41,624 nt of DNA from contig JAUWTN010000002.1 in NCBI GenBank assembly GCA_030614705.1, positions 1 to 41,624 of the forward strand, given 5' to 3'. Position numbers and translations under genes: made by a program. Positions 1 to 41,624 of this stretch are shown here, piece by piece. Under the pieces are notes generated by a model that saw only the letters and a list, made by a program, of their open reading frames with translations, did no database searches and was not told where the DNA came from. The DNA comes from Candidatus Aenigmatarchaeota archaeon (GTDB lineage: Archaea > Aenigmatarchaeota > Aenigmatarchaeia > QMZS01). Every line of letters begins with the position of its first letter. Position 1 is the stretch's first letter.

Positions 1-191
1 GGTCCGAATAAATGCAAATCAACCAGTTTGTTTGTATCAAAAAATTTGTATTCTCCGGTTTTTCGACCCTTCATAAATTGCAAAATTGCCACTTTTTTAT
101 CATAACCCGCAAATCTTATTGCATGACCCATCGCCGCGGTTGTTTTGCCTTCCCCATCTCCTGTATAAATCATTATCTTGCCGGTCATCAT
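1..191 (-). CDS. ATP:corrinoid adenosyltransferase-like P-loop protein (CobA/CobO/BtuR family), N-terminal part; continues past the window edge
   Basis: Own translation of the minus strand from ATG at 191: MMTGKIMIYTGDGEGKTTAAMGHAIRFAGYDKKVAILQFMKGRKTGEYKFFD... This fits the family pattern TGxGKGKTTAAxG...V..QF.KG. It is absent from the ORF track because no stop lies inside the window. Confidence 0.75.
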   Translation of the reverse strand, partial: MMTGKIMIYTGDGEGKTTAAMGHAIRFAGYDKKVAILQFMKGRKTGEYKFFDTNKLVDLHLFG

Positions 192-325
192 AATTAATCT
201 TGTTTTCTTTCTTAAAACTGGCTGTTACAACTGTTTTAGGGTTAAATTTGAAATTTAATTCATTTAATATATTCTATTTGTAATCCCTCAATAATAATAA
301 CATAAATATATAATTTAATTGTATT

Positions 326-1369
326 ATGAGCAATATATTTAAGGACAGCACCTGGGACCCGGAAGATATTAAACTTCTGGATGGATTTGAAGAAAATAGG
401 ACTCTTGTTTTAAGAGCCACAAAACAAATCTTTCAGGATTTTTGCGACCAGAACCTTCAGGGTAATGAAAAAGTTTTGGAAATTGGAAGCGGGACTGGTT
501 TTCTAAAGAGAAACTGGCCTGAGAATTTTCATGGAGAATGGATTCAATTGGATTCGCAACCTGCTTTTTTGAAAGAAGCCAAAAAAAAGTTAAAAAATGA
601 GACCTATATTCAGGGTTCTGCTTATGAACTTCCTTTTCCTGATGAAAGTCTGGATGTTGTTTGCGGTTATGGAAGTTATGATGTTCTTATGGATTTAGAA
701 AAAGCAACAAAAGAAGCAAGTAGGGTGCTAAAAAAAGATGGATTATTTTTTCACATGCTTGATTTATATCCATGCAGCAGTCCTATTGCAAATGACTTGG
801 AAAAAAAAGGCATTCCTTTAAGAACAAATGGAAAATATGAAAAACCGGAGGGTGTGTGCCAAGTAAAATCAATAAGTTTTATCCCTGAAGAAAATCTGGA
901 AGATTTTTATCTTGAAAGCAAAATGGAAGAAAATGATGAAACTGATTTGGATCTTAATAGGATTATGGAAGAATACAGAATAATCTGGAAAAAATATTCG
1001 CATGAAATTCAAACTCATGATTATTTTGATAGAAAAATGAAACAATCCTTAATGCCTTATTTTAACCCTGAAACTATTGAAAAGGGAAACCTGACCTCAA
1101 GTTTCAAAGGTAAAAGAACCGAACAACAAAAAAAGATGGATAATGAACTTTTTTTATTTTTCAATGAAATTGGTAAATTTTATGGGTATTCTAATTTTAC
1201 CCAATATAATATGCTCCGATTAAACTTTCCGAATATGCTAAATATATTGCCTGCGGGATATGACTGTGCTTATAGAATTTTAAAGCAAATTTCTCCTTCA
1301 TTAGCTCAAACAACAGAACCTTCCTGTTTAGAACGTTCCACTATTAAATACGTGAAAGTAAGAAAATAA
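326..1369 (+). CDS. Class I SAM-dependent methyltransferase with a long unassigned C-terminal extension
   Basis: 347-aa ORF. Motif I is VLEIGSGTGF and the post-I/II region is LDVVCGYGSYDVL...VLKKDGLFF. The C-terminal ~180 aa is unrecognised. Confidence 0.75.
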   Translation: MSNIFKDSTWDPEDIKLLDGFEENRTLVLRATKQIFQDFCDQNLQGNEKVLEIGSGTGFLKRNWPENFHGEWIQLDSQPAFLKEAKKKLKNETYIQGSAYELPFPDESLDVVCGYGSYDVLMDLEKATKEASRVLKKDGLFFHMLDLYPCSSPIANDLEKKGIPLRTNGKYEKPEGVCQVKSISFIPEENLEDFYLESKMEENDETDLDLNRIMEEYRIIWKKYSHEIQTHDYFDRKMKQSLMPYFNPETIEKGNLTSSFKGKRTEQQKKMDNELFLFFNEIGKFYGYSNFTQYNMLRLNFPNMLNILPAGYDCAYRILKQISPSLAQTTEPSCLERSTIKYVKVRK

Positions 1370-1377
1370 ATTAAATA

Positions 1378-1605
1378 TCCCGCGAGCCGGATTTCCATAA
1401 CCCTCCAAATTGATTTTTGGGGTTGAGACCTTTCCTCTATTTGCGGAGCAAATGGAGGTGCCGTCTGAAAGACGAGCATTTCATCTTATACTTAAAGGGT
1501 TCATTTGAACTGGCAACCCCTCGGTTACTGCAAAAACACCTGCGTTTGTGTAAAACTTTGTGTTAGACACTACAGCCGAGTGCTCTACCGTTGAGCTATC
1601 GCGGG
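1378..1605 (-). tRNA. tRNA-Tyr (anticodon GTA) carrying two intervening sequences (44 nt at 37/38; ~112 nt in the T arm)
   Basis: The minus strand reads CCCGCGA TA GCTC AACGGTA GAGC A CTCGG CTGTAG [44 nt] A CCGAG GGGTT GCCAG TTCAAAT [112 nt] CCGGC TCGCGGG A. It has C1:G72 and A73. The region is a GC-rich island in AT-rich DNA. Confidence 0.8.
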
Positions 1606-1673
1606 ATAATATTATTTGTTTTTTAACTTTTATTGGTCACAGATTCCTTATTCCTAAATTTAATTATCTTATT

Positions 1674-2066
1674 ATGGAATACAAAGAAATGCTGGATTCT
1701 GTCTACGAAAAAGTGAAAAAAGGTGAAGTTGAAGAAAGAATGCAAATTGTATGTCCAAAAATAACTTTTCACGGGAAAAAAACAATTATCCCTAATTTTG
1801 AGCAATTCTGTAATTCAATCAACAGGGAAGTTAAACAGGTCGCAAAGTTCTTATACAAAGAATTAGCCACTTCGGGAGCTGTTGAAAATGGAAAATTGGT
1901 TTTACAGACAAAAAATCCATTAACAGAAGATAAAATCAAAAAATACATGAAAAGCTTTGTTTATTGCAGTGAATGCGGAAAACCAGACACAGTTATCAAA
2001 AAAGAAGACAGGTATTATGTTATAAAATGTGAAGCCTGCGGGGCAAGAAAAACCGTGAGTTTGTAA
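1674..2066 (+). CDS. eif2b: Translation initiation factor aIF2 beta subunit
   Basis: MEYKEMLDSVYEKV...FHGKKTIIPNFEQFCNSINREVKQVAKFLYKELATSGAV, with a C-terminal zinc ribbon CSECGKPDT...CEACG. I moved the start to Met39 of the track ORF because the upstream part overlaps the tRNA. Confidence 0.85.
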   Translation: MEYKEMLDSVYEKVKKGEVEERMQIVCPKITFHGKKTIIPNFEQFCNSINREVKQVAKFLYKELATSGAVENGKLVLQTKNPLTEDKIKKYMKSFVYCSECGKPDTVIKKEDRYYVIKCEACGARKTVSL

Positions 2067-2083
2067 TCTATCCAAACAAAATT

Positions 2084-2872
2084 ATGAAAATAACTTTTCT
2101 AGGAACCGGCGGGGGGAGGTTTGTTATGATAAACCAGTTAAGAGCAACAGGAGGATTTATTGTGGAGAGCAAGAACCTTAATATGCATGTTGATCCCGGA
2201 CCTGGTGCCTTAGTAAAAGCAAAACAGTTCCATAAAAACCTGAAAAGATTAAACTCTATTTTTGTTTCTCACCCTCATACAGACCATTACACTGATATGG
2301 AGGTTGTTATAGAAGCAATGACTAAAGGAGCAAAAATAAAAAAAGGATTCCTGATAACCAGCAAAAGCGTAATAGATTTGGATGAAAATAAAAGCAGAAC
2401 TGTCTCAAAATACCATTTAGATACTCTTGAAAAATATTATTCTCTTAACCCTGACGAAGAAATACGTTTTCTAAACACAATATTAAAAACCACAAAATGT
2501 TTCCACCGCGAAGAAAAATGTATTGGATTTGTTTTGGAAGATGAAAAGAAACTCGGATATACTGCGGATGGGGAATATTATGAAGAACAAGCAGATTATT
2601 TTAAAAACTGCGATTGCCTGATTATTAACTGCCTCAGACCAAGATACGCAAAACCTTATGGTCACATGACCGCAGACAAAGCAAAAATCCTGATAAGTCA
2701 GGCAAAACCAAAACTCGCAATTCTGCAGCACTTTGGGATGAAAATGGTCTTCGGGGTTGCGGAAAAAGAAGCAAAATGGATTGAACAGGAAACCGGGATA
2801 AAAACAATTGCCGCAAGAGATGGGCAGATTTTCGAGTTAAAAGAAGAAACAAAAAATCTGATTGATTATTAA
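2084..2872 (+). CDS. Metallo-beta-lactamase fold hydrolase
   Basis: 262-aa ORF with the HxHxDH motif (SHPHTDHY) and an N-terminal KITFLGTGGG strand. Confidence 0.8.
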   Translation: MKITFLGTGGGRFVMINQLRATGGFIVESKNLNMHVDPGPGALVKAKQFHKNLKRLNSIFVSHPHTDHYTDMEVVIEAMTKGAKIKKGFLITSKSVIDLDENKSRTVSKYHLDTLEKYYSLNPDEEIRFLNTILKTTKCFHREEKCIGFVLEDEKKLGYTADGEYYEEQADYFKNCDCLIINCLRPRYAKPYGHMTADKAKILISQAKPKLAILQHFGMKMVFGVAEKEAKWIEQETGIKTIAARDGQIFELKEETKNLIDY

Positions 2873-2881
2873 TAATTAAAA

Positions 2882-3208
2882 TTATGCATAATCTTCCGAA
2901 TATACACCCTCAACAAAACTTGTTTTCATTGTTTGGTATGTTGTGTCTGGAAAGTCTAATTTTAGGAGATTTATTATATCTTTTTCCTTAAAAACAGCAA
3001 GAGAATACTCTGGTTTTAGTAAAGATTTAATACTTCGTGTATCTATAGGAAAATTATTTTCATGTATTCTTAGAGTTTCATAATTGTGCGGGATAGCTAC
3101 CTGCAGCTCATATGATTTTATTGGATTTTTAACATTTCCATCCACAATTATTTGTGTTATATGGTCTGGGAAATAATCTGTAAGACCAACAGGTAATCCC
3201 TCTTCCAC
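2882..3208 (-). CDS. Hypothetical protein (108 aa, GTG start)
   Basis: Open frame in stop-rich AT DNA, last gene of a co-directional cluster. No ATG is available in frame, so the start is GTG at 3208. No motif recognised. Confidence 0.5.
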   Translation of the reverse strand: MEEGLPVGLTDYFPDHITQIIVDGNVKNPIKSYELQVAIPHNYETLRIHENNFPIDTRSIKSLLKPEYSLAVFKEKDIINLLKLDFPDTTYQTMKTSFVEGVYSEDYA

Positions 3209-3269
3209 AGTAATTGTAATTTCTTCTTTTCTTTTATCTGATACTATCTCTCGTAAATATTCATATATT

Positions 3270-3641
3270 TCATTTTACATACCCTTTATCCCTGTTTACA
3301 TTTTCTTCTTTAAAAATACAATCTTCCCCTCCAAATTCTTTACAATCACACCAAATATAAGGGTCTTCTTTCTTAAATATATTTTTAATAGCTGTACGAG
3401 GTAATTCATCTAAAGAATAGGTTCCTTTAAATTCAGTAGCTCCAAGTTCTTCATACCATTCAATTAATCCCTCTGTATTTAATCTATAACTATTACAACC
3501 TTCGCCACAACAAGCACTGACTTTTATAACTTTTCCCTGACTTATTTTTCGGTAGAGTTCATAATTATTTGGACTAATGCAATGGTCACTTTTAATCCCT
3601 TCATTTGTGTATTCAACAATTTTAGTTGATTCTCCAGTCAT
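3270..3641 (-). CDS. Hypothetical Cys-containing protein (123 aa)
   Basis: The ORF starts 2 nt after the stop of the upstream 521-aa gene. It has 7 Cys (ACCGEGC, WCDC). No family recognised. Confidence 0.6.
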   Translation of the reverse strand: MTGESTKIVEYTNEGIKSDHCISPNNYELYRKISQGKVIKVSACCGEGCNSYRLNTEGLIEWYEELGATEFKGTYSLDELPRTAIKNIFKKEDPYIWCDCKEFGGEDCIFKEENVNRDKGYVK

Positions 3642-3642
3642 T

Positions 3643-5208
3643 TTATTTCACCTTAATTTTATCGGCCAGCCCACTACCGATATATCTTTCAACATCATTT
3701 CCTTTCAAATAATTTCCCAAAGCCATGTCTCTGGATTCTCCAAGAACACGCATTTCTTCATAAATTGTTTGTGTGGAAATGGGAGCAGCTGCTTCACCTT
3801 TAGTCCAACTAATTAGGTCTTTAATGTATTTTCTTAGTGGATCTTGTCCGTTATCTAGTTTTATATTTAGCGGTTCTTCTTTATTCCAGTTATATACTTC
3901 GGGATTTAAAACATCATCTATATTCATTGGTTTTATTTCATCTAGTTTTTCACCCTCTAAAAATACTAAATATCTTTGAACTGCGGTCTCATCTTTAGGT
4001 GGTAAGGTATTTGTTATTCCTAACAAATATTTATCTTCTTCAGGGGGTTTTGTTAACCAAAAAGTTGTCCTTAATTCATCTCCCTGTCGTGGATAAATTG
4101 AACCTAAGAAATCAGAAAGTTTTTTCTCTAATTTTTCTGGTATACCATCCCAACTCCCTCTTAAATCTATAATTGGATTATATGATTGATTGTTTATCTG
4201 CAATTTAATCTCTGCGTCACCTGCTGCTACGGTTCCATCTATTTCTCTTATCGGATTTTCATTTCTATCTATTAAACAGGACTCCTCTCCAGGTCTTTTT
4301 CTTACATGCAGTCCATTTATCTTACTTTCAATAATTTCCACATTTCCTAAATGGCCTTGTGTATTATCTAAGAATTTTGCAAAATTATTGAAATCATGCA
4401 CTAATTTATCTCCAAATGGATCGTCGGATATACTTCTTTTTGGGTCAGTCTTTAATTTTTCATTAATTTCAGATTCTCTGTAATGCGCAGAGTATTCTAA
4501 GTTTAATCCATAAACCTTTCCAGCATTTATTAATGCCTGCATTTCCGGACTGTTTACTTCTATTGGATTTGTGGTTATTTTTCCATATCTTAATAAGTCT
4601 TCAAATTCTCCTTTTGTTTGCGTTGCTGGTTTTTCTGGAGCAAGATTTGTCATTTCTCTTTTTTTGACTAACAAAGGAGTATCATCAAATGCTATTTTTT
4701 TAGTGCCAACTTCACCTAAATAACTTGCCAATTCATAATGAGTTGGAGTTGGAGTTACAATAGCAACTACATCCGCTCTTTTTGCGATTTCTTCATATTC
4801 TTTAATATCTTTTATAATTGGTACAGCAACCAATTCACAGTCTTTATGAAATCTTGCTAAATTTGCTCTGTCTTCTGTCCAGTTAAAATCCTTTTCAAAA
4901 ATTTCTTTTTCTTCATCATTCCACCCAACAAAATCCGCATAATAAATTTGTGTTTTTTCCCCATATTCTCTTGGATTTATTTGGTCAAAAAATCTGTCCA
5001 ATGCCCATGAAAGATTTCCATTAGGTTTACCATCAATTATAGGATTCATTTCACTTATATAAGCGGGGTTTACAGTTGGATCTTCACTTATTATACCCCC
5101 TAAATGATTTGCATAGAATCTGCCAAAATATCCGCCAGCACCTACAACACCCATTGATACCTCCGGCTTTCCAATGTCTTCTTTTCTCATTTCATTTAGT
5201 GATTTCAT
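3643..5208 (-). CDS. Divergent Gfo/Idh/MocA-like NAD(P) oxidoreductase with large insertions (521 aa)
   Basis: N-terminal Rossmann VGVVGAGGYFGRFY, then VAIVTPTPTHYELASYL and the EKP motif (LAPEKPATQTKGEFEDLL). The C-terminal ~300 aa is unassigned. A TATA-like box lies ~25 nt upstream of the ATG and no SD is visible. Confidence 0.65.
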   Translation of the reverse strand: MKSLNEMRKEDIGKPEVSMGVVGAGGYFGRFYANHLGGIISEDPTVNPAYISEMNPIIDGKPNGNLSWALDRFFDQINPREYGEKTQIYYADFVGWNDEEKEIFEKDFNWTEDRANLARFHKDCELVAVPIIKDIKEYEEIAKRADVVAIVTPTPTHYELASYLGEVGTKKIAFDDTPLLVKKREMTNLAPEKPATQTKGEFEDLLRYGKITTNPIEVNSPEMQALINAGKVYGLNLEYSAHYRESEINEKLKTDPKRSISDDPFGDKLVHDFNNFAKFLDNTQGHLGNVEIIESKINGLHVRKRPGEESCLIDRNENPIREIDGTVAAGDAEIKLQINNQSYNPIIDLRGSWDGIPEKLEKKLSDFLGSIYPRQGDELRTTFWLTKPPEEDKYLLGITNTLPPKDETAVQRYLVFLEGEKLDEIKPMNIDDVLNPEVYNWNKEEPLNIKLDNGQDPLRKYIKDLISWTKGEAAAPISTQTIYEEMRVLGESRDMALGNYLKGNDVERYIGSGLADKIKVK

Positions 5209-5228
5209 TTATTATTATCTTAGTAACC

Positions 5229-5258
5229 TTTAAATACTTAGTATTACTTAGTAATACT
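5229..5258 (-). promoter_or_regulatory. 30-bp junction cassette, copy 1: 19-bp palindrome (AGTATTACT-T-AGTAATACT) abutting a TATA-like box
   Basis: The plus strand reads TTTAAATACTTAGTATTACTTAGTAATACT. It begins 2 nt after the stop of the 326-aa gene. On the minus strand the TATTTAAA box is centred ~25 nt upstream of the ATG at 5208. It is 29/30 identical to 7995-8024. Confidence 0.6.
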
Positions 5259-5259
5259 T

Positions 5260-6240
5260 TTAATCAGGAATCTCAAAATAAATATCAAATATATCCTTAT
5301 ATCGGCTCCAGATATTTTTTTCCGAAGGAGGTATTTGCAAATCCCAAAAAATCTCATCAATTTCTTCTTCTCTGTTTTTTACCTCTGGATGAAGATATTT
5401 GAGAAGTACCTCTCTTTTTGGAGTTACCCTGTGTTTTTTTATGTGATTCCTGTCAGGATAATTTGAAGGAACTGTGGATTGGCCGCATACATCAAGAAGA
5501 AAAAAGTAAGAATCCAATGGTGTTTTGGAAAGATTTCTGAGATGGTTATTGGGGTTATTTTTTATGGTTCCTTCCAAATATCCAGTGACTTTTTTATGAA
5601 CAAACTCTTTATCCTCTTTTTGGACAGCAATTGCACTGCAAAGAATATCACCCATACTCTCTCTCACAGTTCCCAAAATTTTGTATTCAATGTTTGTAAC
5701 TAAAAAAGCATCTTCTGCTTTATTGTAGGCTTTATGTAATTCATCCAGCCAGCCGTTTTTTTCTGTTAAATAATGAAGCAATCCCTCCTTTAATCCTTCT
5801 TTAGGCTCATTAGAATCCAGATTTACAAGAAGAAAACTTCTTTTTGTTGGTGTGGCTTCAGCCGGAATAAACATATCACTTGCTGTTTCATATGGTTTTC
5901 TTTCCCATTTGAGAAATTCTTCCACATCCTCTTTTTCACCAATATAATTTCCCGTGTTTATGGCATGTTCCATTCGCAGGTCTTTTTTTCCGAGTAAAGA
6001 TTTTGCATATTCATCATTTGCTAATAAAATATCTAATTTTCCTTCTATTTCATATTCTCCTAAAAGTTCAAAAAAATAATTTCCAAAATTATTATCCGGG
6101 ATAAATCCGTAAAATTTTATCCCAGGATAATTTTCTATCTTTGTGCCTGGTTCAAATACATACTCAAAACGGGAAAATGGGGTTCTTGTTTCTTTATCTT
6201 GAATTTTTTTTAAATCATCTGTTATCTTAATCAGACTCAT
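5260..6240 (-). CDS. Hypothetical protein (326 aa from Met12 of the track ORF)
   Basis: Long ORF. I prefer the ATG at 6240 (MSLIKITDD...) because it lies 1 nt after the stop (6242-6244) of the upstream gene, which removes a 32-nt overlap. No family recognised. Confidence 0.7.
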   Translation of the reverse strand: MSLIKITDDLKKIQDKETRTPFSRFEYVFEPGTKIENYPGIKFYGFIPDNNFGNYFFELLGEYEIEGKLDILLANDEYAKSLLGKKDLRMEHAINTGNYIGEKEDVEEFLKWERKPYETASDMFIPAEATPTKRSFLLVNLDSNEPKEGLKEGLLHYLTEKNGWLDELHKAYNKAEDAFLVTNIEYKILGTVRESMGDILCSAIAVQKEDKEFVHKKVTGYLEGTIKNNPNNHLRNLSKTPLDSYFFLLDVCGQSTVPSNYPDRNHIKKHRVTPKREVLLKYLHPEVKNREEEIDEIFWDLQIPPSEKNIWSRYKDIFDIYFEIPD

Positions 6241-6241
6241 T

Positions 6242-7897
6242 TTACAATTTACCAGACATTTCCGGTTTTGCACAATCTATAAATTTATTAATTAAACTGT
6301 CATTTAAATAAATTCTACCATCAGTTCTGAACGCATCAGTACCACCAACTTTTTTTATTTGGTAATTTACATAATCTTCAAAATCGTTATATGGTGATTC
6401 CATTCCAAGCTCTTTTCTAACCGCTATTAAAAATTCACGTTTATATTTTATTGTATCTAAATTCTCTTCATCATATTTATCAGAAAAATAAGTTTCAATA
6501 TTGTCTTTAATTCCTGACATCCTTTCCCCAATTTCTTTTGCTTCATATGGCAAGTCGTTTGTGCGTATAACTTTTGCACCCCCGATAAAAACATCAGAAC
6601 TATAGTTTGTTGATGGGAAAACACCTATTTTCAGTCTGTATTCTTCAACATCCGGTACTTTTACGCCAATATCAAATACAGTTCCTAGTACATCAGGATA
6701 TCCATAAATAAGGTTCCCTTCCTCATCAGAAACACCAGTATATATTCTGGTTATCATCCTACCACCATTACCAAGTTCAAAATTAACAGGTTTTTCATAT
6801 TCTTCTTTTGGAAGACCACTAAGAACCTCTTTCACAGTTTTTCTCGCTTCTTTGAATGAAGATTCTTCTTCACTATAAACAGGTAGCCTTATACGAGAAT
6901 CCAGAACTCCTGTTATATTTTCAATATATTTGTTTGTTTCAAATTCTTTTCCAGATAATAAATCTATTATCTCCTGACTGACATTCTCAACAACTTCTGT
7001 TTTCGTAACAGGCATGAAATTAATCCCATCGCCACAATCTTCTAGATAATCGAAAGATTCTTTTGTTATAGAACCATCAGAAAGGAGAATATATTTATCT
7101 TTCCCATGCAAAGAATCTTCATCTATCTGTTCCACTTTTTCAACTTTTCCGTCTCCCCAATATCTCCTGAAACCCCCTATATTTTCTATTCTATTATTCT
7201 CATCAATTTCAGGTTCATAATAAATATCCACATATCCATTTGCATCAAAGGGTTTAACCATATTTCTTATCAAGTCATATTTTGCAAAATAGGCGCATGT
7301 TTGGTTTAGTTCTGATTGGCTATTGTCCAACTTAAATTTCCCACCCGCTGCTTTTTTAGCTTTAAAGTACTCATCGTTTGCTATACACCACTTTACCACC
7401 TCCCTTATTTTTTCCGGTTTTTCCAATTTTTCATAAAGTTTCGTGGCAAAATAAAATGAATTATCAACTTTAGAAGATTTATTTCCAGATAAAATTTCTT
7501 CCATTCTAATTTCCGCTAGTTTTTCTGTATATATTTCATCTCCATGGTTCAGAGCGGCACTACTGGCACGATCTATATATCCTCTTTTCAAACCAGAATC
7601 TATAATATCCGGAACCATATCTTCCCCGCCGTTGTTTACTAAAAGGTTTAATCTATTGCCAAAATTGTTGCGTGAACTCCATGTATTCTCAGCTTCAAAA
7701 CTCTTATAAACAAGATTCTTTGCATCTTCGCTTCTACCCAAAGCATTTAAAGCAACAGAAACTGCCTCAACACCTCTTCCTGCATAACCTTTTAGTGCTT
7801 TTGTAAATGCAGGATTATCAGAAATATCATCTCCTATTAGCTCAAATCCATATTCAGTTAGAGTTTCATTGAGATTACTAATTGTTTTTGTTGTCAT
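6242..7897 (-). CDS. Hypothetical protein (551 aa)
   Basis: Long ORF in AT-rich DNA with a strong SD-like AGGTGAT 6-12 nt upstream of the ATG at 7897. No family recognised. Confidence 0.75.
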   Translation of the reverse strand: MTTKTISNLNETLTEYGFELIGDDISDNPAFTKALKGYAGRGVEAVSVALNALGRSEDAKNLVYKSFEAENTWSSRNNFGNRLNLLVNNGGEDMVPDIIDSGLKRGYIDRASSAALNHGDEIYTEKLAEIRMEEILSGNKSSKVDNSFYFATKLYEKLEKPEKIREVVKWCIANDEYFKAKKAAGGKFKLDNSQSELNQTCAYFAKYDLIRNMVKPFDANGYVDIYYEPEIDENNRIENIGGFRRYWGDGKVEKVEQIDEDSLHGKDKYILLSDGSITKESFDYLEDCGDGINFMPVTKTEVVENVSQEIIDLLSGKEFETNKYIENITGVLDSRIRLPVYSEEESSFKEARKTVKEVLSGLPKEEYEKPVNFELGNGGRMITRIYTGVSDEEGNLIYGYPDVLGTVFDIGVKVPDVEEYRLKIGVFPSTNYSSDVFIGGAKVIRTNDLPYEAKEIGERMSGIKDNIETYFSDKYDEENLDTIKYKREFLIAVRKELGMESPYNDFEDYVNYQIKKVGGTDAFRTDGRIYLNDSLINKFIDCAKPEMSGKL

Positions 7898-7974
7898 CTT
7901 ACATCACCTGTCAAAAAATTCTTTAAGTTCATCTTATCAGAATAATATAATTTTCTACCCTCTATTTCTTCCAT
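7894..7974 (-). CDS. Candidate 26-aa leader micro-ORF (MEEIEGRKLYYSDKMNLKNFLTGDVR)
   Basis: Own translation. Its ATG lies ~24 nt downstream of the TATA box of cassette copy 2, the same spacing as copy 1 has to the 521-aa gene. Its TGA overlaps the ATG of the 551-aa gene (ATGA). Confidence 0.3.
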   Translation of the reverse strand: MEEIEGRKLYYSDKMNLKNFLTGDVR

Positions 7975-7994
7975 ATTTTAATAATATATGAAAG

Positions 7995-8024
7995 TTTAAA
8001 TACTTAGTATTACTTGGTAATACT
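7995..8024 (-). promoter_or_regulatory. 30-bp junction cassette, copy 2 (palindrome + TATA-like box)
   Basis: The plus strand reads TTTAAATACTTAGTATTACTTGGTAATACT, with one mismatch to copy 1. It sits 4 nt after the stop of the 410-aa gene. Confidence 0.6.
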
Positions 8025-8027
8025 AAA

Positions 8028-9260
8028 TTATTTTATTATTTCTTTCACTCTGTTTTTTGTTTTCCTGATTTCTTCTAATTTGTTTTTATTCCTTAAACTT
8101 TTTTGTATTTTCTCTTCAGCATCAAAAATTAGATTCATTATGAATTTCATATTTTCCAGATTATTCAATTTTTCTTTCCCGGCAGCAACAAGGACATATT
8201 TCTCCAGCATGCGATAAAGTTGATCTTCCTTGAATTTCAATAATTTAAGTTCCTTGATTTTTCCATCTCTTTCAACAAACAGTTTTTTGTCTTTCATATC
8301 TCCATACAGAACAATAGTGTCACAATCTATGACAAACAATCTTAAATCCTCATACGGAATTTCCATCCCCTCTATTTGTTTTTTCCTTATAAATTCATAT
8401 TTTGTTATTTTTTTTAGGTTATTGCTTACTTTCAACCCTTCTTTGGACACTCCAATCCAACTTGAATAAAATTTGAAAGGAATTTCTTCTTCTCCGGTTT
8501 TTGCTATTCCTTCAACAATACCTTGCGCTGTTGCTATCCCTTCTGTTATCTGGTTTTTTGGGTGACCAAAAATATCAAGAAAATTATCTTTGTTTAGCGA
8601 ATCTATCATTAAATAATCCGCTTTTGCTTTATTTAACATAACATTTTTAATTTTCTGCCCACAAACACTCAAAAATGAGAATACATATATATCATGGCAT
8701 GATTTGTCTAATAGACAACCTCCTTCAACACCTGTGCGTATAGAATTTCCCAAAATCTTTTGCAGACCTACTGAAGATTCCCTATATATCTCTATTGAAT
8801 CTATTTTTAATTTATTTTGTTTAAGATAATCAAGAGCAGTCAGCACAGTTTCATTTTCTTCTTCAATAAAATCACAACCCCACTTTTTAGATAATTTTAA
8901 TTCCACTTCAAATTCTTCTTTTGTAAATGCGGGGGGTTTTTCTGTAAAATGCCAAAAACCAAATTTCAAAGACTTTATCAGATGACTATAATGTAATTCA
9001 GAAGGTCCTGCATCATATATAAAAACTTTTTTTCTTAATTTTGAAGCATCTTGATATACATCAAATGTGTGGTCAAATATTTTTAACTTAATACTATATT
9101 CTTTTGCTTTTTTCTTTGCAAATTCCCTTCTTTCAGAATTTACTTCCACAATTCCCTCAAATTCAACAAAATCATATTTTTTCGATAATTGTAACAATTT
9201 CTCAAAACCATATTTTCCAAAAGTTCCGCAACCTATCTGATAAATATGAACCTTTTGCAT
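8028..9260 (-). CDS. Gfo/Idh/MocA-family NAD(P) oxidoreductase-like protein (410 aa)
   Basis: VHIYQIGCGTFGKYGFEKL Rossmann start, VFIYDAGPSELHYSHL, and the EKP motif (HFTEKPPAFTKEEFE). The C-terminus is Lys-rich and probably helical. Confidence 0.7.
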   Translation of the reverse strand: MQKVHIYQIGCGTFGKYGFEKLLQLSKKYDFVEFEGIVEVNSERREFAKKKAKEYSIKLKIFDHTFDVYQDASKLRKKVFIYDAGPSELHYSHLIKSLKFGFWHFTEKPPAFTKEEFEVELKLSKKWGCDFIEEENETVLTALDYLKQNKLKIDSIEIYRESSVGLQKILGNSIRTGVEGGCLLDKSCHDIYVFSFLSVCGQKIKNVMLNKAKADYLMIDSLNKDNFLDIFGHPKNQITEGIATAQGIVEGIAKTGEEEIPFKFYSSWIGVSKEGLKVSNNLKKITKYEFIRKKQIEGMEIPYEDLRLFVIDCDTIVLYGDMKDKKLFVERDGKIKELKLLKFKEDQLYRMLEKYVLVAAGKEKLNNLENMKFIMNLIFDAEEKIQKSLRNKNKLEEIRKTKNRVKEIIK

Positions 9261-9396
9261 AATTTATCTATTTTGGTTTTTATAAGTTATATACCAATAA
9301 AGTAATGTTTTAACAAGTAAACAAAAAGTCTGGAAAATTTCAGTTAATTGCTAAAATCATTTAGGGGTATTTATTATTTCAATGTGGTTATAGTTT

Positions 9397-9750
9397 ATGG
9401 GAAATGAAATAAGATATAATCCAATTCAAGCCAGTGTTGAAAGGGATTTAACAAAAGATAAATTGGACTATAATCCAATTCAGAATGGTACTAAAGAGGA
9501 TTTAGCAACCAAAGTGGAAGATTTCAAAACAAACTATTTACCTGAATTTTTAAATGAAATCAATCCAAAAACTGAACTAAGAGAACGGATAAGAAATGCG
9601 GAATTGTCAGGAAATCTTTCAACTCAAGCAGAGGCATATTTAAAAGTTTATCAAATCTATGTAGATGAAACCTCTAAATTTGAAGAATGTAGAATAGGTT
9701 ATGAATTGGAAGAGGCCTTGGAAAAAAGTCAATTAATGGTATTAAAATAA
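9397..9750 (+). CDS. Hypothetical protein (117 aa)
   Basis: ORF only. It contains a duplicated YNPIQ motif near the N-terminus. Confidence 0.55.
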   Translation: MGNEIRYNPIQASVERDLTKDKLDYNPIQNGTKEDLATKVEDFKTNYLPEFLNEINPKTELRERIRNAELSGNLSTQAEAYLKVYQIYVDETSKFEECRIGYELEEALEKSQLMVLK

Positions 9751-9786
9751 TTTTAGATATTTATCATTTAATAATAACAATATATT

Positions 9787-10536
9787 ATGAAAGCTATAAA
9801 TAATACTGATGCTTATCTAAAAAAAATCCGTCCTGAGTTAAGAAAATATACCTTGAATCTTCTGAAGGAAGTTGATGAAAAAGATGAAACCAGCTGGACA
9901 AATAGAATAAATGTTTGTATTAGATCAGGGAGTTTATTAGGCGAAATTGATGATTATCTCAGGGCAATCAAAGAAATTTCACAAAAAGAGGAATATTCTC
10001 ATCTTGTCAGTGACAGCGCTCTTGAAGATATAAAAAAGATATCCAAAAATATTGAATCTGTATATGACCTACAAAGGAACACTTTATATTACCCAAAAGA
10101 AAAAGAATTTGAACCTTTAGATAATTTAGAAGTGGATATGACCGAATATAACAAAAATGGCGCATTCAAAAATGTTATTCATTACCATTGTGAAAGTAAT
10201 GGAAAAACCAGAGACGGCACTCTTTTCCTTAGAGATGATGAACTTAGTGACCTCTTGGAAAGTATCGAAGCCCATGACAACAAAACGGAAAGCCTTAAAT
10301 ATTATCGAAAGAAGATAAAATCCAGGAAAGCGGCTGGAAAGCGGATAATACTCAGCACCTCAGATAAAGAAATCCTAAAAAATATTGAATTTGATGGAAT
10401 AATACCAAAAAATGCATTAACTCCGCAAAATCACACCCAGATGATTGATGAAAATATTATTCATTACAAAAATGGTTCTCTGCTATTTACTAATTTTGGT
10501 TATAACCTGCTTCAAAAAGTAAATGAACTATATTAA
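9787..10536 (+). CDS. Hypothetical protein (249 aa)
   Basis: Long ORF co-directional with its neighbours. No family recognised. Confidence 0.65.
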   Translation: MKAINNTDAYLKKIRPELRKYTLNLLKEVDEKDETSWTNRINVCIRSGSLLGEIDDYLRAIKEISQKEEYSHLVSDSALEDIKKISKNIESVYDLQRNTLYYPKEKEFEPLDNLEVDMTEYNKNGAFKNVIHYHCESNGKTRDGTLFLRDDELSDLLESIEAHDNKTESLKYYRKKIKSRKAAGKRIILSTSDKEILKNIEFDGIIPKNALTPQNHTQMIDENIIHYKNGSLLFTNFGYNLLQKVNELY

Positions 10537-10551
10537 CAAGTTTATAACATT

Positions 10552-10971
10552 TTGATTATGAAATCTTCAAGAAGAAATATAAATATTCTTTACAAAGGAC
10601 CTCAGGTAGGATTAGAATACAAAAAAATAGTAAAAGATATATTAAAAAGAACAGGGAATAAATTAAATATCAGTTTTGTTGACGAAGATTTATATTATGC
10701 TGAGGAAATGGTACTAGAATATTTAAATATAAATCCCGAATATAATCTTATTATAATTAATGTGGAAAATAAAGAAATGAATCCTCATGAGATATATGAT
10801 TTCCCTAAAGAATGCAAAAAATTATCAGAAGGTATTCTGATAGCAGAAACAACAAAAACTTATTTAGAAACTCCCAGCGGGAAACTGGGTATTTTTAGCA
10901 GTAGCACACCGATATTTTTTGGCGAACCTTATGATTATATGCCTATATTGACAAGATATGGTTTATTATAA
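10552..10971 (+). CDS. Hypothetical protein (139 aa)
   Basis: ORF only. Its 3' end overlaps the convergent corA-like gene by 6 nt. Confidence 0.55.
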   Translation: MIMKSSRRNINILYKGPQVGLEYKKIVKDILKRTGNKLNISFVDEDLYYAEEMVLEYLNINPEYNLIIINVENKEMNPHEIYDFPKECKKLSEGILIAETTKTYLETPSGKLGIFSSSTPIFFGEPYDYMPILTRYGLL

Positions 10972-11868
10972 CCGAATTCTAAAATACACTAAAAGAGAAA
11001 CCCCTATTATAAACATTGCAGAAACCAGATACATGGCAATACAAGGATTATTCTGGAAAGGGAGCGAGATATTCATCCCATAAAAACCAGATACTGCTGT
11101 TGAGATACCTAAAAATATTGTGAATATCGTAAGAATTGTAATTGTTTTATTCATCTTATTTGACAATAAAATTGTCTGATAATTTCTCAGATTGGATATT
11201 GTTTTTAGGGAAGATTTACACAGGTTCAGACCCTGATTTGAATCAATAACCAAATCCTCCATAGTTTCTTTATCCTCTTCGAAAAATTTGACCTTCTTAA
11301 TCAACCTTTCATAAATCAAACTTGTGTGTTGGTAAGAAAAAATAAGATTATTTAATTTTTCTTCCTGTTGCAATAAAATTCTCAAATCCTTTTCGCGAAT
11401 TTCTGTTGTGGAGCTTTTTTTCGCATTTACTATTTTTACAATTCTTATGGTTTCTCTTTCAGACCTGTCGTTTATTAGGGAAAGGAATTTTATCAAAGAT
11501 TTTAGTTTTTGAGTTGTTGTTATTTTGATTTTATCTTCAATCACAGATTTAATAAACGAAGGTTCTTTTGAAGATAATGTCAATAAAAATTTATCAGTTA
11601 TCAAAATTAAACAGGTTCCTAAAAATTCTTCTTTCCCGGAAATTATTTTTGCAATAATATAAATTTCATCATCATCAAATTCCACCCTTGGAACTTCATT
11701 CCTGTCCAGCCCGGAAAGCAGGTTTTCTTTATCCAATTTGAATTCGTTTGTGAGAAAATCTATTTCTTCATTTGTTGGATTAATAACATTTATCCAGCAC
11801 CCTTTGCTAAACTCATCTATCTTTTTTAGTCTCCGGTCATTCAAGGTTCTTTTATAATAGGTTATCAT
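10966..11868 (-). CDS. corA: CorA-family divalent cation (Mg2+/Co2+) transporter
   Basis: 300 aa with two C-terminal TM helices flanking the signature FYGMNISLPF (GMN motif). Confidence 0.85.
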   Translation of the reverse strand: MITYYKRTLNDRRLKKIDEFSKGCWINVINPTNEEIDFLTNEFKLDKENLLSGLDRNEVPRVEFDDDEIYIIAKIISGKEEFLGTCLILITDKFLLTLSSKEPSFIKSVIEDKIKITTTQKLKSLIKFLSLINDRSERETIRIVKIVNAKKSSTTEIREKDLRILLQQEEKLNNLIFSYQHTSLIYERLIKKVKFFEEDKETMEDLVIDSNQGLNLCKSSLKTISNLRNYQTILLSNKMNKTITILTIFTIFLGISTAVSGFYGMNISLPFQNNPCIAMYLVSAMFIIGVSLLVYFRIRL

Positions 11869-11901
11869 AATTAACAGAAGGAATATACTTAACGCTTAAA
11901 A

Positions 11902-13146
11902 CTATATCTCATCAGTTTCCGGTTCAGAATAAAGGTTAACAGGACTTTTATGGCTTGGTTCTGGTGAATGAATTAATTCAAGAAAAAACAAATTCTCAAG
12001 ATTGATTATTGCATGACCGCTTTTTCCTTTTATTCCAAAAGGTTTTGTGTAATAATTTTCAGAATATAAAAGTTCAACGCATGTCATCCATTTTTTATTT
12101 ATAAAAACGCGAAACTTAAAAAAATCCATTCCGTCCAGTTTCTTTGAAGTAATTGAATATCTTATCCCAAAATTATCAAAATATTTCCTGAAAAAATTAA
12201 ATAATTCTTTTCGCGTGTCCATATATTTTTCTTCGTCTGTGAGAAACAGCAGATTTAATTTAAGATAATTCACGTTGTAAAAAAACTGTTTATTCCAGGT
12301 TGTATTCTCAATCGCTTTGTAAAAAGCAAAAGGTATCTCGCTAAAAATCCAACCCTCAATTTTTGTTTCAATTTTTGGAATTTTTCCGGTCAGGTAATAA
12401 GCTTCATAAAATAATTCTGCATCTACGGGCTTTGACAAAAATTCTGAAAAAATTTCTTTTGGAATATATTTCATAAGTGCTTTATCTTCTATTGAATTTA
12501 ACGGAGTTGCCAAAGGAACATAAATTTCTTCTGCTTCAAAAACTTTTTCTAATTCTTTAATAAAATTTTCCCTTATCCTGCGGATTTTCTTCACGCCTTC
12601 TGGAAGATACATATTTTTATCTTTTAGAATTCCTTTTTTCAAAAGTCCTTGTTTGGTGGCTTCTTCAGAAGGATTTTTTTCAACAGTTGTCTTTGTTTCA
12701 CTCTCAAAAATAATCTTATCTGTTTCTCCTGAAACTTTTTCTTCCAATAACATCACCGCTCTTTCAATAAAATTGTCCCTCAAAAATTCCTTCTCAACAT
12801 CCTTGAAAACTATCTTACAGGTTTCCCCATTGCAAACAACTGCTCTTGCAACAGGTATTTTAACTTTTCCTGTAAATTCACAAGGGAAAACAATTTCGCA
12901 GGAAGTCAAATAATAATCCCTAATTCCAAGTTTATGTTCCTTCAATTGTTCGCTCAGTTTTTTTATCAATATTAAAACATATTTAGATAAATCCTTGTCC
13001 CCAAAAAGACTGATATACATCCGGTTTGCGGAGTGGATTGCGGAAACAAAATATTCCTCTTTTTTCAATTTAGTCTGGATTTCCAAAAAAAGTTTCTCAT
13101 CCAAATCCCTCGAAAACTTTATGAGTAATTCTAATTGAGATTCCAT
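11902..13146 (-). CDS. Hypothetical protein (414 aa)
   Basis: Long ORF. It has only a faint resemblance to the class II aaRS-like core layout (see findings). Confidence 0.7.
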   Translation of the reverse strand: MESQLELLIKFSRDLDEKLFLEIQTKLKKEEYFVSAIHSANRMYISLFGDKDLSKYVLILIKKLSEQLKEHKLGIRDYYLTSCEIVFPCEFTGKVKIPVARAVVCNGETCKIVFKDVEKEFLRDNFIERAVMLLEEKVSGETDKIIFESETKTTVEKNPSEEATKQGLLKKGILKDKNMYLPEGVKKIRRIRENFIKELEKVFEAEEIYVPLATPLNSIEDKALMKYIPKEIFSEFLSKPVDAELFYEAYYLTGKIPKIETKIEGWIFSEIPFAFYKAIENTTWNKQFFYNVNYLKLNLLFLTDEEKYMDTRKELFNFFRKYFDNFGIRYSITSKKLDGMDFFKFRVFINKKWMTCVELLYSENYYTKPFGIKGKSGHAIINLENLFFLELIHSPEPSHKSPVNLYSEPETDEI

Positions 13147-13180
13147 AAATTAAGGAGTAAGTTTATAATTAGAGATTTAT

Positions 13181-13480
13181 TTAATAATAACCCTGTTCTA
13201 ACCTGAATTGCAATGAATCACTTATTTTATCTTTTGGAAAATATTCAAAAGGAAATTTTTCCTGTTCCGGATTGCATATCGGACAATTATAATTAGTTAT
13301 AAGTTCTGAAGTATATTCCCTATGATTATCTATAACCACGCATCCGCAATCCTGACACTGAGAATAATATAATAAACAAGCATCATCTCCTGCCACACCA
13401 ACTAAGATACCTTTACCTAAATTTTGGAGCAAATCAAATCCCGGTTCAGCTTCTGAATATGAATCTATATTTTCAACCAT
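13181..13480 (-). CDS. Hypothetical zinc-ribbon protein (99 aa)
   Basis: CQDCGC...CPICNP cysteine pairs. A TATA-like GTTTAAATA (plus strand) lies ~25 nt upstream of the ATG. Confidence 0.6.
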   Translation of the reverse strand: MVENIDSYSEAEPGFDLLQNLGKGILVGVAGDDACLLYYSQCQDCGCVVIDNHREYTSELITNYNCPICNPEQEKFPFEYFPKDKISDSLQFRLEQGYY

Positions 13481-13540
13481 AAACTAAAGATATAAAAAAA
13501 GTTTAAATATTACTTTAAAATAACTAATTATTCAATAAAT

Positions 13541-13735
13541 TTAAAGATTACTATTATCTACTCTTTTAAGCCAAATAATTTCTTTAGCATCAATTAAAGC
13601 TTCTACCATAGATTTATAAACACCTGACTCAATCTTATTTTCATATGCAGCCTCGGCTTCTTCTACAGATCCATAAACTCTAAGCTCAACCAAAGAGTTA
13701 TATATTTCCATAGGATTTTCTATTTTTCCTTTCAT
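13541..13735 (-). CDS. Hypothetical small protein (64 aa)
   Basis: ORF only, with a TATAAATA-like box ~25 nt upstream. Confidence 0.45.
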   Translation of the reverse strand: MKGKIENPMEIYNSLVELRVYGSVEEAEAAYENKIESGVYKSMVEALIDAKEIIWLKRVDNSNL

Positions 13736-13817
13736 ATTCTATATAACTATAAAATTATAAATACTTCACTTAACAGTAAAAAATTGTAAATAAAAACAAA
13801 ATTCATTAAAAATTGGA

Positions 13818-15443
13818 TTAATAGCCCATTCCGCCCATCCCTCCAGGAGGCATTTGCGGCATGCTGGATCTTCCGGCTGTGATTATGTCGTCTATTCTCA
13901 AAATCATCTCTGCTACATCTGTTGCTGATGAAATTGCCTGTACTTTTATTTTTGTTGGTTCCACAACACCAAGTTTATCCATATCATCTATTTTTCCTTC
14001 AAAAACATTTATTCCATATCCTGTATTTCCAGCTTCATGTTTGCTCTTTGCTTCAACTAACAATTCAACTGCATCTTTCCCGGCACTCTCTGCAAGAGTC
14101 CTTGGGATTATCTCCAAAGCTTCCGCAAAAGCATTTATTGCAAGTTGTTCTTTTCCGCCCACAGTAATTGCATAAGCTCTTAGTTTCTTTGCTGCTTCTA
14201 TCTCGACTGCTCCTCCTCCATACACATATGAAGAAAGTTCTAATGTTGATGCAACTCCTAACACCGCATCGTCCATTGCTCTTTTTGCTTCATCAACTAC
14301 ATGCTCTGTTCCGCCTCTTATCAATATTGAAACTGCTTTTGGCTCTTTGCATTCTCTCACAAAAACCATTTTGTCCTCGCCGATTTTCTTTTCCTCGACA
14401 ATTCCAGCCATTCCAAAATCTTCTGAAGAGATTTCATTCACGCTTGAGATTATTCTTGCTCCAGTTGCTTTTGACAATTTTTCCATATCGCTTTCTTTGA
14501 TTCTTCTAATAGCGACAATTCCATATTTTGCCAAGTAATACTGAACCATATCATCAATTCCTTTCTGGCAGAATACTACTTTTGCTCCGCTGTCTTTTAC
14601 TTTTTCCGCAATATTCTTAAGCATTTTTGATTCCTGGTCCGCAAAAGCCTGCATTTTCTCAGGGTCTGTTATTGAAATCTTTGCGTCTGTTTCTGTGGAT
14701 TTTACTTCAAGAGCTGCATTGATTAAAGCAATTTTCGCATCTTTGGTTATTTTTGGCATTGCTGAATGAACAATCTCTTTGTCAATTACAATTCCTTTTA
14801 TAAGTTCTGTGTCTTTGATTGAACCTCCCTGCTTTTTTTCTATCTGAATGTCTTCGGGATTAATCACAGTTTTTCCGTTTTCTTCGTAGGCAACGCATTT
14901 TATTGCATTCACTGCCAGATCTGAAAGCTCATCTTTTGAACTCTCAATTCCTTTTCCGGTCATAGCTGTAAGAGCCACTTTTCTGAGATTTTCCATATCA
15001 CTCAAAGAAATCTTTTTGCCAATAGTCCCAAGTGATTCTATTGTTTTGTTCATTGCCAGTCTGTAACCTTTTACAATTGTTGTTCTGTGAATTCCCTGGT
15101 CAAGCAAATCACCGGCTTTCTTCAAAAGCTGACCTGTCAAAACAACTGCTGTTGTTGTGCCATCACCAACTTCCTGTTCCTGTGTTTTTGCCACTTCTCT
15201 AATCATCTTTGCTGCGGGATGCTGTATCTCCATTTCTTCAAGAATTGTAACACCATCATTTGTGATTGTTATATCTCCTGTAGAATCTACAAGCATCTTA
15301 TCCATTCCCTTTGGTCCCAATGTGCTCCTGACTATCTCTGAAACTGAAATTGCAGCGCTGATATTTGCTCTCTGCGCGTCTTTTCCTGTTTGTCTTAAAA
15401 CATCGTCTGATAATACAAGTATTGGTTGATTATATTCGCTCAT
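13818..15443 (-). CDS. ths: Thermosome subunit (group II chaperonin)
   Basis: 541 aa. Motifs: [30 protein letters not shown], and a C-terminal GGMGGMGY tail. AGGTGA SD ~6 nt upstream of the ATG. Confidence 0.97.
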
Positions 15444-15514
15444 TTTTTCACCTAAATATAATTAGATTTTAAATTTAAAAAGGGTCTAAATTATAATCTA
15501 ATCCTAATGAATAT

Positions 15515-16273
15515 TCAAAATCCATAAAGATAATCTGTAACTGGTTCAGTAACTCTTTTTAAAAACCTGCGACCAGAATTTAAAGGGGTTTCTCTTAATT
15601 CCATTATAGCCTCTGAATCAACATATAAATCCAATTCATTAATATATCCATCCATACCATCATTCATGAGTAAATTTTTTCCATTATCAATAAAAGATTT
15701 TGCAATTACACGCATTTCAAGTAAATCAGAATCCATACCTAAAGAGAATGTTTGGTCTATTTCTCCTTCTTTTTTTGAAGGAGTTTTATATTTGGTAGCA
15801 AGTAATCTCATAAAAGGATTGTCTTCTTTTAATCTTTCTACCAACTCAGATTCATATACAATTTCATGTGAATTTTCATATACAAATTCAGCTGCAGTAT
15901 TCAAATCCAACATTCTTTTAAGTTCATATCCTTCCACTTCATACCCATCTTCAGAATATTTGGGAACTATCTGGTTTGGACTTTCTCCACCTATATATAA
16001 ATTTGCACTATTATAATCCCCGTTTAAATCAGCCAAATCCTCCACCAATTTGAGATATAAATTATCCAACTGACTTTCAAGAGGTTTAATCTCTAGAATT
16101 GCCACAATGCTGGAATCAATACCAAACATATTAAAAGTTCCACCATCAAGAGGAATCTTCACATAATCAATTCTTCCTTCTTCAATATCCTCAACTAAAT
16201 TTGAATAAATAAAACCCATATTACGGCCGTAACCGAGTTTTCCTGCTTTTCCCTTAATATTCCTCCAAACCAT
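15515..16273 (-). CDS. Hypothetical protein (252 aa)
   Basis: Long ORF; acidic; no family recognised. Confidence 0.65.
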   Translation of the reverse strand: MVWRNIKGKAGKLGYGRNMGFIYSNLVEDIEEGRIDYVKIPLDGGTFNMFGIDSSIVAILEIKPLESQLDNLYLKLVEDLADLNGDYNSANLYIGGESPNQIVPKYSEDGYEVEGYELKRMLDLNTAAEFVYENSHEIVYESELVERLKEDNPFMRLLATKYKTPSKKEGEIDQTFSLGMDSDLLEMRVIAKSFIDNGKNLLMNDGMDGYINELDLYVDSEAIMELRETPLNSGRRFLKRVTEPVTDYLYGF

Positions 16274-16322
16274 CTTTATTACCTAAATATAATAGTAAAA
16301 AAAATTTAAAATAGAAATTCAA

Positions 16323-17048
16323 TTAATTAATCTTATATTCCAGGGTAAGATATTTGAAGGGTTCTATTAAAGGATTGATTTTAAATAATACATCCCTAAC
16401 GCCTGTGTTATATAAATCAAAGCTCATGCCTCTATTCCTTTTGTTTTTTGCGGATAGTTTCGTTATATTACAATGATTTTTTTCCATTGTTTCTTCCAGA
16501 CCACTAAATATGCTCTCTATATCTCCCAAGTCACTTCGTTCGCAAAATTCTAATTCCAATTCATTATTTGGTTCTAAGTTTTTAAATCCAAGTTCTGTCA
16601 ACCCCATGCATTTATTAAGTTCTATTGTTCTTTCTATTGCATCTTTTATAATATTTTCATCATTTAAATTTACTCTACTTTGATCATAAAATATGGAAGG
16701 TATCTCTTTTAAACCATCAGGAATTGATGTTCCCTCAACAAATGGAGGGTTATATGTTGTATAAGGATTCTCTATTTCATAAACACCTATTTTACTGCCG
16801 GATAATTCTCCATACACCTTATATTTATCTATTTTCACATTAGCACAGTATTTCTTCAGCTTATCGGAAATTTCCTGTTTTTTACTTTGAAATGAATTAT
16901 GTGCTTCATTCACATAAATCTTATAATTATCATCTATTTTATGAACTGGTCCCCCAAATTCATTTTTAATCTTCAATTCATCGCATCCTTCTTCATATGA
17001 CTTTTTCACCATTATAAAATAATATTTAAATTTATTTATACTTGGCAT
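16323..17048 (-). CDS. Hypothetical protein (241 aa)
   Basis: Long ORF; no family recognised. The start could instead be the internal Met13. Confidence 0.65.
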   Translation of the reverse strand: MPSINKFKYYFIMVKKSYEEGCDELKIKNEFGGPVHKIDDNYKIYVNEAHNSFQSKKQEISDKLKKYCANVKIDKYKVYGELSGSKIGVYEIENPYTTYNPPFVEGTSIPDGLKEIPSIFYDQSRVNLNDENIIKDAIERTIELNKCMGLTELGFKNLEPNNELELEFCERSDLGDIESIFSGLEETMEKNHCNITKLSAKNKRNRGMSFDLYNTGVRDVLFKINPLIEPFKYLTLEYKIN

Positions 17049-17083
17049 AACCAGAAACTTATAAGTTCCTTTTTATCTGATTT

Positions 17084-17491
17084 CTAACTATGCTGAATGC
17101 TGTACATAACTGAAGTAATATATAGGTTTTCAAGACCTTCCCTTACACCTTCTCCGGTTGCTACATTTTTTTCTTCCAACATATTCCCTATTATTCTTTC
17201 TACATCATTCCCTAATTCTATTCCTGTCTCCACTCCTTCTTTCCCTCTAAGAACACACCTTGCAAATATTTGTGCGTAATTTACACTGCAAAGCTCATTA
17301 GGTTCAGGCAATATAATCCCATAAGCAATAAGTTCAGGACGGGTGGTTTTTCCTTTCCTTATTTCCTGAAGAAAAGTATTGTAAACTTCTTGGTCTAATG
17401 TTGCAAAAGACTTATTATATACCTCAGGAGTCATCAATTTTCCAACAAAATTCTTGGTACGAGAGTCAAGTTCACTGAAGTTTTTAATCAT
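17084..17491 (-). CDS. Hypothetical protein (135 aa)
   Basis: ORF only; divergent from rps10 across a 43-nt spacer. Confidence 0.6.
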   Translation of the reverse strand: MIKNFSELDSRTKNFVGKLMTPEVYNKSFATLDQEVYNTFLQEIRKGKTTRPELIAYGIILPEPNELCSVNYAQIFARCVLRGKEGVETGIELGNDVERIIGNMLEEKNVATGEGVREGLENLYITSVMYSIQHS

Positions 17492-17495
17492 AATG

Positions 17496-17531
17496 AATTA
17501 AAATATCCTTAAATAAATTAAAATATCCTTA
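17496..17531. repeat. Perfect 16-nt direct repeat AATTAAAATATCCTTA x2 (20-nt period) filling a divergent promoter spacer
   Basis: The copies lie at 17496-17511 and 17516-17531. Each carries a TTAAAATA TATA-like box, and the copy distal to each gene lies 31-33 nt from that gene's ATG. Confidence 0.6.
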
Positions 17532-17534
17532 TTT

Positions 17535-17855
17535 ATGCAAAGAGCAAGAATCAAATTGTGGAGTAAAGATCAGGAAAAATTAGAAGATACCGCAAAAAAC
17601 ATAAGAGAAATGGTTGAGAAGCTCGGAGCAAGCGTAAGAGGACCAATCCCGCTTCCAACAAAAAAATTGAAATTATATGTAATGAAACAGATAAAAACCG
17701 GAACGGGTCACGGAAATGGACATTTTGACAAATGGTCAATGAGAATCCATAAAAGAGTTCTTGAAATAGGGGAAAGTGAAAGAGCTTTGCACCAGATAAT
17801 GAGACTTCAGATTCCTGAAGAAGTTAACATTGAAGTCACAATGAGGGAAATTTAA
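17535..17855 (+). CDS. rps10: 30S ribosomal protein uS10
   Basis: ARIKLWSKDQEKLEDTAKNIREMVEKLGASVRGPIPLPTKKL... is the typical S10 fold signature. Confidence 0.9.
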   Translation: MQRARIKLWSKDQEKLEDTAKNIREMVEKLGASVRGPIPLPTKKLKLYVMKQIKTGTGHGNGHFDKWSMRIHKRVLEIGESERALHQIMRLQIPEEVNIEVTMREI

Positions 17856-17875
17856 ATTTTTGTAATTACTAATTT

Positions 17876-18298
17876 ATGGATAAATATCAAGGTGAATATT
17901 TCAGTATAGAAACCACAAGCAATCGGGATGATTTAAATAGCTCTAACTGGTGGCATGCCAGAAGATTAAGATTAAATAAACCATTAAATAAAAAAGAATT
18001 TCAGGGGATTATAAGGGAAAAAGAGGGATTTAATTATTTGGAAGCTCCTGAAGGATACGCAACCAAAATACTTGAAATTACAGAAAGAAAATTTTTACCA
18101 AGTATTTTTGGAAACACAAAACAAAAACTGAGTGGCGTTTTTGATGAAACAAATATACTTTATGAAGTCAATATAGTGCCATTAATTGTTGAGTATGGTG
18201 AAGGAATGTTGGGGTGGGCTGAAACAGACAAAGGAGCCCGTTATCTGAAATTCCCTTATCTTGCGTACCAGCATGCAAAGAAGAGATTCGGAAGATAA
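17876..18298 (+). CDS. Hypothetical protein (140 aa)
   Basis: ORF between rps10 and rpoD; no family recognised. Confidence 0.6.
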   Translation: MDKYQGEYFSIETTSNRDDLNSSNWWHARRLRLNKPLNKKEFQGIIREKEGFNYLEAPEGYATKILEITERKFLPSIFGNTKQKLSGVFDETNILYEVNIVPLIVEYGEGMLGWAETDKGARYLKFPYLAYQHAKKRFGR

Positions 18299-18344
18299 GC
18301 TAATCAACAAAATCCCCTATAATAAAAAATTTCGAATCTAATTA

Positions 18345-18899
18345 ATGGAGATGAATATTAAAAAGTCTAAAGGAAAGCTGGAAGTGAGGTTTAAAGACAC
18401 AACAACTCACTTTGTAAATGCTCTCAGAAGGATAATGGTTGGTGAGATTCCAGTATCCGCAATCGAAGAAGTATACATCAAAGACAATAATTCAGCGCTT
18501 CAGGATGAAATTTTGGCTCACAGGCTCGGATTTGTCCCAATAAATGGGGAAGGAACTCTAAAATTAAACGTAAAAGGACCTCAAATAGTGAATTCAGATA
18601 GTTTTGAAACAACTGAAGGAGATGTTCAGATAACAAACAAAAATATACCTGTTGTAGAACTGCTAAATAAACAAAGCATAGACCTTACTGCAAAAACCTC
18701 GATTGGTTTGGGGAAAGATCATGCAAAATGGCAATCCGCAATTGTAGGTTATGAATACAAGAATCCAAAAGAAATAGTTCTAAGAATAGAAAGTTGTTCT
18801 GCGCTTACAGAAGAAGATATTCTTAAAAAAAGTCTTGAAATTCTTAAAAATAAGTCTGATGAATTCAAAGCGGAAATCTCAAAATACAAATCCTTGTAA
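18345..18899 (+). CDS. rpoD: DNA-directed RNA polymerase subunit Rpo3/RpoD (short form, no Cys cluster)
   Basis: VNALRRIMVGEIPVSAIEEVYIKDNNSALQDEILAHRLGFVPI matches the conserved alpha/Rpb3-like dimerisation motif. Confidence 0.85.
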   Translation: MEMNIKKSKGKLEVRFKDTTTHFVNALRRIMVGEIPVSAIEEVYIKDNNSALQDEILAHRLGFVPINGEGTLKLNVKGPQIVNSDSFETTEGDVQITNKNIPVVELLNKQSIDLTAKTSIGLGKDHAKWQSAIVGYEYKNPKEIVLRIESCSALTEEDILKKSLEILKNKSDEFKAEISKYKSL

Positions 18900-19029
18900 T
18901 TTTCTTATAATTTCTTTTATTTTATTAAATAATTTTTGGATAATTAATTTGGTTTATATTTGCATTATTTTTTGTAAAACCTGTATTGTTTAAAAGTGTC
19001 ATTTAAGTATAAAAAAAGAATTTATTCTT

Positions 19030-19947
19030 ATGGAGGATGATAAATATATAAATAATATTAAAGAAGGAATCACCGGAAGCAAACTCCCGACAATGGATGA
19101 TTTAAAAACCGAATATGATTCCCCTCTTGAAACACCGCCTCCAATTCCAATGTCTCCAGAACAAATAGTTCATGAAAATCCCATACCAGAATTATCTCCA
19201 ATTCAGAATCGAATGTCCTCAACACCTGAAAATATCGCAATTCCAAAAAATACAGAACCTCAGGTTAGCGGAGAAAAAAGAGGAAATGAAGCGAACTTTA
19301 AAGAAATTCTATTTAGCAAATTAACGCAAATGCACGATGAAGGAAAAACAATTGATGAAATTTACGGAACTCTAAAAGCGCAGGGTTATGGGTATGAAAA
19401 TATAGAAGAAGTAATTTTAAAATTAGTTGAATCAGAAGCAAACCCAAACACTGCAGGTAAACCAATAAAACCTGAAACCCCTCAAAGATCTATGATGCAT
19501 CCAACCAGAGAAGAATTGCCTCACAGAGAAATTATGCCTAAAAATGAATTAATGGCAACAAAACATACAGCCCCAGTAAAAATAGATGAAATGCCAAAAA
19601 CTGAGTTTGCCCCATTATTTGTTAAAGTTGGCAGGTACAGAGAAACCCTCGAAACAATTGAAAACCTTGAAAATTATCTGAGAGGGATGTCAAAATTATT
19701 CGACCTTGTAAATGAACTTGAAAAAATAAGAGTGATGAATATAACTGCTCTAAACAAGATGTATCAAAAAGCGAGCATAACAGCTTCAAAATTATATTCC
19801 GGACTGCTAAAACCAAAAGGAATGAAACTTGAGGGTGATCTGGAAAGCAAAGTTGAAATGGATAAACTCGAAGAAGTTGTTTCTGATTTAAACAATGAAT
19901 TAACAAACCTGAGAGATGAAATCGAGAAAATAAAAAACATAGACTAA
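19030..19947 (+). CDS. Hypothetical protein: Pro-rich N-terminal half, coiled-coil C-terminal half (305 aa)
   Basis: ORF. Its stop lies 1 nt before the GTG start of the next gene. Confidence 0.65.
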   Translation: MEDDKYINNIKEGITGSKLPTMDDLKTEYDSPLETPPPIPMSPEQIVHENPIPELSPIQNRMSSTPENIAIPKNTEPQVSGEKRGNEANFKEILFSKLTQMHDEGKTIDEIYGTLKAQGYGYENIEEVILKLVESEANPNTAGKPIKPETPQRSMMHPTREELPHREIMPKNELMATKHTAPVKIDEMPKTEFAPLFVKVGRYRETLETIENLENYLRGMSKLFDLVNELEKIRVMNITALNKMYQKASITASKLYSGLLKPKGMKLEGDLESKVEMDKLEEVVSDLNNELTNLRDEIEKIKNID

Positions 19948-19948
19948 A

Positions 19949-20671
19949 GTGGTAAAATTAGACCAGCATTTTGTAATAGATAAAAATATACTTGAAAGAG
20001 TAACAAAACTCGCAAAAATAACAAAAAATGATGTGATTTTGGAAATCGGGGCAGGAACCGGAAACCTCACAAAATTTCTCCTGAAAAAAGCCGGACAGGT
20101 TCATGCCATAGAATTGGATAAAACCCTATTACCGGAACTGAAAAAAATAAAAGACAGCAAACTAAAAATTATCCCTGGAAATGCCCTAACCACAAAATTC
20201 CCGGAATTTAACAAGATTGCAGCAAATGTACCTTATTCTATTTCAGAGCCATTAATCCAAAAACTAATTTATAATAATTTTAAACTTGGTGTTCTCCTTC
20301 TGCCTGAAAAATTCGTAAAAAAAATAACCTCAAAAAACACAAAATTATCATTTATCGCAAATATCTTTTTTGAAATATATCCGGATATTGAAGTTCCCCC
20401 GGAATGCTTTTCCCCAAAACCCCGCGTATTATCCAGAATAATTCTGCTTAAACCAAGAAAAATTGATGAGCCAGTCTTTGCGGATTTCCTCAAACAGAAG
20501 AACAAAAAAGTAAAAAATGCTCTCAGGGAAGCGATAATCAGGGAAAAAGGAGCCACAAAAAATGAGGCAAAAGAACTGCTGAAAAACCTGCGAATTGACA
20601 AAAAGGTAGCTAGCCTGAATTTAAGAGAACTTGAAAGAATACAGGAGTTTGTGCGTAATTTAAATGTTTAA
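19949..20671 (+). CDS. rsmA: 16S rRNA (adenine-N6,N6)-dimethyltransferase KsgA/RsmA/Dim1
   Basis: LDQHFVIDKNILERV, VLEIGAGTGNLT, and ANVPYSISEPL (NxPY). GTG start. Confidence 0.9.
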   Translation: MVKLDQHFVIDKNILERVTKLAKITKNDVILEIGAGTGNLTKFLLKKAGQVHAIELDKTLLPELKKIKDSKLKIIPGNALTTKFPEFNKIAANVPYSISEPLIQKLIYNNFKLGVLLLPEKFVKKITSKNTKLSFIANIFFEIYPDIEVPPECFSPKPRVLSRIILLKPRKIDEPVFADFLKQKNKKVKNALREAIIREKGATKNEAKELLKNLRIDKKVASLNLRELERIQEFVRNLNV

Positions 20672-20680
20672 TTATTAGTT

Positions 20681-21055
20681 ATGGTACAAATAGCAGCAAT
20701 AAGATTAAGAGGAAAATGGAACATTAAAACAGGTTTAGAAGATACCCTAACTTTACTTGGAATCAGGAGAAAAAACAATATGGTGGTTCTTGAGAACACA
20801 AAAGACAATATGGGTATGCTTGTAAAAGCCAAAGATTATATCACTTACGGCGAAATAAACAAAGAAGTGCTTGAGAAATTAACCTCAAAAAAAGAGCCTA
20901 AAAAGAAAACAGATAAAAAATTAATATTTAGTTTGCCAAATCCAGTCAAAGGATTTAAAAGCATAAAACTTGGTTTTAATCAGGGCGGAGATTTGGGCTA
21001 TAGAGGAGATAAGATAAATGAATTATTGGAAAGAATTATTAAGAATATTGAATAA
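20681..21055 (+). CDS. rpl30: 50S ribosomal protein uL30
   Basis: AAIRLRGKWNIKTGLEDTLTLLGIRRKNNMVVLENTKDNMGMLVKAKDYITYGEI is the archaeal L30 pattern. Confidence 0.85.
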   Translation: MVQIAAIRLRGKWNIKTGLEDTLTLLGIRRKNNMVVLENTKDNMGMLVKAKDYITYGEINKEVLEKLTSKKEPKKKTDKKLIFSLPNPVKGFKSIKLGFNQGGDLGYRGDKINELLERIIKNIE

Positions 21056-21064
21056 TTTATAAAT

Positions 21065-21583
21065 ATGACAGGACTTTATACTGAAGGATTTCATGCTAAA
21101 GAAATGAACCCTGTAGACAAATCAATTGTTGATCTTTTAACTGGCAAAACACCTTGCTCTATAGAATTATTTGACCATATTGATATGGATTCAGTTGAAT
21201 ATGATTTAAATAAAGCAGAAACTACAAGAACTGAAGAACGGGCAAAAAGTGGGAGAGTCGAAACCAAAACTTTTGCAATGAATTACGCGAAAATTCATCC
21301 AACAACACCTCCTATGATAATAGATATTGATAATCTTAAAGGTTATATTATTTATCTAAAAATAGGAGAAGAAAACAAAATAATGACTGAATTTGAAACT
21401 TATCCTGGAGCGCGTTTCTATGATGGAATTAAAATAAATCCGGAGAACCGATTTATTTATAAAGGAACTTTTGAAGAAATACTTGAGGAATTCAAAAATG
21501 CTGGGTTTGATATCAAAGAAGATTTATCCAAAGAGGAACTTGCTACTTATCAAAATTTGTATCACGAAGAACATAGTAACTAA
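21065..21583 (+). CDS. Hypothetical protein (172 aa)
   Basis: ORF only. Confidence 0.6.
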   Translation: MTGLYTEGFHAKEMNPVDKSIVDLLTGKTPCSIELFDHIDMDSVEYDLNKAETTRTEERAKSGRVETKTFAMNYAKIHPTTPPMIIDIDNLKGYIIYLKIGEENKIMTEFETYPGARFYDGIKINPENRFIYKGTFEEILEEFKNAGFDIKEDLSKEELATYQNLYHEEHSN

Positions 21584-21656
21584 TTATTTGGATTAAATGA
21601 TTTTGTGTAAATAAAGTTCCCCACTATAGAGTGAAGGAGTATTTGAAAATAAACTA

Positions 21657-22184
21657 TTAACAATAATCCACATAAGAAATATTTAATTCACTAAAATTTT
21701 TTCGCATATGATTCCTGCCTTTATCAAATTCCGTATAGACCGGTTTTCCAATCTCCTTGTATAATTTGTAATCCTGATGACATAACCGCAATTTACTCAT
21801 TATATCTCCCCACACTTTATATTGTTTCTCAGTAAATGCGGGTCTTTCAGAATCTACATACAACCAGGGATGCCATATGCCCTTCATACCTTTCACCCAA
21901 TAACCCAGATAACAACTGACTTCATCAAATGCGCTGAGTTCCCCGGAGCCATAAGCCTGAACCTCCCAGTCTTCTGAATCTAATTTATCAACAACGGATA
22001 TAACAAATTTTCTTATTATCTCCGGCTCAATTTGTTTTAGATTTCTATAAACTTTTTCTTCTACAGCAGTACTATTTTTCAACAAAATATTCTCTAATTT
22101 ATCTTCATCATCCTTCCATCCCCTAATATATGCGTAACATTTTTCAGATAAAGATAACCGTTTCCAAACATCAATCTGCACCAT
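21657..22184 (-). CDS. Hypothetical protein (175 aa)
   Basis: ORF downstream of ftsZ; Trp-rich; no family recognised. Confidence 0.6.
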   Translation of the reverse strand: MVQIDVWKRLSLSEKCYAYIRGWKDDEDKLENILLKNSTAVEEKVYRNLKQIEPEIIRKFVISVVDKLDSEDWEVQAYGSGELSAFDEVSCYLGYWVKGMKGIWHPWLYVDSERPAFTEKQYKVWGDIMSKLRLCHQDYKLYKEIGKPVYTEFDKGRNHMRKNFSELNISYVDYC

Positions 22185-22265
22185 CTTACTTTCTAATTAT
22201 CAAAAAGGAATAATTTAGAATAAAACCTCGATATCTATCGGATTCCTGTTGTATTTACTTTCGGT

Positions 22266-23339
22266 TTAATCAACAACATCAACTCCAAGCACAGTCTCCA
22301 CTTCTTTTTTCTTCATTTCCTTGTAATCCCGACCTTCAAAATAAGTCTGTGTTGAAGTTACTCCGGTTACAACAAGCAGAGTCTTTATTGAATCTCCAAG
22401 TTCCTTATCAATTGTTGCTCCCCAGATTAGTTTTGCATTAGGGTCTAATACTGAAGATACTCTTTCTACAATTTCCTGACATTCTTTAATTGTAATATCC
22501 TTTCCCCCTGTGATGTTTATCAAAGCTCCTTTTGCTCCTTCAACTTCCAAATCAAGCAATGGGTTATTCAAAGCTCTTTCAATTGATTCAAGTCCTTTAT
22601 GTTCTGTATCACTTGACCCAAGACCAATCATTGCCATTCCCCCATCTCTCATAACAGCCCTTAAATCAGCGAAATCAAGATTCACCAAACCTGGTTGCGT
22701 GATAAGATTGGTAATTCCTTTTACTGCATTTACAAGAATTTCGTCCGCAATTTTAAATGCTGTTGTGATTGAAACCTCAGGAACAAGTTCAAGAAGTTTA
22801 TCATTTGGAATAACAATTAAAGTATCAACATTTTTCTCAAGTTTATTAAGTCCTAATAAAGCATTATCCAATCTCTGGGTTCCTTCCATTGTGAAAGGTA
22901 TTGTAACTATGCCAACGGTAAGTGCTCCCATTTTCTTTGCAATTTCCGCAACAACTGAGATTGCTCCTGTTCCTGTTCCTCCACCAAGACCGCAGGTAAC
23001 AAAAACCAAATCACTGTCTTTTAAACTTTCAGATAATTCATGTTTGTCTTCTTTTGCTGATTCTTCACCAACCGAAGGGTCCGCACCAGCTCCAAGACCT
23101 TTTGTAATATTCTTGCCAATAAGTATTTTTTTATGAGCTTTACAATATAATAACTGCTGGGCATCTGTGTTTGCGCTAATAACATCAGCACCTGTAATAC
23201 CACTTTCCATAATTCGCGTAGCTGTATTATTTCCAGCCCCGCCAACACCAATTACTTTAATTACTGCTTTTCTCTGCGCCAATAATTTTTCTAAATCTCT
23301 TTCGAGAGTTGCGTTATCATCTTTCTTTTTGGATGCCAT
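22266..23339 (-). CDS. ftsZ: Cell division GTPase FtsZ
   Basis: IGVGGAGNN, the tubulin signature GLGGGTGTG, and NLDFADL. Confidence 0.97.
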   Translation of the reverse strand: MASKKKDDNATLERDLEKLLAQRKAVIKVIGVGGAGNNTATRIMESGITGADVISANTDAQQLLYCKAHKKILIGKNITKGLGAGADPSVGEESAKEDKHELSESLKDSDLVFVTCGLGGGTGTGAISVVAEIAKKMGALTVGIVTIPFTMEGTQRLDNALLGLNKLEKNVDTLIVIPNDKLLELVPEVSITTAFKIADEILVNAVKGITNLITQPGLVNLDFADLRAVMRDGGMAMIGLGSSDTEHKGLESIERALNNPLLDLEVEGAKGALINITGGKDITIKECQEIVERVSSVLDPNAKLIWGATIDKELGDSIKTLLVVTGVTSTQTYFEGRDYKEMKKKEVETVLGVDVVD

Positions 23340-23405
23340 AAATCAAATATAATAAAATTATTTATTAGATAACACCTGATTATCTTTTTGCATACTATAT
23401 AATAT

Positions 23406-24278
23406 ATGAGGAAAATAATAGTCTTATTACTCGTAATCTTAGCGGTTTCTCCAGTTTTTGGAGATTTGCCAACAAAATATAGTGAGTGCAATATATCAGT
23501 AAATCTTGATGAAAACGGAATTGCCTATGAAAACATAATAATTAAGGTTCCTGAATTTATGGATAAATTCAATTATTATATTATCCATCGCGTGAAAAAT
23601 CTTGAGATTTATGATATTTCAAATAAATTGAAATGTGAATGGAAATATGAGCGATTAGGAACACTGATTTCCTGCGAGAATATAAACACAAAAATAATTA
23701 ATATCTCGTTCAATTATCTGGGTTTAGTTACTCAATATGAAGATTATGACATTTTCTCAGACAGATATGTTGTCTCCACACCAACAGATGAATTTAATTT
23801 GAAGATATTCCTTCCAAAGGGTTACATCTTAGTTGATAATAGTGGTGAACTAAACCAATCACCTTATTACCCAATTAACGGAAAACAGGGAACTGATGGT
23901 CGGAATATTTTTATAGAATGGAACTCAAATCCTGGACTTGGGGAAGTGCATGATATCTCAATATTTTATGAACCAGCCTTAACTTCAAACCAATTCACAG
24001 CCCTGATAATCACTTTCTTTGTTCTGATTGTAATGATTTCTGTTTTCCTGATATTTAGAAAAAAACCAAAATCTCTTGATTATGGGATTACTGAAGACGA
24101 AAAGAAATTCCTTGAAGTATTGGCTAAAGAAAACAAAGTTTCACAGAAAAAAATTTCCAGAGAAATTAACCTATCTAAAGCCCAAGTAAGCAGAATTGCT
24201 CATTCTCTTGAAAAAAGAGGGCTTATTGATAGAAAAAGGATTGGGCGGAATTATGAGGTCTCAATTAAGAAAAACTGA
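23406..24278 (+). CDS. Membrane-tethered winged-helix (MarR/TrmB-like) DNA-binding protein with an extracytoplasmic N-terminal domain
   Basis: Signal/anchor MRKIIVLLLVILAVSPVFG, a ~180-aa outside domain, TM helix FTALIITFFVLIVMISVFLIF, then EDEKKFLEVLAKENKVSQKKISREINLSKAQVSRIAHSLEKRGLIDRKRIGRNYEV. Confidence 0.7.
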   Translation: MRKIIVLLLVILAVSPVFGDLPTKYSECNISVNLDENGIAYENIIIKVPEFMDKFNYYIIHRVKNLEIYDISNKLKCEWKYERLGTLISCENINTKIINISFNYLGLVTQYEDYDIFSDRYVVSTPTDEFNLKIFLPKGYILVDNSGELNQSPYYPINGKQGTDGRNIFIEWNSNPGLGEVHDISIFYEPALTSNQFTALIITFFVLIVMISVFLIFRKKPKSLDYGITEDEKKFLEVLAKENKVSQKKISREINLSKAQVSRIAHSLEKRGLIDRKRIGRNYEVSIKKN

Positions 24279-24428
24279 AGAATTTTTTATAAATTTAAAT
24301 ATTCTTATAACATCTTATTTCCAAAATTACCATAAAATTTAAAAATTTGCTTTACCCGTAGAATGAGAGCAATAATCTCTTTTTCTGTATTAATTTGATA
24401 TATTTGAACATTGATTAAAAATCTAAGA

Positions 24429-24518
24429 TTATTTATTCTTGTGCCTCATCTTCTTTCTTCTTTTCTTTAGCTTATGTGTTTTTATCTTTCCCTTCTTTCT
24501 TTTCTTTCCGCAAGGCAT
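24429..24518 (-). CDS. 29-aa extremely basic micro-protein, ribosomal eL41-like (MPCGKKRKKGKIKTHKLKKRRKKMRHKNK)
   Basis: Own translation. The C-terminal LKKRRKKMRHKNK parallels the eL41 sequence LKRKRRKMRQRSK. It is divergent from rps8 and below the ORF-track length cut-off. Confidence 0.5.
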   Translation of the reverse strand: MPCGKKRKKGKIKTHKLKKRRKKMRHKNK

Positions 24519-24591
24519 AATCTTAATAAATATAATTTAATTAAATATTGAGAATAATCAGATGTATAATAATTTATTTTTTTAATAGTTT

Positions 24592-24975
24592 ATGAGACAC
24601 GACTTACTCGCGGATGTATTCTCAGCAATAAAAAATGCTGAGATGGTCGGGAAAAAAGAGATTACTGTAGGAGACAGCAGTCTTATCAAGAATATCCTGA
24701 ATATCCTAAAAGAAAAAGATTATATTGAAGGATATGATGTTTTAATGAGGAATAATTATCAGGAACTGGTCGTAAAACTGAAAACCAGGATAAATGAACT
24801 GAAAATAGTCAAACCAAGACATTCCTTTAAAAAAGACGGAGTTTCAAAATTCAAAGCAAGATATCTTCCTGGCGAAGGTGTAGGATTCCTGTTTGTATCA
24901 ACCCCAAATAACAAAATAATTACTGACAGAGAACTTGATAATGAAGGAGGGATTGTTATTGGATATGTTTATTGA
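24592..24975 (+). CDS. rps8: 30S ribosomal protein uS8
   Basis: DLLADVFSAIKNAEMVGKKEITV..SSLIKNILNILKEKDYIEGY and a C-terminal GGIVIGYVY. Confidence 0.9.
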   Translation: MRHDLLADVFSAIKNAEMVGKKEITVGDSSLIKNILNILKEKDYIEGYDVLMRNNYQELVVKLKTRINELKIVKPRHSFKKDGVSKFKARYLPGEGVGFLFVSTPNNKIITDRELDNEGGIVIGYVY

Positions 24976-25051
24976 TTTACCAAAATTATAATAATATTGA
25001 GAAAACGAAAATAATTGCTTTTTAACTGAAAAATTACAAACATTTGTTTAT

Positions 25052-25495
25052 TTAATCAAACTTTTCGAAGAAAATAGCATAGTTATCTCCTCCTGAAAAA
25101 GGATTTAGTCTTCTATAAGGATTATTAATTTCTTCAAGCGCAGATTTGGTTAATTTGTCCGGACTCACATAATCCCATTCTTTGGATTTGCCATAGGTTT
25201 CTGCAAGTTTTTTATAATCTTCGACCATTCTTTCATACATCCCGGGTCCTTCAAAACAGTCTATGAATTTATTTATTAAACCCATTTGCAAATATCTGAT
25301 ACCTTTTTCATGTCGTCCAGTAGACTGAGACATCACATGATTCTCAACTATTTCTTCAATAATAGAGGCATATTCCGGTTTCCTTGAAACAATTTGACCA
25401 GCCAAACTTGGGCAATTTAACACCAATTCTTCAAAAAAATATTTTGTATTTATATTTGGTATAACTAAATCAGAAACTTTCTCTCCAATTGCCAT
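25052..25495 (-). CDS. Hypothetical protein (147 aa)
   Basis: ORF only. Confidence 0.6.
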   Translation of the reverse strand: MAIGEKVSDLVIPNINTKYFFEELVLNCPSLAGQIVSRKPEYASIIEEIVENHVMSQSTGRHEKGIRYLQMGLINKFIDCFEGPGMYERMVEDYKKLAETYGKSKEWDYVSPDKLTKSALEEINNPYRRLNPFSGGDNYAIFFEKFD

Positions 25496-25526
25496 ATGAT
25501 TAAATACTCAAAAATAATAAATAGAG

Positions 25527-25649
25527 TTATTCTTTATCCAATTTCTTCAATTGCACTGAACCGCATTTTGGGCACACCATCTGGGCGGGTTCCAAAACTA
25601 TTGGTTTTCCTGACCATCCACAATGCAAACATTCATATTTCTTTGCCAT
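25527..25649 (-). CDS. 40-aa zinc-ribbon micro-protein (MAKKYECLHCGWSGKPIVLEPAQMVCPKCGSVQLKKLDKE), possibly Rpo12/RpoP-like
   Basis: Own translation. CxxC-15-CxxC spacing and a YxCxxCG start resemble the RNA polymerase subunit P size and layout, but generic Zn ribbons look the same. Confidence 0.45.
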   Translation of the reverse strand: MAKKYECLHCGWSGKPIVLEPAQMVCPKCGSVQLKKLDKE

Positions 25650-25768
25650 AAAACCCTTTTCTTTTAAAAAGAAACACTCGTTCTTCGAACGGTACCTCAT
25701 TTGTGTAACAAATGAAAGAGGTCTTTACCCCAAAAGAAAATAATTTAAATTTAAGAAAACAATTTGTT

Positions 25769-26464
25769 TTAAAGATTAGCTAAACGTTCATAGTCATCCC
25801 TAAGGTAAATATCCTTTGATCTTACTTCAGCAATTTTATAGATTCTTGCAATCAATTCGTCCATTTCTTCTCTGTCAAGATTGAAATATTCCTCTGAGAT
25901 TTTATAGATATCTTCCTTATTTAATCTTCTTTCTTCCTCTTTTACATTCCTTAAATATTTTCCTAAAATTGAATGATAACTGGGTGTTTTCTTTTTATTC
26001 TGGTGTACCAATCTGTCAAATGTTTTATCAATGCATACTTCGCAATGGTTAATAATACCCGAGCTAATTTCACCATCAAATTTATTCAGATAATCTTCTT
26101 TAACCCAGCCCCTATAAAGTAACAAATAATAAGTCTCCAAAAAATTATCATATTCCGGAATATATCCTATTTTATCCCAATTATTCCCTTCATCAATGAC
26201 TTCATAAAAATCTCCGTTATTTCCAAACAGGAAACTTTCAATAGTTGCAAATAAATCATAAGCATCTTCTTCAAAATAAAGATGTTTGTGTTTCAAGAAC
26301 AAGTCATGAGCAATCGTAGGATAATTTCCGAAATAATAGAATGGTCTTTTTAATCTTCCAAGACCGTTTTCATTTTCCCCTAATTCATATTGTCTTGTAG
26401 AAGATTTCCCGGACATAACGTCAATAAATTTATTCCTCAGTTTTTTACTGATAATTTTTCCCAT
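25769..26464 (-). CDS. Hypothetical protein (231 aa)
   Basis: Long ORF; no family recognised. Confidence 0.65.
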   Translation of the reverse strand: MGKIISKKLRNKFIDVMSGKSSTRQYELGENENGLGRLKRPFYYFGNYPTIAHDLFLKHKHLYFEEDAYDLFATIESFLFGNNGDFYEVIDEGNNWDKIGYIPEYDNFLETYYLLLYRGWVKEDYLNKFDGEISSGIINHCEVCIDKTFDRLVHQNKKKTPSYHSILGKYLRNVKEEERRLNKEDIYKISEEYFNLDREEMDELIARIYKIAEVRSKDIYLRDDYERLANL

Positions 26465-26520
26465 AAAAGAACTACCGAAAAATAAACATTAATCTAGCAT
26501 TTTCTTTACAATCTGTTATA

Positions 26521-26949
26521 TTAAACTATACGCTTTAATTCTCTTAATTTATCATGATAAGCAACTTCAGCATCATATAAACCCTTTGCGCATTTATCAT
26601 AATCTTCCTGAGGTGTTGGTTCTGGATAATAAAGTCCAATTGATTTATGCATAGTTCTATCTTTTTCATCATCCCAAGCTTCAGGAAAAACTTTTGAAAA
26701 TATGGATTTATAATCCGGATTTTTCAAATCTCCAAAATCATGTTCTTCCAATGAAACCTCATGTTTTTTCGCTATCCTTTTAGCATATTCGAGTTCTTTT
26801 TCAGTAGATAATTTTAGAGGACCAACCTTTACTATTGGAAGAACTCTTTCCTCAATTATCATATAACCGCCACTAATAAACATTTTAACATCATCTCCCA
26901 TATCTGAATATTTTTCTATAGCTTCTTTTGTTCTCTCATATGCATCCAT
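26521..26949 (-). CDS. Hypothetical protein (142 aa)
   Basis: ORF only. Confidence 0.6.
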   Translation of the reverse strand: MDAYERTKEAIEKYSDMGDDVKMFISGGYMIIEERVLPIVKVGPLKLSTEKELEYAKRIAKKHEVSLEEHDFGDLKNPDYKSIFSKVFPEAWDDEKDRTMHKSIGLYYPEPTPQEDYDKCAKGLYDAEVAYHDKLRELKRIV

Positions 26950-26972
26950 AATGGAGTAATAAAATTTAAATA

Positions 26973-28073
26973 TTAATCCAACATCTTCTTTACAATTTTC
27001 TCAGCATCAAATTTCTCCAAATCTTTGTATTCCTGCCCCATTCCCAAAAACAGAATTGGTTTATCGGTTTTCTGTTTTACTGAAAGCATTGCGCCTCCTT
27101 TCTCATTCACATCAACTTTTGTGAGAATTAAAGCATCAAAATCAACATCCCCGAATTTCTCAATCTGCTCTAAGATGTCGCTCCCTGTGAGTGAATCCAG
27201 CACAAGAATAGTCAGGTCAGGCTTGTTAATCCTTAAGATTTTATGCAATTCTTCCATGAGGTTCTTGTCAGAGTGCAATCTCCCCGCTGTATCTGCAAGA
27301 ACCACACCATTAACCGCCTTAGCGTGCTTTTTTGCATCAAAAACAACGGCTGCGGGGTCCCCACCATATTTGTGTTTTACTATATCAATTTTAAGATTTT
27401 CTGCATGAGCTGATAATTGCTCAATTGCCGCAGCCCTGAAAGTATCGGCCGCAGCGAACACAACCGGAATTTTCTGTTCTTTCAGCAGATAACCCAATCT
27501 CGCAATTGTGGTTGTTTTCCCTGAACCATTATACCCGAAAAACAGAACCATACAATTCCCCTGCTCTTTTATCTTATCTTTAATAAAAGTTTCAATCTTA
27601 AATTCATCCTGTTCCAATAAACTTAATAATTCATTTCTCAAAAGTTTTTTTATATTTCTTCCATCTTTATCCTTTAATTTATCAGAGATTTCTTCTGCTA
27701 CATCAAAAGAAACATTTGCTTTCACAAGTTCGAGTTTAAATTTTTCCAAATCCTTTTCAGAAATTTGTTTTGAGAAAAATCCCCTCTTTTTTGGCTTCAC
27801 AATTTCTTTGATTTCATCTTTACTTTCTGTATCTTTCCTTTCAGTTGGTTCGTTCTCTTTCTCAATTTTATCCTTAGTCTTTTTCAGTTTGGTTGTTGTT
27901 CCCTCTTTTTTGCTCTGCAAAAAAGGGGCACCGTTCGAAGAACGATTGTTCTTTTCAACAACCTTTTCCTGAGCAACTATTTCTTCTTTATCTTTCTCTG
28001 TTTCTTTATTATCAACAGGTTTCTCAAATTTCTTTACAATTCCTTTTAAACTCTTTTTTATAAATCCAAACAT
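26973..28073 (-). CDS. ftsY: Signal recognition particle receptor FtsY
   Basis: Lys/Glu-rich A domain, then the NG domain: FFGYNGSGKTTTIARL, DTAGRLH, LTKVDVNEKGG. Confidence 0.95.
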   Translation of the reverse strand: MFGFIKKSLKGIVKKFEKPVDNKETEKDKEEIVAQEKVVEKNNRSSNGAPFLQSKKEGTTTKLKKTKDKIEKENEPTERKDTESKDEIKEIVKPKKRGFFSKQISEKDLEKFKLELVKANVSFDVAEEISDKLKDKDGRNIKKLLRNELLSLLEQDEFKIETFIKDKIKEQGNCMVLFFGYNGSGKTTTIARLGYLLKEQKIPVVFAAADTFRAAAIEQLSAHAENLKIDIVKHKYGGDPAAVVFDAKKHAKAVNGVVLADTAGRLHSDKNLMEELHKILRINKPDLTILVLDSLTGSDILEQIEKFGDVDFDALILTKVDVNEKGGAMLSVKQKTDKPILFLGMGQEYKDLEKFDAEKIVKKMLD

Positions 28074-28075
28074 AA

Positions 28076-28417
28076 TTACTGATAAATTGGAAGGAGAGAT
28101 TTAGGGTTCATATACCGATCTATCCTAATGCCGTCCTCAGGGAAACTATCAATCAATAATTCCATATCAATTCCCTTAAATTTAAGAGTTTCTGTTTCTT
28201 CATCAAGCGTTAGTTTTAAGAATAGGTTTTCTCTAACTTCTTCCAAAGAAGGTATTAACAAACCCCTGATGCCGCTATTAACCAGAATCTTATAAATATC
28301 CCCATTTGGCAAGTTTAATTCAGGGAACATATTTCGATCTCTTATGCCCTGCACAACGCCTGCGCTTAAATTCAGTTCTTTTGAATATTTATCCAGCCTG
28401 TCAATAAAATCTACCAT
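28076..28417 (-). CDS. Hypothetical protein (113 aa)
   Basis: ORF packed 2 nt from both neighbours. Confidence 0.6.
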   Translation of the reverse strand: MVDFIDRLDKYSKELNLSAGVVQGIRDRNMFPELNLPNGDIYKILVNSGIRGLLIPSLEEVRENLFLKLTLDEETETLKFKGIDMELLIDSFPEDGIRIDRYMNPKSLLPIYQ

Positions 28418-28419
28418 AA

Positions 28420-28656
28420 TTAAGTTTCTAAAAGTTTTAAATCTTCGGAAATTTCAAGAAAAGCCCATGCCCAGATAACTGCTTCAAATGCTCTCACAAA
28501 ATCCCCTTTTTCAGTGAAATGTTTGGAATCGCTGATATATGCCTCAATATTTTTTTTGAATTCCTCGCCCTTTTCAGTTTTGGCAGTTAGTTTTTTCTCG
28601 TTTATTTTACTGAGCCATTTTTCTGTTTCCTTTTTTAGTTCTTCTTTTGTTTCCAT
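28420..28656 (-). CDS. Small helical protein, DUF357-like
   Basis: IEAYISDSKHFTEKGDFVRAFEAVIWAWAFLE resembles the archaeal DUF357 pattern (..D..yf...GD...A......a.g.l.). Confidence 0.55.
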   Translation of the reverse strand: METKEELKKETEKWLSKINEKKLTAKTEKGEEFKKNIEAYISDSKHFTEKGDFVRAFEAVIWAWAFLEISEDLKLLET

Positions 28657-28726
28657 AATATTGATTTGAATTAAACAGAAGTTTGTTTAAGTCCTTGTTA
28701 ATTTCATTATTAGAAATTATCCAAAT

Positions 28727-30958
28727 ATGCTTAAAATCTCTAATTGTATAATGGAATTGGATTATATTTTAGTATTAAAAGCATTGGAAGAAATACCATT
28801 CGGAGTTGGCAAAAAACTCTTAATTGATTTTTTGCAGGGAGAAGAAAATAATGAATCAATCAGAAGGAATCATCTAAATCAGGGCGAGCTTTTTGGAAAA
28901 TTAAACTGCAGTAAAGAAAAATTAACATCAATAATAGATAATTTAATTCTGAACAATATGATAAACCTGACATCAATCAAAGGCAACAAATTCTGGAAAG
29001 TAATGGAGCTAAGTGAAAAAGGGAAAATAGAAATTGATAATCCGAGTTTGTATAAAAGAAAATTATCTTATGGATTTAAAGAAACAAAAACCGCAATCAC
29101 GGACAAAGAGAAAACCCTTTTTAAAGCATTGCCTTTCCTTGACAAATTTAATGATGAACAGAAAAAATCAATTATCTGCAAAAATTCAAAAATCTTATGC
29201 ATTGCCGGGGCGGGTTCAGGAAAGACTACTGTGTTAACAGAAAGAATAAATTTTCTGGTAAACTATTGCTCACAGGACCCAATGAAAATCCTGGCAATAA
29301 CATTCACAAAAAAGGCTAAACAGGAAATGCTTTCCAGAATTTCCAATGACCTAATATCTATTGAAACCTTCAACTCTTTTTGCGAGAAGAATCTCAGGCA
29401 ACATAACAATCTAATATATAACAAACCTGTTAAAGTAATCAATTATCGCGACAAAATATTAATTCTCAGAAAAGCATTGTCCTCTTTAAAAATATCCATG
29501 GATCAAGCTATAAACACATATTTTTCAGAGGCTCAAAAAAGAGGGAAACCTGAAGAAAAATTGGCAAATATATTCTTAAATGATGTCTTCTTTTTAAGGG
29601 ATTATTTTAAATTTAAAAATCTGCCAATTAAAATTGAATCTTTTGAAACCACCACAGAACACGAAAAAAGCTTAAAAATGGTCCTAAAAATATGCAACTA
29701 TATTGAAAATTATATGGGAAAGCATGGGTATCGAGACTTTGCGGACCAGTTAATTGACACACTTTCCCTGTTTAAAAAACACCCTGAATTAATCCCAAAA
29801 TTTGACCATATCTTGGTTGATGAATATCAGGACGTAAACTCAACACAAATAGAATTAATAGACCAAATTTCCGCAGTTAACCTATTCTGCGTTGGGGACC
29901 CGCGACAATCCATTTACGGTTGGAGAGGTTCAGATATAAGATACCTCATCAACTTTGAAGAAAAATATCCCCAATGCGAAATTATAACTTTAACAAAAAA
30001 TTATCGTTCAACAGAACACATAGTTAAACTCATAAACAATTCCATAAAAAATATGGGTCTAGCTGACCTTAAATCAAACATGAAAGGAAAAAAAGATATT
30101 CAATTATTAAAATTTTCTTCCCAGACCAATGAACTTGAATTTGTCATTGAAAAAATAAAGTCTTCCAAACTGCCAAGAAATGAGATTTTTGTTTTGGCAA
30201 GAACAAATAAATTATTAAATGATATCTCGGAGTTGATGAAACAAAAAAAGATTGGACATGTTGTCAAAAGCGATGAAACCAGAAAAACGGTTTTGGCTCT
30301 TGAAGATGAAGTAACTCTGGCAACAATTCATTCAATAAAAGGAATGGAAGCGGAAATGGTATTTGTAATAGGTTGCACCCCAAATAATTTTCCGTGTAAA
30401 GGTTCAGAACATCCTGTAATAGATTTAGTTAAAATTGAAGAATATGATAAAGAAGAGGAAGAAAAGCGACTCTTTTATGTTGCAATGAGTCGGGCAAAAC
30501 AAACCTTATATTTGACCCACACAAAAACGCATACTTATTTTCTCACAGACTGGATGCTTAATTTCATTAGTGAAAAAGATTTCCAGCAAAAACCAACTTT
30601 AAAATTAAATCAAACAATTAAACCTCTAACAAAATTAAGCCAATCAAAAAGTAAATTAACAAAGCCAAGTAAATCAAATAAAATTCCAACAAAACTAAAT
30701 ACCTTAAACAATTCAAAAGGTAATTTGACAAATTCAAACCAATCAAATGAAACTTTAATCAAATTGAAGAACTGGCGAAAGGAGATTAGCAAACAATCTG
30801 AAATTCCCGCTTATTGCGTAATGCATGACACCACATTAATGGAAATATTAACAAAAATGCCAAATAGTTCATCAGAACTGCAGGATATCCGCGGTCTGGG
30901 TCCTGCCAAAATAACTAAATACGGGGACCAGATATTGGAGATTATTAAAGAGAATTAA
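28727..30958 (+). CDS. UvrD/Rep/PcrA-type SF1 DNA helicase flanked by an RQC-like winged helix (N-terminal) and an HRDC domain (C-terminal)
   Basis: Walker A AGAGSGKTTVL, ILVDEYQDVN, GDPRQSIYGWRG, LTKNYRS, TIHSIKGMEAEMVF, RLFYVAMSRAKQTLYL. N-terminal EEIPFGVGKKLLIDFLQGEENNESIR...ELFGKL is RecQ RQC-like. C-terminal LKNWRKEISKQSEIPAYCVMHDTTLMEIL...LQDIRGLGPAKITKYG is HRDC-like. Confidence 0.9.
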   Translation: MLKISNCIMELDYILVLKALEEIPFGVGKKLLIDFLQGEENNESIRRNHLNQGELFGKLNCSKEKLTSIIDNLILNNMINLTSIKGNKFWKVMELSEKGKIEIDNPSLYKRKLSYGFKETKTAITDKEKTLFKALPFLDKFNDEQKKSIICKNSKILCIAGAGSGKTTVLTERINFLVNYCSQDPMKILAITFTKKAKQEMLSRISNDLISIETFNSFCEKNLRQHNNLIYNKPVKVINYRDKILILRKALSSLKISMDQAINTYFSEAQKRGKPEEKLANIFLNDVFFLRDYFKFKNLPIKIESFETTTEHEKSLKMVLKICNYIENYMGKHGYRDFADQLIDTLSLFKKHPELIPKFDHILVDEYQDVNSTQIELIDQISAVNLFCVGDPRQSIYGWRGSDIRYLINFEEKYPQCEIITLTKNYRSTEHIVKLINNSIKNMGLADLKSNMKGKKDIQLLKFSSQTNELEFVIEKIKSSKLPRNEIFVLARTNKLLNDISELMKQKKIGHVVKSDETRKTVLALEDEVTLATIHSIKGMEAEMVFVIGCTPNNFPCKGSEHPVIDLVKIEEYDKEEEEKRLFYVAMSRAKQTLYLTHTKTHTYFLTDWMLNFISEKDFQQKPTLKLNQTIKPLTKLSQSKSKLTKPSKSNKIPTKLNTLNNSKGNLTNSNQSNETLIKLKNWRKEISKQSEIPAYCVMHDTTLMEILTKMPNSSSELQDIRGLGPAKITKYGDQILEIIKEN

Positions 30959-30963
30959 TACGG

Positions 30964-31518
30964 TTATTCCAAAAGCAACATTGCAGCTTCATATTTTGGT
31001 TTAATTACTACCTTTGCTCTTAGGGTTAATTTTTTCCACGACCTTTGTAGTTTTTCTTTAACAAAAGTTTTTGATTCATTTGTTTCTAATTTCCTTGTAA
31101 CCAATGCCAAATTAAACAAACTCGCAATATTGTCAAAGTGAGACATTGCGTCCGCATCAGAAATACATTCCGCTTCTATTGTTTCGCGTTTAATATCTTT
31201 GCTTCCTCTATGAGCCAAAATGCAATGCTTAATCTGTTCAATCCTGTCTTTTGGATAATTATATTCGGTTAATAGTTTCTCAGCATGCTCTGCCCCTGAG
31301 ATATGGTGATTTTTATAATCCCCTAAAATACTTCCTATATCATGCAACCAGGCTGCGATTTCCACAATTTCCATATCCGCGTTGGTTTCTTTTGCTAACT
31401 GTTTTGCATATTTCACCATGCTAACAAAATGGTAATTATAAGCGGCTATCCCAAAAAAATTAGTTTCCTTTCCGCATTCATTTTTTACATACTCCCTTAT
31501 TTCCTCAACTAAATCCAT
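30964..31518 (-). CDS. HD-domain metal-dependent phosphohydrolase
   Basis: 184 aa with AAWLHDIGS (HD motif), downstream HxxGA, and ILAHRG. Confidence 0.8.
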   Translation of the reverse strand: MDLVEEIREYVKNECGKETNFFGIAAYNYHFVSMVKYAKQLAKETNADMEIVEIAAWLHDIGSILGDYKNHHISGAEHAEKLLTEYNYPKDRIEQIKHCILAHRGSKDIKRETIEAECISDADAMSHFDNIASLFNLALVTRKLETNESKTFVKEKLQRSWKKLTLRAKVVIKPKYEAAMLLLE

Positions 31519-31635
31519 AATTATATTAATCTGGATTTATATGCTGGAAATCTAGTTTCCAGTGATTTTTCTAAGATATTTTTCCATCCATTTAATAATA
31601 TCAGGAACTTCTCTTAAAAACTTTATATCATCAAA

Positions 31636-32151
31636 TTATTTATAAATCCTCTCAACCAAAACTGAACCGCATGCATTTTTGATAAGATTGCATTTTTCAA
31701 AATCACTTCTCTTTTTAAAATCAGAACTTCCTTCACCCCAGGTTTTTATCATACCCTCTATCCCCGGAGTCATGCAATCGCAAACAAGATAATTTACCAG
31801 CTCCAAATCTTTCTCAGAAATGTCCAGTTTAGTCCAGGGGTTTCTTGGATTTGAAGGATTATTTTCAGTGCAGGTTAAAAACCAGTTTGCGCATTCTCTT
31901 TCAAGTTCATCATAAACAAAAACCGTTTGCACCTCATTTAGAAAATTTTCATAGATTTTAATATATTTTCCTGAAACCACATCCATCAATTCTTCTCCGC
32001 CCCACACAAGAGGATTTCCCATCTTTTCATAAGTTCCTTCTTTGCTTGTAAAATTTGTGAATAAAGCAAGACTTTGCACCATCATAAAAAGCAAGATTAC
32101 AACAAGAATTGTTACCAACACCGGCGCCTTTCCTTCATCTCCTTTCATCAT
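31636..32151 (-). CDS. Membrane-anchored/secreted Cys-containing protein (171 aa), last gene of the surface operon
   Basis: MMKGDEGKAPVLVTILVVILLFMMVQSLALF anchor. 7 Cys in the outside part. ATGA overlap with the upstream gene. Confidence 0.7.
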   Translation of the reverse strand: MMKGDEGKAPVLVTILVVILLFMMVQSLALFTNFTSKEGTYEKMGNPLVWGGEELMDVVSGKYIKIYENFLNEVQTVFVYDELERECANWFLTCTENNPSNPRNPWTKLDISEKDLELVNYLVCDCMTPGIEGMIKTWGEGSSDFKKRSDFEKCNLIKNACGSVLVERIYK

Positions 32152-32423
32152 TTACACAAAAGCTGAGAAGAACCAAGATTTTTGCATTCCTGTTTGCAAC
32201 CGCTTACAGTAGCACAATTAAATCCTTTTTTGATATCCTGGGGGACTGGCTCCTCGCAATCCCACATATCGCAGGAAGTTCTTAAAGTAGAATTTCCTTT
32301 GAAAGGTTCTACAAATCCGAGTTGAGTTCCCATAATAAAAAAGGCCACAACACCTAAACAGATTGCCAAAAGTATAATTTCCAACAAATATTTATTTTCC
32401 AAACCTTTATACAACTCGCCCAT
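32148..32423 (-). CDS. Membrane-anchored small Cys-rich protein (91 aa)
   Basis: TM helix LLEIILLAICLGVVAFFIMG followed by 7 Cys in 45 aa. Confidence 0.65.
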   Translation of the reverse strand: MGELYKGLENKYLLEIILLAICLGVVAFFIMGTQLGFVEPFKGNSTLRTSCDMWDCEEPVPQDIKKGFNCATVSGCKQECKNLGSSQLLCK

Positions 32424-32426
32424 AAT

Positions 32427-32591
32427 TTAAGACATTATTGGTATAAATATTGACAAAGCGCTTGCTAATGATGCTTTAAGCGAGTCCACAATTGGCATAA
32501 AACCCCCTGTGAGCAAAAGAAAAAATACAGTTAATATTACTAAAAACGCAAATACCCAAAATACAGGTCTTACAGGAATATCACCTCTCAT
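32427..32591 (-). CDS. 54-aa membrane micro-protein (MRGDIPVRPVFWVFAFLVILTVFFLLLTGGFMPIVDSLKASLASALSIFIPIMS)
   Basis: Own translation. It starts 2 nt after the stop of the vWA gene and ends 3 nt before the next ATG. Below the ORF-track cut-off. Confidence 0.5.
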   Translation of the reverse strand: MRGDIPVRPVFWVFAFLVILTVFFLLLTGGFMPIVDSLKASLASALSIFIPIMS

Positions 32592-32593
32592 AA

Positions 32594-35011
32594 TTAATAC
32601 AAATCCTTTATTTCTTCGAGCATTGGATTTAATTCAAAGGTCTTGTTATATGTTTCGTCCGAAGTGCATATTTTATTCCAGTCCCCGCCGCAAGGATAAG
32701 ACCATTTATTCCATGAAGAAGTGTCACCTCTCCAGTCAACAATATAAACCAAATTTGAAAAAACTTCTTCATAAATTTCCCTCCATACATAAGGGATGTC
32801 TGCTGGAAGAGTGTTTTTAAGGAGATTAATATAAGTATCATAACCAAGTTCAAATTCTTCATCTTTTTTAATTGCCCCAGCAATTAAAGTTATAAGACTC
32901 AAAGTATCTCCAGTATCAAAAAAGGCTGCTGTTCCTTTTGTTGGCTCAGAAATATCTCTAAATAATTGTTTTAAACCTGATTCTATATCTGAAGTCCCAC
33001 TCTTACCCCACAAACCAAAAATTGTTATTTCATGATCATTTGCTGCATCAACTGCTGAGTTAACAGATTCCCTATCCGCTTCTTCAGTCCAGGGATCACC
33101 ATCAGAAGGTCCTTCATCTCCAATAACAAATAAAATTCTTGATAAAGCATTAGCTCTCCAGGGATGATTTTCAATTGCCCATACTGCGCCATTTCCCCAA
33201 CTCTCATCATCAACAGGAATAAAATCATCTGCGCAATAATTAGTCCCGCTACAGGTTTCTTTCCCTAAACCGTAGATAGTTATTTCAACTTTATAATCTT
33301 CTTTCTCAACATCAGCAACAATATCATCTATAACACCGCACAATTTAGCCCATTCATTTGATCCCTGCTGGCACATACTTCCGCTTGTATCAATAACAAA
33401 AACCAAATCAACATTCTTGCCAAATTCCACATATTCTGGTTTATCATAAATTCTTGAAGCCCATTCGCATCCATTAATGCACTTATTAGCTTTTTCCGTG
33501 TCTTTATAATAACCATCTCTTGAGATGCAAAAATTCCTGCAATTTACAAATGTATTTTCAGTTTCTCTCATTTCTTCTGTTACACATTCACAAGACTTTT
33601 CACAATTCTTTCTAACCACATAACCCAAAGTCCATTTCTCTGTCCAAGGTAAACGTGTTAAAGGGTCATCTTTAGTCTCACACAAATTTTTCACTTCCAG
33701 TTTAGATATACAAACACCTTTCCAGCAAATCTCAAGTGTTGATTCACCTTCGCAAACACTTTCCCAGCAATTGTAATAACAATTGAAATGATTTGGATTA
33801 TAACAATTATCCCCGGGGTGCTGTTCTCTGGTTGTTATTTTTGAAACCACCCACGCAGGACCTCTATAATCTCCCCCAGTCCATTTCAAATCACCTATCT
33901 TAAAATTATTGTATTCCGAGGAATTTATCTGAAAAACTGATTTTTCAAAATAAGTAAAATTCTCGCATCCTATCTTTACATCTCCCAATAAACCTTCGCA
34001 GAAATTATTTATTAAATTATATTCTTCGATTGAAACGCAATCATCGCATAAACATTCCTGTGAACATATATCAGCATCGCCTGTTCTCTCATAACATTTT
34101 CTATAACATTCTCTTTCGTCTCCAATCCTGCAACCATCCACGCAATTTGCTTCATCTCCGTTAAAATCAACATTACAATAATTCTCGCATATTGTCAAAG
34201 TAGTCTCATTATAATATTTTTCATTTGTATAGCAATCGCATTTTATTCTGCATTCAATTTCTGAATTTGAGGATCTGCAATCGCTGTAACAATCCCAATT
34301 TTCTCCAAAGTAACAACTCTTATCCGTTCCGGCAAATTCTGAAATCCTGTTTGGATCATTGTTTGGGTCGTCGCCCACAGTTCCTTTGTAAAGAGCCGCA
34401 GTAACTTTCTCAACAGTCCTGTCTCCTCTCAATTTCATCCCCCCATAAACTGAAAGTTTTGGTTCTTCCCCAGACATCACAACAAAGACTGAAGGCTGTC
34501 CTTTAATTCCTGTAAAATTTTGCTGTTCTAAATCTTTTCCTATTGCGCTCACAGGTTCGTACACGGTTCCAAAATCAAGACTTCTTCTCATCGAAAGCAT
34601 ACCTTCTTCTTCCCAACCGGGAAAATCATCTTTCATGCACAAACATCCTTTCCTGTCGCAATCAATGCAATAACCATCTAGCTTAATCCCATTCTTCAAA
34701 TTATCTTTAATAAGTGTATTCCAAAAACCCGGGTCTATATAGATATTAGTTCCTATTTCAAGGAAAGCATTTCTTAAATCTTCATCACCAAGAACATTAT
34801 TATAAACAGATTCTGCTTCTGAATCAGGAGGAATAAAACAACCAATAGGAATTCTGTCAGATAAAATTATATCAGTTCTCTCCCTCACATCATCAAATAA
34901 AAGCATATCAGTAGATTGTTTCATGATTACACTCCAAAAAGAAATCCCAACAACCAAAGTAATACTAACGCAAACAAGAGAAACCAAAATTAAAAAAGAA
35001 CTCCGGTTCAT
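32594..35011 (-). CDS. Large secreted/anchored Cys-rich protein with a von Willebrand factor A domain (805 aa)
   Basis: N-terminal anchor FLILVSLVCVSITLVVGISFW. About 44 Cys by my count, in CxxxC / CxC-rich stretches. The MIDAS motif VDLVFVIDTSGSMC is encoded near 33378-33392, followed by ILFVIGDEGPSDG. Confidence 0.85.
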   Translation of the reverse strand: MNRSSFLILVSLVCVSITLVVGISFWSVIMKQSTDMLLFDDVRERTDIILSDRIPIGCFIPPDSEAESVYNNVLGDEDLRNAFLEIGTNIYIDPGFWNTLIKDNLKNGIKLDGYCIDCDRKGCLCMKDDFPGWEEEGMLSMRRSLDFGTVYEPVSAIGKDLEQQNFTGIKGQPSVFVVMSGEEPKLSVYGGMKLRGDRTVEKVTAALYKGTVGDDPNNDPNRISEFAGTDKSCYFGENWDCYSDCRSSNSEIECRIKCDCYTNEKYYNETTLTICENYCNVDFNGDEANCVDGCRIGDERECYRKCYERTGDADICSQECLCDDCVSIEEYNLINNFCEGLLGDVKIGCENFTYFEKSVFQINSSEYNNFKIGDLKWTGGDYRGPAWVVSKITTREQHPGDNCYNPNHFNCYYNCWESVCEGESTLEICWKGVCISKLEVKNLCETKDDPLTRLPWTEKWTLGYVVRKNCEKSCECVTEEMRETENTFVNCRNFCISRDGYYKDTEKANKCINGCEWASRIYDKPEYVEFGKNVDLVFVIDTSGSMCQQGSNEWAKLCGVIDDIVADVEKEDYKVEITIYGLGKETCSGTNYCADDFIPVDDESWGNGAVWAIENHPWRANALSRILFVIGDEGPSDGDPWTEEADRESVNSAVDAANDHEITIFGLWGKSGTSDIESGLKQLFRDISEPTKGTAAFFDTGDTLSLITLIAGAIKKDEEFELGYDTYINLLKNTLPADIPYVWREIYEEVFSNLVYIVDWRGDTSSWNKWSYPCGGDWNKICTSDETYNKTFELNPMLEEIKDLY

Positions 35012-35178
35012 GATATTGCGGGGGTTAACAAAGCCCCTCTGGTGAAATTAATAATTATGGAAGCAATATTATATAAAAAATCAACATTTAATTTCCCTGA
35101 AAACAACAAAAATATCACGACTGCAGTCATTGCAATAAATAAAATCCCAACCAATTGATTCGTAGTAAGGTTATCCAT
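35008..35178 (-). CDS. 56-aa membrane micro-protein (MDNLTTNQLVGILFIAMTAVVIFLLFSGKLNVDFLYNIASIIINFTRGALLTPAIS)
   Basis: Own translation. Its TGA overlaps the ATG of the vWA gene (ATGA). Confidence 0.5.
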   Translation of the reverse strand: MDNLTTNQLVGILFIAMTAVVIFLLFSGKLNVDFLYNIASIIINFTRGALLTPAIS

Positions 35179-35236
35179 AATTTACTTTAGTTAATGTAAT
35201 AATAGCAAATTAATCAAAAATTAAGGCAATGATAAC

Positions 35237-36838
35237 TCATTCAAAATTGAAATTTATTAAACCAGTGTTCTCAAAAAAAATCACATTTTCATTATCTTTC
35301 ATGGCTTCGATTGTTTTATCAATTATACTAACTGCGCATATCCATGCAGACTCTTTGTAGGTTTTATAATCAAACTCTGGGGTCCTCAATAAATATACAT
35401 CCCAACCCTCTTTCGGAATCCACAATGGTCCGAGATAAAAAGGAATATTATCCACTTTTTTTGCAAAATTTGAATAAGGGATTATGCCTCTTAGATAAGT
35501 TGGTTTTGGGGAAACAGGCAACTCAGTCCCGTCCAGTCTGCAAAAAGCATAAGGATTGTAAAGATTATAATTTCCATCTTCTTCCATGCAAAACCATGTT
35601 GATCTTTTATCTAAACCTGTTGTATCAGAAGCTATCTTCAAATATTCTAATTGAATTAACTCAGGCGAGGATCTGCACTGGTCCCAATTAATCTCTCTCC
35701 CCTCAAAATCTTTAACATCCCGGTATAAATTTGAGACCTCAATTCCATTTGGAACTTTTGCCCTGCAAGGATAAATCAAAATATCTTTTACAGAATTTGC
35801 ACCTGAATCTTCCTTGAATAAATCTTCCTGCAAAGTCTTAAAATCATAAACAAATTTCCTATCCTCAAGCACATCAAGATAATAAACAATCTGGAAATAT
35901 ATGGAATCTATTTTTTCAGTCTCCCATATTTTCACCCCATCATTGGCGGTAACATAAACCTCAAGAACTGGTTCAATCACAGCAAAACTGGGGCAACATT
36001 CATCAACAACATTAAAGACAAAAGAACATTCATATTTCTCAGAAGAAATCACTCTGCAGATTCTATTGCCATAACTGTCATCCATGCTCATTAAATCAGC
36101 TATGCCAAATGAATTTTCATCCACACCCAGAGTCTTCAGGTAATTATTCTTTTCAGAATACCTGTCCGCAATATATTTCACGCTTAAATTTACATTATCA
36201 GGTGATTCATCAAAACGATAATTTTTTGATGTATAATATTTCCGCAATTCATTCAGGTCTATTGTCAAAGTTAAATCAACTTTTCCGAAAGATTCGTCTG
36301 TGTTAAGATGACAAACATCCTCATCGCATATTGCAGGAGATTGTGTAGAACCTCCAAAATTATCAGTTACCAAAGGATAAAACGCAATTACTGGAGAAAT
36401 TGGTTTTCTGACATCAAATTTAATACCAATGTTATTCAAGGGAGTAAATAAATGATTGAATAAAACATTTGTCAGATGCGGAAGATAATCTAATTCAATA
36501 TTATCTGAAGAAGGAATCCCGATATATTCTTTGATATAAACATTATTTGTAGGGAAAACAAAATCCCTTGAATCTCTGTTTGTTTCATCATAAATTTTAC
36601 CAAAATCAAGGGTGGTATTGCCATCAACAATTAATTTTTCCCCGAACCACACAACTGGAGGGAGAACAAAAGTTTTTGTGTCCGCAGATTCCAAAGACAT
36701 CCAAACCCCTTTTGGCATTCCCATATAATTATCATGATCTTCACCTGAAAAAAGAGTTCCGGTTAACACAAAAAATATACCTAAAGATACTACAGCCATC
36801 ACCAACATTGCCATGGACTCTACAGCCATTCCTTTCAT
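35237..36838 (-). CDS. Large extracytoplasmic protein with a prepilin-like N-terminus (533 aa)
   Basis: MKG MAVESMAMLVMAVVSLGIFFVLTG: a short basic stretch ending in Gly, then a hydrophobic helix. About 11 Cys. No other family recognised. Confidence 0.8.
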   Translation of the reverse strand: MKGMAVESMAMLVMAVVSLGIFFVLTGTLFSGEDHDNYMGMPKGVWMSLESADTKTFVLPPVVWFGEKLIVDGNTTLDFGKIYDETNRDSRDFVFPTNNVYIKEYIGIPSSDNIELDYLPHLTNVLFNHLFTPLNNIGIKFDVRKPISPVIAFYPLVTDNFGGSTQSPAICDEDVCHLNTDESFGKVDLTLTIDLNELRKYYTSKNYRFDESPDNVNLSVKYIADRYSEKNNYLKTLGVDENSFGIADLMSMDDSYGNRICRVISSEKYECSFVFNVVDECCPSFAVIEPVLEVYVTANDGVKIWETEKIDSIYFQIVYYLDVLEDRKFVYDFKTLQEDLFKEDSGANSVKDILIYPCRAKVPNGIEVSNLYRDVKDFEGREINWDQCRSSPELIQLEYLKIASDTTGLDKRSTWFCMEEDGNYNLYNPYAFCRLDGTELPVSPKPTYLRGIIPYSNFAKKVDNIPFYLGPLWIPKEGWDVYLLRTPEFDYKTYKESAWICAVSIIDKTIEAMKDNENVIFFENTGLINFNFE

Positions 36839-36948
36839 TATGGACCGGGCACCGCATTAAGAAACATGGTAAAAATTGCAATAATTATTACTGCTACCAC
36901 AAATAAAGCAATCAGACCAACAACCATATTAATAGACATTCCTTTCAT
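36838..36948 (-). CDS. 36-aa MKG micro-protein C (MKGMSINMVVGLIALFVVAVIIIAIFTMFLNAVPGP)
   Basis: Own translation. Its TAA shares one base with the ATG of the 533-aa gene (TAATG). Confidence 0.5.
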   Translation of the reverse strand: MKGMSINMVVGLIALFVVAVIIIAIFTMFLNAVPGP

Positions 36949-37037
36949 GTTGGGAAAATATTTGCTACTGAAAATATTAACAATACCAACAAAAGACCTG
37001 CTATCAGATAAAATATAAGCATAAAATTTCCTTTCAT
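36945..37037 (-). CDS. 30-aa MKG micro-protein B (MKGNFMLIFYLIAGLLLVLLIFSVANIFPT)
   Basis: Own translation, with ATGA overlaps at both ends. Confidence 0.45.
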   Translation of the reverse strand: MKGNFMLIFYLIAGLLLVLLIFSVANIFPT

Positions 37038-37177
37038 GATGGTATTAAACCAGGCAATATTTTAAGCATATTTAAACCATATTCTGAACTCCACATGGCA
37101 ATTCCAACAAAAACCGCAATAACAATAAGAACTACTATGACCCAAAACAATAAATCCGTAGTTATTCCTTTTTTCAT
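37034..37177 (-). CDS. 47-aa MKKG micro-protein A (MKKGITTDLLFWVIVVLIVIAVFVGIAMWSSEYGLNMLKILPGLIPS)
   Basis: Own translation. It is the first cistron of the operon. A TTTATTATA box lies ~25 nt upstream, inside the 5' end of the divergent fni gene. Confidence 0.5.
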   Translation of the reverse strand: MKKGITTDLLFWVIVVLIVIAVFVGIAMWSSEYGLNMLKILPGLIPS

Positions 37178-37188
37178 AATATTAATAT

Positions 37189-38208
37189 ATGAGTATAATA
37201 AACAGGAAAAAACAGCACATCAAAATATGCCTGAAAGAGAAAGTTGAGGAAAAGAGCTATTTTGATGATATTGTTCGTGTGTATAATGCGTTGCCGGATG
37301 TAGACTTTGATGAAATAAACACAAAAGTCGAATTTCTCGGGAAAGAATTAAATTTACCGCTGATAATTTCTTCCATGACAGGGGGGACAGAAGAAGCAAA
37401 AGAAATAAATAAAATTCTTGCAAAAGTCGCTGAAAACAAAAAGATTGGTTTTGCGGTGGGTTCGCAGAGAGCAATGATAGAAAATAAAGAATTAAGCGAA
37501 ACTTTTTTTGTAAGAGATGTTGCTCCATCAACACTTGTTCTTGGAAATATTGGCATCCCAAATTTAAATGAATTAAGTTCTGAAGAAATAAAAAATGCCA
37601 TAAAGGAAATCGGAGCTGATGGATTATTTATTCATTTAAATCCAGCGCAGGAAATTGCGCAAAAAGAAGGTGATATAAACTTTAAAAATTCCATTAAGTT
37701 ATTAAAGAAGTTGGTCTCTGAGTTAGACTTCCCAATAATTGCTAAAGAAGTTGGTCAGGGAATTAGTAAAGAAACCGGAGAGGTATTGAAAAAATGCGGA
37801 GTAAAAGCAATTGATGTTGCCGGAGTAGGGGGAACCAACTGGATAAAAGTTGAAACTTTCAGGGGAGGAAGTATCCCGGATAGTTTACTTAACTTTGGAA
37901 TCCCAACAACATGTTCTCTTCTTGAATTAAAAAATCTTGGGGTTGATTTAATCTCAAGCGGGGGAATAAGAAATGGATTGGATATTGCAAAATCAATTGC
38001 GCTTGGAGCAAAGATTTGCGGAATTGCTTTGCCATTTTTGAAGGCTTATGAAAAAGGCGGGGAAGAAGAGGTTATAAAATATGTTGATAGAATTGAAAAA
38101 GAATTGAAAACAGTAATGTTCTTGGTTGGTGCAAAAAATATTGAGGAACTAAGAAATAAAAGGTACATTTTGAGAGGACTTACTAAAGAATGGGGTGAGC
38201 AGATTTAA
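37189..38208 (+). CDS. fni: Isopentenyl-diphosphate delta-isomerase, type 2 (FMN-dependent)
   Basis: RKKQHIKICL, ISSMTGGT, AKEVGQGIS, DVAGVGGTNW, SGGIRNGLDIAKSIALGA. Confidence 0.93.
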   Translation: MSIINRKKQHIKICLKEKVEEKSYFDDIVRVYNALPDVDFDEINTKVEFLGKELNLPLIISSMTGGTEEAKEINKILAKVAENKKIGFAVGSQRAMIENKELSETFFVRDVAPSTLVLGNIGIPNLNELSSEEIKNAIKEIGADGLFIHLNPAQEIAQKEGDINFKNSIKLLKKLVSELDFPIIAKEVGQGISKETGEVLKKCGVKAIDVAGVGGTNWIKVETFRGGSIPDSLLNFGIPTTCSLLELKNLGVDLISSGGIRNGLDIAKSIALGAKICGIALPFLKAYEKGGEEEVIKYVDRIEKELKTVMFLVGAKNIEELRNKRYILRGLTKEWGEQI

Positions 38209-38220
38209 AATTAGAATCAA

Positions 38221-38691
38221 CTAAAATAATTTTGCTTGTGGATACCTATCATCATAGTAACTGGTTTTAATTTCATTTAACTTTTCTTCAAACAAGCCCA
38301 AATATTCTAATCTTTCTTCGTCTGTTATTTTGCACAAGTCCTTAAGTGGATCCAAAGAATCGATAACCCGGCAAGAATCTTCACCCTCACATTCATACAA
38401 ATTAATTGTTATTGTATTTCTCTTAGTATGTTTATATTCTATTTTTTTATAATTAATATTACCTCCATCTAATTTCAGAGAAAGTCCATAATCACCTGTT
38501 TCAAATAATTCCTCCAATTTTTCTATATCACCTTCATAAAAAAGACCATTAATATCAACTACCCGAAAATTACTATCATACTTCTGATATGCTACGATTG
38601 TTTCCGGACAATTTTCAGTCAACCAATCAACTTTTTTGATTATCTCTCTAATTTTATATTCAATAGGGTTTTTTCTTTCTAAAATTGACAT
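38221..38691 (-). CDS. Hypothetical protein (156 aa)
   Basis: ORF only. It starts ~77 nt downstream of the 23S 3' end on the same strand. Confidence 0.6.
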   Translation of the reverse strand: MSILERKNPIEYKIREIIKKVDWLTENCPETIVAYQKYDSNFRVVDINGLFYEGDIEKLEELFETGDYGLSLKLDGGNINYKKIEYKHTKRNTITINLYECEGEDSCRVIDSLDPLKDLCKITDEERLEYLGLFEEKLNEIKTSYYDDRYPQAKLF

Positions 38692-38767
38692 AATTTATAG
38701 GTTAAATTAATTATCCATAAAAACAAAAAATTGAGGATTTGAAATAGGTACAAGGAATAAAGCATTT

Positions 38768-41624
<2,857 letters not shown>

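Follow-up and report, generated by a model that had tools for sequence, protein, structure and literature searches.

Here we describe a conserved, previously unannotated operon of nine genes for membrane-anchored products in a small-genome DPANN archaeon (Aenigmarchaeota), located within the 41,624-nt stretch of DNA that was analysed as a whole (the window). We hold, with slightly more confidence than doubt, that its products are type IV pilin-like proteins, specific to this lineage and bearing class III signals, which form a pilus, a pseudopilus or a surface adhesion complex. Because a [KR]G motif followed by a hydrophobic helix was found in most of the products and a vWA head in one of them, the operon makes a good candidate, albeit an unproven one, for a structure by which the cell attaches.

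Operon organization and genomic context

According to the ORF calls in the window, nine tightly packed minus-strand cistrons occupy positions 31636-37177, with sizes from g1 to g9 of 47, 30, 36, 533, 56, 805, 54, 91 and 171 aa. The initial annotation had counted ten, yet no gap has room for another ORF of 15 aa or more that encodes a hydrophobic helix. Its account of the packing (overlaps, 2-3 nt gaps and a single 58-nt gap) agrees with the measured junctions, which are -4, -4, -1, +58, -4, +2, +3 and -4 nt in the same order; the sole sizeable gap, of 58 nt, precedes g5. The features are as follows (a slash marks the putative processing site).

g1, 37034..37177, minus strand: 47 aa, MKKG/ITTDLLFW..., one helix and a tail of 16 residues; may be a short, Flp-sized subunit of pilin-like type
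g2, 36945..37037, minus strand: 30 aa, MKG/NFMLIFYLIAG..., nearly all one hydrophobic helix; 4-nt overlap with g1
g3, 36838..36948, minus strand: 36-aa micro-protein, MKG/MSINMVVG...
g4, 35237..36838, minus strand: 533 aa, MKG/MAVESM..., N-terminal helix followed by a beta-rich ectodomain, 11 Cys
g5, 35008..35178, minus strand: 56 aa, MDNLTTNQ..., one helix, without [KR]G in the window; 4-nt overlap with g6
g6, 32594..35011, minus strand: 805 aa, N-terminal helix (MNRSSFLILV...), Cys-rich helical region, vWA head and conserved C-terminal ~90 residues
g6 Cys-rich region, 33467..34315, minus strand: residues ~233-515, ten CX3C pairs, predicted helices
g6 vWA (integrin I-like) domain, 32867..33415, minus strand: residues ~533-715, from Foldseek
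g6 DxSxS MIDAS motif DTSGS, nt 33377-33391, minus strand: residues 541-545
g7, 32427..32591, minus strand: 54-aa micro-protein, MRG/DIPVRPVFW...
g8, 32148..32423, minus strand: 91 aa, ...YKG/LENKYLLEIILL..., 7 Cys, conserved C.MW[DN]C[ER]EP[IV]P motif
g9, 31636..32151, minus strand: 171 aa, MMKG/DEGKAPVLVTILVV..., 6 Cys; closes the operon in the window

Seven Cys had been attributed to each of the last two products, which is right for the 91-aa g8 and wrong for the 171-aa g9, where six are present. A T5 run lies at 31616-31620, 16 nt past the g9 stop. The next gene, at 30964-31518, encodes an unrelated HD-domain protein, and in relatives further MKG proteins continue the operon at this place. 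Archaeal LSU rRNA is present in the window and every homologue stems from an Aenigmarchaeota MAG, which supports the assignment of the organism to the DPANN archaea. The neighbours of the operon are housekeeping genes, namely an IDI2-like FMN_dh gene and 23S rRNA; relatives keep the synteny of the operon with FMN_dh.

These surroundings argue against a module derived from a mobile element or a virus, as do the GC content and skew of the operon, which are the same as those of its flanks, and the fact that integrase or capsid genes were not seen nearby. An IS66 transposase fragment is found ~5 kb from the operon in the related loci L001 and L002, and g4 gave weak Foldseek matches to uncharacterised phage proteins, which would suit such an origin, but the viral fold matches have a TM of just 0.1-0.2. 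We consider it highly improbable that the operon is of this kind, or that its small ORFs are spurious, rather than a cellular system.

Conservation of the micro-ORFs

Synteny and synonymous-biased substitution in related Aenigmarchaeota contigs show that the micro-ORFs are real coding genes under purifying selection, which speaks against the spurious-ORF reading; the initial annotation had named their non-conservation in relatives as grounds for giving up its proposal, and they are conserved. In L001, where the 805-aa protein shares 69% identity with g6, the g1 protein is 100% identical although its codons show 7 changes, all of them synonymous (0 non-synonymous), and g3 differs by 12 synonymous and 3 non-synonymous changes. 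Orthologues of g1 (46-47 aa) are equally placed in L001, L003, L008, L009, L010, L013 and L020, and those of g2, of 30-40 aa and starting with M(x)[KR]G, are found in L001, L003, L008, L010 and L013. A [KR]G/[MIL][ST]xN sequence is shared by the g3 orthologues. The g5 orthologues can be aligned, with starts such as MKG/IS (L003) and MRQMKG/IT (L013), and so can those of g7, most of which start with M[KR]G. Moreover, g8 has orthologues of 84-92 aa in L001, L003 and L006-L010, and those of g9 measure 167-172 aa. For g1, only 6 clusters were retrieved from 5.8 billion proteins, and its profile shows a weak similarity to that of g7 (hhalign probability 79%).

N-terminal motif

Each of the nine products has exactly one hydrophobic segment, located at the N-terminus (Kyte-Doolittle 19-mer scores of 2.4-3.35), in line with the earlier description. 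The starts read at that time as M(M)K(K)G in five products and as MRG in one were also found here, and in g8 (91 aa) a KG occupies residues 6 and 7. Over the first ~7 residues, 7/9 operon products carry [KR]G versus 1/39 other ORFs of the window (Fisher p = 3.7e-6). In relatives, it is carried by 63/80 ORFs of the system, spanning ~11 gene families, versus 1/17 of the remaining ORFs whose products have a TM segment at the N-terminus (p = 2e-8). The motif is kept in orthologues down to ~30-40% identity and is retained by the distant g4 homologues P0041-P0046, among which P0042 starts with MKGQISQ and resembles EppA-type KGQ sites. Ordinary secreted proteins of the same loci begin with MKR or MRK, with no Gly. 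Substrates of archaeal prepilin peptidases follow a rule of a charged residue at -2 and G, A or S at -1, with the site ahead of the H-domain, and UpsB is a known example of a KG/IS processing site (PMC4371748). The seven window products follow this published rule, and the 63 orthologues keep the motif, which supports the class III signal layout proposed in the initial annotation.

Other features count against reading these products as pilins. The hydrophobic stretch, of ~20 residues, begins right at +1 in g2, g3 and g4; in g1 (ITTD), g7 (DIPVRP), g8 (LENKY) and g9 (DEGKAP), 4-8 polar or charged residues separate the Gly from the hydrophobic core, which is atypical. The motif is missing from g5 in the window, and g6 starts with M[NK]R[S/A/T], having R-S, R-A or R-T in place of R/K-G in most lineages. 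In a distant lineage (L016 and L017), a minimal g4-g5-g6-g7 core (538, 56, 499 and 50 aa) is present with [KR]G nowhere. Engineered leaders of 3-4 residues are cleaved by PibD (PMC4187195); the operon leaders of 3-4 residues stand at this demonstrated lower limit and under the FlaK minimum of 5, which also weakens the pilin reading. Finally, g1 and g2 are fused in frame in L011, L018 and L019, and the fusion holds an internal KKKG site with which simple processing is hard to reconcile.

Perhaps the products form a non-filamentous surface complex, acting as a membrane-bound adhesin or receptor without type IV machinery, in which the helices are uncleaved type II anchors, the Lys/Arg residues obey the positive-inside rule and the small proteins help to stabilise or assemble two large proteins with disulfide-rich ectodomains. 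The motif-free core of the distant lineage, the absence of the canonical Gly from g6 and g5 and the position of a single-helix partner of ~50-56 aa after each large protein (g4+g5 and g6+g7) would all fit such a complex. We regard it as possible, if rather unlikely, since the positive-inside rule leaves the invariant Gly after Lys/Arg in ~11 unrelated families unexplained, [KR]G is absent from the other membrane and secreted proteins of the same loci, and helix-only MKG proteins of 30-36 aa are hard to explain as anchors, having nothing to anchor.

The large proteins and the vWA head

When the nine products were searched against Pfam and NCBIfam, no pilin, archaellin, Tad, class III signal or other family was matched at E <= 1. 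The lack of pilin-family matches counts against the pilin reading and would suit uncleaved signal anchors. The two large proteins indeed match no family outside the vWA core in these libraries, as had been stated before, and none of the 21 homologues of g4 carries a Pfam domain. A profile search for this 533-aa family retrieved only 21 of 1.84 billion representative proteins, and all 15 homologues of g6 come from Aenigmarchaeota MAGs; the family is confined to a narrow clade within Aenigmarchaeota (DPANN).

The AF2 model of g4 (pLDDT 68.9) consists of a helix at residues 2-30 followed by beta strands, and Foldseek searches against PDB and BFVD gave nothing beyond weak Ig-like matches. In the models of both g4 and g6 (pLDDT 69.5 for the latter), a helix of ~30 residues is tied to the ectodomain via a low-confidence linker, and the arrangement typical of pilins, in which the helix packs against a globular domain, is not seen. 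This counts against the pilin reading, and a flexible linker behind the helix would suit a signal-anchored complex.

The ~44 Cys and the DTSGS motif noted earlier in the 805-aa protein were both recovered, with 44 Cys counted and DTSGS at residues 541-545. Many Cys of the CX3C region are invariant across the homologue alignment, and this region is likely to be built, according to the model, of disulfide-stapled helical hairpins. The initial annotation had spoken of a clear vWA domain. At the level of Pfam this was not borne out, as VWA (PF00092) scored 16.4 bits versus a threshold of 23.8, with just the first ~42 profile positions aligned, and VWA_2 (PF13519) scored 15.1 bits versus 27. The fold itself was confirmed by Foldseek: strand and helix alternate in modelled residues 533-715, and the integrin I domains 1n3y, 1mf7 and 8ce9 were matched with a Foldseek probability of 1.0, a TM(target) of 0.62 and an E of 5e-4. 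The modelled head of g6 adopts a Rossmann-like alpha/beta vWA fold. DTSGS is conserved among the vWA-bearing g6 orthologues, as is an Asp in an FV(I/V)GDEGP strand, the MIDAS Thr not being assigned. In other homologues the vWA segment is swapped for Gly-rich repeats (P0010 and P0015) or DUF2341 (P0013), with both flanks conserved. Moreover, additional MKG proteins in the extended operons of relatives bear Lcl_C, DUF4215 and PKD domains and a MopE-type metal-binding motif, a repertoire typical of adhesins.

Head swapping and these adhesin-type domains indicate ligand binding and thereby weaken another reading, in which the products would build a type IV pseudopilus for secretion or for uptake of host DNA or nucleotides (T2SS/Com-like), with the vWA protein serving not as an adhesin but in an accessory or priming role. 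The pseudopilus shares the N-terminal motif evidence with our preferred explanation, and the make-up of the set, in which many subunits look like minor pilins and none is obviously a larger, abundant major pilin, would fit it, as would the reliance of DPANN archaea on building blocks from their hosts (PMC8407114). Secretion substrates, nucleases, a ComEC-like channel and DNA-binding domains are absent from the operon and its flanks, and we judge this function quite improbable.

Assembly machinery

In agreement with the initial annotation, the window holds no assembly ATPase, platform protein or prepilin peptidase, nor does any occur closer than 10 kb to the operon in ~16 related loci; this lack of linked type IV genes counts against the pilin reading and would favour the signal-anchored complex. 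Specifically, a motif scan turned up no A24 peptidase either in the window or across ~350 kb of related loci, the window has no polytopic membrane ORF, the T2SSE Walker A motif is absent from the window and the related loci, and the tables of called genes also show no FlaI/FlaJ-type genes. Among 23 Aenigmarchaeota MAGs, Peptidase_A24 (PF01478) is present in 21 and FlaI and FlaJ in 22, and recognised pilins (arCOG02420) in only 5 (PMC8407114 supplement); therefore the phylum often has the machinery without known substrates. Makarova et al. reported that DPANN pilins often escape recognition by sequence (PMC6393860).

A possible mode of assembly and its meaning

If the products are pilin-like, the nine cistrons would be transcribed together and translationally coupled, and every product would be inserted into the membrane N-in/C-out via its single N-terminal helix. 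We infer that the [KR]-G leader of 2-6 residues would be cut at the cytoplasmic face by the A24 (PibD/FlaK-type) prepilin peptidase of the cell, and that an unlinked FlaI/FlaJ-type ATPase and platform would assemble the freed helices into a pilus, a short pseudopilus or a bindosome-like surface complex. The helix-only g1-g3, with ~27-43 residues when mature, may form the core, and a distal or accessory part may consist of the disulfide-rich g4 and g6 together with g8, g9 and the small partners, g5 and g7. The exchangeable vWA/MIDAS head of g6 could then allow metal-dependent ligand binding, most plausibly to the host cell surface.

A more specific proposal, which we put forward as rather unlikely when taken as a whole, is an undescribed kind of archaeal pilus with an ultra-short, Flp-sized core of g1-g3 made from leaders of 3-4 residues, a disulfide-stapled giant pilin-like cap or decoration, and heads (vWA, DUF2341, Gly-rich) that are exchanged between strains to match their hosts. 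In Saccharibacteria, type IV pili serve episymbiosis. If true, the proposal would give DPANN archaea an analogous organelle for host capture.

Comparison with known systems

Like the operon, bacterial Tad/Flp pili combine Flp-size helix-only subunits, larger pilin-like proteins and a vWA member, TadG having a vWA (PMC4858521). Unlike them, the operon is archaeal, g1-g3 lack the G/XXXXEY motif, no TadE or Tad Pfam match was obtained at E <= 1, CpaF/TadA, TadB/C and TadV are absent from the window and the related loci, and in the vWA protein position -1 is mostly occupied by a residue other than Gly. The likeness to Flp, TadE-F and TadG drawn in the initial annotation does not amount to membership, and a Tad/Flp pilus was rejected on these grounds. 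The g10 of relatives has KKG/IEVEY, merely reminiscent of the Flp motif.

In PilY1 with minor pilins (Pseudomonas, Myxococcus) and the modular pilin PilB of Streptococcus sanguinis, a vWA/MIDAS module occurs among minor-pilin-like genes, presumably for adhesive display. The operon resembles them in this association, whereas the vWA of g6 is exchangeable and has a CX3C-rich helical region on one side and a conserved C-terminal segment on the other, and no sequence relationship with PilY1 or PilB is detectable. A PilY1-type tip adhesin was rejected for g6, which lacks the C-terminal beta-propeller of PilY1/PilC (no Pfam match), its C-terminal ~90 residues being a small conserved segment.

Within archaea, g6 resembles an extracellular vWA arCOG already suspected to be a type IV pilus-like member and listed in 1/23 Aenigmarchaeota MAGs (PMC8407114 supplement). 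Because a Pfam Ig-like domain is missing and VWA matches only below threshold, g6 is probably not recognised as this arCOG. The products are also similar to the "dark-matter" pilins of DPANN type IV loci, which are DPANN-specific signal-peptide proteins without similarity to known pilins (Makarova, Wolf and Koonin 2019, Fig. 2A; PMC6393860). Adjacency to FlaI and TadC was the basis for calling those proteins pilins. The operon never has such neighbours in any locus examined, and an argument from gene neighbourhood is therefore not available for it.

Finally, the operon differs from archaeal class III pilin-like proteins (the PibD/FlaK/EppA substrates, such as Ups, Aap and Epd pilins and bindosome subunits) by the lack of sequence similarity to any Pfam or NCBIfam family, by leaders of just 2-6 residues with polar residues often between the site and the core, and by three subunits of 30-47 aa in total length. 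To our knowledge, no characterised archaeal pilin is as short. It shares with them a short charged [KR]-G leader before the H-domain. Moreover, as in the operon, archaeal pilin-like proteins are encoded by many genes per genome, which are frequently unlinked to ATPase and platform genes, and their sets mix large and small proteins (PMC4371748, PMC4858521).

Operon layout and genomic setting

Nine minus-strand cistrons, g1 to g9, occupy 31636–37177 of the window; the initial annotation had counted ten, yet a search for a tenth among the ORFs of the operon region found none.

Operon genes (window coordinates)
37034–37177, minus strand: g1, 47 aa
36945–37037, minus strand: g2, 30 aa
36838–36948, minus strand: g3, 36 aa
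35237–36838, minus strand: g4, 533 aa
35008–35178, minus strand: g5, 56 aa
32594–35011, minus strand: g6, 805 aa
32427–32591, minus strand: g7, 54 aa
32148–32423, minus strand: g8, 91 aa
31636–32151, minus strand: g9, 171 aa

From g1 to g9 the successive junctions measure -4, -4, -1, +58, -4, +2, +3 and -4 nt, and each product has one strong hydrophobic 19-mer near its N-terminus and no more. Cysteines number 11 in g4, 44 in g6, 7 in g8 and 6 in g9; the seven previously reported for g8 are thus correct, whereas the seven reported for g9 have to be lowered by one.

The window is archaeal, since 38765–41624 is an archaeal LSU (23S) rRNA gene; it reaches the contig end, and its visible flank consists of protein-coding genes with no 16S gene. 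The GC content of the window stays near 32% over its full length, and the operon region does not stand out in composition. An origin from a virus or another mobile element is rejected by this composition and by synteny with housekeeping genes, and we regard it as highly improbable. The start of g1 lies 11 nt (window 37177–37189) from that of a divergent IDI2-like FMN_dh gene (plus strand, 37189–38208), a gene pair that is syntenic in relatives. With the starts so close, both promoters must sit within the coding sequence of the neighbour, and both transcripts are probably leaderless; the TATA-like strings in the AT-rich spacer stand at a non-canonical distance, and no promoter is assigned to them.

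Elsewhere in the window, four successive minus-strand ORFs at 3270–7897 (123, 521, 337 and 551 aa, the first with 7 Cys) have neither a Pfam match nor a transmembrane segment, and form a second block of hypothetical proteins. A membrane-tethered transcription regulator may be encoded at 23406–24278 (plus strand): this 290-aa protein carries a Sec-type signal peptide, is hydrophobic again around residue 200 and ends in a MarR/TrmB-type winged helix.

Conservation and modularity

The operon genes, micro-ORFs included, are real and conserved. The gene order recurs in related contigs, with products of 46–47, 30–40, 36–40 and about 500–585 aa at the g1–g4 positions, followed by 52–56, about 760–850, 50–56, 84–92 and 167–172 aa at those of g5–g9, and the layout is kept in the more distant loci L018 and L019 (about 90, 35, 563–606, 52, 833–907 and 53 aa). 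Conservation of the micro-ORFs in relatives had been set as a test, and it is borne out by this order and by g1, whose orthologue in the related locus L001 differs at 7 positions, all synonymous, leaving the protein identical where g6 is 69% identical; codon changes in g3 are 12 synonymous and 3 non-synonymous. The families are very narrow in distribution. Homologues of g6 form 15 clusters and those of g4 form 21 (a g4 profile search of 1.84 billion proteins returned 21 representatives), and a g1 profile found 6 clusters. The clusters with a named source (two for g6, one for g4) and the genome records with related loci are all Aenigmarchaeota MAGs; carriers of the operon include JAGXOK01, JAGXOL01, JAGXOI01, DAOVKR01, QMZS01 and JAGGTL01. 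A single DUF2341 is the only Pfam domain among the g4 and g6 homologue clusters.

The operon's modularity takes three forms. Firstly, it is split in the LH_S genomes, where g1–g4 adjoin the IDI2-like FMN_dh gene that flanks the operon in the window too, and g5 is missing (L020:9597–11743), while g6–g9 lie on a separate contig (L006:680–9217, L007:746–9217) downstream of a Sec-signal Big_13 surface protein of 2,823–2,845 aa. Secondly, in most relatives it is prolonged by more MKG-starting proteins (L001:13676–18827; L003:13240–19108; downstream parts of L006–L009), among them g10, which starts KKG↓IEVEYFFF (the arrow marks the proposed prepilin-peptidase cut), g11 of 711–1063 aa, and others equipped with Lcl_C/DUF4215, PKD or a MopE-type metal-binding motif; none of these is found in the window, where an unrelated HD-domain gene (30964–31518) stands instead. 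Thirdly, a distant lineage (L016:4405–9123, L017:2946–6161) has the minimal g4-g5-g6-g7 core only.

Single loci show further variation. In L016 a 396-aa ATPase-like gene lies between g4 and g5, and the g4 orthologue at L001:6209–9802 reaches 1197 aa owing to an insertion of about 660 aa; its precomputed annotation lists PF27237 (AF_1625_C), which was absent from the Pfam scan run here.

N-terminal motif

Lys/Arg-Gly before the helix, [KR]G, occurs within the first 7–8 residues of 7/9 operon products versus 1/39 other window ORFs (p = 3.7e-6). Five products start with M(M)K(K)G (g1, g2, g3, g4 and g9) and g7 with MRG, exactly as first described, and g8 has KG at residues 6–7. Fifty-one N-termini from 11 gene families, aligned on the Gly, share a leader M(x0-3)[KR]G followed by a hydrophobic helix, frequently with a hydrophobic residue, S/T, T/I/V and then D/E/N after the Gly; several families place 4–8 polar residues between the Gly and the hydrophobic core. 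Ordinary secreted and membrane proteins of the same loci start with MKR or MRK and have no Gly, and the motif matches outside the operon were further extended-operon members, apart from an unrelated KG↓VS protein in L016. Archaeal prepilin peptidases act on substrates in which position -1 is G/A/S, position -2 is charged and the site lies ahead of the H-domain, and known sites include KG↓IS and KG↓QV (PMC4371748). Engineered leaders of 3–4 residues are cut by PibD, whereas FlaK requires 5 (PMC4187195).

The main rival explanation is an uncleaved, signal-anchored surface complex in which two large ectodomain proteins are joined by small single-helix partners. In its favour, the L016/L017 core has no [KR]G anywhere, g5 is without the motif in the window, and in most lineages g6 starts with M[NK]R[S/A/T], L011 having MRG. 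We consider this explanation possible, if rather doubtful.

In three loci g1 and g2 are one ORF of about 90–97 aa (L011:7651–7944, L018:9625–9903, L019:6187–6459), inside which a further K(K/R)KG↓hydrophobic site occurs. Whether the fusion forms a two-helix hairpin, undergoes internal initiation or is cleaved twice is a puzzle of topology and processing.

Structure of the large products

Features of g6 (window coordinates)
32867–33415, minus strand: vWA head, residues ~533–715
33467–34315, minus strand: Cys-rich region, residues 233–515

The AF2 model of g6 (pLDDT 69.5) runs from a helix (3–34) through a segment rich in strands and a helical, Cys-rich region (~233–520) to an alpha/beta domain (533–715) with DTSGS at residues 541–545. 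In Foldseek the latter aligned with vWA domains, integrin I among them (probability 1.0, TM(target) 0.62), which upholds the vWA domain of the initial annotation by fold. Pfam and NCBIfam scans of the nine products gave only a sub-threshold VWA match; the accompanying statement that no family could be named beyond the vWA core therefore stands, with the core itself below threshold by Pfam alone. Profiles built from the g6 family alignment and from a second alignment found no relatives among PDB sequences. A Bat/MoxR-type vWA system was rejected, as no MoxR ATPase or DUF58 gene lies nearby.

In g6 homologues the vWA segment is swapped for Gly-rich repeats (P0010, P0015) or for DUF2341 (P0013) between conserved flanks, and the head is thus a swappable cassette, which suggests ligand-specificity switching. 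The Cys-rich region contains ten CX3C pairs (241/245, 254/258, 275/279, 290/294, 302/306, 316/320, 411/415, 470/474, 491/495 and 511/515); they fall within predicted helices and resemble disulfide-stapled helical hairpins of an extracellular archaeal protein.

For g4, the AF2 model (pLDDT 68.9) shows one helix and beta-rich domains, and neither structure nor sequence search gave a convincing relative; Ig-like, NPC2 and fimbrial-like assignments were rejected, as Foldseek matches against PDB and BFVD were weak (TM 0.1–0.4). By hhalign, g4 and g6 are unrelated beyond the TM helix, g5 and g7 are not significantly related, and g1 versus g7 reached a probability of only 79%.

Assembly machinery and possible function

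The initial annotation saw no assembly genes in the window, and we agree: it has no polytopic membrane ORF, and a scan of the window and about 350 kb of related loci for T2SSE-type Walker A and A24 GxGD[..]K motifs gave no match. Gene tables of the related loci list no prepilin peptidase, assembly ATPase or platform genes within 10 kb of the operon, which in the distant members L018, L019, L020 and L021 is never adjacent to type IV machinery. Pilin genes unlinked from the machinery are normal in archaea (PMC4371748), and DPANN pilins are known to evade sequence detection (PMC6393860). Among 23 Aenigmarchaeota MAGs, Peptidase_A24 is present in 21 and FlaI and FlaJ in 22, while recognised pilins (arCOG02420) occur in 5 (PMC8407114 supplement). 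With a peptidase and FlaI/FlaJ in most MAGs and recognisable pilins in few, the operon is a candidate substrate set: concrete, conserved, wholly unannotated, and including an exchangeable vWA adhesion head.

We lean towards reading the operon as a set of type IV pilin-like proteins particular to this lineage. Unlinked machinery would assemble the products, once cut after [KR]G, into a pilus, pseudopilus or bindosome-like surface complex, which would display the exchangeable adhesion head. A pseudopilus serving secretion or uptake is an unlikely variant.

Attachment to host cells is a necessity for DPANN archaea, and to our knowledge the molecules responsible have been named in hardly any DPANN lineage. 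If the pilin-like reading is true, host recognition could be studied through the cleavage site at the N-terminus, the MIDAS of the vWA domain and head swapping; the size range of archaeal pilin-like subunits would widen, and sequence profiles could give an annotation to roughly a dozen families now called "hypothetical". If the products are signal-anchored instead, they would constitute a multi-subunit archaeal surface complex of a new kind.

Two of the concepts involved are already known: type IV pilin-like systems of DPANN whose pilins are unrecognisable, and vWA adhesins borne by type IV pili. The new elements are roughly a dozen families that lack annotation, subunits of 30–47 aa made of a helix alone, predicted leaders of 3–4 residues, a head-swapping vWA protein (g6) with predicted CX3C stapling, and an operon never linked to assembly genes among the loci examined. 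Membership in the Tad/Flp or PilY1 families is unsupported; the operon resembles both, as the initial annotation said of Tad pili, in its logic and not by homology.
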